Shown here: positions 1-39,058 of the stretch, piece after piece | How the letters are laid out: every line of letters begins with the position of its first letter | Numbering within the stretch: the first letter of the stretch is position 1 | Virus record (IMG/VR): IMGVR_UViG_3300030451_005863 | Coordinates: 1 to 39,058 of that record | Source of the DNA: a virus | Taxonomy: Duplodnaviria; Caudoviricetes | Direction: 5' to 3' (one strand) | DNA: 39,058 bases | Translations under genes and position numbers: made by a program | The notes under the pieces: generated by a model | The model's input: the letters and a program-made list of their open reading frames with translations, nothing else | What the model was told of the DNA's origin: nothing | Database searches by the model: none

Positions 1-780
1 TTTCGCGATAAACATATTGGCAGCTAAATCAGTTTTCTTATCAACATCACCTACATAGAAATGTCTTTTAGTTTTTAAATTTAACGCAGGCGATTTTTCA
101 ATCATAGTCATAAGATCAAATTTACTAACTGGAATATTTTTGTCTTGCGCTACTTTTAAAAAACCACCAACTAGTTTTCCATCTTTATCAAACTTAGCTA
201 TATTTGTTTCTTCTAATTCTTCTCTTGTAACATTAGCTCTAATTTTTGTATTTGGAACTTTAAGTGAACCCATTCTTGCATCACTAGATAATTCATTTAT
301 CCAATTCTGTGCTTTTAAAGATTTGTTACTAGGATGTTTTGCAAAAAAATCAAAAGCAGCTGATCCAAATCTTGTAGACTTACCACCTACTGATAATGGA
401 TTCAAATCAACTCTTGCCTTTATCTGTCTACCAAGTTCATCAAATGTGCTAACAGTCTTTCTTTGAGCCATGGTTGCTTTAGCGGTATCCATTCTTGTAG
501 GAACAATCTCAAGCACCTCATCAACTTTATCCTTTATAGCTGGCACCGTGGGTCGTGATTCGGGATTCCTTGGTATTTTAGTACTGAATACACGCGCAAC
601 CCTCCCGAACCCAGGCGCACGATTAAGAAAATAAGCAGCAGCTCCACCGACTGCGCCTAAAGTAGCGAGTCCACCAATACCCGATGGATTATAATTAAAA
701 CCATCATCGTCCTTTGCAGGTACGGCAGTAGTAGGCTCTTCTGCTAAAACTTCTTCAATTGTTTTTGATATGTCTGACAT
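1..780 (-). CDS. Partial large virion-associated protein; N-terminal 260 aa, runs off the left edge
   Basis: My translation from ATG 778-780 (TAATG overlap with the upstream ORF) is open to position 1: MSDISKTIEEVLAEEPTTAVP...KAQNWINELSS...VTREELEETNIAKF. It is missing from the supplied ORF track, presumably because it lacks a stop. Confidence 0.75.
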   Translation of the reverse strand, partial: MSDISKTIEEVLAEEPTTAVPAKDDDGFNYNPSGIGGLATLGAVGGAAAYFLNRAPGFGRVARVFSTKIPRNPESRPTVPAIKDKVDEVLEIVPTRMDTAKATMAQRKTVSTFDELGRQIKARVDLNPLSVGGKSTRFGSAAFDFFAKHPSNKSLKAQNWINELSSDARMGSLKVPNTKIRANVTREELEETNIAKFDKDGKLVGGFLKVAQDKNIPVSKFDLMTMIEKSPALNLKTKRHFYVGDVDKKTDLAANMFIAK

Positions 781-1139
781 TAATCAATTAGATCTTTAAT
801 GTAGTCTGATCCTTTACCGATTGTAACTTCTCCACCTAGGTTAAAAACTTTATCAGCAGGTTTTTTACTTTGCGAAGTCCCTGTAATCGATGTTGTAGTA
901 TCGATTGTCATTGCTCTCGGTAAATCACTTTCTTTTTGAAATTGTGGTTTATTAATTTTATCACCACTTGGTTTTTTCATTTTTTTGAATTTTTTTGTAA
1001 TTTCCCTTACAGCATCCATATCAAGCTTTTTTTCATCAGCAAGCTTATAAGTATTTTTTGTACCTGGTTTTAGTATTGGTTTTTCATATTCAAATGAATC
1101 ATCCCTTTTTAATAAAGGTTTTGTGTAAGTTTCACTCAT
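780..1139 (-). CDS. Hypothetical protein, possibly virion-associated (C-terminal FNLGG motif)
   Basis: 119 aa ORF with AGGAG RBS directly downstream of terL. Confidence 0.7.
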   Translation of the reverse strand: MSETYTKPLLKRDDSFEYEKPILKPGTKNTYKLADEKKLDMDAVREITKKFKKMKKPSGDKINKPQFQKESDLPRAMTIDTTTSITGTSQSKKPADKVFNLGGEVTIGKGSDYIKDLID

Positions 1140-1147
1140 TACTTCTC

Positions 1148-2632
1148 CTAATAATATTTGTATTCTTTTGGACTTGGATAATCATACATATCCTCTTTCC
1201 AATCTGATAATAACTCAATAAAGTTCCCTTGTCTGTACCTTAGCATGGCTTGAGACATGCTATCTACGTAATCATCATGCGCTCCATGAGGAAATGATGC
1301 GCATTCTTCAATAACTTCTTGAGCCCAATGCTCCTGTTCAGGATACCAAACAGCTCCTGATTCAAACAACGGTGCAACAGAATTTACTCTTACAAATTTA
1401 TCTTTACCTTTTGTAGGCACAAAATCTACAACGGGTATACCCATACGTCTAAACTCTTGGGCTAATGGTTGTCCTGTTGCCTTAGCTTCAATGACCACGG
1501 TCTCAGGTTCCCAGTACTTGTATTGCTCTAATGCTATGGCTTTAAGTTCTGGAAAATCATATTTGCCTTTCATTGCATCTAATAAAATTACATTTGGTTC
1601 TTGTCCTTCTTTTGGAAAAAAAATACCCCATGTAGTAATCGCACTATAGTCTGCAGTTTCTTTTTTTGAAAAAGCTGTATCATAGGATTGGATTATTCCT
1701 TGTAAATTTGGAACATCCTTTTCTTTCCATGGCCTCCACCATTCTCTTTTGATAATAGCACCCTCTTCAGAAGTGGGCTCTTGCATATATTGAGCTGACC
1801 AGTTTCTTACAGGCAATGATGCTTTTACTTTTAACAATTCTTCTAGTTCCCAATACTCAGGCCATACAGGTTCTTCGTTTGGCATGATTGCGGGAAAAGA
1901 AATTTGTTTCCACTTATCTGCTTTAGGTTCTTTTTGAGCCTTAATTAATCTTCCAGTAAGATCATCTTCTGCCCAACGTGTCATAACCACGACTATTGTT
2001 CCACCAGGTTGTAAACGCTGTCTGGGTCCTGATACATACCAATCGAAAGATTTTTCCATAGCCGTATCTGACAAAGCATCTTGTTCAGTATGTGGATCAT
2101 CGATAATAAGTAAGTCCGCCCCTCGTCCTGTGATAGAACCGCCAACCCCCGCTGCATAATATTCTCCCCCATGATTAGTCTCCCAACGTCCTTTAGCCTT
2201 ACTATCTTCTCTTAGTTTAACATCTCCAAATATTTGTTTATAGTCTGCTGAGTCCATAAGATTACGAACCTTTGAACCGAACCTTGCTGATAATTCTGAG
2301 TTGTGGGATACCTGCATAATTTTTAATTTTGGAAACTTCCCTATCATCCAAGCAGGAAATAAATACGATGCAAATTCTGATTTAGTATGTCTAGGAGGCA
2401 TATTAATTATGAGCCTTCCTTTTCGTTCTTTAGAAATTTTTGTAAACTCAGCAGCTATTATCTGATGGTGCCCCCATTTCTTTGGGTCCTTATCCAATCT
2501 ACATACGAAGTCAGGCCAAACATTTTTTACAAAATATATAAAATTATCTTGGCACAATTTTATGTGCTCAATCCATCTTTTCTCTACAGCTACTCTTAGC
2601 TGTTCAGTTGTTAATAATTCTTTTTGCACCAT
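1148..2632 (-). CDS. terL: Terminase large subunit
   Basis: ATPase motifs INMPPRHTKS (Walker A), AAGVGGSITGRGADLLIIDD (Walker B) and VMTRW; nuclease motifs SYDTA and HDDYVDS. Confidence 0.95.
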   Translation of the reverse strand: MVQKELLTTEQLRVAVEKRWIEHIKLCQDNFIYFVKNVWPDFVCRLDKDPKKWGHHQIIAAEFTKISKERKGRLIINMPPRHTKSEFASYLFPAWMIGKFPKLKIMQVSHNSELSARFGSKVRNLMDSADYKQIFGDVKLREDSKAKGRWETNHGGEYYAAGVGGSITGRGADLLIIDDPHTEQDALSDTAMEKSFDWYVSGPRQRLQPGGTIVVVMTRWAEDDLTGRLIKAQKEPKADKWKQISFPAIMPNEEPVWPEYWELEELLKVKASLPVRNWSAQYMQEPTSEEGAIIKREWWRPWKEKDVPNLQGIIQSYDTAFSKKETADYSAITTWGIFFPKEGQEPNVILLDAMKGKYDFPELKAIALEQYKYWEPETVVIEAKATGQPLAQEFRRMGIPVVDFVPTKGKDKFVRVNSVAPLFESGAVWYPEQEHWAQEVIEECASFPHGAHDDYVDSMSQAMLRYRQGNFIELLSDWKEDMYDYPSPKEYKYY

Positions 2633-3072
2633 CTATATTTACTCTCACTATGAACTTTTTCTTGCCACTCCCTACCTGGTCTAGTTGTCCAACCTTTACC
2701 TTTTGCAAAAGGTCGAGTGACAGCTTCTTTTTCAAAGCCACAAGCGTTCAAACTAATACCTGACTCATTTTGTAGGGTATAAGTAATAATTTTTTTACCA
2801 CCCATAAGCTGCCATATGTTCCAAGCTTTTGCATACAAAAAACTATTAACATTTTTTGTTCCATCAGAACAGGTTCTTAGTACCTCTGCAGTATACCTAT
2901 TATCTAACTTTCTAGCTACAGGTCTACCAAGCACTAGGATTCCTACTAATTTATCATTCTTCAAAGCTCCTATACAAAATTTACAACCTCTTACCTTCTT
3001 ACTATGACGATGTAACTTAATTATGAAGTTGTTGGCCTCAGCCATTGAAATAGGGATACATTTCATTTTCAT
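2611..3072 (-). CDS. XF1762-family / Mom-like GNAT-fold protein, putative adenine modification enzyme
   Basis: Pattern PIS..EAN.FI..LHRH, LVG....GRPVAR.LD...AEV.R.C.DGT.N..SFLY, and IITYTL..ESG.SL.A.GF. Confidence 0.75.
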   Translation of the reverse strand: MKMKCIPISMAEANNFIIKLHRHSKKVRGCKFCIGALKNDKLVGILVLGRPVARKLDNRYTAEVLRTCSDGTKNVNSFLYAKAWNIWQLMGGKKIITYTLQNESGISLNACGFEKEAVTRPFAKGKGWTTRPGREWQEKVHSESKYRWCKKNY

Positions 3073-3263
3073 TTTGGGTCCCCTTTTGTATCATAATAAA
3101 ATAAACTCGACTACATGTATTAATCTTGTTCTCAAGGCGATCTCTAAGTTACATCAAAAGTTGTAGAACGTCGCAAGATATTGTGGTTAGTGGTTGTATG
3201 TCGTACTAGATATTGAGCCTTCTAACACGTTACCTTCAGGAACCAGCTGCAAACCAGTTGCTG

Positions 3264-3292
3264 CCAGGCAGCAGCATCTACCTGCTGCCTGG
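3264..3292. terminator. GC-rich hairpin at the end of the 3298-4190 operon
   Basis: CCAGGCAGCAG-catctac-CTGCTGCCTGG, an 11 bp perfect stem just after the stop at 3298. No clear U-tract. Confidence 0.6.
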
Positions 3293-3297
3293 AAATT

Positions 3298-3600
3298 TTA
3301 GATGTAAGGATTGTGTAAAGAATTAGTTTTTTTCGATGGTATTAATTTATTCCACGTTGGCTTGTATTTTTGTATCCAACGTCTTTCATACCATCTGATT
3401 TTATCGGGATCTTTTACTCGCAATATTTTAACAACACAATTCATTCTTTCAAAGTCGTAAGAACGCAATCTTTGATGAACATCCCAACGCGACATTCCAA
3501 TATAACGAATAATTTTACTCTCTTTACCAATGATAAAGTATATACCCCCGAAACATTCGGGGATATAACTAGGTTTAAGGTTGAATATTCTTTTACCCAT
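3298..3600 (-). CDS. Small GIY-YIG nuclease-domain protein
   Basis: GIYFI...RYIGMS, conserved R (QRLRSY), E (YERRWI) and terminal PTWN. Confidence 0.85.
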   Translation of the reverse strand: MGKRIFNLKPSYIPECFGGIYFIIGKESKIIRYIGMSRWDVHQRLRSYDFERMNCVVKILRVKDPDKIRWYERRWIQKYKPTWNKLIPSKKTNSLHNPYI

Positions 3601-3841
3601 TATTCAACTGTTCAAGTATCGGTCTTAAATTTCTAATAAGATTTTGTTTTAATTCTTTTACAATATCATCATTAGGATACTTAACTAAAATTTCCTCAAC
3701 AGCACTTTCTAACTGTTTATACATGAATTGATAATTCAATGCTGTTGTAGGATTGTCAGTTGGTTGATCTACTTGTTGAGCAGATTGCTCAACAAGTGTT
3801 GTATTAAGTATGTTAATTAAATCGTTATTAGGCATCAGCAC
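3593..3841 (-). CDS. Hypothetical protein
   Basis: 82 aa ORF overlapping both neighbours, with a GGGGTG RBS-like sequence. Confidence 0.7.
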   Translation of the reverse strand: MLMPNNDLINILNTTLVEQSAQQVDQPTDNPTTALNYQFMYKQLESAVEEILVKYPNDDIVKELKQNLIRNLRPILEQLNNG

Positions 3842-4190
3842 CCCCGATTTTTTCGTACTTAACTTTTATTTCAGTAGTTTCTTGTTCAACTAAAAATTCC
3901 TCATACAATTTTGGAAATTTTTCTTTGAACTTAGTTGTGTCAAATCTTTTCATCTTTCTTTGAATAAGTTGAGCAAAGCCCTCAAAGTCATTGCCCATAT
4001 CATTTAAGATAATAAGATTAGTTTTTAAGTCTTTGAAAGTTTGCACATATTCGGGTTTCATAAGACTTGTCTGTTTAGTGTATTCTGAAATAGTGGTTTT
4101 CAAAATACCATAGTTTAACAATGCAAGTTTTTGTTGTTGACTTGCTTTTTTAACTCTTATTTTTTTAAGAGTGTTTTTTTGCTTTGTCAT
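3828..4190 (-). CDS. Hypothetical protein (RFDTTKFKEKFPKLYEEF resembles the C-terminus of YqaJ-like phage proteins)
   Basis: 120 aa ORF with AAGGAG RBS; first gene after an operator-bearing promoter. Confidence 0.75.
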   Translation of the reverse strand: MTKQKNTLKKIRVKKASQQQKLALLNYGILKTTISEYTKQTSLMKPEYVQTFKDLKTNLIILNDMGNDFEGFAQLIQRKMKRFDTTKFKEKFPKLYEEFLVEQETTEIKVKYEKIGGADA

Positions 4191-4227
4191 AACTTTACTC
4201 CTTTTGTTTATGTTAAGTTATAACTAA

Positions 4228-4243
4228 TCTTATATAGATAAGA
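4228..4243. promoter_or_regulatory. Palindromic operator copy 1, TCTTAT-atag-ATAAGA
   Basis: Inverted repeat extending to AATCTTAT/ATAAGATT, upstream of the 4190 start and within a TTGTTT...TAAGAT minus-strand promoter candidate. Confidence 0.65.
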
Positions 4244-4448
4244 TTTTTAAAAACAACTCTTTTTTTCACTATTTCAAAAAAAAATTTCTTTCATAGAGCC
4301 ACGCACATTAACATTTTAAACTCTTTTGATACTAGGGGTCATGGCTTTTTTTATCTAAAAAGATTTTAAATTTTACCGCCGTGTAGCGAACTGGCGTCCT
4401 AATCTTTCTTTTTAAAATAATTAGAGAACGCAGAAACGAGAAACGAGA

Positions 4449-4472
4449 CGGCACGGGTTGAAGCCCGTGCCG
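4449..4472 (-). terminator. Probable intrinsic terminator of the 4513-5016 gene
   Basis: CGGCACGGG-ttgaag-CCCGTGCCG, a 9 bp stem followed on the minus strand by TCTCGTTTCTCGTTTCT. Confidence 0.65.
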
Positions 4473-4512
4473 ATTGAATAAATAACAAGCACAACATAAG
4501 TAGATTGCTATT

Positions 4513-5016
4513 TCAACAAATCCTAAATCCATTACTTTCCTCGCAGAACTCAATAAACTCATTTACATTCTCTAATGTAAAAGGGTATTCTGAAGCATAG
4601 TCGTACTTCGCTTGAATCCAACTCCATGTATCGTGATCGTCCTTTGGATAGTCACGTGGTGCGAGATTTTTTTCACCTGTTTCAGCTTCGACTTTCTTTC
4701 GTAACATTTCATGAAGTTTATTTACATGGCGATTATTTTCTTCGGCTTTCTTCATGTCCTCTTCACATTCTTTGATACCTTTCGCAACTGTTCCGTTGCT
4801 AATTAACGCTTTTAATTGATTTGCAATTTGCTTTGCTTGTTCTTGGCTTACCTCATGCCCACCATTAGACTGCCACAAAGGTTTATTTTTTTCTTCTATA
4901 ACCCCTGTATGTTCGCAGACAAATTCGGCGAGACGACGCCACCACCAAACGTTGTTTCTGAAATACTCACCTTTTTCTGTTTTATGATTTCCTAGACTAT
5001 ATAAATCAAAGCCCAT
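4513..5016 (-). CDS. Conserved-looking phage hypothetical protein, 167 aa (MGFDLY...YFRNNVWWWRRL)
   Basis: Start reassigned to ATG 5014-5016, which follows an AAGGAG RBS and its own promoter. The longer 5319 start reads through non-coding repeats. Confidence 0.85.
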   Translation of the reverse strand: MGFDLYSLGNHKTEKGEYFRNNVWWWRRLAEFVCEHTGVIEEKNKPLWQSNGGHEVSQEQAKQIANQLKALISNGTVAKGIKECEEDMKKAEENNRHVNKLHEMLRKKVEAETGEKNLAPRDYPKDDHDTWSWIQAKYDYASEYPFTLENVNEFIEFCEESNGFRIC

Positions 5017-5041
5017 GATTTTCTCCTTTTGTTTATGTTTA

Positions 5042-5076
5042 TCCCATGAATGTAAGACTTTATTTGGTAAAGTCAA
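5042..5076 (-). promoter_or_regulatory. Sigma70-like promoter with operator copy 2
   Basis: TTGACT-16 nt-TACATT; operator TCCCAT-gaat-GTAAGA at 5042-5057 overlaps the -10 region. Confidence 0.7.
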
Positions 5077-5234
5077 GCACAAAATTTTCACGATCCACGA
5101 AACCTTCAGGAAGAAAAACTGGGGCTCTGGCTCTGGGAGCTGGTCTCTACACATTTGAGTGTCATCAAACGAGGAACTACCAACGAGACCACGCCTCTTC
5201 CAGCAGGATCTGGTGCTGGTACTGGCCAGGTCTC

Positions 5235-5345
5235 TTACCATAAGCTTAGAGCTGCTAGGACCGAGAACGCAATAAACGAGGGAGCGCGACATGCGATGGC
5301 TGCCGAAACGGCAGCCCATCCAATGATCATAATCCCGACTAACAT
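5235..5345 (-). CDS. Putative 36 aa membrane micro-protein
   Basis: MLVGIMIIGWAAVSAAIACRAPSFIAFSVLAALSLW starts 1 nt after the stop of 5347-5703. It overlaps a hairpin and an AACGAG unit, so it is uncertain. Confidence 0.45.
   Translation of the reverse strand: MLVGIMIIGWAAVSAAIACRAPSFIAFSVLAALSLW
5298..5316. terminator. GC-rich hairpin downstream of the 5347-5703 gene
   Basis: GGCTGCCG-aaa-CGGCAGCC, 8 bp stem. Confidence 0.5.
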
Positions 5346-5346
5346 T

Positions 5347-5703
5347 TTACTTTCCCCATGTTATTCCCTCTACATCTGTCTTGAACTTAACGTGTTGACG
5401 CAACTGTAGCTTCGTAAGTATTTTAGGTACGTTGTCTAACAAACCTTCACCTTTGAGTCTGCTGCCCTTGGTAATCCTCACCCACATCTTCTCGGCATAA
5501 CCACGGTGCTTGAACCATACGTACACGTAATCCTGCATCGAAGGCCTCCTTTCCAGCGCTTTTATCTTGAAGTATGTTTCTTTGCCGTGGTGAGGGCACG
5601 AGAAAACAACATTGTCTTCTTCTATCTGTTTGGCTTCTTCTTCCATTTGTTTGGCTTCTTCAGAGTCTAACGGATCTCTCCAAATAAATTTATCTTTGGT
5701 CAT
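5347..5703 (-). CDS. DUF2314 (YegJ)-like domain protein
   Basis: C-terminal EKMWVRI....GEGLLDNVP...L.L...VKF; N-terminal EEAKQ duplication. Confidence 0.6.
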   Translation of the reverse strand: MTKDKFIWRDPLDSEEAKQMEEEAKQIEEDNVVFSCPHHGKETYFKIKALERRPSMQDYVYVWFKHRGYAEKMWVRITKGSRLKGEGLLDNVPKILTKLQLRQHVKFKTDVEGITWGK

Positions 5704-5780
5704 AGTATTACCCCCACGAGCTTCAGGATAACAATGATGCTAACGCAAAAGGTTAGCTCTACTAGTATACTTTTAGACAT
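5700..5780 (-). CDS. 26 aa single-pass membrane micro-protein
   Basis: MSKSILVELTFCVSIIVILKLVGVIL; AGGAG RBS; ATGA overlap with the next gene. Confidence 0.7.
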   Translation of the reverse strand: MSKSILVELTFCVSIIVILKLVGVIL

Positions 5781-5801
5781 TTCTTTCTCCTATGTTATGT
5801 G

Positions 5802-5837
5802 TCCCATGTACATAAGACTTCTATCTCCTGCTGTCAA
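5802..5837 (-). promoter_or_regulatory. Sigma70-like promoter with operator copy 3
   Basis: TTGACA-17 nt-TATGTA; operator TCCCAT-gtac-ATAAGA at 5802-5817. Confidence 0.7.
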
Positions 5838-6148
5838 GAACTTTTTTGAAATCTTTTCCAGCAGAGGTTCCTGACGCTGGTGCTGGGCCCATGGTCATTA
5901 CCTCTTTGTTCAGCGAATGGCGATGAACGAGAACGAGGACTGCGATACCATCACCTGCTTCCCAGCTCCTGGCTGCACCAGCCAGTACCCTATTTACCTG
6001 AGTGTTGTCAAACGAGAGTTCGCCAACGAGAACGTAGCTTTTCGTACCACGGTAATCCTTCGCGCTGCCAGCTCCCAGATCCTGGGCCCAGAGTCTGATG
6101 GTCTTTAGTGGCGTCAAACGAGGAAACGAGAAGCGAGGAACGAGGACT

Positions 6149-6532
6149 TCAGGAGGCAGCACCAGCTGCCTTCGCCAGCAGCCTCCAGATCCCTTGAGTT
6201 GTGGTGTCCGAGGACGTAGAAACGAGGTCAACGCAACGAGAATCACGGTTCACGGCCAGAATTTCTAAGGCTCTCTGCTTGAGGGGGGAGTTCAGAATAA
6301 ATACTTTACCACCTGCCCTTTGATATTTGATATGCCAATTAATTTGCCACTTTGAAAGACCTCTATTCTTGAGGTCATTTGCTTTAAGTTCAAGCCAAAA
6401 AACACTTTGATTCAATACACAATGAACATCTGGAATACCGTTAGTAGTATTGCTTTCAACCCTTGTAAAATGTGCATTTTTGTTTATCTTCTTGATACGA
6501 TTCCAAAGCTTTGTTTCACCTGATTGAGCCAT
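6149..6532 (-). CDS. PD-(D/E)XK nuclease, VRR-NUC / Holliday junction resolvase-like
   Basis: E..LW..IK, RVES...GIPDV, WLELK, LSKWQINWH and GGKVFIL motifs. Confidence 0.8.
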   Translation of the reverse strand: MAQSGETKLWNRIKKINKNAHFTRVESNTTNGIPDVHCVLNQSVFWLELKANDLKNRGLSKWQINWHIKYQRAGGKVFILNSPLKQRALEILAVNRDSRCVDLVSTSSDTTTQGIWRLLAKAAGAAS

Positions 6533-6544
6533 AATTAAAACATG

Positions 6545-6757
6545 TCAATAATTACAAATACAGCCATAAAAATCACCAGAACCATCTTTCATTACATGTG
6601 CATTGATTGGATAGTCATGATATTCTGTAAGATGAATTCTAAGTATATCGCATAAGTCATAACAGCTTACATCAGCTAAAATTTCCATACCTTGAGTCAT
6701 TTCCTTAGTTACTTCGACTAAATGATATAGACCATCAGATAATAATATAAGATCCAT
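6545..6757 (-). CDS. Hypothetical protein (Cys/His-containing)
   Basis: 70 aa ORF with TAATG coupling to the upstream gene. Confidence 0.7.
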   Translation of the reverse strand: MDLILLSDGLYHLVEVTKEMTQGMEILADVSCYDLCDILRIHLTEYHDYPINAHVMKDGSGDFYGCICNY

Positions 6758-7107
6758 TAAAATTTAATAATTTTAGTAATAACTGAATTTGGTATTATAG
6801 TCGTACCGCCAATAGTTTCTATAAAACCCTCATCACCTTCTTTACCGTCTTTGAGACCATAATCGCTAAAGATTCTAGTAATACCTTTAGATCTTGAGAC
6901 CAACCAACCTCTCGAAACCATTCTACCAAGACCTGACTTCATCAATTGATCAAAAGTTTGCCAACCTGTCTCCCCAACAATATCGAGCCAGTGTATTTCT
7001 ACAAAAGGATATCTTTCAATTTTTTCTTTATGGATTTTCAAATTTAAATCTAAAGTTTTTTTACGATTTAATTTTTTACTTTTCATTTTTGTTATTCGTT
7101 TCAACAT
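6757..7107 (-). CDS. Conserved-looking phage hypothetical protein (start may be 7086)
   Basis: VEIHWLDI..ETGW...SRGWL...GGTTIIP..VI..I pattern, typical of a small phage protein family. Confidence 0.75.
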   Translation of the reverse strand: MLKRITKMKSKKLNRKKTLDLNLKIHKEKIERYPFVEIHWLDIVGETGWQTFDQLMKSGLGRMVSRGWLVSRSKGITRIFSDYGLKDGKEGDEGFIETIGGTTIIPNSVITKIIKF

Positions 7108-7178
7108 TTACACTTCCTACATTTGTAACCAAAGTACTATTATGCACCTCATTAAAAACAGATAACCATTGAGACCAA

Positions 7179-7694
7179 CTATGTGTTTTCGATAGATTTT
7201 TCTGGCGTAACGTCAATGATATTCTTGGCTTCACCAATTTTTTCTTCGAGCTCATCTAACCTCTTTTCTAATTGTTCTCTTGATAATCCTTCCAAACCTA
7301 AATGTGTTACCTCTTTTCGATCAACAAAAAAACCAGCCATTTTGCCTTTTGCAACTTCAGCATTAATAGCCGCCGTAAACTGACCTTTATTTTCTGCGCC
7401 ATTACGTAATCTATCGTAGGTTTTATATGATCTTAATTTATCTTTTTCATAAATTGCTAATTCTTGAGCCATTCTTTTTTCTAAGTATCTACAAACATGA
7501 GGATTTATATCTGGGTTAGTTAATCTTGACGCTGTCTCAGTAGGGCCATATTTGTTTTTACTCGTGTATCCAGCCTCTTTTGCTGCATCTACTTTTGAGA
7601 TCTTGCCATAATTCTCAACGTAAATATCAATAAATCTTTTTTGTTTTGGGGTTAGATCCAATACAGTTCTTAAGGATTTTGATTTTTGTGGCAT
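7179..7694 (-). CDS. terS: Terminase small subunit
   Basis: LTPKQKRFID.Y...AAKEAGY...ASRL.NP HTH N-terminus typical of Terminase_2; C-terminal IIDVTPE. Confidence 0.85.
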   Translation of the reverse strand: MPQKSKSLRTVLDLTPKQKRFIDIYVENYGKISKVDAAKEAGYTSKNKYGPTETASRLTNPDINPHVCRYLEKRMAQELAIYEKDKLRSYKTYDRLRNGAENKGQFTAAINAEVAKGKMAGFFVDRKEVTHLGLEGLSREQLEKRLDELEEKIGEAKNIIDVTPEKSIENT

Positions 7695-7701
7695 GCTATA
7701 T

Positions 7702-7948
7702 CCTATACCTCTTTCCTAGAAAAATAAATACAGGTCAATAAAATTCTATTTTTTTTCCATTAGGAAATGGTATTTTCCTAGAAATCTAGGAATTTTCCTA
7801 GTTTTTTTTTGAGAACTAGGAAAGCTTTTCTGTAATAAATACAATAGTTTAAGTAATATTTTCCTAGTTTCCTAGTAAAAAAGCTGTATTTGAAAAAAAA
7901 AATAAATTTTTTTTTCTAAGCAGTGGGTATAGGGTGTAGAACTAGGAA
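7702..7948. repeat. TTCCTAG/CTAGGAA iteron-like array in an AT-rich tract (candidate origin or pac region)
   Basis: TTCCTAG at 7713, 7775, 7795, 7861, 7869; CTAGGAA at 7786, 7816, 7942; bracketed by inverted CCTATACC (7702) / GGTATAGG (7926). Confidence 0.75.
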
Positions 7949-7950
7949 AA

Positions 7951-7967
7951 CTTAGAATAATTCTAAA
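7951..7967. promoter_or_regulatory. Irr/ICE-like palindrome
   Basis: CTTAGAA-TAA-TTCTAAA, one mismatch from the ICE consensus TTTAGAA-N3-TTCTAAA. Confidence 0.5.
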
Positions 7968-8039
7968 CTATAGATACCCACAGCGTTCGGTATCTTTTTT
8001 CTTGTTGATTTTGACATAAATCACGTATATCTTTAATTA

Positions 8040-8111
8040 GTTTTTTCATTTTTAGCACCTTTCAAACATAGGAGAACACATGACTTGGATCAGGGGGAAA
8101 CCCCTTGATCC
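8040..8111 (+). ncRNA. Candidate small RNA 1 (may also encode an 18 aa peptide, 8080-8136)
   Basis: Upstream TTGATT-17-TATCTT (8005-8033) and TTGACA (8011); ends in hairpin GGATCAGGGGG-aaa-CCCCTTGATCC (8087-8111). Confidence 0.4.
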
Positions 8112-8227
8112 CTGGCCCGTGACCCGTGATCCTTGACTATACATTCAACAACCAAGATACACGGCTCACTGATTCTGTTTGTTAATTTAATACCCTTGAC
8201 ACAACTAACTAAAAAAATATATACACT

Positions 8228-8290
8228 GCCTGTATATACAACTCCAATGTTTATGTGGGGGGCTGGTGAAGGGAGACTAGAGCCAGCCCT
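8228..8290 (+). ncRNA. Candidate small RNA 2
   Basis: Upstream TTGACA (8196) with TATATA/TATACA -10 candidates; no ORF; ends in a GGGCTGG...CCAGCCC hairpin that abuts the convergent stop at 8290. Confidence 0.4.
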
Positions 8291-8730
8291 TAAATAATAA
8301 CCGATACTAATATTGATGAAAATAGAGAAGTAGAGGCATGATAAACTGCTGATCTTAAATGCTCTAAATGTTTTCTATGATATTTTTTTGAACTAGGCTC
8401 TTTACACTTTCGATACTTCTGATATTGCACATAATACCTTCTCCAAGCAACTTGTTTTTCTGTAAATTTTATATCTTTTTTCTTAATAGCTTGCACATAT
8501 TTTGATTTTACATGTTCAGGGGAAAATCCTGCCCAATAACAAATACTTTGAAAATCATCACCTTCGTTCATAATCCAATTATGAGCTTCTAATTTAAATA
8601 TACTAGACTTACGATCGTTTTGATTATTACAAGAATCTTCTAATGCATTGCATAGTACACCCCGCCAAAGTTTTTCTTCTCCAGGAACATCGTTTGTTGA
8701 AAGTAATGTTGCAGCGAAACTAGTGCCCAT
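8290..8730 (-). CDS. Conserved-looking phage hypothetical protein
   Basis: EEKLWRGVL.NALED...AHNWI...DFQSICYWAG pattern; start at 8730 chosen to minimise overlap. Confidence 0.75.
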   Translation of the reverse strand: MGTSFAATLLSTNDVPGEEKLWRGVLCNALEDSCNNQNDRKSSIFKLEAHNWIMNEGDDFQSICYWAGFSPEHVKSKYVQAIKKKDIKFTEKQVAWRRYYVQYQKYRKCKEPSSKKYHRKHLEHLRSAVYHASTSLFSSILVSVII

Positions 8731-8944
8731 AAGTTTTAATAAGGTAGGTGAGTAAGTCACGATAATAAATTACCCTGTCAGGGTCACTCCTTTTTTTTGC
8801 AAGATAAAAGTTGTAATCATCATGAACATTTTCTATTAAATTATAAATATCCTGTCCAGACCAACCTTCAACTTTTGGAATATCAAGAAAATCTTTAAAT
8901 AAAGCCATATCGAGAGTATAATTATTATTAGCCACTTTTACCAC
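8720..8944 (-). CDS. Hypothetical protein (alternative start 8908)
   Basis: ORF tiled between neighbours; TATACT lies 6 nt before ATG 8908. Confidence 0.7.
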   Translation of the reverse strand: MVKVANNNYTLDMALFKDFLDIPKVEGWSGQDIYNLIENVHDDYNFYLAKKRSDPDRVIYYRDLLTYLIKTYGH

Positions 8945-9191
8945 CCTGTACGACCTTTAATTTAAACAACTTTGCTTTTGAAATAACTCTTTTTGACTTA
9001 AGATTTTTGTATATTTCTTTAATATCCTGCATAAAATTTGGATCAAATGTGTCTGCATAATCAAACTTTTGACCCATATATAAACGGAACATCACTCCTG
9101 TCACGAGTGAATATTCCTTCATATTTAATTTTTTAGCTAATAGATGTAGCGATTTGTGGAGATCGCTAATGTCTGGTGTATTTTTTGCCAC
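8928..9191 (-). CDS. Hypothetical protein
   Basis: 87 aa ORF with AAGGA RBS; C-terminal LKVVQGGK. Confidence 0.7.
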   Translation of the reverse strand: MAKNTPDISDLHKSLHLLAKKLNMKEYSLVTGVMFRLYMGQKFDYADTFDPNFMQDIKEIYKNLKSKRVISKAKLFKLKVVQGGKSG

Positions 9192-9426
9192 GAATCAATT
9201 CCTTTAATTTAGTTAATAAGTCTACCACAATACTGGCGCTTGATCCGTGTTTCTTGTTTGATTCCTTAAAGTATCCGTTACCTTCACACAATTTGCACAA
9301 CTTCAGGGGGTGTGGAACTTGTAATTCCTCTACACTTGCTAAATAACCATTTCCCTTACATTTAAAACAAATCTCGAAAGATTCTACTTTATCAAAAACA
9401 TTATCTGAATTGTAAGTCATAATCAA
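9166..9426 (-). CDS. DnaJ-type zinc-finger protein
   Basis: Two CxxCxGxG repeats: CFKCKGNG and CKLCEGNG. Confidence 0.8.
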   Translation of the reverse strand: MIMTYNSDNVFDKVESFEICFKCKGNGYLASVEELQVPHPLKLCKLCEGNGYFKESNKKHGSSASIVVDLLTKLKELIRGKKYTRH

Positions 9427-9434
9427 ACCTTTTT

Positions 9435-9845
9435 TTAATCCATTTCAGCATTGAGAACTGCTTGCTCTAATGTATCTAAAATTTTACGATGCTCTTTAAT
9501 AGCCTCAATAATATCGACTGCGTTTTTCTTTTTGATAATTCTATCAAAAGAAACTCTTAAAGTGTCAGCGCACTTATTTGCAATAGATTTATTTAAAGTT
9601 TGATATAGCTCTGTTCTATCCTCAATGCTCGATTCATCCATACTAAAATCTAAACCAAAAGAATCTAATGTTGAAGATAATTCATTTAAAGATTCCTTAC
9701 CAAAACCAGGCATACGTAGGAATTCTTCTTTTGACCTAATAACTATATCCCTCAACTTCCAAATTTCCATTTCAGCTAATATTTTTGATGTTCTACGACT
9801 TAAAGTTGATAAATTAGATATTTGTTTATCTAAAACATTACTCAT
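9435..9845 (-). CDS. RNA polymerase alpha subunit C-terminal-domain (alpha-CTD)-like protein
   Basis: LDKQISNLSTLSRRTSKIL..MEI..LRDIV.RSKEEFLRMPGFGKESLNEL...L.SFGL matches the alpha-CTD pattern L.LSVR..N.L....I....DLV...E.ELL..PNFG.KSL.EI...L...GL. GGAG RBS before ATG 9845. Confidence 0.8.
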   Translation of the reverse strand: MSNVLDKQISNLSTLSRRTSKILAEMEIWKLRDIVIRSKEEFLRMPGFGKESLNELSSTLDSFGLDFSMDESSIEDRTELYQTLNKSIANKCADTLRVSFDRIIKKKNAVDIIEAIKEHRKILDTLEQAVLNAEMD

Positions 9846-10059
9846 CTCTACTCCTTCCTGGCTTACCATTTGTTTTCAAAAGTTTATTTATGTATTTATC
9901 TGTGGGTTGTTTTGTTTTTTTAGCCCGTATATCAACATATTCATGTATCATTTTAGAAATCATACTTGCAGGTGATCTGAATTTTGCATTACATAGTGCT
10001 TTAAGAATATCATAATCTGGTTTTCTAACTGCAACTGATTTAAATTTGTTTATGTCCAT
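9838..10059 (-). CDS. Ribbon-helix-helix-like DNA-binding protein
   Basis: KSVAV beta-strand followed by helices YDILKALC and SPASMISKMIHEYV; AAGGAG RBS. Confidence 0.65.
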   Translation of the reverse strand: MDINKFKSVAVRKPDYDILKALCNAKFRSPASMISKMIHEYVDIRAKKTKQPTDKYINKLLKTNGKPGRSRDE

Positions 10060-10195
10060 TTTTTACTCCTTTGTTTAGTTTATTTGGGGTCATACCAAAC
10101 ATGAAAAATCCATCCTTATCTTGGTATAGTTTTTTAAACCCTAACTTTCTTAATTTAGTTGGCACTTTTACATTTTTATTTTTACTTGTAGCCAT
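10040..10195 (-). CDS. Small basic hypothetical protein, 51 aa
   Basis: MATSKNKNVKVPTKLRKLGFKKLYQDKDGFFMFGMTPNK... fills the gap in the operon; GAGGAG RBS. Confidence 0.6.
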   Translation of the reverse strand: MATSKNKNVKVPTKLRKLGFKKLYQDKDGFFMFGMTPNKLNKGVKNGHKQI

Positions 10196-10364
10196 GTTTC
10201 TTGCACTCCTCTTTGCATTGTTGTCGTGTTTTAATTTGAGGGTTTGACATTACATTGTGTACTCTCTCAAAATACGGATTAGTATCACCAAATGACCAGC
10301 CCTTGTACCTGCTTAATCTATCAATAGCAGCAAGCATACTATCTCTCCATTCTTTCTTTACCAT
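10182..10364 (-). CDS. Hypothetical protein
   Basis: 60 aa ORF tiled within the operon. Confidence 0.65.
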   Translation of the reverse strand: MVKKEWRDSMLAAIDRLSRYKGWSFGDTNPYFERVHNVMSNPQIKTRQQCKEECKKHGYK

Positions 10365-10468
10365 AATATTGGACCTAAGATTATTGCTAAGATAACCAAT
10401 AATGTTTTTGGAAAAGAAATCAAAAGAATAAGGATCAATAAAAAAAATTCTAGATTGTCGAACTTCAT
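10358..10468 (-). CDS. 36 aa membrane micro-protein
   Basis: MKFDNLEFFLLILILLISFPKTLLVILAIILGPILW; AGGAG RBS; ATGA overlap with the upstream gene. Confidence 0.7.
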   Translation of the reverse strand: MKFDNLEFFLLILILLISFPKTLLVILAIILGPILW

Positions 10469-10722
10469 TTTTTCTCCTGTTTACATTTTATCTCATCGTT
10501 AACTAACAGACTAACTATTTCTTGATTGAAAGGTTTATACAAATTACCAAAATCGTCACTCAAAAAAATATTCTTGACGTTTTGTTCATGTTTTATTTTT
10601 TCATTAGAAGTCATCATCGATTTACCATAGTAATCTTGTGAATCAATGTTGCTTAGTTGCCTGTCTAGTTTTTTGACAAGTTGCACAAATTGTTGTGACT
10701 GACTGTTTATGTGTATTTTCAT
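10465..10722 (-). CDS. Hypothetical protein, first gene of the regulatory operon
   Basis: Start moved to ATG 10722 because the 10749 start lies inside the promoter. Confidence 0.7.
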   Translation of the reverse strand: MKIHINSQSQQFVQLVKKLDRQLSNIDSQDYYGKSMMTSNEKIKHEQNVKNIFLSDDFGNLYKPFNQEIVSLLVNDEIKCKQEKK

Positions 10723-10724
10723 AG

Positions 10725-10782
10725 TCCCATTTACATAGGAGATCATCAAGAGAATGTCAAGAATTTAATTTTGTGCTATAAT
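10725..10782. promoter_or_regulatory. Divergent promoter pair with operator copy 4
   Basis: Minus: TTGACA (10755-10760)-17-TATGTA with operator TCCCAT-ttac-ATAGGA (10725-10740). Plus: extended -10 TGcTATAAT (TATAAT at 10777-10782). Confidence 0.7.
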
Positions 10783-10788
10783 AAATTT

Positions 10789-11010
10789 ATGAATTATATT
10801 ATGATTGGAATTCTTTGTATTTCTTCTTTTACTGAACCAGATTGTATTTTTTTCAATGAAGATCCAATAAAAAATTACACATCTTTTGAAAGCTGCCAAA
10901 AGGAAGCTGTCAAAAAAGTCAATGAAATGGGGCCAAATTTAAAAAATAACGGCATTCCTGTAACATCTATAAAAATCTACTGCATGCTTGACAAAAGTCA
11001 AAATACTTGA
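10789..11010 (+). CDS. Small Cys-containing hypothetical protein, 73 aa
   Basis: MNYIMIGILCISS..PDC...FESCQKEA...YC; start follows the -10 hexamer by 6 nt. Confidence 0.7.
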   Translation: MNYIMIGILCISSFTEPDCIFFNEDPIKNYTSFESCQKEAVKKVNEMGPNLKNNGIPVTSIKIYCMLDKSQNT

Positions 11011-11041
11011 TTTTTCACTTAAAAGTTGATAAGATAATCAC

Positions 11042-11266
11042 ATGAGGCAATATCTATGCCAGATCAGAGTAGCTGGACTTTATATTCATTGTGTCGTAAT
11101 GGCTGCTAGTGAAGAGATGGTGCTAGATAAAATTGCTGAAAGTTTAAACCAGGGTTCTTATAAGGTTGAAGAAGAAGGTTTCTACGATCCTAAAAGAATC
11201 TATGTAACTTTTGAGGAGACTTCAAATGGCGTTACAGAAACTGGTGTCGGAAAAACTGCAACTTGA
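11042..11266 (+). CDS. Hypothetical protein
   Basis: 74 aa ORF preceded by TTGATT-17-TAAGAT (11007-11035). Confidence 0.7.
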   Translation: MRQYLCQIRVAGLYIHCVVMAASEEMVLDKIAESLNQGSYKVEEEGFYDPKRIYVTFEETSNGVTETGVGKTAT

Positions 11267-11411
11267 AAGTCAATGGGCTAACAAGGCGCTAACTCAAGGA
11301 AGAGTAACTAGTGATATGCGGTGGATTGACATTAGAATAAAAGAGCTCAAAAAAAAGATCAATGATCAAAGTGTTGTTGATGCTGTTGATGAGTTAAAAA
11401 AAACTGGCTAA
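11226..11411 (+). CDS. Small coiled-coil hypothetical protein
   Basis: GAGGAG RBS before ATG 11226 (MALQKLVSEK...). Confidence 0.7.
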   Translation: MALQKLVSEKLQLESQWANKALTQGRVTSDMRWIDIRIKELKKKINDQSVVDAVDELKKTG

Positions 11412-11415
11412 ATAG

Positions 11416-11610
11416 TCAGTTAAATTGTTTTTTTCTTAAAATCGTTGATTCGGTAAAGGGACTTATGCCCTGAATTTTAAGCATACAGTCTGCACAATAA
11501 TATCTGTTGTAATCAACTACTACTGCTGTTTTGTTACAATTCCTCTCTTCACATTTTCTGTAAAAAGATGAGTTACTTTCTCTGTGTATTTTTTTATTTT
11601 TCCTTCCCAT
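11416..11610 (-). CDS. Small zinc-finger protein
   Basis: CEERNC...AVVV...YYCADC; overlaps the ParB-like gene by 91 nt. Confidence 0.5.
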   Translation of the reverse strand: MGRKNKKIHRESNSSFYRKCEERNCNKTAVVVDYNRYYCADCMLKIQGISPFTESTILRKKQFN

Positions 11611-11975
11611 AATTTTTCCATCAGTTTACTCATGTCAGGATGTAATTCCCAACAAAGAACATTCAATCTTGAAAAAAAATGAATTTCAGCTTTGTCTCTA
11701 GCTTTATAAAAAAAACTAGCATCACCATGCTTTTTTAGGATTTTGAATCTATGGTTTCCGTTCCTTAATCTTAACTCGTCATCAACAACCATCGGACACA
11801 AAAGACCATTTGATTCTATGTCAGACCGAACTGTTTGTTTAAAATCTGGATGTACACCGTGGACAATTTTTATGTCTTCAAATTTTAATAACTCTAATCT
11901 ATCTTTAAATATTCTATACAGAGGCCAGATAACAGTTCCAGATCCTGCAATTATATTTTTATGTAGCTTCTCCAA
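11520..11975 (-). CDS. ParB/Sulfiredoxin-like N-terminal domain protein
   Basis: DIESNGLLCPMVVD...RLRNGNHRF matches the ParB motif SI...GL..PI.V......DG.HR. Confidence 0.7.
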   Translation of the reverse strand: MEKLHKNIIAGSGTVIWPLYRIFKDRLELLKFEDIKIVHGVHPDFKQTVRSDIESNGLLCPMVVDDELRLRNGNHRFKILKKHGDASFFYKARDKAEIHFFSRLNVLCWELHPDMSKLMEKLWEGKIKKYTEKVTHLFTENVKRGIVTKQQ

Positions 11976-13824
11976 AATCTTCTCCTAATGCCATGTCAAC
12001 TTTACTTGGGACTTTAAATTCCATACATGTCTCCATTGTTTTTTTAATCTTATCTATATCAGATTTATCATGAATATCAAAACATAATTCATCATGTATT
12101 TGAAGCTTTGGTAGAAAACCAGCTTCTCTACAACTTACAATGGCTTGTTTTGTTTGATCTGCGGCTGACCCTTGGATAAGTCTGTTAAGTGCTTTGTAGG
12201 TAAACGCTCGTTTTATGTTATTTCTACCATATTTTGCAACAGCATTTTCAAAAGTTTCAGGTGAGTGTATACCAAAATCTTTTGTCTCCCACATATTAAA
12301 TCTACACTTTCTGCCTTTTTTTGTACGTATGACACCTTCATCACTTGCTTTTTTCATACATCTATCAGATAATAATTTTACAAATGGTACTTTACGATTA
12401 TATTTTGTTATTAAGTTTTCTGCTTCTTCCTTTGATAGTCCTAGGGATATCGCTAGTTTATTTTTACCCATCCCATACATTAGACCTAATCCTATTGTCT
12501 TCGCTTGTGATCTTTCTATGCCTGCTAGATCTGCTACTGTTTGATGGAAGTCTGTTTCTGAATTAGAATAAGCTGTAACTAATTCGTTTGATCCTTCATA
12601 ACCTTCCCCGATACTTGCTGCATAGTGAACGACCATTCTTGGTTCTTGTTGGGAGTAATCGAATGAACCCCATTTACAGTTTTCTTCGGGTAAGAATAAA
12701 CCTCGGATTCTTCTTGCATAATCTTTGTTACGTGCTGGTAACTGTTGAAGATTAGGATTAGCCATAGAGAGACGGCCAGAAACGGTCCCACCACTATCGC
12801 TACGTAATTGATTAATTTCACCATGAATACGACCGTTATACTCGTACTTAAGTATGCTTTGCAAGAAGGTACCATGAAATTTATTTATTTCTCTAGCTTG
12901 CATAATTAATTTACAAATTTTATGTTTTGAATTTGAAAGCCAATTGGTTGTGAAACTTGGTTCGCCTGTTGCGGTTCTTGGAAAATCTATTTTCAATCTC
13001 TCGAATACATGACCAATGGCCCGTGCTTTCCAAACGTCTACGTCTGACCCCGCGATTTTCTTAATATCCATCAAAACACCCTTTTCCTCGTCCATAAACG
13101 TGTTTTTAAGGGCATTTGCCTTATCTACGTCCACTCGTATACCTTTTTCCCTCATTTCAATTAAAATGGGCAATAAGGACGATTCTAGACTCCAAACGGT
13201 TTCAAGTGACTGGCTTTTAATTTCATGTTTAAATCTCTGCCATAATAGATACGTGAGCCGTGCATCTTGTTCCGCGTAAAAACCGACATGTTCGGCAGGC
13301 AACTTCCACATTTCAGCTTTTGGGTCTATACCATGGTCTTTTGCTGCTTCATTTAAATCTTGTTCACTTTTTAATTCTCCTAAATAATCTTTGGCTAAGG
13401 CATTTAAACTATATGACCACCTTGTTTCATCTACTATACCCGCAGCAATCATGGTATCAACAATAGGGCCATTTATTTTTATACCCATTCTCCGTAACCA
13501 ACCGACATCATATTGAGCATTATGAAATATTTTTGTAGCAGGTAAGGCACATACATCCTTTATATAATTTTTTACTTGTTCAGGTATCATGTTACCCCCA
13601 CCAAAATGATTGAATGGATAATACCCTTGCCAACCTTCAACGGCTACTGCAAAACCAATTACATAACCATTACCTGTAGCCCAACCAGCTCCTAATTTTT
13701 CATTGATACCATCATCTCTTGTTTCTAAGTCAATTGCTATTTCATTGAAACCCGAAAGATCTTTATACTCAGATGGACAAGACCAAATATGTTTTTTAAA
13801 ATTAAATGTAAATTGTAAACTCAT
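11959..13824 (-). CDS. polA: Family A DNA polymerase with 3'-5' exonuclease domain
   Basis: Exo motifs IDLET, FHNAQYD, YAEQD; Pol motifs SGRLSMANPNLQQ, DYSQQEPR (A), RSQAKTIGLGLMYGMG (B), QIHDEL (C). Confidence 0.97.
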   Translation of the reverse strand: MSLQFTFNFKKHIWSCPSEYKDLSGFNEIAIDLETRDDGINEKLGAGWATGNGYVIGFAVAVEGWQGYYPFNHFGGGNMIPEQVKNYIKDVCALPATKIFHNAQYDVGWLRRMGIKINGPIVDTMIAAGIVDETRWSYSLNALAKDYLGELKSEQDLNEAAKDHGIDPKAEMWKLPAEHVGFYAEQDARLTYLLWQRFKHEIKSQSLETVWSLESSLLPILIEMREKGIRVDVDKANALKNTFMDEEKGVLMDIKKIAGSDVDVWKARAIGHVFERLKIDFPRTATGEPSFTTNWLSNSKHKICKLIMQAREINKFHGTFLQSILKYEYNGRIHGEINQLRSDSGGTVSGRLSMANPNLQQLPARNKDYARRIRGLFLPEENCKWGSFDYSQQEPRMVVHYAASIGEGYEGSNELVTAYSNSETDFHQTVADLAGIERSQAKTIGLGLMYGMGKNKLAISLGLSKEEAENLITKYNRKVPFVKLLSDRCMKKASDEGVIRTKKGRKCRFNMWETKDFGIHSPETFENAVAKYGRNNIKRAFTYKALNRLIQGSAADQTKQAIVSCREAGFLPKLQIHDELCFDIHDKSDIDKIKKTMETCMEFKVPSKVDMALGEDFGEAT

Positions 13825-14018
13825 TCTACAAATTTCTTTTTTACTAACTTATTGATTTGATGTTTATTACTAAATGCATAAAGACAACCTTTATAATCAT
13901 GTGCAAATATTTCGAAAAAAGGGCCTTCAGGACCATTACAACCTTTTCTAGTAGGATAAATTTCTAAAATAAATTTATGTCTAGCTACCGTTATGTTTTT
14001 TCTTTTTAGGTAGGCCAT
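13821..14018 (-). CDS. Hypothetical protein
   Basis: 65 aa ORF with ATGA overlap to polA. Confidence 0.65.
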   Translation of the reverse strand: MAYLKRKNITVARHKFILEIYPTRKGCNGPEGPFFEIFAHDYKGCLYAFSNKHQINKLVKKKFVE

Positions 14019-14253
14019 TTAAGTCTTTAAGTTTTAATTTTTCTAATTCACAATAATGAATTATTTTATCTAAGTCTTCCACTCCATTTTTATTCAAGTA
14101 ACGACACACATACTTAATAACGTTCCCTTGAAAAAAAGATAAATTATTTTTTGAAATAAATTCATAAGGTTGAATATGAAAATCTTTGTAATGATTTCCA
14201 CCTATTTGACGTTGTTGTGGAAAGGAATCTTTAAATATATCTTCGTTTGTCAT
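13981..14253 (-). CDS. DUF3310 / SaV-like protein
   Basis: QIGGNHY...IQPYEFI...QGNVIKYVCRY..KNG.EDL.K..HY. Confidence 0.85.
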   Translation of the reverse strand: MTNEDIFKDSFPQQRQIGGNHYKDFHIQPYEFISKNNLSFFQGNVIKYVCRYLNKNGVEDLDKIIHYCELEKLKLKDLNGLPKKKKHNGS

Positions 14254-14456
14254 ATTTTAAATTCTTGTAATACTTTTAACTTTTCCTCTGCGTTTGCAAT
14301 TTTTTCAATAAGTTTGTCTACCTCATCAATATGCTGTGGATGCTCACCTATACCAACAGGTTTCTCCATATATATTTTAAGAGTTGCTTCAGCTTCAGAA
14401 ATTTGTGCATTATATCTGTCTTCTAATGCGTGTATAATTACTTGTTTAAACTCCAC
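14250..14456 (-). CDS. Conserved-looking marine phage hypothetical protein (start uncertain, GTG assumed)
   Basis: ALEDRYNAQI.EA.A...IY...PVGIGEHPQ..DEVDKLI. Confidence 0.7.
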   Translation of the reverse strand: MEFKQVIIHALEDRYNAQISEAEATLKIYMEKPVGIGEHPQHIDEVDKLIEKIANAEEKLKVLQEFKI

Positions 14457-15285
14457 ACATACCTTCACATTCATTATTGAATAAATCTTGTTGATCGTCT
14501 TCTTTAAATTGAACCTCATCCAAAGGTTTACACTGTCTATGAACAAAATTGTTTACTGGTGTTTTATGCATTCTCATTTGTTTATCAAATTCTACAGCTT
14601 TTTCAAACTCTTTCGGTCTATTGTTTTTCATATCTAGCCAAAAAGCATCATCATGAAAAGGACAACCAATACAAGCTGACTTTGCGGGAGTTTTGTAGCC
14701 TCTACCTTCATACCACTTTAAACAATCTTTTCGTGACATATTTTTTTCTATAAGAGGCCAAGTATTTTTCTGCCACCAAAACCTAGATGGTTTCATTCTC
14801 ATAATTTCATCAGTTGAAATACCAACCCAAACCTCTACCCAATCATCTTTTTTCATTCTCTGTCTAGGTTTATAACCCAAAACTTCTCTTATCTTTTTTG
14901 CAATTGGTGATATTTTGTATTCTCTTGTGCATTGTCTCCTACCCATACCTTTTTTACCTTTTTCATTTAAAGTATAAAATGGTGCAGAAGCGAATTGGTT
15001 GCCTCCAGGAGACAAAGCTTTTAGTATATCTTTATCTAAATCTCCCTTTTTACAAATATGTATTGGTATTGAAATTGTTTTCTTTAACCATTCTAAATGT
15101 TCAAGGACTGGAGCAGGTTCCCAACCTGTATCAGCGAATACCATAAAATCAGGCCTTTCTTCAAATAAACCTTCATGAGCCATTAAAGCCATTGTGCTTG
15201 ATTGCACACCAGCACCTAATGAAAGTACTCTTGCAAGTGGCTTATCTTTCCTCTTTATCAATTTACCCTCTATTTTTGTAATCAT
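14446..15285 (-). CDS. PAPS-reductase-like / PP-loop adenine nucleotide alpha-hydrolase with Cys motifs
   Basis: SLGAGVQS PP-loop, FADTGWE, RQCTREYKI.PI, GISTDE..R, WPLIE, KSACIGCPFH and terminal ECEGMC. Confidence 0.85.
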   Translation of the reverse strand: MITKIEGKLIKRKDKPLARVLSLGAGVQSSTMALMAHEGLFEERPDFMVFADTGWEPAPVLEHLEWLKKTISIPIHICKKGDLDKDILKALSPGGNQFASAPFYTLNEKGKKGMGRRQCTREYKISPIAKKIREVLGYKPRQRMKKDDWVEVWVGISTDEIMRMKPSRFWWQKNTWPLIEKNMSRKDCLKWYEGRGYKTPAKSACIGCPFHDDAFWLDMKNNRPKEFEKAVEFDKQMRMHKTPVNNFVHRQCKPLDEVQFKEDDQQDLFNNECEGMCGV

Positions 15286-16909
15286 GTTTCTTCATGTATA
15301 TTAAATAGTCTTCACCTATAGGATAGTGATATTTATAATCTGTGCTCAAGATATGTAAAGTATCTTTTGCACGAGTTCCTCCAGTATACCAAACTTTTTT
15401 TTCATGAGACTTTTCTTGTTTATTTTTATGTCTGTAACTTGAAGGCCAGTTTGCTTTTGAATATAAAACAACATGGTTTGCTTCATCACCTTTAACACTG
15501 TGTATTGTATCAATCACTACGATAGGTGAACCATCTAAAGCTTTATTACCATACCTTTTCAATAATCTTAAAAAGTAAATAACCTGCCTAGGAGAAAAAT
15601 TTCTTTTTAATATCCACCACCATTGTTTACTTTGCATTTCATTTGGCATATCTAAACCACACCATTCTTTTAAATCATTAAAATTATATTCTTGAAAGTC
15701 TGGCACACCTTTCCAAAATTTAGGTGTTCTAAAATCTGCATCCTTTAATTCTCTAATATATTTAAACATAATTTCAGCGTCCTTTTTCCCTATCTTTTTA
15801 CCCTTACTAATTGCTGTCCAAGCTTTTATAGCCTGCCATTGTTTTACATCAAAGGACTTGTTACCTTCATTGTCAGAAAAATATATTCCAGCATCCTTAG
15901 CCAATGATTTTAGTTCATTAACTGTAGAATGAACTCTCCCTAATAAAAACCAAGTACCTTCTAAATCAAAAGGAATCTCTTTAAAATTAAGATATCTTTT
16001 AACAGCACTTTCTTTATCTTTGGGACTAAATGTTTTATCAATACTATCTAGAATTCCACGACGCATTACTTGTGTGAATTCATGTATAGCTTTACCATAT
16101 CTTCTAGTTTTCTTTAAAACAACTTTTCTTCCAGGAAAATAATGAGTAAAATATTTTGAATCTGCACCATTCCATTGATAAATCGCTTGATCATCATCCC
16201 CCGCTAAATAAATTTTTTTAACTTTATCAACCATTTTGTAAATGACTGACCATTGCAAAGGAGTAAAATCTTGAGCTTCATCTAAAATTAATACTTCTAA
16301 TTCTGGGAACTCAACAGAATCAATAGCTCTTTCAATCATATCTGCAAAATCAATAAAAGAAACTTCACCACCAGATCTTTTGTAATGTTCATATGTATCT
16401 ATTTTTCTTAAAAAAACATCTAAAGAATCTTTTCTATTGCCCTCTTGTTTGTATACAAAAATTGGATCTTGCATCATATTACGAGCTTTGTCGTAGATTC
16501 CTATCGACCAATCTTTATATGTAAAATTATCTTCAGCCAACCTATTGTCAGACCTCTTAACAAAATTGTTTGTCAAAGCATAATCAATCATGCAATCCTT
16601 TGGATCAAATATTTCTTCTTCAAAATACCTTCTACAATATGAATGTAATGTTCTAAATCTACTAAACTGTTTATCACTAATGTTTGGAAATGCTTCCAAA
16701 GCTCTTTTAACTGCTGTATTAACTGCTTTATTGGTAAATGAAATGAAAGCAATTTTTTCTGGATCTATACCTTTTCTTATATATTTTTTTACAACTCTTT
16801 CTATTAAAGTCCATGTTTTACCCGTACCTGGTGGGCCAAATATTTTGACAGTCTTATGGTAAAGTTGTTTATGCTTTTGGAGTTCTGAATTTTGTATGAT
16901 ATTGGTCAT
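15263..16909 (-). CDS. UvrD/Rep-like superfamily 1 DNA helicase
   Basis: GPPGTGKT, SFTNKA, RTLHS, LDEAQD, AGDDDQAIYQW, TIHSVKGDE, TRAK. Confidence 0.95.
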   Translation of the reverse strand: MTNIIQNSELQKHKQLYHKTVKIFGPPGTGKTWTLIERVVKKYIRKGIDPEKIAFISFTNKAVNTAVKRALEAFPNISDKQFSRFRTLHSYCRRYFEEEIFDPKDCMIDYALTNNFVKRSDNRLAEDNFTYKDWSIGIYDKARNMMQDPIFVYKQEGNRKDSLDVFLRKIDTYEHYKRSGGEVSFIDFADMIERAIDSVEFPELEVLILDEAQDFTPLQWSVIYKMVDKVKKIYLAGDDDQAIYQWNGADSKYFTHYFPGRKVVLKKTRRYGKAIHEFTQVMRRGILDSIDKTFSPKDKESAVKRYLNFKEIPFDLEGTWFLLGRVHSTVNELKSLAKDAGIYFSDNEGNKSFDVKQWQAIKAWTAISKGKKIGKKDAEIMFKYIRELKDADFRTPKFWKGVPDFQEYNFNDLKEWCGLDMPNEMQSKQWWWILKRNFSPRQVIYFLRLLKRYGNKALDGSPIVVIDTIHSVKGDEANHVVLYSKANWPSSYRHKNKQEKSHEKKVWYTGGTRAKDTLHILSTDYKYHYPIGEDYLIYMKKHDYKNRG

Positions 16910-18449
16910 CCATCTCGCTTATAATATTTTGCGTATTTGTTTGTGCTTGTTGTCGTATAGCTTGGTGATTAACAAATTCAGGCATTTGTACATACCAAAC
17001 ATTTTTTTCACCTTCATGATAATCATGTTTATCACATTTTAAAAGTCTTAATGCTTCAACAACAGAAGCAAAAGCTTTATTAGAAGTTCTCTTTAAATAT
17101 CTATCCAATGTAGCTCTTTTAAAGTATATCATATTGGATTTCGAATCCAAAACAGTATAGCCATCTTTAAGTTTATTAAAATCATCTTGTTCTATAGTAG
17201 TTTCAAAAAAATCTTTTAATGTTTGATACTGCTCTTCTTCAAGTGTATCTTCATATTTAAGTTTTGTATTTTCAATTGCTGACTCAACAATATGCTTCAT
17301 CAATAACTCAAAAGGATCTGGGCCTTTCTTTGGTCTAGGTAAAGTCAACCAATAAATTCTATGTTTTGCAAGACACGTTCTAAAAGTTTTTTGATCTTTT
17401 ATATCTTCAGCTCTAAAAGAAATATGTGTATCTCTAAAATCACATTCCCATATTATTCCTTTTGTATCTTGAGTATAAATTATATTTTTAAAATCATTTT
17501 TAATATCGGGAGCCTGCACACCGATTCCAAGTTTTCTTAATTTACATGTTTCTTTATCACAAATACTTGCAACAAAACCATGTTTAGGTGGACAAAAATA
17601 TTCATAACCCTTTGTGTGAACAGATTGTGCAACCATATCACTTTCACTTCTTTTCAAAGGTCCTTTTGGATGGTTACCATAAATAACTTTTTGTCGTTCC
17701 CAGGCTATGTCCTTGAGTTGCTTAACTGTTAAACTGCCCTCTGCTTTTTTCATTTCAGTCACACAAATGTTGAAGAGCATATTATTTCTTTCTCCTGTCC
17801 AGCCCTCTTGAATTACCTTTTGCACACAAGGCGGATACTCTCTCCAATCTGTTTCTGCATTATATTCTGTAATTTTTAATTTTAAAAAATCTTTGGGATC
17901 AACTGTTTTTTTCTTTGCTAACTCTATAAAACCACCTAACATTAATGGAGTGTTTTGATCATCAAATGCATACTCAATGGCAGCGTCTGCTTTATGATAA
18001 GGCATACCCACTGCCTTGTTAAGTGGAAATACTTCTTTTGATAAAAAATATTCTTTATTAATTTGCTCTAGTTTATCTTTGATTTTAATTTTATCTGCCC
18101 AATCTGAAAAGAAAATAAATAAGTGAAGACCACCAGATTTAGATTTAACAGGCACAAGTGGTAAATCAAAATCTCTAATTATATCTACATACTTTTTTTG
18201 TGAATATGCTTTATAATTAGCAGGGTCTATGTCTATACAAGACCACCTCAACTTATCACCGTTTTCTGGTCGGATTCCTATTAAGACGTCACCCTTAATA
18301 TGATCTGCCCAAAGTTGTTCGGTAACTGGTTCGTGAACCGTGAGGTAGTCTGCTTTTTTCTTACCCCGTTCATCAGTTTCTCCCGTCAGAGAAACTGTGA
18401 TGAACTGGGAAGAGTCACCCTCAAATAATTTGAGTAACTCTTTTTGCAT
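16869..18449 (-). CDS. AEP-superfamily primase (primase-polymerase) with Cys-containing accessory domain
   Basis: CIDID and KSKSGGLHLF catalytic motifs; PPC...GERNN.LFN...YFC...ICD...C. Confidence 0.8.
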   Translation of the reverse strand: MQKELLKLFEGDSSQFITVSLTGETDERGKKKADYLTVHEPVTEQLWADHIKGDVLIGIRPENGDKLRWSCIDIDPANYKAYSQKKYVDIIRDFDLPLVPVKSKSGGLHLFIFFSDWADKIKIKDKLEQINKEYFLSKEVFPLNKAVGMPYHKADAAIEYAFDDQNTPLMLGGFIELAKKKTVDPKDFLKLKITEYNAETDWREYPPCVQKVIQEGWTGERNNMLFNICVTEMKKAEGSLTVKQLKDIAWERQKVIYGNHPKGPLKRSESDMVAQSVHTKGYEYFCPPKHGFVASICDKETCKLRKLGIGVQAPDIKNDFKNIIYTQDTKGIIWECDFRDTHISFRAEDIKDQKTFRTCLAKHRIYWLTLPRPKKGPDPFELLMKHIVESAIENTKLKYEDTLEEEQYQTLKDFFETTIEQDDFNKLKDGYTVLDSKSNMIYFKRATLDRYLKRTSNKAFASVVEALRLLKCDKHDYHEGEKNVWYVQMPEFVNHQAIRQQAQTNTQNIISEMDDQYHTKFRTPKA

Positions 18450-19270
18450 TAGAATGGTGTGGCTTCTTTTGTGACTTCCTTTTTAGCAGCTTCTTCTTTA
18501 CCGAAGTCGACCTTACCAAAGATGTCCGATTTCATCGCACTCTCATAAAACGCTTTTGACGCTTCTAATGTACCCGCCAATTTTGGATCGTCTAGATATC
18601 TATCGAATTCGACAACCCACCCATACCAAGAGTTTTGTGAGTTACTTTCTTTAGTGGTCTTCAATCTATAGGCAGTTGCCCAAGATGGTGGAGTAAAGAA
18701 ACCTTTTTTACCTTTAAGTTTTCTACTTGCAATCATAGAATTCCAAGTTTTTGATTTCTTCTTTTGAGTAGATTTCATAGTAATCAATGCTGACTCCACA
18801 GGTGCATAATTACTATCTAAGATATAAACAAAATGGTTACCTGTATCTTCAATGTAGTTACCATTTTCAAGTCTATCTTTTCCATCATCACCTCTTACAG
18901 TTTGAGACATGATTGATGGGTCATTGTGTATACCAACAGGTCTACCTGGACTATCACCTCTATCTTTCCACTCATTAAAGGTATTGATATATAAACATGG
19001 TACAACAATTAAACCATCTTTACCTTTGTAAAGAGAACCAGTTATTTCATTGTAAATGTCACCTTGTTTTGCAGTCTCAATGTACTTGCCATCTGATTCG
19101 TCAAGCACTGGTGAGTTTGCATAAAGGATTTTTAGAATTGGGAGTCTAGTATCCCTAGCAGTGACAAATTCTTGACCTTGTCCTGCTAACTCTTCCAAAT
19201 TAAATTGAGTTGGAAGGGACGCTTCTTTTTTAACTGCTACGTCCTTTGCAGTCTCTTTTGCTTGTTGCAT
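18449..19270 (-). CDS. Putative single-stranded DNA-binding protein
   Basis: Position in the replication module; LP.LKIL...SP, LITMKSTQKKKS..WN and acidic/aromatic C-terminus ending PF. Confidence 0.65.
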   Translation of the reverse strand: MQQAKETAKDVAVKKEASLPTQFNLEELAGQGQEFVTARDTRLPILKILYANSPVLDESDGKYIETAKQGDIYNEITGSLYKGKDGLIVVPCLYINTFNEWKDRGDSPGRPVGIHNDPSIMSQTVRGDDGKDRLENGNYIEDTGNHFVYILDSNYAPVESALITMKSTQKKKSKTWNSMIASRKLKGKKGFFTPPSWATAYRLKTTKESNSQNSWYGWVVEFDRYLDDPKLAGTLEASKAFYESAMKSDIFGKVDFGKEEAAKKEVTKEATPF

Positions 19271-19271
19271 G

Positions 19272-19817
19272 TTACTCCTTCGTCTTTATTTTCGTTCGTG
19301 TTGCTACGTAAACACCGAATAAATCAGCAGGAACATTACGACCATTCGAGATTTCATCTTTGACAAAACCTTTTAGAGTCATAGGCTCTACCTTTTCGGC
19401 TTGTTTGACATTATGCCCCTTATTTCTTAATTCGTCAACCAAAGATTTAGCTTCATTGTCTTGGCTTCTTCCAAAAGTTAAGGTGACATTGTTTTTGATT
19501 AGATCACCGTGACCATTATCACGTAACCAATCAAAAGCTTCTTGTTGTCGGGATACAGGTATTCTCGCAGAATAATATGGTTTTACTTCTACTGAAGAAC
19601 CATCATTCAACTTTAATAACTGTAATCCACATTGTTGCATGAGGTTTGGTATATCGTTTTCAGAAAGTTTTAGCTCGGCTGCTTTTATTTTTTTGAGTTT
19701 ATCTTCTAGCGCTGTTACTTCTTTCTGGATGTCCAATAACTCATTACATTTTTTAGCGATGTCTGCTGACATGCTAGTATCGATTCGTATATCTTTCGAT
19801 AACTCCTCTAAGTCCAT
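19272..19817 (-). CDS. Conserved replication-module protein
   Basis: AGGAGG RBS; coiled-coil followed by AFDWLR.NGHGDLIK and TLKGFV motifs. Confidence 0.75.
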   Translation of the reverse strand: MDLEELSKDIRIDTSMSADIAKKCNELLDIQKEVTALEDKLKKIKAAELKLSENDIPNLMQQCGLQLLKLNDGSSVEVKPYYSARIPVSRQQEAFDWLRDNGHGDLIKNNVTLTFGRSQDNEAKSLVDELRNKGHNVKQAEKVEPMTLKGFVKDEISNGRNVPADLFGVYVATRTKIKTKE

Positions 19818-19837
19818 AGTGACCTCCTATTTTATGT

Positions 19838-19895
19838 ACCGACTATATAAATTACGAGTTTGACATTGTAAAGAAAAAAATATATTAATGGGACA
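19838..19895. promoter_or_regulatory. Divergent promoters between the replication operon and the SNF2 helicase
   Basis: Plus: TTGACA (19860)-17-TATTAA followed by an ATGGGA operator half-site. Minus: TTTACA-17-TATATA. Confidence 0.6.
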
Positions 19896-19916
19896 GCTCT
19901 TAGGAGATAGCCACGA

Positions 19917-21326
19917 ATGACGAAACATTATAAATATAAAACAAAACCTTTTGAACATCAAAGACAAGCACTTATTCAAGGAGCGGAAAAAAGAAACTTC
20001 GCATACTTCATGGAAATGGGTACTGGTAAAACAAAAGTTGCCATTGACAACGCCTGTTGGTTGTATCAACAAAATAAAATTTGCACAGTAATAGTAATAG
20101 CACCAAATTCAGTGTACAGAAATTGGATAAAAGAGATTAAAACACATTCTCCCGTTTCAGATCTTAACATTTGTGCCCATAAAGTGGACTCTTTCAGGTA
20201 CAAGGATGGTCATTTAAATTGGTTTTTAATTAATGTTGAAGCACTTTCTCATACAAGTGGCGTTCGAGTTTTACAAGAAATCACTCAAAATTATTTTTCT
20301 TCCTGTATGATGATTCTAGACGAAAGTACAACAATAAAAAACAGAACAGCAAAAAGATCAAAAAACATTTGTAAATTAGGTAAACCAATCCAATACAAAA
20401 GGATACTAACAGGCTCGCCAATAACAAAATCTCCATTAGATTTATTTACTCAATGTGCCTTTCTAAGTGAATCTTTATTAGGATTCAAATCTTTTTTTAC
20501 TTTTAGAGCAAGATACGCCGTAATGCAACAAATAGAAATGAATGGGAGAGCAGTATTATTTCCTAAATATTATACAAATCTTAATGAATTAGAAGAAAAA
20601 CTTAAAACTTTTTCATATAGAGTAAGAAAACATGAATGCTTAGATCTTCCTGAAAAATTATATCAAGTTAGACAATTGAATATGTCTATTGAACAAAATG
20701 AGGTATACCAGCAATTAAGAAGAAATGCATTTGCTATCTTACAAGACAAAGAAGTTAGTTTTGCTAATAAGTTGACAGAAATTATCAAACTTCATCAAGT
20801 TTGTAATGGCTATGTAAAATCAGATGATGGAACTGTTACGCCGTTTGATAATTGTGCTAAACTTAAAGACTTAATGACAATAATTGAGGAGGGGGAAGGT
20901 AAATTTATTATCTGGGCTAACTATGTACACAACATTAAAACAATTATTCAAGCGTTACAAAAGTCTTACGGTAATGATTCTGTGGTTGCTATTTACGGAG
21001 AAGTTTCAACAGAAGATAGGACGAAAGCTGTCGAACGTTTCCAGAATGATGATAGTTGCCGTTTTTTTGTTGGTAATCCTTCCACTGGTGGTTATGGTCT
21101 CACTCTTACCAATGCTAGTTATGTTATTTATTTCAGTAACTCTTACAATTTGGAAGTTCGCCAACAATCTGAGGATAGAGCTCATAGAATTGGTCAAAAG
21201 AAAAATGTAACTTATATAGATCTTATTATGAGAGACACAATTGATCAATTAATTATTGGATCTTTAAAGAAAAAAATAAAGATAAGTGCAGAAACTTTAG
21301 GTGAAGAAGTTCTCAAGTGGCTTTGA
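19917..21326 (+). CDS. SNF2-family (SF2) DNA helicase
   Basis: MEMGTGKT, ILDES, LTGSP, GGYGLTL, QSEDRAHRIGQ. Confidence 0.93.
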   Translation: MTKHYKYKTKPFEHQRQALIQGAEKRNFAYFMEMGTGKTKVAIDNACWLYQQNKICTVIVIAPNSVYRNWIKEIKTHSPVSDLNICAHKVDSFRYKDGHLNWFLINVEALSHTSGVRVLQEITQNYFSSCMMILDESTTIKNRTAKRSKNICKLGKPIQYKRILTGSPITKSPLDLFTQCAFLSESLLGFKSFFTFRARYAVMQQIEMNGRAVLFPKYYTNLNELEEKLKTFSYRVRKHECLDLPEKLYQVRQLNMSIEQNEVYQQLRRNAFAILQDKEVSFANKLTEIIKLHQVCNGYVKSDDGTVTPFDNCAKLKDLMTIIEEGEGKFIIWANYVHNIKTIIQALQKSYGNDSVVAIYGEVSTEDRTKAVERFQNDDSCRFFVGNPSTGGYGLTLTNASYVIYFSNSYNLEVRQQSEDRAHRIGQKKNVTYIDLIMRDTIDQLIIGSLKKKIKISAETLGEEVLKWL

Positions 21327-22029
21327 TTTTATAGTACTGCTCTACTCTTTCAAACCAAAGTTCTTCATATTCGGCAAGTCTAGCTTCATCTAATTCAAAA
21401 CTTTGAAACTGTAAATCTTTGGTACACATTGCAACTAAACCTCCCATAATTGGCCCGTGATTCTTCTTATGTGCTAAGGAATATGCTGCTAACTGATAGT
21501 AATAATCTGTTACCCATTCTTCCCTTTTCAATTTATTACTTTGTTTAAAATCAATTATATAAGGTTTATCTTTGTATAATCCTACTAAATCAGTACTTCC
21601 AGCCCATCTTTGTTCATATTCTAAACTAACTTCACTACCATAAATAATTTTCAAAGGTTCTAAATTTTCAACTATTGTATGTGCCATCATCCTAGCTTGA
21701 GCACCGTCTTTTGATGTATTCCAATAACCGACTCCTTTTATGTAGTTTTCAAGCACGTAATGCATCTCAGTGCCACGTGTTGCTGCCTGGTTTGTTATTC
21801 TTTGAGCTTCTTTATAACCAACTCTTGCTCTCCATAAATCTAATGATTTTTTCTTTTCCTCTGATTGTGTAGCTGATAATATTGTTGTAACTGAGGGTAC
21901 CTTTTTTTCACCTACTGCATAGGTTCGTGGTCCGTGATCGTCGTCACGAGTAAATTCTTTATAAGTATATTTATTTTGCCATTGAAAATCTGTAATCGTA
22001 AAAGTGGTGTCAGTTCGTATAATCTTCAT
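21313..22029 (-). CDS. PD-(D/E)XK exonuclease (Cas4/MGME1-like phage exonuclease)
   Basis: PSVTTIL, RGTEMH, GSE, AGSTD, IIDFKQS, QLAAY. Confidence 0.88.
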   Translation of the reverse strand: MKIIRTDTTFTITDFQWQNKYTYKEFTRDDDHGPRTYAVGEKKVPSVTTILSATQSEEKKKSLDLWRARVGYKEAQRITNQAATRGTEMHYVLENYIKGVGYWNTSKDGAQARMMAHTIVENLEPLKIIYGSEVSLEYEQRWAGSTDLVGLYKDKPYIIDFKQSNKLKREEWVTDYYYQLAAYSLAHKKNHGPIMGGLVAMCTKDLQFQSFELDEARLAEYEELWFERVEQYYKIKAT

Positions 22030-22038
22030 GCAGTATGT

Positions 22039-22218
22039 TTACTGCATCATATCCATAAGTAAAGTTAAAAGTACTGCACCCATACCGCCAACAATCCAAT
22101 ATTCAACTCTTTTTATTCTTTCTTTCATTTCTTTTATCTGATCAAAAGTTTGCTTCTGCATGATTCTACAAAGCTTTTCATGATCTTCTATTTTTTGTAA
22201 TGCAGATTTTTTAGGCAT
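22039..22218 (-). CDS. 59 aa coiled-coil protein with C-terminal TM helix (XhlA/holin-like)
   Basis: MPKKSALQKIEDHEKLCRIMQ...RIKRVEYWIVGGMGAVLLTLLMDMMQ; GGAG RBS. Confidence 0.7.
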   Translation of the reverse strand: MPKKSALQKIEDHEKLCRIMQKQTFDQIKEMKERIKRVEYWIVGGMGAVLLTLLMDMMQ

Positions 22219-25200
22219 TTGTGTTCTCCGCTATTAGTTGACCTAAAGTATCATTAGGATTTAAAGCTGCAAAAGTTTTTGCTCTATTAACAGGTTGTGC
22301 AGGTTGTAGAGGAGTTGTTGGTGCAACCATACCTGCCTGACCACTTGTTTGATTTAATTGTGCTAATGAAAGAGATTCGTTATCAATTCTGTCCATAGCT
22401 TCATTTTCCATTACTGAAAGCATGTTTCCTCTAAAAAAGTTTTCAGCATCATTAATCATTTCAGTTGACGAATTTTTGATTTGTTTAAGTTCTGGATACA
22501 TTCTATTTCTTATGTCATCTGCAATGCCATCAATAGTAAATTTTGATTGAGGTACTTTAGTTGGTGTTTGTAATAGATAACGACTTATTTCATTAAAATC
22601 TATTTTTTGTGGGTCAACTGTTGGTGAATCTTTGTCTTCATCTAAAACATAATTATACAAATCTGCAAAAGACTTTGACTGTGCTTTAGTCATTGGTTGA
22701 TTGAAATAAGATTTAAACTCTCCTGTACCCGATAATTGTTCCATTCTTTTCATAGGATCAAATACTAAATCATAAAATTGTTTTACTCTTTGTGGGTCTG
22801 ATAAAATTTTACCTGCATATCTACCTAATAAAATAAAAGATACAGTTGGTAGTAAACCTACTGTTGCAACCCCAGCTCCAGCTGCAATCGTACCTGACAT
22901 AGGTAAAATACCTCCCATGACACTTCCTAAACCACCCATTTGAAATCTTCTTTTTAAATATGTTGATGCATCCCCAAGATCATATGAATACTGACCTTCC
23001 ATTACATCAAGAAGATCTTCTATTTGTCTAACAGCTTTTGACCCCTCTTTACCGCCACCATACATGGTTATTAATTTATTTCTTGCAGTGGCCACTTCAG
23101 ATGTCGTACCTACCAAACCTAAATTTTTTCTAAATTTACTTGGATCGAATTGAGCTACCTCGTCTACTTTTAGTCTTAATTGATCAAAAGGAATATCTCC
23201 TATACCTGATTCTATTACTTCATCAACTTTCATTCCTGCTTTTGTTAGCTCATCTTTTATAATTTCTTCATTAGCATTGTGTAAAAACTTATTATGCATA
23301 AAACCTTTATTTCTTATTGTTTCTAATTTGTTAAAAAGGGGAACAGAGTTTAATTTTGGTTTCATCATATAAGCATCATTGAATGCATCAAAAAAGTATA
23401 TTTGTCGAAATCTATCAAAAATAGCTTGACCAGTTTTTCCTGTTTGACCTCCCCTGTCAGTGCCTAAAAGTTTTTTAATATTTGTTATTGATGCATCATC
23501 ACCATTTTTAAAAACATTTAACAAACCATCTTCCCACAATTTATCTGCGTTGATATTTTGTTTACCTGCTATATTTAATAACCCTTTTTGAGTAAATATG
23601 TTTGAATCAAACTTGTTTAATATGTTTGTGCCTTTTAAAGCAGAACCTTGTGATTTAAATGTTCTTACACTTCTTGTAAATAATTCATTAGCTTTTAATA
23701 AATCTGCCTCTAACATTTTGATATCTCCGACTAAATCATTTAAATATTTGTCACCTGCTTCTTTACCAAAATCTTTAACTTGCTGATCATATGCTTCTTT
23801 TACCTGGTCGTTTTTTAATAAAGTATCAATACTTTCAGGGTTGGCTAAAGCATTAAAATCTTTTTTAAAAGCACTGTCTAATCTTGCAGCTATTCCTAAA
23901 GGATTTTTAAAATTAGTTAAGGAAATAGCTTCTTTCATTTGTCTATGAAAATCAACATATTGTAATCCAGTTATTCCATCTTGCGCGAACCCAAAAGTAT
24001 TTTCAATTGCATCTAAATACTTGAGTAAAGGGTCCATTGTTACATCAATTTCACCTCTTATTCTTGGGTCCTCTATACGTTGGCCAACAGGTGAAGCAAT
24101 ATCACCATAATACTTTTTAATTTCTCTTACTTCTTTTAGAAGATTATCCATTCTTATAAATGGAATTTTTCCACCACCTAAATTTTCTGCAGTTCTCATA
24201 ACACCAAGATACTGTTGATCTATGATATCATTCCATTCTCGATAATTCTTTTTAATTTGATTTATAGCACCGTAACTCATTATTTGTGCATCTGCATAAG
24301 GAGTTGTTGAATCTAAAATATCTATCATTCTTCCATACGTTGCTTTTTCAATTTCAGCTCTTGCTCTTTTTTGTGGACCACCTACTGCAGGAAAAATAGT
24401 TATTGTTTTACCTGCATCTTTTAAACCCTTAGCCACAAAACCAACATTTTCGTCAATAAGTGCCTGGGTATTTATTGGTAAAGATTGTTCTCTTGCTTTC
24501 TTTGCTAAATCATATGCTCGGTCTCCTTCTAAACCAATTGCTTGTCTATACCCTTTTGTCATAAGTCCTAACATCGGTGATAAAGCAAATGCACCAAAAT
24601 TAAAATATAAAGCATTCTTCATAGCATCAGCTGCGTGAACCAAGGATCTTTCACCTATTGGTAAAGATCTAATATCATCTTCGCTTACGTTTGCTAAATC
24701 TTCTGAAGTTGTAGCAGCAAAGTCTGTCATTAAGTTTGCGGCATCAAAAGTTAAAGAACCAACACCAGCTCCCACTGAACCACCAAATTGTGATAGCGCT
24801 TCTGTATATAAAAAAGGAGTAGGACCTTTCATTCTTATTTGTCCAGGGCCTTGTTTAACAAAATCACCCATCTTACCAACAACACTTGCTAATCTTCCAA
24901 GTAATTTAGAGCCTCTCACCATAGGTAACTTCATCAATTGTTTTTGAAATGCATCTATTTTATTTGGTGAAATAATTGCTCTTTGGTCAACTCCAAATTC
25001 TGCTTTTGCATTATTAGCAATTAAAGACTTTACAAGCATGTCTCTGTTTTTAATGTAAGGTACAATTGTACCTGTTACATCACCAACAAGTTCTAAATCT
25101 TTTCTTTCAATACCAGTAGCCGTTTCAAAAGGTTCTAGCTTTTGTTGTTTTTGTGCAGCTAAAATTTCCATGGCAGCATTTTGTTCTGCCGCTATTTCAT

Positions 25201-25333
25201 TAATACCACCATAACCTTTTAGCTCGCCTGATTTTAACAATGCATCGACTGCAAACTTTTGATCATCGTTTAAGTTTCTTATATCTAAAGACTTATTATC
25301 TAAAGCAGATTGTATTTCTTTAATTGTAGCCAT
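22211..25333 (-). CDS. Large internal virion / ejection protein
   Basis: 1040 aa helical protein with Gly/Ala hydrophobic segments; last of three ORFs of increasing size, typical of podovirus ejection proteins. Confidence 0.7.
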   Translation of the reverse strand: MATIKEIQSALDNKSLDIRNLNDDQKFAVDALLKSGELKGYGGINEIAAEQNAAMEILAAQKQQKLEPFETATGIERKDLELVGDVTGTIVPYIKNRDMLVKSLIANNAKAEFGVDQRAIISPNKIDAFQKQLMKLPMVRGSKLLGRLASVVGKMGDFVKQGPGQIRMKGPTPFLYTEALSQFGGSVGAGVGSLTFDAANLMTDFAATTSEDLANVSEDDIRSLPIGERSLVHAADAMKNALYFNFGAFALSPMLGLMTKGYRQAIGLEGDRAYDLAKKAREQSLPINTQALIDENVGFVAKGLKDAGKTITIFPAVGGPQKRARAEIEKATYGRMIDILDSTTPYADAQIMSYGAINQIKKNYREWNDIIDQQYLGVMRTAENLGGGKIPFIRMDNLLKEVREIKKYYGDIASPVGQRIEDPRIRGEIDVTMDPLLKYLDAIENTFGFAQDGITGLQYVDFHRQMKEAISLTNFKNPLGIAARLDSAFKKDFNALANPESIDTLLKNDQVKEAYDQQVKDFGKEAGDKYLNDLVGDIKMLEADLLKANELFTRSVRTFKSQGSALKGTNILNKFDSNIFTQKGLLNIAGKQNINADKLWEDGLLNVFKNGDDASITNIKKLLGTDRGGQTGKTGQAIFDRFRQIYFFDAFNDAYMMKPKLNSVPLFNKLETIRNKGFMHNKFLHNANEEIIKDELTKAGMKVDEVIESGIGDIPFDQLRLKVDEVAQFDPSKFRKNLGLVGTTSEVATARNKLITMYGGGKEGSKAVRQIEDLLDVMEGQYSYDLGDASTYLKRRFQMGGLGSVMGGILPMSGTIAAGAGVATVGLLPTVSFILLGRYAGKILSDPQRVKQFYDLVFDPMKRMEQLSGTGEFKSYFNQPMTKAQSKSFADLYNYVLDEDKDSPTVDPQKIDFNEISRYLLQTPTKVPQSKFTIDGIADDIRNRMYPELKQIKNSSTEMINDAENFFRGNMLSVMENEAMDRIDNESLSLAQLNQTSGQAGMVAPTTPLQPAQPVNRAKTFAALNPNDTLGQLIAENTNA

Positions 25334-25335
25334 AA

Positions 25336-27447
25336 TTATTTTAAAACTATTGATTCAATCGCTGCATCAATATTCATTCTACTTTTCATTTGAGCTTGAT
25401 TATTTTCATATTGCTTAATCATGTTCATATTATCTAATGAAGTTAAAAACTGATTACTACCACCTAAAGCTTGATAATTGCCTACTGTAGCTGCAAATTG
25501 ATTATTTAAATCATTTATGATTGAAGCCATGTTTGTTCTAATTGTTTTTGGTGATAATAATAATCCAAAAATTTGTGTTCTTTCTCCAGCAGCATCGATA
25601 TCTCTTTGTGTTAAACGATCTTCTTGTTTATTAGCATTTGCAATTAAGTATTTTAATCTTACCTCAACAAGTTTTGCTTTAACAATATTTGCTAATTCTT
25701 CATCACTTGGTCTAAATACTCCTGCTTTTGCTGCAATTGATCTAGCCTTTTTTTGATCTCTTGCTTTAGCTAAATCTTCTTGAAGACTTTTAGAAATTAA
25801 ATTTCTTTCTTCTGGTTCTGCATTTTCTGAAACCATATTTTGTAAATATAAATCTGGGTTTCCTCCTGCCTCTCCAGTAATTAATGCATCCATACCTCCG
25901 ATAAGATTTTCTGCACCACCTTTGATTAAACCTCTTGGTCCAATTTGATCATCAGGTAATTTGATTACAAATTGTGCCATACCAACACCTAAGTTTTGTC
26001 CTGACAATTGTGTTCTTAATTTCCTTAAACTAGCTGCATTGTCGCCTTCTGTACCTACAGCAACAGCATTAGTCAATTCACCTGTTAAGTCAGGAACCCA
26101 ACTGAAAGTTCCGTCACCATTGTCTCTTTTAACAGCTTCGTAACCTTTATAAGGACCACTATCTAAATTTTTTACTTGAATAGCTTTTTGTCCATTAATG
26201 GCGTTAGGATCTTGAACTAAATACTGCTTTGTATCTGCACTTACTTGAAATTGGTTGGTTCCATCCTTTTTAGCTTTCAAATATGCAACAGCTAAATCAT
26301 TTTTTCTTTCTTTCTCTTTAGCTTTTAAAGCAATTAAAGTATCAACAGTTTCTCCACCTGCTTGACCTGCAACATCTAAAAATCCTCTTATTCCTTTTTC
26401 ACCAGTCTTTTTTGACATCAAACCACTTGCAAATTTTAGTGCAACTAAATAATTTGTGTCATCTCTACCACCTGTTAATTGATCCAAATCTTCAGAAAAC
26501 TTTTTGAATTCTAATGAGTCTTTTGATAATTTTTTACCTGCTTCTTCTTTATTACTTGTTCTAACAATACTCTCTTCAATTTCTGCTGCAGTAGCGTCGC
26601 CATGTTTATCAGTTACAGAAACAATTTCTTTTTTCTGTTCTTCAGGAACGATATTAGAAGGATCTTGTTCAGTGGTTCCTGGCATCTTAGTAGAAGCTAC
26701 TCTTTGCTTAACAGATTTTTTCTGAGCATCAGTTAATTTTGTGTTGTTTTCTTTTTCCCAATTCTCAATTAAAATATCAACTGGATCTCCTAAAACTTGG
26801 ACATCTTTCTCATCAGCTCTAGATGTTAATGCTCCTGTACCAAGTAAAGCAGCACCCGCAGGTAATGTGCCTGGAGGTGTCATTTTTGTAATTCCTTTTC
26901 CTGTAGCAGATAAAGCTTCTTTAGCTTGACCAATTTTACCTGTTCTCTTACCCATACCTGCCATACGTAATGCTCGTCCCATTAATGGTGCAGACAATAA
27001 TAAACCACCTAAACCACCAGCGACTTGACCATAATCACCTTCAATTGCTCCTCTACCAATTTCATTTACACTACCTGCAGCTATAGGTGCAGTAAGACCT
27101 AATTCTGCTGCTGTTACAGCACCTCTTGGTATTCTTCCTGCTCTGATGGCTTTTGATTCTAATCCACCTAATCCAGTAGTTCTTAGACCTTTTTGTTGAC
27201 CTCCAATCCTTGTAGCTAAATTAGGTTGATTGCCTCCTGTCATAAAACCCATTTGTCCTTTAGGTGTCGCTCTTGCAGCTCTGAATGCTTGGTAACCTTT
27301 TCGAGCAGCTGGGCCAACTCTTCCTAAAATATTTAGAACTGTTCCTAAACCACCTATGACATGACCTGGAACATTACCTGTTTTTATTTGTTCGAAGTGT
27401 CTTGCTTTATTTGAAAAAAGTTTCCTTTTTAGAATTGGGTCATTCAT
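25336..27447 (-). CDS. Internal virion / ejection protein
   Basis: 703 aa, Gly/Ala-rich N-terminus followed by a charged helical region; synteny. Confidence 0.65.
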   Translation of the reverse strand: MNDPILKRKLFSNKARHFEQIKTGNVPGHVIGGLGTVLNILGRVGPAARKGYQAFRAARATPKGQMGFMTGGNQPNLATRIGGQQKGLRTTGLGGLESKAIRAGRIPRGAVTAAELGLTAPIAAGSVNEIGRGAIEGDYGQVAGGLGGLLLSAPLMGRALRMAGMGKRTGKIGQAKEALSATGKGITKMTPPGTLPAGAALLGTGALTSRADEKDVQVLGDPVDILIENWEKENNTKLTDAQKKSVKQRVASTKMPGTTEQDPSNIVPEEQKKEIVSVTDKHGDATAAEIEESIVRTSNKEEAGKKLSKDSLEFKKFSEDLDQLTGGRDDTNYLVALKFASGLMSKKTGEKGIRGFLDVAGQAGGETVDTLIALKAKEKERKNDLAVAYLKAKKDGTNQFQVSADTKQYLVQDPNAINGQKAIQVKNLDSGPYKGYEAVKRDNGDGTFSWVPDLTGELTNAVAVGTEGDNAASLRKLRTQLSGQNLGVGMAQFVIKLPDDQIGPRGLIKGGAENLIGGMDALITGEAGGNPDLYLQNMVSENAEPEERNLISKSLQEDLAKARDQKKARSIAAKAGVFRPSDEELANIVKAKLVEVRLKYLIANANKQEDRLTQRDIDAAGERTQIFGLLLSPKTIRTNMASIINDLNNQFAATVGNYQALGGSNQFLTSLDNMNMIKQYENNQAQMKSRMNIDAAIESIVLK

Positions 27448-28304
27448 TATCTTCTTCCTAAATTATATGCAGAATATGCTCCTATACCAGCACCTGCAGC
27501 TTGTGCTATGGGATTTGAACCTGGTGCCGTGGTTGCTGTAATACTACTTTGTGTTGTAGGTAAGTTTGTCATAATATTTTTTAAGAATTCTATTCTTTGA
27601 TAAGGTTCATATGATCTTGCAAGTTGTGTTTGTCTTTCTGCATCCAATGCTTGTTGTCCAAGTTGTCTTTGAATTCCACCTGCTTGAAGTAAACTTTGAA
27701 TATCTGCTTGTTGCATTGCTTGTTGTTGACCCCCTAATGCACCAAGTAATTGACCACCTTGTAATCCTGTCTGCGCCTGTAAAGCCTGTTGTCGTTGTGC
27801 AGCTCCAAGAGCTTGTCCAAATCCTGCCTGTTGTGCTCTACCCATTGCCTCTAAAGTTCTTCCTTGTAATTCTGCTTGTTGAACACCTTCTCTTCCACCA
27901 CCAAATGCTCCCGATTGAACAGCATTTGCTGCTAGTTGATTTTGCATCATTTGACCTTGTCTTCCAATTTCTTGAGTTACAAATTGTTGATATGGATTAA
28001 AAAATTGATTTATATTTGGTCCTTGACCCGCTGCTTGTAAACCAGAAAGTACTGAACCTATACCTGCTCGTGTTGCAGTTCCACCAACACCAGTAGTTCC
28101 TGCTGCTTGAAATCCTTGTTGTTGTAATCCTGAAGGTCCTGCAATTCTAAATGCAGGAATATTAATAGGTTGATTTGCTAAGTCTGTTGCTGCATCATAA
28201 AGTGCAAGTTTCCTAGATTCAACTTCAGGTGCTTCTCTTGTTATTGATACTTGCGTGCCTGAAGAGGATCCTCCGCCACCGCCGCCGCCAAATATTGCTC
28301 CCAT
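27447..28304 (-). CDS. Gln/Gly/Ala-rich ejection (pilot-like) protein
   Basis: FFNPYQQFV, AFGGGR and C-terminal hydrophobic AAGAGIGAYSAY. Confidence 0.7.
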   Translation of the reverse strand: MGAIFGGGGGGGSSSGTQVSITREAPEVESRKLALYDAATDLANQPINIPAFRIAGPSGLQQQGFQAAGTTGVGGTATRAGIGSVLSGLQAAGQGPNINQFFNPYQQFVTQEIGRQGQMMQNQLAANAVQSGAFGGGREGVQQAELQGRTLEAMGRAQQAGFGQALGAAQRQQALQAQTGLQGGQLLGALGGQQQAMQQADIQSLLQAGGIQRQLGQQALDAERQTQLARSYEPYQRIEFLKNIMTNLPTTQSSITATTAPGSNPIAQAAGAGIGAYSAYNLGRR

Positions 28305-28305
28305 A

Positions 28306-28767
28306 TTATTTCATCTCCTTAGTATATAAATATCTTTTCACTTCCCAATCTCTTTCTTTTAAAAAATTTTTCCACCCAGGTCTTGCATGCACAGCTATTC
28401 TTTTACAATCTTCCTGAATAGCTAAATCTTCAATCGCTTGTGCAGCTTCATCCTGCCATAATTCTCTTTTTTCTCCTTTTAACAGCATAACTTCGCACTG
28501 TTTAAAATTCGGTAAAACCATAATCCTAGTGACAAATACACCGAACACTTTATATTTTTCACCATCGTCAGATCCAAACATTGTAAACAATTGAAAGGAT
28601 CCATCTAAAAGACCTTTTTTAAGATCTTTTATACTCATAGGGTCACCATCATGTTTAAGGCTCTCCCTGAGCATGAAGTCAACAAGATTCCAATATTCTT
28701 CAATCTTATTAGAGGCTATATATAAAACCCCGACTTCTTTTTTAATTTTTTTCTTTTCTGGCAGCAT
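28306..28767 (-). CDS. GNAT-fold-like virion assembly protein
   Basis: GVFVTRI...P...LKG...W...IEDLA...C.RI...ARPGW pattern upstream of the ejection genes. Confidence 0.6.
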   Translation of the reverse strand: MLPEKKKIKKEVGVLYIASNKIEEYWNLVDFMLRESLKHDGDPMSIKDLKKGLLDGSFQLFTMFGSDDGEKYKVFGVFVTRIMVLPNFKQCEVMLLKGEKRELWQDEAAQAIEDLAIQEDCKRIAVHARPGWKNFLKERDWEVKRYLYTKEMK

Positions 28768-29701
28768 CTAATAAATCAAAAATTCTTTTTAATTTTGCTT
28801 GTTGACCGTAAAAAAAAGCAGCTCCCTTTTTTCTCATATCTTTCATATCTGTAGGATTTGCCCCTTCCATTATACCCGCTCCCAAGATAGCATCAGCTCT
28901 TGAAACAAACTCACCATCTGCTAATTGTGCAAGCATCGTATCTTCGTCTTTATCACCATTGCCAGAACCATCTTCAACATAACCTGTTGCTCTAATATAA
29001 TTATTTATATCATGCTCATCATGATCAGTTTTTGACGGTAAATAATTTATTCCACCTTTATTATATTTTGGAAGTGCATTTACAATTCCACCTTGATTAA
29101 AAGCAAAATATTGATTATCGAAATCATAAACATTTCCTGTATTTGTTTTTTCATCTTCATAATCAAATGTTTCTCCAATTCCTTCTAATGCACCCTTATT
29201 TTTTTCATAAGCTTTTTTGTAATCTTCTTCAGAAAAAGGTGGCTTAGGATCATCTCCAGCACCATCCATTAAAGATAACCCAGCAAAACCTAAACCAATT
29301 TTTGTACCTGTATCTAACCCTCTTAATCCTGAACCACCATATAAATCTTTAGCAGCCTTTATTTTATTTTTGTCACCCCCTGCTGATTTAATTGCATCTT
29401 TTAAAAGTTCTGGTTGTTTTTCTTCACCTACTAAATCTCTAATACCTTCTCTTGAAAACATTCTAGCTGGACCTGTTTCCAAGAATTGTTGACTGAGGGG
29501 TGCTCCTTGTTCCCCCAAAAATTTTCCAGAAAAACCTGGTAATGAAGTTTGACCAAAAGCTTGGAAAGGACCAAAGCCTGCCATACCTGCAAACTGTCCT
29601 AAACCTGCCATAGTTGCAGCATCCTTTAAAGAGGTTCTTGTAGATTTACCTCTTAGTTTTTGTACACCGAATGTTGCTAATGCAATAGTAAATGGATCCA
29701 T
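28742..29701 (-). CDS. Virion-associated protein with FNQGG/YNKGG motifs and D...A.LADGEFV domain
   Basis: MDPFTIALA N-terminus; GSGNGDKDEDTMLAQLADGEFVSRADA resembles the GPG..TSDSIPA.LS.GEFV motif of phage virion proteins. Confidence 0.7.
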   Translation of the reverse strand: MDPFTIALATFGVQKLRGKSTRTSLKDAATMAGLGQFAGMAGFGPFQAFGQTSLPGFSGKFLGEQGAPLSQQFLETGPARMFSREGIRDLVGEEKQPELLKDAIKSAGGDKNKIKAAKDLYGGSGLRGLDTGTKIGLGFAGLSLMDGAGDDPKPPFSEEDYKKAYEKNKGALEGIGETFDYEDEKTNTGNVYDFDNQYFAFNQGGIVNALPKYNKGGINYLPSKTDHDEHDINNYIRATGYVEDGSGNGDKDEDTMLAQLADGEFVSRADAILGAGIMEGANPTDMKDMRKKGAAFFYGQQAKLKRIFDLLDAARKEKN

Positions 29702-29757
29702 AATAAATTTAACTAGTTATTATGGTATTTTAACTTATATATTGCTATTCATCAATA

Positions 29758-30516
29758 TCATTCAATTTTTGTGAAGTCGTCATTAAACCTACCCCTGTAA
29801 GAGTATTCACCAATATGATTAATATACTCATCAATAAGAGCATATATTTTGCCCCCAATAGATGTCCATAATTTACAAAAATAAAAGTCCTCTCCAGTGT
29901 AGGTTTTTGTTTTAGGACTGTAGTATGAATCAAAAAAATTAAAATAATGAGGTCTTTCTATTAATTCACCATTTACCATGGTTTTTTGTACTATATTGAA
30001 TTCTGAATATTCTTTTTCTAACCTTTCAAAAACACTTCTTTTTATCATCATCATTCCAGCAGGTCCTTTTGTTATCTCTATAAAGCCATCTTTAGGTCTT
30101 ATATCATTTGGATCTGGCACTGTTATCGGATAAACGTGTCCCATTGTATTTGAATCATCATCATGTCTTTTAGAAAAATCTTTTTTAAATTTTATTGGAT
30201 CAACTGTTTTCATGGGATATGGAATTAAAGATACGTCATGAGGAGAGTTTAATAATCTAAATACTGAACGTGTTGAAAATTCAATATCACTATCAATAAA
30301 TAACATTCTATCTGCAGGAGATGTCATAAAATTTGAAACACAAAGATTTCTACCTTGTGTTACTAACGAAGATTTCATTAAATTAAATGATATATTTATT
30401 TTATTTAGAAGGCACTCTTTTTGCAAATCAAGACATGCTTTCATATAATGCATGGAAACATCAGAATGCACAGGTGTGCACACCATCAAACTATCAGTTT
30501 TTGTTTCGTTTGACAC
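29758..30516 (-). CDS. GT-A fold (GT2-like) glycosyltransferase
   Basis: VCTP, SLVTQGRN, LFIDSDI (DxD), GMMMIKRSVF, GEDFYFC, HIG. Confidence 0.85.
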   Translation of the reverse strand: MSNETKTDSLMVCTPVHSDVSMHYMKACLDLQKECLLNKINISFNLMKSSLVTQGRNLCVSNFMTSPADRMLFIDSDIEFSTRSVFRLLNSPHDVSLIPYPMKTVDPIKFKKDFSKRHDDDSNTMGHVYPITVPDPNDIRPKDGFIEITKGPAGMMMIKRSVFERLEKEYSEFNIVQKTMVNGELIERPHYFNFFDSYYSPKTKTYTGEDFYFCKLWTSIGGKIYALIDEYINHIGEYSYRGRFNDDFTKIE

Positions 30517-31435
30517 TTATAGCTCCTCGTAAAAAATCTGTCCAAAATCTAGACAAAACATTCCAATCATAATACCTTTTGTAATATTCCTGTTGAAATT
30601 GAAGACCCCAAGATAAATCTGATTGAAACATTTCTTTACATTGAAAAATACATTCCGCAGTTTGAATAGATAATTTTTCTTTATTTGGAGTATACGGTAT
30701 ATAAATAGGAAACTCAGCACAAGTTTCTGGTAAGGCACCGAGATCCGTGGTTATTAAAAGCTGTCCCGCTGCTAAGGATTCCATAGCAGATATACAAAAT
30801 GTTTCTTCCCATATACTAGGGAAACAATTTACGTCATATTCTTTTAACTTTGCAACTAACTCTTTATGATCGCAGTAACCCATGTAATTAACATTTGGAA
30901 GATTTTTTGCTTTTTCCCATAAAGGTTCATAAGATTTGTCATTTTTTTCATAAAACGATGAGCCATAAATTTTTGTGCTTGAATAAACATCTAGAGTAAT
31001 ATCAGGATCTTTAATTTTTTCCATTGCTGCTAAAACAACTTCAAGACCTCTCCAAGGGGTAGATATGTAACACATCTTTAGTTTCTTTTTTGGTGAAAAA
31101 TCAGTCTTTATTTTAAGTTCTTCATAATCTATTCCATTTTTAATCACAGTGCATTTATCTTCTGGTATTTTAAAAAAGTATCTATATTTTTCAAATGACC
31201 AATGTGAATTAAAAACATACCAGTCATATTTGTGATGATTTTCTTTATTTTGAAACCAAGGCTGTAAATTAGGTTGATCATAAGAGTTCTTCAACCATAG
31301 AATATTTGATTTTACAGGATCTAAAGGTTCTTTCTCTGGAACAGATGTTGTAATTTGAACAGAGTCTAGAATGACTTGATCAACGTACTTTTTTAGATAA
31401 TCGTATTGAATTTCAGTTCCACCGTAAGGTCGCAT
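30494..31435 (-). CDS. GT-B fold (GT4-like) glycosyltransferase
   Basis: GGTE, VIKNGID, STPWRGL, FPSIWEETFCISAME (Ex7E), GALPET. Confidence 0.9.
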   Translation of the reverse strand: MRPYGGTEIQYDYLKKYVDQVILDSVQITTSVPEKEPLDPVKSNILWLKNSYDQPNLQPWFQNKENHHKYDWYVFNSHWSFEKYRYFFKIPEDKCTVIKNGIDYEELKIKTDFSPKKKLKMCYISTPWRGLEVVLAAMEKIKDPDITLDVYSSTKIYGSSFYEKNDKSYEPLWEKAKNLPNVNYMGYCDHKELVAKLKEYDVNCFPSIWEETFCISAMESLAAGQLLITTDLGALPETCAEFPIYIPYTPNKEKLSIQTAECIFQCKEMFQSDLSWGLQFQQEYYKRYYDWNVLSRFWTDFLRGAISVKRNKN

Positions 31436-31659
31436 TACAAATCAGTCTTACCAAAAACCTCAAGAGATGCAACTGTTATTTTTTGATTTACTTGTAAATC
31501 TTCATCTGTAGTATCTGTATTAGGATCATTTACATCCTCTTTAAATTCTACTTTGTCCTTATATTTCTTACCTGTCCTTTTATTTAAAACTTCTTCTTCA
31601 GCCTTTGCTGGTAGTACAGGAACTTCTTCACCATTTACAATAATTGTTTTTTGTGTCAT
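31435..31659 (-). CDS. Hypothetical protein
   Basis: 74 aa ORF coupled to both neighbours. Confidence 0.7.
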   Translation of the reverse strand: MTQKTIIVNGEEVPVLPAKAEEEVLNKRTGKKYKDKVEFKEDVNDPNTDTTDEDLQVNQKITVASLEVFGKTDL

Positions 31660-31790
31660 TGTTTCCTTCCTTGACGATTATAAGGTTTATAACTCCTTTT
31701 TTTATTTTTGTTAAGTTTTTTTGTATGTCTGCGTGGCCTTTTTCTTGGTTTTGGACGTGGTATAAAATTAACAAATTTTCTTTTAGCCAT
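31656..31790 (-). CDS. 44 aa highly basic peptide
   Basis: MAKRKFVNFIPRPKPRKRPRRHTKKLNKNKKRSYKPYNRQGRKQ fills the gap, overlapping both neighbours. Confidence 0.7.
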   Translation of the reverse strand: MAKRKFVNFIPRPKPRKRPRRHTKKLNKNKKRSYKPYNRQGRKQ

Positions 31791-32133
31791 TTTCTTGTGA
31801 TCTATCTATTTGTGCGTAACTAATTACACCTTGTATTTTATTACTTCCTGTGGCTGCTTGAACTGTTACTGCATCTCCTGCCTCTAGGTTTATACCTTGT
31901 GGTGAAGCATTTACTTGTGACTTAGCAGCAACATCATCCCTAAAAAATTCATATTCTGTATTAGAATCAGATGCGTCTACAAGATTTATGTTTACTAGAA
32001 TACCCGATGATGCATCATTGTTTGAACAATAAATACTTTTAACAATTAAAGTTGCATCAGTTGGGCACGTAAGCACTGTGGCTTTATTTGTGTTAGTTTG
32101 TACAAAACCTTGGTTTTTATATCTTATTGTCAT
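31783..32133 (-). CDS. Small beta-rich virion (tail) protein
   Basis: 116 aa; IVKSI.C.N and LEAGD.V.V pattern; downstream of the nozzle gene. Confidence 0.7.
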   Translation of the reverse strand: MTIRYKNQGFVQTNTNKATVLTCPTDATLIVKSIYCSNNDASSGILVNINLVDASDSNTEYEFFRDDVAAKSQVNASPQGINLEAGDAVTVQAATGSNKIQGVISYAQIDRSQENG

Positions 32134-32294
32134 GATAAAAAGTAATTAAACGCATCCTGTTCATTTTTCAAGTCTTGTTGATAAGATGTGTTAAGTTGGT
32201 TTTCAACAGTTTCAATCGCTTGGTTTATTTGCCTAAAATTTTCAGGTGTATATTCAGGTTGCGGTTCTGGTATGTAAACATTTATTTTTGCCAT
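32130..32294 (-). CDS. 54 aa putative tail-associated protein
   Basis: MAKINVYIPEPQPEYTPENFRQINQAIE...; TAATG and ATGA coupling. Confidence 0.7.
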   Translation of the reverse strand: MAKINVYIPEPQPEYTPENFRQINQAIETVENQLNTSYQQDLKNEQDAFNYFLS

Positions 32295-34204
32295 TATCGT
32301 CTTCCGTCTACATTTACATCGGCTCTAAAAGTACCAAATCTCCATGATTGATCTTTGTCCAAATTTTCAATTTTTATATTTGCTAATCTACCCCTTACTC
32401 GTGTATCTTTTTTACTTGTTGTTGTTTGAACAAGAAATTCTGCAGTTGTGGTATTTGTTGAGATTGGAAAGTCTTTTGTATTTAAAGTTACCTTTGCCTC
32501 TCCAACTAAATTTTTAAAATCAGGAAAAAATCTACTTACTCTTAATAAAAATTGACCATCCCCTTCGTTAGGTAAATCAAAATCTCCCGATAAAACAAAT
32601 GCTGGTATTGCTGATGAATTTCCTGAAAGATCTATTTTATCTACCCCTACTTCATGTGCATAATATGTGCTTGCACCAAACGTATTAGTAGCGCCAAATA
32701 AGTTTGACGTGTTAGGTGTATCTGTTGTTACATATTCTGTAGCATAAGGAACTGCGTAAGTAGATGCATCTGCATATGTGCTTCTTGAAAGTGTCATTGT
32801 AGCCCAAGTATTTTCCACATAATTATAAACTGCCGATCTGTTATTTTGAAGAGATGGAGTAGTTAAAGGTTTACCTGCTGGGTAAAACCAATTTATTTCA
32901 TTGAATAACGAGTTGTGTGAGGCATATATAATTTCGTTAGATGAATAATTTACACCAATATTATTTCCTGAAGTTGTAAAAACAAAATCTTCAATTAAAG
33001 ATGGTAAAAGTTTTACTGTACCGTCAAACTTGAAAAATCCTCCAGCGTTACCCATCCAAAAAACTTGACCATCTGCATACACAGCAGCATGCTGACCTAT
33101 ACAACCACAGTTAGATCCTACTTGTCGTATGGAAAATGTAAAAGGTGGTCCAACAAACTGCATTACATAAGCAGCTTGATCAGTAAGAATTAAATTATAA
33201 TCTTTACCAGATACAGCCGCTACTATTTTGTTTCCAGTGTCCAGTCTAAAAGTTCCTGCAGTATTAACAGATGTTGGATTATAAACATTATAATTTTCTT
33301 GATCACTAAATCTTATAAACATTGGATCTTGAGTAGCTCCATCTCCAATTGTAGTTTCAGTACCAAAATGTATCACATGTCTGTCTCTATCTGAAGTAAT
33401 TGTTAGCCTAGATGCTGTTGGCGCACCTGTCATAATTACTGCTCTTCTTTCAAGTGGATTCGATAAACCTGCATCCCATACCCAAGTCTTACCATCTTTG
33501 ATTGTAGCTATAAGTTGTTGACCAAAATTATCTAAAGACCATGAACCTGGATCAAGAATAACTTGTGAAGAAGTTGTTGGATTACCCCAACCAACAGTTC
33601 CCCATGTACTTGTTCCCCAACCATAACCATATGTTTGAATAGTAGGTCCAATTTCTACATAAGGATTAATTATTCCACTGCCCGCTGCTGAAGTTGAAGC
33701 AGTAGATGCAGTCGGCATAGTAATTTCAAATGTATTCGCTGTTACATTACTTATTTCAAAAGTATTTAATTCAAAATCTGTTGAAGTATATCCTGTTCCA
33801 GATGGAGGTGTTACTGATGTAAAAGTAATGTATTCATTGTCGACTAATGCATGTGAGGTTTTATTTACTGTAACAGTAGTTGATGTATTCGTTGTAGTGA
33901 ATGTTGCACCAGATATTGCTGTATCTAATGGTGTTATATCATAAAAAGCGTCTTCATAGTAAATGTATAAGGCTTTGGAGGTTCCTAAAGCAGCATATTT
34001 TCTTCCTTCCAAATCATTCCATGTATGCTGTGCTCTTGCAGGACCAGATATTTTCTTTTGACCAATAGCTTCGAATCCTCCAATTTTTTCAGGTTGACCA
34101 TATCTAAATCTTACAAAATCGCTATCAATCCATTGCCCCTCTGAACCTGCAGGGGTATCAGATTTATTTATGCCTGGTCTAATCATAACGCTCCTTAAAG
34201 GCAT
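32294..34204 (-). CDS. Tail nozzle / DNA stabilisation protein (P22 gp10 / T7 gp12-like)
   Basis: 636 aa beta-rich protein; WIDSDFVRFRYG.PEKIGG, IRFSDQE and terminal WRFG..R.D...DGRR. Confidence 0.75.
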   Translation of the reverse strand: MPLRSVMIRPGINKSDTPAGSEGQWIDSDFVRFRYGQPEKIGGFEAIGQKKISGPARAQHTWNDLEGRKYAALGTSKALYIYYEDAFYDITPLDTAISGATFTTTNTSTTVTVNKTSHALVDNEYITFTSVTPPSGTGYTSTDFELNTFEISNVTANTFEITMPTASTASTSAAGSGIINPYVEIGPTIQTYGYGWGTSTWGTVGWGNPTTSSQVILDPGSWSLDNFGQQLIATIKDGKTWVWDAGLSNPLERRAVIMTGAPTASRLTITSDRDRHVIHFGTETTIGDGATQDPMFIRFSDQENYNVYNPTSVNTAGTFRLDTGNKIVAAVSGKDYNLILTDQAAYVMQFVGPPFTFSIRQVGSNCGCIGQHAAVYADGQVFWMGNAGGFFKFDGTVKLLPSLIEDFVFTTSGNNIGVNYSSNEIIYASHNSLFNEINWFYPAGKPLTTPSLQNNRSAVYNYVENTWATMTLSRSTYADASTYAVPYATEYVTTDTPNTSNLFGATNTFGASTYYAHEVGVDKIDLSGNSSAIPAFVLSGDFDLPNEGDGQFLLRVSRFFPDFKNLVGEAKVTLNTKDFPISTNTTTAEFLVQTTTSKKDTRVRGRLANIKIENLDKDQSWRFGTFRADVNVDGRR

Positions 34205-34212
34205 AAACCCTC

Positions 34213-34761
34213 CTAAGTTTTTATAATATAATTTACAGCAACATAAGGTTGTAAAACAGACATACTACTACCTGAAAAAGATCCACCGTGGTTGTGTGCT
34301 CCACCACCACCTGTGTTTGCGGTAAAATATCTTTTTGCTCCAGAGCTATTTCCTGTATTTCTTGTACCAGCTGATTGAGATGCAGTAGAACCAAATTCTG
34401 AGTGACTTCCCTCTAAGTGATTGTGAGATGGTATTTGTGATATTGTAAGAGTATGATTAGCAACACTAACACTTCCAGACGGTGTTTGTGTAGCTGAGCC
34501 ACCAGTTGAACCAATTGCTTTTGAACTTGATTTCCCTAAAGCTACATTATCTCTTAAATCAGGTAAATTAAATGTGTTAGATCCATCTCCAGCTCCATAA
34601 GTGGTTTGTATCTCGTTAAATAAAGCCGAGTAAGTAGTTCTAGAAACTGCACTTCCATCACAATTTAAAAAACCATCGGGTGCAGTGTCTTTTCCATGAG
34701 GAACAATTGTTCCTACTCTAACACCTGATGCTGAATATTTTGTATCTGAATATCCTGGCAT
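34213..34761 (-). CDS. Phage tail collar domain protein
   Basis: GTIVP....P.GFL.CDG.AVSRTTYSALF..I.TTYG.GDGS.TFNLPDLR and terminal QPY.AVNYIIK. Confidence 0.92.
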   Translation of the reverse strand: MPGYSDTKYSASGVRVGTIVPHGKDTAPDGFLNCDGSAVSRTTYSALFNEIQTTYGAGDGSNTFNLPDLRDNVALGKSSSKAIGSTGGSATQTPSGSVSVANHTLTISQIPSHNHLEGSHSEFGSTASQSAGTRNTGNSSGAKRYFTANTGGGGAHNHGGSFSGSSMSVLQPYVAVNYIIKT

Positions 34762-35459
34762 TATTTATCCTTATAAGTCCAACCGACAGTCGCATCAGCA
34801 TATACTAATGTAAAAGCTGCTCCCTGTACTGCTACTGTAAGGTCAGTTGTTGTATTTAATAATTTACTTGAATTTCTAGCAACAGTTAAATTATTAGAGT
34901 TAAAATTATATTTAGAATCTAAAAAAGTTACTTCATCGCCGATTGTTGGTGAAGCAGGTAACGTTACTGTAACAGCTGAAGATGTAGTGTCTATAAATAA
35001 TTGAGCTCCCGCTTGAACTGTTTCAGATGCATTTATAGTTCTCCAAACTTTTTCTTCATGATCTTTAACAATATCAGTTCCATTTGCATGACAAATATAT
35101 TTATGGCCTTCACATAATTTAAAACCTGTTTGACTTGTTACTTTGAATGTAAGAGAATTTCCTGCGTGGTCAGTACCATCAATGACAGAGAAATATTTAT
35201 CTATTCCTGATGGAAAATTTACAACTCTATCGGCTGCAAGAGTGCCTGTAAATTTAAGGACCATGTTTCTAGCATTTGAAAGAGTACCATTAGACATACT
35301 TAATGTGACATCACTTGATGCTACATTTAAATCATCAACACCTGATATTGATTGTTGAACTAAATTAAGATTTGTATTTGTTTTTGTTCCCCACGTACCA
35401 GCGTTTTCACCCGTGGCCATGAGCTCAAGTTTTAAATCTGTAGAAAATGTTGATGGCAT
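34761..35459 (-). CDS. Tail fibre / adaptor protein with T4 gp9/gp10-like C-terminal domain
   Basis: GENAGTWG..TN.NL N-terminus; DT....VTVTLPASP.IGDEV...D...F..NNLTV.RN. Confidence 0.7.
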   Translation of the reverse strand: MPSTFSTDLKLELMATGENAGTWGTKTNTNLNLVQQSISGVDDLNVASSDVTLSMSNGTLSNARNMVLKFTGTLAADRVVNFPSGIDKYFSVIDGTDHAGNSLTFKVTSQTGFKLCEGHKYICHANGTDIVKDHEEKVWRTINASETVQAGAQLFIDTTSSAVTVTLPASPTIGDEVTFLDSKYNFNSNNLTVARNSSKLLNTTTDLTVAVQGAAFTLVYADATVGWTYKDK

Positions 35460-35476
35460 AATTTATTATAACCTCT

Positions 35477-36199
35477 CTAAGCGGCTATATCAACCTCAGT
35501 CCATGTGTTTGAAACTTGTTGATCAATTTCTGTCCAATTATTGCTTACTCCTTGATTTACATTAGTCCAATTATTTGAAATTGTTGGGTCTTCTTTTGGA
35601 TCAATTGTTGCCCAAGCAGTAACAATAGGGCTGTTTAAAGACGAAGTTATGTTTAAACCTGTTAAATTTACAGGTGTATTTAAGTTTACGGTAATGGATC
35701 CTTGATTCGTTGTTAAAGATTGACCTGATACATTTACAGAGACACTTACTGTACCAATTGCATTTCCTTGTGAAATATTTAAACTGTTACCAGAAACAGT
35801 TACATTTGCATTTCCTATTATACTTGTTGAGCCTAACGAACCTGTTAAAGATAAACCTGTTGGTGTAACATTTGCATTAGCCGTTGTAGTAACTGAGTTT
35901 ATTGAACTTCCAATAGTGTTTCCTGTAAGGCTTACATTTGAATTTGCTACAATTGTTTGTTGACCAAGATTAGAACTTATTTGTAAGCCAGTTAAATTAA
36001 CTGGAGTGTTAACTTGAGCAGAAGTAGACCCAATGTTTGATGAAATTTGTATACCTGTGAGATTTACATTTGCGTTCGCTGTAATAGGAGAATTTCCTAA
36101 AGCACTATTTATTTGAACACCTGATACTGTTACAACGGCATTACTTGAACCTGTAGCAGCAAAAGGAGCTTCTGCAAATGTAGTTATTCCAAAAGCCAT
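35477..36199 (-). CDS. Ser/Thr/Asn-rich repetitive virion protein
   Basis: About 19 aa repeats of type ANVNLTG.QISS.LG; N-terminal FG...FAEAPFA; C-terminal NNWT repeats. Confidence 0.75.
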   Translation of the reverse strand: MAFGITTFAEAPFAATGSSNAVVTVSGVQINSALGNSPITANANVNLTGIQISSNIGSTSAQVNTPVNLTGLQISSNLGQQTIVANSNVSLTGNTIGSSINSVTTTANANVTPTGLSLTGSLGSTSIIGNANVTVSGNSLNISQGNAIGTVSVSVNVSGQSLTTNQGSITVNLNTPVNLTGLNITSSLNSPIVTAWATIDPKEDPTISNNWTNVNQGVSNNWTEIDQQVSNTWTEVDIAA

Positions 36200-36201
36200 G
36201 G

Positions 36202-36375
36202 TTACGCTCCTGGATCGATAATGTTATTGCCTTCTATCTTGGCCCATTCTTGTATTTCTTGATAATGTCTATTTGTTTCGTCTAATGGTACATTTGATAT
36301 TTTACCATTTGAAAATGTAACTCTGTAATTTTCAAACTTTCCATCAACATAATTTTTTTCTACTGTTTCAATCAT
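36202..36375 (-). CDS. 57 aa tail fibre chaperone-like protein
   Basis: MIETVEKNY...VPLDETNRHYQEIQEWAKIEGNNIIDPGA, directly after a fibre gene. Confidence 0.7.
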   Translation of the reverse strand: MIETVEKNYVDGKFENYRVTFSNGKISNVPLDETNRHYQEIQEWAKIEGNNIIDPGA

Positions 36376-36377
36376 AA

Positions 36378-37493
36378 TTACATCTCCGCATCTGCTGTAT
36401 ATTGAAAAGCTAAACCTTGACCACTACTACCATTAAAACCTGTTATATAACCCATTCCACTTTGACTAACTTGTGCAGTATTAGCAGTATCATTTGAACC
36501 ATGACTACCAGCAGTAGTTGTTGTATTTGAAACATTTCCAGATAATCCTGTTAAAGAATATAATGTAACTGTTGGCTCAGATCTCATTCTATCTGGAAAT
36601 CTAACATGAACAGGTTGATTACCAAATGCACCTATTCTACCAGAAAAAATTCCATTTTCATCACCAGTTGCAAACGTACCAAACTTACTAACCGCTTGTG
36701 ATGTTGTAAAATATCTTTGACATCTTCTTAAATTTACATCAAAAGGCAAAAACTCAAAGTCGCTGGCTTGCGAGCCTGCCTCTAACTGGACTCCAGTTAT
36801 ATACCATTCATTACTTGTACTATCAGCAAGATTAACTTGGCCTACTGCATCATTGGTAGTTGTTCTTGAACCCCAAGATGTTTGTAAAGTTCCTGATTGA
36901 AAATTAGCACCAGCTGCTAACCAGTAAATTAATTCAAAACTTCTAGCAGCATCATTATCTAATGCACCGCTTGTATCTCCAGGATAAGTTATAGTTTTCT
37001 TTTCCCAAGTGTCAGCAGATGAAATAGTGTATGATTTAGATATTGCTCTACTATTATCTCTATCAATTATCTCAAAAATATATGTGCCTGTCTTATTTGA
37101 TTTAACCCAAAAAGATAAAGTCACACTTTCAGCGCTTGACGTTCCTTTTTTTAAATATTGTAAATTTTGTCCTTCAGCACTTGTATTGATATAAATAAAA
37201 TCATCTCCAGCTAAACTTGTTTGTGCAGTTGTGCAATCCATTTTCAATGATTTAGAAAAACCTTGACCAGTTGGTACATCAGTTGATTGTGTTTGTGTAA
37301 ATTCACAAGTTGGTGCATTGTTCTCTACAAACTTGAATCTATCAACAGTATGATAATCACTATCTCCATTACCTAAACCAGTTGCCGAAGTTCCACGTTG
37401 CGCTATGTCCATCCCGCCATTAATTATTATATTTCTAAAATTAACGCCTCTGATATCTGCGATTGCTGGTTTACCTATTCTAGTTATTGCCAT
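36378..37493 (-). CDS. Tail fibre / putative carbohydrate-binding receptor protein
   Basis: RNIIING.M.IAQRGT, DRF, TLSFWVKS, ITGVQLEAGS.ASDFE...LRRCQRYF, MR..PTV. Confidence 0.8.
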   Translation of the reverse strand: MAITRIGKPAIADIRGVNFRNIIINGGMDIAQRGTSATGLGNGDSDYHTVDRFKFVENNAPTCEFTQTQSTDVPTGQGFSKSLKMDCTTAQTSLAGDDFIYINTSAEGQNLQYLKKGTSSAESVTLSFWVKSNKTGTYIFEIIDRDNSRAISKSYTISSADTWEKKTITYPGDTSGALDNDAARSFELIYWLAAGANFQSGTLQTSWGSRTTTNDAVGQVNLADSTSNEWYITGVQLEAGSQASDFEFLPFDVNLRRCQRYFTTSQAVSKFGTFATGDENGIFSGRIGAFGNQPVHVRFPDRMRSEPTVTLYSLTGLSGNVSNTTTTAGSHGSNDTANTAQVSQSGMGYITGFNGSSGQGLAFQYTADAEM

Positions 37494-37494
37494 A

Positions 37495-37752
37495 TTATCC
37501 TATCAACGCCTTGATCTCTGCATCTGTAAGTCCAAGATCTTTTAATTTTTGTTTACCTGTTGATGCATCTGTTTCTTTTTGTGTTTCTGCATCTGCCTTT
37601 TCTTGTTCAACAACTGGTATCATTGCTTTAATATCTTCTCTAGATATTTCTTCTGTATCAGTCCAGGTTATTTCGCAAGTATCTATATCTGAACCTTTAA
37701 TAGCTACTTTAGCATTTGGATTTATTTTTAATATTGCATTTAATATTATCAT
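37495..37752 (-). CDS. Small tail fibre-associated protein
   Basis: AILKINPNA...ITW...KLKDLGLTDAEIKAL pattern. Confidence 0.7.
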   Translation of the reverse strand: MIILNAILKINPNAKVAIKGSDIDTCEITWTDTEEISREDIKAMIPVVEQEKADAETQKETDASTGKQKLKDLGLTDAEIKALIG

Positions 37753-38297
37753 ACTAATATCTCCATAAGTGTCATAACTGATTCTCCATTGTTATTTGCA
37801 GCGCCATCGTTAATCATAATATAAGAAGAACCTGAAGTAGAATAATTTCTACATTGTGTCTTGTATGATTGTTGCGAAGTACTGTTTGGGCTATCAAGAA
37901 ATTGCATTGGAAAATATGTATAAATACTACCACTCCCAGTGCTGTGTCCCATACCAAATGGTCCAGTGCTATTTGTAGGTTGAGGATCAAAAATATCTGT
38001 TGATCCTCTTAATAATTTAATACCACCATAAAAAGCTGAAGCAGAAGCACTAAGTAAAACTTGATGAGTTACAGTTATTAAAATTTTAGATGAGGTTGAA
38101 CTTGGTGTTATATTTGCTGTCAAACCAGTATCCGTATATGTTTGATTATTGACTGTTACCTCTGTATCATCAGTTACCGATACCACTTGTGCTACCTTTC
38201 CAAAAGCTGAAGAAGTAATTACGCCACTACCGTTCGATGTAACTAAGTTATTTCCACCACCGTCTTGAATCGTGTTGACTTTTAAAATACTACTCAT
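37749..38297 (-). CDS. Short tail fibre-like module
   Basis: SILKVNTI, GKV.QVV, ITPSSTSSKILI, LDSP.ST....YK and terminal TLMEI. Confidence 0.75.
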   Translation of the reverse strand: MSSILKVNTIQDGGGNNLVTSNGSGVITSSAFGKVAQVVSVTDDTEVTVNNQTYTDTGLTANITPSSTSSKILITVTHQVLLSASASAFYGGIKLLRGSTDIFDPQPTNSTGPFGMGHSTGSGSIYTYFPMQFLDSPNSTSQQSYKTQCRNYSTSGSSYIMINDGAANNNGESVMTLMEILV

Positions 38298-38298
38298 A

Positions 38299-38820
38299 CT
38301 ATGCTCCTAACCTGTATGCACCGAAGTATGTTGCCTGAAAACTTGTGCTACCTTCAGCAACTTCAGTACTACCTGAATTATGTTTTCCAATAAGTGTTAA
38401 ATAATCAGATGAACCATTTAAATCTATTACAAATGAAGTGGACATAGATTGATCACCATCTTTAGATTTTCTTCTAACTAAATTTGTAAGACTAGATCTT
38501 GTGTTATTTTTTCTAAATTCCATTTCAATTGCTGTACCATCTGCTACTCCTGAAAAATGTATATTGGAATATACAAAATACTTACCACTAATTTGTGGAG
38601 TAAACCTACCATTGCTTGTATCATAAGCATTATTAGTATCAAAAACCTCGGTATCACAAATTATAGTCGTTACAGTATCGTTTGATAAATTTTGATTAGA
38701 ACTTAAATAAGCATGAAAAGCTGGAACATTAGATTGCAACGTAACACCTGATCCAATAGTAATGTTACCAGATCCAGAGCTAGTTGTTATTTCACCGACT
38801 TTTAAAATTCCGTTTGCCAT
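38299..38820 (-). CDS. C1q/TNF-like fold tail fibre module
   Basis: PAF.A, DTEVFDT..AYD...GRFTP...GKY, LNGSSDYL, FGAYRL. Confidence 0.75.
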   Translation of the reverse strand: MANGILKVGEITTSSGSGNITIGSGVTLQSNVPAFHAYLSSNQNLSNDTVTTIICDTEVFDTNNAYDTSNGRFTPQISGKYFVYSNIHFSGVADGTAIEMEFRKNNTRSSLTNLVRRKSKDGDQSMSTSFVIDLNGSSDYLTLIGKHNSGSTEVAEGSTSFQATYFGAYRLGA

Positions 38821-39058
38821 TATGCTACTATTCTATACGCTCCCCAAATTGATCTAGTTCCTTTTATGTTTCCTGCATTACCGCTAGCCTGATATGCATT
38901 TACAGTTAAATAATCACTTGAACCATTCATCTCTACAATACCGTGATATGTTAAATGAATACCTTCAACACTATCATCTGAACTAGATAAGTTTTCCCAT
39001 ATATTTAAAATTCTTGCACTAGAAATATTAGATCCATTTTTTAAAACTTCTGATGATG
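38820..39058 (-). CDS. Partial C1q-like tail fibre module (C-terminal end; paralogue of 38299-38820)
   Basis: Translates ...IVEMNGSSDYLTVNAYQ...SIWGAYRIVA-stop; truncated by the right edge. Confidence 0.7.
   Translation of the reverse strand, partial: SSEVLKNGSNISSARILNIWENLSSSDDSVEGIHLTYHGIVEMNGSSDYLTVNAYQASGNAGNIKGTRSIWGAYRIVA

Follow-up and report, generated by a model that had tools for sequence, protein, structure and literature searches.

A conserved candidate small RNA gene in HTVC023P-type phages, with a seed predicted to pair with the ribosome-binding sites of island genes

Analysis of a 39,058-nucleotide stretch of viral DNA (the window, a 39-kb piece of a virus record that is 65% complete) revealed at positions 8196-8296 of the + strand a real, conserved and uncatalogued element with the anatomy of an RNA gene. 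The element probably encodes a trans-acting antisense small RNA (sRNA) of ~65 nt that is predicted to mask the ribosome-binding sites of island genes and, judging from the joint change of its seed and their leaders in relatives, likely dampens the translation of a 120-aa and a 167-aa gene and maybe of a few more. The window derives from an HTVC023P-type phage, an abundant ocean type described as lytic in the available text of PMC12753301. Among 50,697 phage records the sole similar DNA was the terminase small subunit gene of the Pelagibacter phage HTVC023P (70% identity), around which the gene order is alike in the two phages, and from this sequence similarity and like gene order we infer that the host is SAR11. 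Nearly all window genes lie on the minus strand, including those for a family A polymerase, a UvrD helicase and the terminase small subunit (7179-7694). The element sits in a 600-base gap between the terminase small subunit gene and a 156-aa gene with no assigned function (8290-8760, minus strand), a convergent neighbour whose stop codon abuts the hairpin of the element.

The unit runs on the + strand against the direction of the genes and is composed, in order, of a TTGACA box, a sequence resembling a -10 box, a seed and a hairpin. TTGACA, the -35 element of the predicted sRNA promoter (P2), occupies 8196-8201, where the first-pass annotation of this DNA had placed it; its spacing is fixed within each group of relatives and the spacer drifts. 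The predicted -10 box, TATATA (8218-8223), follows a 16-nt spacer and lacks the last-position T, and the TGGGA box found at other promoters of the window is absent. A consensus scan of the window listed neither the sRNA promoter nor its hairpin, the promoter being missed because of the absent last T of the -10 box; according to the available text of PMC7703639, -10 boxes without -7T are common in alphaproteobacteria. Anatomy and conservation point to an RNA of ~62-67 nt with predicted ends at 8230 and 8296, which would begin with a short palindrome (8231-8240) at the place where group B relatives have an 8-bp co-varying 5' hairpin. The seed (8242-8256) is composed of two blocks, an anti-SD CUCC and, after a 2-nt loop, an anti-leader UGUUUAUGU; the bases claimed earlier for this site are correct, with 8241-8256 reading ACTCCAATGTTTATGT. 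The 3' hairpin (8260-8289) is capped by an invariant GGGAGACU (8271-8278), in which a G.U and a G-C pair close a GAGA tetraloop. Groups B and C have it in the form of a canonical terminator; in the window it lacks a U-tail (TTAAATAA). The single-sequence fold of the window element is only mildly unusual (z -2.4), and the seed is about half unpaired in the window RNA (0.43-0.69). In metatranscriptomes (four runs, at most 6% of words, with unstranded and shallow contigs), 8230-8296 lay outside all of the pieces listed. The minus strand had been described as lacking a usable open reading frame (ORF), in agreement with our finding that the sole start behind the motif is a GTG ~15 nt past GGAG that opens 5 codons.

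Relatives of the element were collected by two routes. Among 47 loci found via the 156-aa protein, 39 have the loop word no farther than 400 nt past the 156-aa gene, three lie on contigs that end too early (L001, L046, L047) and five lack the loop word (L009-L012, L028); the position of the unit and the loop are kept down to ~49-55% identity of the neighbouring protein. A pattern scan yielded at least 120 stretches, 119 of which were examined, with at least 22 having related proteins. The combined set of 56 loci including the window (some contigs counted twice) represents 35 distinct sequences, consisting of 6 elements of group A (including the window), 24 of group B and 5 of group C. TTGAC[A/T/C] precedes the seed in 35/35 distinct elements, partly by selection, as the script and one scan were anchored on TTGAC. 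The -10 box is identical in all six group A elements, at a spacer identity of 0.41. A seed scan over 5 of 64 parts of a metagenome contig collection placed none of the 120 listed loci in the family, and a group A pattern search of viral contigs gave 31 matches and no new variant, the family members among them being known contigs.

In the group B consensus, a 5' hairpin that begins at the predicted start site and the terminator flank ~19 nt of unpaired linker. The consensus structure is paired in 98.3% of cells with 9 of 17 pairs changed on both sides, and none of 500 shuffles scored as high, in a test that kinship inflates; slid controls were 26-51% paired. The hairpin is more stable on the + strand in 27/27 distinct variants (mean -20.3 versus -13.9 kcal/mol, with an invariant G.U adding to all), and at least five U among the eight nucleotides behind it are found on the + strand in 24/24 group B and 5/5 group C elements, compared with 1/29 on the minus strand. 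The U-tail is present in 0/6 group A elements, window included. The best-kept part of the group B element is the seed linker, with an identity of 0.98, compared with 0.65 in the promoter spacer and 0.45 in the discriminator, which argues that the seed is not a decaying leader.

Two other readings of the element were considered and rejected. A conserved sense-strand peptide is at odds with frames and lengths that vary from member to member, the ORF being absent in L075, L005 and L006 and 3-30+ codons long elsewhere; in L075, the sense AUG is lost and both the hairpin and the target pairing (via G.U) are kept. A minus-strand terminator at 8218-8240 is not general, since the T-run follows in the window and L002 only. 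With respect to the neighbouring 156-aa gene, nine loci were checked; in six of them the hairpin lies directly against the stop codon, leaving 10-17 nt up to the loop, and in L032, L037 and L016 insertions of 60-200 nt part hairpin and gene with the unit kept.

Within the window, the seed is complementary to the leaders of island genes as the first-pass annotation had proposed: the 17-base antisense that it quoted matches exactly at 4198 and 5023, and the pairing over the SD comprises two blocks of 9 bp and 4 bp (167-aa gene) or 5 bp (120-aa gene), separated by a 2x3 internal loop, with GGAG covered. The pattern CTCC-N2-4-TGTTTATGT occurs three times in the window versus a mean of 0.003 in 300 dinucleotide shuffles, none of which reached three; the 9-mer alone occurs five times, always on one strand (shuffle mean 0.95, with 1/300 reaching five). 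When 61 start regions of the window were ranked, 8 of them with mis-set coordinates, the five best belonged to the 120-aa gene, a putative RHH gene, the 167-aa gene, a 26-codon ORF and an 85-aa gene, for which 2, 2, 47, 46 and 138 of 2000 shuffled seeds, respectively, paired as well. The best-supported predicted target is the leader (4191-4220, minus strand) of the 120-aa gene (3828-4190), which ranks 1 of 61, and the second conserved predicted target is the leader (5017-5042, minus strand) of the 167-aa gene (4513-5016), which ranks 3 of 61, tied with the 26-aa gene. A weaker possible target is the leader (5781-5806, minus strand; -16.9 kcal/mol) of the 26-codon ORF (5700-5780), and the first codons (10698-10722, minus strand) of the near-leaderless 85-aa gene (10465-10722) constitute a possible coding-region site with a 10-nt complement (-15.8 kcal/mol), a motif that is missing in L005/L006. 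The match to the leader and first codons (10040-10080, minus strand) of the putative RHH gene, rank 2 of 61, is confined to the closest kin of the window. The window duplexes are modest, at -16 to -18.5 kcal/mol before refolding and -3.7 to -13.0 after, and 19 other 40-nt window sites outscore the best leader. A partial tag was also observed at 19818-19840 (minus strand) in the leader of a 181-aa Pam3 gp33-like gene (rank 6 of 61, and 9 of 106 in the relative G003), which is possibly a further target in the replication block.

Conservation of the predicted pairing was assessed in four complete relatives, where automatic ORF calls gave 100-106 start regions each (the last 0.9-1.5 kb of two genomes being left out). 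The 120-aa gene ranks 5, 2, 15 and 1 and the 167-aa gene 4, 6, 6 and 4, so that 7 of the 8 ranks lie within the first six of ~100 start regions. The leader sequence of these genes is AACAUAAAC in group A and either AACUAAC or AUUAAC in groups B and C, with matching changes in the seed. In a swap test using 5, 11, 4 and 1 distinct seeds from four groups (L035 was left out owing to a mis-picked promoter), own-group pairing in the A versus B comparison was better than swapped pairing by 8.0 kcal/mol for the 167-aa gene and 9.9 kcal/mol for the 120-aa gene; the values were +1.4 to -0.5 kcal/mol for five control leaders (RHH, TerS, TerL, nuclease, polymerase) and -2.8 and -2.9 kcal/mol for two other island genes. 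The B versus C difference is ~1 kcal/mol only, and for the 24-nt group C seed on the 120-aa leader the own-group value (-8.9) is worse than those for A (-11.7) and B (-11.6). By computation, the SD is covered by the predicted duplex in each of the four groups. In group B, pairing with the 120-aa start region involves the entire 5' part and extends across the AUG (-20 to -26 kcal/mol), at the expense of a hairpin worth 5-7 kcal/mol, and in group C, an 11-nt match joins the predicted 5' end to the altered start of the 120-aa gene.

Co-variation of seed and leaders, which the first-pass annotation had called for, is thus seen for two island genes and reflects in the main one change at clade level: group A forms one clade (95/93), so the clearest co-variation represents a single event, and C nests within B. 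Departures were noted in L033, L037 and L080, where the group B 167-aa leaders changed and the seed did not, and in L008, where part of the motif is lost from the 120-aa leader. A wobble-direction test gave 4 versus 1 among 31 differences, which are small numbers. A search of GTDB genomes for the exact 17-nt target of the group B seed, to which wobble sites are invisible, returned 36 matches, none titled Pelagibacter.

The wider proposal of the first-pass annotation, a trans RNA that silences several early genes at once as the partner of an RHH loop, stands in part. The RNA-gene anatomy conserved on the + strand and the co-variation for two island genes speak for a trans RNA; several genes at once holds to the extent of two conserved targets (120-aa and 167-aa), the three more being seen in the window only. 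The partnership with an RHH loop is unsupported, as targeting of the putative RHH gene is not conserved: the gene ranks 2 of 61 in the window and 44-57 of ~100 in the four relatives, its leader shows no group-specific pairing, and the RHH fold is unconfirmed. The fold model of the candidate has a pLDDT of 69.9 and a pTM of 0.41 with no strand predicted, and comparison with the PDB gave no match at E<=0.001, PutA and antitoxin DNA-binding domains appearing only at E>7. The gene itself (9838-10059, minus strand) encodes a highly conserved 73-aa protein with an RHH-like pattern, and in the closest kin of the window two synonymous changes at RHH codons 2 and 4 create a perfect 9-nt seed match. An adjacent gene (9435-9848, minus strand), present in few relatives only, has a match to the RNA polymerase alpha C-terminal domain (Pfam E 3e-08).

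Promoters at 5076, 5837 and 10760 (minus strand) and at 19860 (+ strand) were found to combine TTGAC with an imperfect TCCCA-N6-TGGGA box over -10/+1. This box is kept in relatives, is echoed in the early promoters of HTVC027P, and is likely an operator. The island genes may be early by analogy to HTVC027P, the timing being an analogy since no 167-aa homologue is reported in that phage; its gp35-gp39, which lie between the terminase genes, partly with similar promoter boxes, are classed as Early in the available text of PMC12753301.

A second element, unit 1, lies upstream at 8011-8136 on the + strand and is composed of a TTGACA box, a stretch (8043-8059) complementary to an SD-plus-AUGAAAA start, a sense leader copy (8064-8082) that carries an SD and an AUG, and a GAAA-capped hairpin (8088-8110). 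Unit 1 is present in groups A and B and absent from 10/10 group C loci. Its coding capacity is 18 codons in the window and 16-25+ in other group A members, and is reduced to Met-Thr-stop in group B and in L005/L006; the stop of the group B AUG-ACU-UGA overlaps the -35 box of the sRNA promoter. The leader copy of unit 1 co-varies with the seed (A-A -13.5, B-B -14.8; -9.2 and -9.4 when swapped), and the two pair in the minimum-energy fold computed for 8040-8296, which raises the cost of opening from ~3 to 6.9 kcal/mol; for the window duplex, 453 of 2000 shuffled seeds are as good. Unit 1 is possibly a sponge or a cis partner of the seed. Between the two units, at 8133-8195 on the + strand, a third TTGAC box resembling the group C promoter region lies in an insert known from the window and L002 only.

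We considered it unlikely that the shared motif is instead a site for a phage or host protein, acting in promoter-proximal DNA or as a translation enhancer in mRNA, the copies of which changed together with the protein; the copy at 8242-8256 would then serve the protein as a site, or as a decoy, in the minus-strand transcript of the 156-aa operon. Such a site would account for the location of all five 9-mer copies on one DNA strand and of three copies, if the near-match at 5837 is included, at most ~25 nt past TTGAC promoters that carry a TGGGA box, and the swap test cannot separate pairing from a shared protein site. However, the copy lies inside an opposite-strand unit of promoter, hairpin and U-tail, an SD-complementary block at leader-like spacing is kept in all groups, the group B complement extends over the start codon, for which a protein site has no need, and no conserved minus-strand terminator is found behind the copy. 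The opposite-strand RNA-gene anatomy and the retained complement to SD and AUG point to pairing, which we favour over a protein site on these sequence features.

There is also a small chance that the unit descends from an ancient duplication of an early promoter-leader cassette and persists as a convergent promoter and hairpin, which would stop or disturb transcription running from the 156-aa operon towards the terminase region, through cis antisense or collision, the leader match then reflecting shared origin or gene conversion. Consistent with such an origin, the hairpin abuts the 156-aa stop codon, the GGGAGACU hairpin elsewhere is a plain gene-end hairpin (HTVC027P, L098, L134), the minus strand in group B reads as a whole leader with AUG, and in group A, which lacks the U-tail, the RNA would run on antisense to the 156-aa gene. 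A duplicated cassette leaves unexplained, however, why the unpaired seed is the best conserved part in group B and why it tracks island leaders only, and the three members with insertions before the hairpin keep the unit nonetheless. Still more doubtful is a cis switch, in which the seed would in truth pair with the unit 1 RNA: a long transcript initiated at 8011 would fold its leader copy onto the seed and so form a switch around the minigene, and the island leaders would match the seed merely by resembling the leader copy of unit 1. The co-variation of that copy with the seed, their pairing in the minimum-energy fold and the overlap of the group B start-stop with the -35 box all fit a cis switch, but the 10/10 group C loci without unit 1 keep promoter, seed and terminator, and the window duplex does no better than many shuffled seeds.

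Under the preferred reading of a trans-acting antisense RNA, host RNA polymerase would transcribe from the TTGACA promoter against the phage genes, with a start at ~8230. The 3' end would be set by the GGGAGACU hairpin, presumably through termination in groups B and C; in group A, window included, the missing U-tail makes read-through followed by trimming more likely than termination. Through its seed the RNA would then bind in trans to at least two leaders, those of the 120-aa and 167-aa genes, covering the SD and the upstream A-rich tag, and the 30S subunit would be occluded by a duplex of 13-14 bp, or of up to ~28 bp, over the start codon, in group B. Early genes would in this way be turned down as infection proceeds. 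A conserved multi-target antisense RNA would provide a lytic phage with a protein-free way to turn early genes down, and groups A and B constitute a natural swap experiment with exact seed-target pairs. In a more elaborate version, which we regard as improbable, two RNAs would form a switch in these phages, the most abundant of the pelagiphage groups, with the sRNA silencing several early genes via the leader tag, the leader-mimic minigene RNA sponging or releasing it, and superinfection exclusion being group-specific. If this were true, the RNA would also silence the early genes of an incoming phage of the same group, constituting RNA-coded exclusion in a lytic phage.

Compared with known phage RNAs, the window RNA would appear to act like P1 c4 and P22 Sar and is not a member of either. 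The c4 RNA of P1/P7 is similarly a phage RNA with short complementary stretches around the ribosome-binding site of phage mRNA, leading to a translation block that is specific between related phages (PMC12197685, available text). Its target is the ant (antirepressor) message in lysogeny control and its seeds lie in loops, whereas the predicted targets of the window RNA are several, dispersed and without assigned function, and its seed forms the single-stranded link between the two hairpins of the group B consensus and is in part base-paired in the window fold. Rfam gave no match at gathering score in the window, with two chance-level snoRNA matches in 7900-8400 at E<=5, and no antirepressor match to the predicted targets was found in Pfam or PHROGs (31 and 15 window proteins scanned). 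Membership in c4 fails on the lack of an Rfam match, of an antirepressor target and of a seed in loops; the c4-like trait of short, imperfect predicted pairing over phage ribosome-binding sites is present.

The Sar RNA of P22 (68/69 nt) is comparable in size, is transcribed from its own promoter against the gene direction and blocks translation initiation of a phage gene (PMC12197685, available text). Sar has a single target, ant, whereas the predicted targets of the window RNA lie 2-4 kb away and pair imperfectly. Sar is encoded opposite its target and is fully complementary to it, a trait absent here, with no usable gene opposite the window unit and the matched leaders at the distance given. 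PreS of lambda and VpdS of VP882 are likewise short trans-acting phage sRNAs, of 50-90 nt (PMC12197685, available text). They are Hfq-dependent and act largely on host RNAs, whereas the evidence for the window RNA points to phage targets. Hfq usually binds the U-tail of an sRNA, and the group of the window is without it; our literature search found no statement on Hfq in the host. Among the general traits of sRNA genes, the unit has a conserved seed complementary to target start regions, with moderate accessibility in the window; its putative promoter keeps TTGAC and TA at fixed spacing within groups. No sRNA from these phages was described in the literature searched, most subscription papers and bioRxiv supplements lying outside the search; the main text of PMC12753301 contains neither 'sRNA' nor 'antisense', and the available text of PMC10884466 and PMC2704228 holds nothing decisive for the comparison.

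In HTVC023P (L048:10045-10660), a + strand gene, gp20, fills the gap and is followed by an anti-leader stretch with a terminator and by another unit resembling a promoter, in which anti-AUG and anti-SD stretches precede a hairpin. The anti-leader stretch, an analogue of the window unit, was not matched in a search with the family model, and it fits the leaders of HTVC023P itself best (-17.5 and -19.8 kcal/mol). In bases 1-30000 of HTVC027P, where the family model found no window-type unit, the only GGGAGAC lies in a similar tail-less hairpin between gp03 and gp04. Between these two genes the mean TPM drops from 270,687 to 3,302 (~80-fold; PMC12753301, available text), and hairpin and drop together are consistent with an RNA 3' end on the strand reading GGGAGACU. 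Gene-end hairpins of other relatives carry the GGGAGACU cap as well, so that it characterizes a type of hairpin and not this RNA alone. More distant phages have TTGAC with a GGGAGACU hairpin head-to-head with the terminase small subunit gene or in intergenic DNA (L053:4893-4992, L070:3221-3325, L098:796-887 and L134). Their seeds differ, and a search for targets in these four found none; L053, L070 and L098 score weakly with the family model (E 0.027-0.54).

Lastly, several repeats were observed elsewhere in the window. Direct and inverted CTAGGA repeats cluster at 7710-7960, before the terminase small subunit gene, and are kept as CTAGGAA in group A and HTVC023P or as CTAGGAG in groups B and C; the cluster is possibly a packaging or replication signal. 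The GC-rich spacers between island genes (4400-4480, 5080-5320 and 5850-6270) contain repeated AAACGAG words and strong hairpins, and long near-perfect inverted repeats lie within a GIY-YIG gene and an 80-aa gene (3541-3567 and 3770-3798).

What the first reader, a model, noticed from the sequence alone, without database searches (positions are those of the whole stretch)
9435..9845. Phage-encoded free RNA polymerase alpha-CTD mimic with a helical C-terminal extension
Seen: residues 1-70 fit the alpha-CTD fold pattern and keep the Arg of the SVR-like motif and the G.G..S helix-hairpin. About 65 helical residues follow, and there is no alpha N-terminal assembly domain. The gene is coupled to the RHH gene. 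Known: alpha-CTD contacts UP elements, activators and NusA. Inference: a decoy that titrates host activators or NusA, or a factor binding the A-tract UP-like sequences upstream of phage promoters.
Basis: partly seen in the sequence, partly recalled or inferred. Interest (0 to 1): 0.7.

Follow-up and report, generated by a model that had tools for sequence, protein, structure and literature searches.

The report
Marine phage's borrowed RNA-polymerase grip
Some viruses related to those of the abundant ocean bacterium SAR11 carry an optional gene for a detached copy of the DNA-gripping tail of bacterial RNA polymerase joined to a two-helix stalk, which likely competes with the host polymerase for AT-rich promoter DNA midway through infection; its function is untested.

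Summary
Observation confirmed. ORF 9435-9845 (-, 136 aa) of an HTVC023P-type pelagiphage-like contig encodes a true RNA polymerase alpha-CTD (Pfam above cut-off; fold rmsd about 1.5 Å to Caulobacter alpha-CTD) plus a two-helix hairpin, with no assembly domain. It belongs to a family (136 unique sequences) that I found described nowhere. All 108 proteins found through the hairpin alone also carry alpha-CTD. The family is under purifying selection and keeps the DNA/NusA-binding face (R265 108 of 108); the activator-contact face has drifted. This allele is among the most worn (N268K, N294G, K298E). The gene is optional: intact in 4 of 62 spanned related slots, and skipped cleanly in near-identical phages. 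The matching operon in HTVC027P is a middle operon. Not supported: functional coupling to the RHH gene, or UP-like phage promoters. Best reading (0.4): a competitor for AT-rich upstream DNA that damps alpha-CTD-dependent transcription, like T4 ModA or G1 gp67 but by mimicry. Main rival: NusA/activator decoy (0.25). Free alpha-CTDs are auto-annotated in other phages, and this scan noted them in other phage groups; I found no functional study.

The parts
9639..9845 (-). alpha-CTD domain, residues 1-69 (R18 = R265 equivalent; helix-hairpin G47-S52)
   Evidence: Pfam PF03118 31.9 bits; PDB sequence and fold matches
9435..9638 (-). Two-helix hairpin extension, residues 70-136, with invariant His119 and near-invariant I88, K121, E127; includes the stop codon
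   Evidence: AF2 models; conservation H119 75 of 75; found only with alpha-CTD among 108 proteins
9851..9859 (-). Shine-Dalgarno-like purine run upstream of ATG 9845, inside the end of the 73-aa gene
   Evidence: sequence; function inferred
9838..10059 (-). Upstream conserved 73-aa gene, likely ribbon-helix-helix; overlaps the alpha-CTD start by 8 nt; homolog of HTVC023P gp13
9166..9426 (-). Downstream CxxCxGxG zinc-finger-like gene, the conserved right border of the variable slot
9437..9861 (.). Segment skipped (418 or 421 nt) in gene-less variants of the same phage
   Evidence: contig joints 9436/9858 and 9443/9862; L004 alignment
10732..10760 (-). Candidate operon promoter TTGACA-17-TATGTA, without a UP-consensus match upstream
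   Evidence: consensus match only

Best explanation
The gene encodes a free copy of the RNA polymerase alpha-CTD fused to a helical hairpin, which likely binds the minor groove of AT-rich upstream promoter DNA and would displace the host polymerase's own alpha-CTDs. Shown: domain identity, family, purifying selection, conserved DNA face, optional presence. Inferred: origin from an alphaproteobacterial (probably SAR11) rpoA; middle-phase expression, from the matching operon in HTVC027P; oligomerisation or partner binding through the hairpin, which would supply the avidity a lone alpha-CTD lacks; and the outcome, lower alpha-CTD-dependent host (for example rRNA) or phage early transcription while phage DNA is replicated. 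It would be a host- or condition-dependent fitness aid, not part of the core programme. The window's allele may bind more weakly or differently than most family members.
For: In 108 proteins found by hairpin words alone (16 clusters at 75%), R265, P293, G296 and S299 are kept in 16 of 16 clusters, N294 and K298 in 12 of 16, and position 259 is acidic in 15 of 16. Other exposed positions drift: Y277 0 of 16, C269 1 of 16, E286 6 of 16. The Caulobacter alpha-CTD-DNA structure names R266, N269, N295 and K299 as the DNA contacts (PMC13004042, passages). dN/dS in 10 pairs is 0.28-0.40 for the domain (one pair 0) and 0.02-0.43 for the hairpin. HTVC027P gp21-gp24, homologs by inspection of the genes flanking family members L084/L085/L088, are all classed Middle (PMC12753301 Table S3 rows); HTVC027P has no RNAP of its own. 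Unrelated phages attack the same contact: T4 ModA/Alt modify R265 (PMC2988021) and G1 gp67 blocks alpha-CTD/UP binding at rRNA promoters (PMC3694059). The phage's candidate operon promoter has no UP match, so it could escape. Other viral alpha-CTDs are fused to RHH- or HTH-like modules.
Against: This allele has N268K, N294G and K298E and no net charge in residues 1-69. N268 is kept in only 5 of 16 clusters. The conserved face is also the binding site of DriD and, by the title of Schweimer 2011 seen in a reference list, of NusA, so conservation cannot separate DNA from protein ligands; P293, F295 and G296 are also structural. UP elements at SAR11 rRNA promoters are not shown: scores of 9-10 of 15 in 4 of 5 genomes against a background of 11-24%. 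Cultured HTVC023P and HTVC027P have no match to the gene. No expression data for the gene itself.
Confidence: 0.4

Rival explanations
1. Protein decoy: the domain soaks up host proteins that dock on the R265 face, chiefly NusA acidic repeats (changing pausing and termination) or DNA-mimicking activators, or acts as bait for an enzyme that attacks alpha-CTD.
For: SAR11 NusA (526-aa frame) has C-terminal repeats matching E. coli AR1 (E 3.7e-6) and AR2 (E 0.013). NusA-AR2 and NusA-NTD bind alpha-CTD (PMC7171158, passages). DriD binds the DNA face. R265 is invariant while N268 and K298 vary, and this allele tolerates K298E.
Against: The CRP-type 287 face has drifted. No WYL match in 5 of 5 incomplete SAR11 genomes. 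The W490/F491 pair that E. coli AR2 uses reads Y/T in SAR11 by my inspection. An acidic ligand would also disfavour K298E.
Confidence: 0.25
2. Architectural AT-rich DNA binder or adaptor: it coats or bridges phage or host DNA during replication, with no specific effect on promoters.
For: The DNA face is kept, the middle-phase context coincides with replication, the hairpin is more conserved than the domain in 8 of 10 pairs, and alpha-CTDs are reused in many unrelated architectures.
Against: The acidic 259/261 patch, which contacts sigma region 4 (recalled), is kept in 15 and 13 of 16 clusters; a plain DNA binder would not need it.
Confidence: 0.15
3. Activator module: a third alpha-CTD that sits upstream of -35, touches sigma region 4, and is tethered by its hairpin to a phage factor to boost phage middle or late promoters.
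For: Both the DNA face and the 259/261 patch are conserved. One unrelated viral protein fuses alpha-CTD to an RHH-like domain (L102).
Against: The gene is absent from most relatives and from near-identical phages whose upstream control region is unchanged. There is no fixed partner gene.
Confidence: 0.12
4. This particular copy is decaying: the family is functional, but the window's lineage has lost DNA contacts and is being deleted.
For: Three of four DNA contacts are changed, this clade has the longest branch in the domain tree, L001 carries a 327-nt deletion between short repeats, and gene-less variants exist.
Against: A co-occurring allele differs at 25 sites, 16 at third codon positions and 10 of 10 in the hairpin. 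The frame is intact in P0002-P0004.
Confidence: 0.08

Closest known systems
C-terminal domain of bacterial RNA polymerase alpha subunit (Pfam PF03118; Caulobacter 9ZUM, E. coli 3N4M, B. subtilis 1Z3E)
   Same: Fold (rmsd about 1.5 Å over 67-70 residues), R265, helix-hairpin G296/S299; family domains are 35-74% identical to their best SAR11 RpoA match
   Different: No assembly domain or linker, host C-terminal WPP arm replaced by a 67-residue hairpin, phage-encoded and optional; this allele has N268K, N294G, K298E
Auto-annotated phage alpha-CTD proteins (Bacillus phage Goe8 c00050, Roseobacter phage CRP-701 gene 9, Erythrobacter phage vB_EliS-L02 ORF40, Rhodococcus phage Finch, UniProt 'uncultured Caudovirales' entries)
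   Same: Phage gene with a detached alpha-CTD
   Different: Other lengths and extensions; the phage-collection hits cover only the domain. No functional test found
T4 ModA/Alt and Staphylococcus phage G1 gp67
   Same: Works like: phage interference with the alpha-CTD/UP-element contact
   Different: They modify R265 or bind sigma; no homology is claimed. This protein would act by mimicry, and its activity is untested

Membership tests
RNAP alpha-CTD domain (PF03118) | Profile score above the curated cut-off | tested here: met
   31.9 bits vs 23.8; 35.6 bits
RNAP alpha-CTD domain (PF03118) | Four-helix fold with helix-hairpin-helix | tested here: met
   AF2 models; Foldseek rmsd 1.5-1.6; VIA Z 12.9, rmsd 1.5, 67 aligned
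RNAP alpha-CTD domain (PF03118) | R265, G296, S299 (E. coli numbering, recalled) | tested here: met
   R18, G49, S52; 108, 107 and 107 of 108 family proteins
RNAP alpha-CTD domain (PF03118) | Other DNA contacts N268, N294, K298 | tested here: not met
   Window allele K21, G47, E51; family keeps them in 43, 98 and 92 of 108
RNAP alpha-CTD domain (PF03118) | Binds AT-rich DNA, NusA or activators | not testable with these tools
   needs biochemistry
Full RpoA subunit | N-terminal dimerisation/assembly domain joined by a linker | tested here: not met
   136-144 aa ORF with only PF03118; family lengths 131-171 aa
Generic HhH DNA-binding domain | Best sequence and fold matches are non-RNAP HhH proteins | tested here: not met
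   No HHH Pfam hit at E<=0.01; all 45 Foldseek PDB rows shown are RNAP alpha
GntR FCD-like domain (for the hairpin) | Significant profile match over the helical bundle | tested here: inconclusive
   Only a short EH-motif match at E 1.6; no FCD hit in 11 members
Ribbon-helix-helix (upstream gene) | RHH profile or feature match | tested here: inconclusive
   RHH_5 in 12 of 19 homologs, best E 0.0032, none for the window protein; Atlas RHH clusters 0.92 at ranks 24 and 27; not folded
HTVC023P-type pelagiphage (the contig) | PolA and gene order close to HTVC023P | tested here: met
   PolA 72% identical; gp13 homolog in the same region; host not directly shown

The most novel reading that the evidence does not exclude
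Pelagiphages captured the host's own polymerase tail and turned it into a multivalent anti-UP-element repressor: a fourth phage route to the alpha-CTD contact (after ADP-ribosylation, sigma-bound blocking and alpha cleavage), by pure mimicry, that throttles SAR11 rRNA synthesis in mid-infection and is gained and lost within wild phage populations.
Probability: 0.2. Interest if true: 0.75.

Novelty: new variant of a known kind. Interest (0 to 1): 0.5.

Why it matters
[quoted passage not shown] Detached alpha-CTDs recur in many phages with no functional study that I could find. This small, well-bounded family, with natural present and absent variants and natural alleles that differ at the DNA contacts, makes the question 'what does a free phage alpha-CTD do' directly testable in Caulobacter or in vitro. 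If it represses UP-dependent promoters, it would be a mimicry-based takeover mechanism against the ocean's commonest bacteria.

Tried and rejected
Homodimer prediction: no verdict (0.20, mark 0.42); not used as evidence either way. Hairpin identity: no usable Atlas hit, no consistent Pfam hit in 11 members, PDB profile hits only at E 1.6, VIA rows for residues 70-136 are unrelated helical hairpins at Z under 10. Stand-alone hairpins under 127 aa were not searched in the protein database. PHROGs: no hit. Ongoing gene conversion from host rpoA: exact 30-35-nt matches in 5 of 14 genes are not above codon-resampling controls (15-49 of 200 reach them); rejected. Donor assignment by identity (SAR11 47, other 45, tie 42 of 134) and by tree (72 columns, unresolved) failed. 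Promoter scan 5000-14500: 40 sites vs 36.7 +/- 5.3 in shuffles. SAR11 rRNA UP elements inconclusive. Two metatranscriptome runs gave no contig over the gene, which says nothing on expression. The metagenome scan read 3 of 64 parts and returned mostly host rpoA. Literature searches found no functional study of a phage alpha-CTD; one search was uninformative; subscription papers and bioRxiv supplements were not visible, and the supplements of PMC9599517 were not read, so an annotation of this gene there cannot be excluded.

Full report
Setting. The window is an IMG/VR virus record, linear, 65% complete, 34% G+C. It has PolA, UvrD-like and SNF2 helicases, primase and terminase. PolA is 72% identical to Pelagibacter phage HTVC023P, so a SAR11 host is likely but not shown. 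No RNA polymerase gene appeared among the 30 proteins scanned, which were not all the ORFs.

Observation. ORF 9435-9845 (-) encodes 136 aa. Residues 3-61 pass the Pfam RNA_pol_A_CTD cut-off. PDB sequence hits are RNAP alpha for 32 of 34. AlphaFold2 gives an alpha-CTD followed by two long helices. Foldseek and VIA place the domain on solved alpha-CTDs at about 1.5 Å.

Family. A single-sequence search found 4 proteins. Alignment searches widened this to 136 unique sequences with the hairpin, all with alpha-CTD; that pool was partly selected by the domain. The cleaner sample is, seeded on hairpin words only: 108 proteins of 131-171 aa, all 108 with PF03118 (lengths 127-2000 searched; only 7995 candidates scored). 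The hairpin has an invariant His (75 of 75), K121 70, I88 70 and E127 66 of 75. Its identity is unknown. dN/dS in 10 pairs is below 0.45 for both parts; several pairs have dS above 1 and are rough. A second allele in run X1 differs at 25 sites, 10 of 10 at third positions in the hairpin.

Which face is kept. In the 108 proteins (16 clusters), R265, P293, G296 and S299 are kept in 16 of 16 clusters, R291, E288, N301 and E302 in 14, N294, K298 and E261 in 12, N268 in 5, E286 in 6, M289 and C269 in 1, Y277 in 0 (E. coli numbering and determinant names recalled). The Caulobacter structure paper names R266, N269, N295 and K299 as DNA contacts and shows the activator DriD using the same face (PMC13004042, passages). 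NusA is said to use the UP-element site (title in a reference list). So the family keeps the DNA/NusA face, and sequence cannot say which ligand. The window allele keeps R265 but has N268K, N294G and K298E, with an added arginine at 264.

Origin. The HhH segment is of alphaproteobacterial type. Two residues lean to SAR11: M267 (18 of 18 SAR11, 2 of 30 other hosts, 74 of 134 family) and S311 (18 of 18, 0 of 30, 48 of 134). Best-identity counts and the tree do not resolve the donor; the family falls on one side of a branch, SH-aLRT 91, on 72 columns. The SAR11 set was fetched with a chimeric query and the other hosts are unnamed.

Optional gene. Of 73 viral loci anchored on the upstream gene (L003 replaced by L001, the same contig), 11 end before the downstream anchor and were dropped. 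Of 62 spanned, 4 have the intact gene, 1 a stub and 57 none; many are near-duplicates. L004, with neighbours 97-100% identical, lacks the gene cleanly. L001 has a 327-nt deletion between short direct repeats. Contigs that skip the whole gene occur in 4 of 4 runs: with 255-nt sides in X5 and X7 (two studies) and only 27-30-nt sides in X1 and X2, where gene-bearing contigs also occur. X1 may be the source sample. The 4 runs show no joint. HTVC023P has the upstream gene but no alpha-CTD match.

Context. In the window's clade the gene directly follows the RHH-like gene (4 of 4 loci). Among 12 more distant loci an RHH-like gene lies 0.4-1.4 kb upstream in 7, downstream in 2, and was not found in 3 short loci. 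In HTVC027P the RHH-like gp21 and gp22-gp24, which by inspection match the genes around L084, L085 and L088, are classed Middle, while gp36 is Early (PMC12753301 Table S3, six rows seen). Middle timing for this gene is therefore inferred, not measured. The operon's candidate promoter shows no UP match, and the upstream 790 nt are 99.5% identical in gene-less L004.

Mechanism. I favour competition for AT-rich upstream DNA (0.4). It fits the conserved DNA face plus the acidic 259/261 patch, middle timing, dispensability and the precedent that T4 ModA/Alt and G1 gp67 target this contact (passages). ModA deletion is reported not to affect the drop in early transcription, so such factors can be dispensable. 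Against it: the worn allele here, and no proof that SAR11 promoters use UP elements. A protein decoy (0.25) remains open because SAR11 NusA has acidic repeats. Ribosome-deprived infected SAR11 cells are reported (PMC11066056, passages), but they arise with HTVC027P, which has no match to this gene, so the gene cannot be their general cause.

Novelty. Detached alpha-CTDs are common in viral contigs: 56 loci, most with other extensions, and database annotations exist. Six literature searches found no functional study. Earlier notes of this scan report free alpha-CTDs in other phage groups (unchecked); none matched this family by sequence. Verdict: real, a new variant of a recurring but unstudied kind; interest 0.5.

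Noticed in passing
L092:3967-4356, L095:6586-6969, L096:4610-4993, L101:2894-3292: A second alpha-CTD family in pelagiphage-like contigs (127-132 aa) with an N-terminal extension and a more host-like domain, without the His hairpin; suggests an independent capture.
   Followed up: partly
L102:6266-6676, L112:5252-5746, L131:7959-8390: Viral alpha-CTDs fused to FitA-like RHH, HTH_23 or sigma region-4-like modules, all weak Pfam hits.
   Followed up: partly
L080:1645-2880: A 411-aa phage protein with an internal alpha-CTD-like domain, directly upstream of a portal-like gene (portal label by eye).
   Followed up: no
P0041, P0042: Proteins with the phage N-terminal half and a host RpoA-like tail; probably assembly chimeras at a shared 31-32-nt stretch.
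   Followed up: partly
window 9807-9815: Residues 11 and 13 differ among near-identical alleles (N/S in the window, D/D in P0002, Y/E in the L001 stub): a variable spot on the acidic 259/261 patch.
   Followed up: partly
window 14446-15285 and 2611-3072: PAPS-reductase-family gene and Mom-like gene, possible DNA modification functions.
   Followed up: no
window 7775-7824: Nested inverted repeats with T runs in the intergenic region between the small terminase and the 156-aa gene.
   Followed up: no
L305-L308, about 215-222 nt upstream of 16S: Conserved SAR11 rRNA promoter candidate TTGATT-16-TATAAG in 4 of 5 genomes, with upstream T tracts not clearly above background.
   Followed up: partly
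P0121, P0122, P0161, P0031: Proteins with tandem alpha-CTD repeats (up to 11) or TPR plus alpha-CTD dominate the deep search.
   Followed up: no
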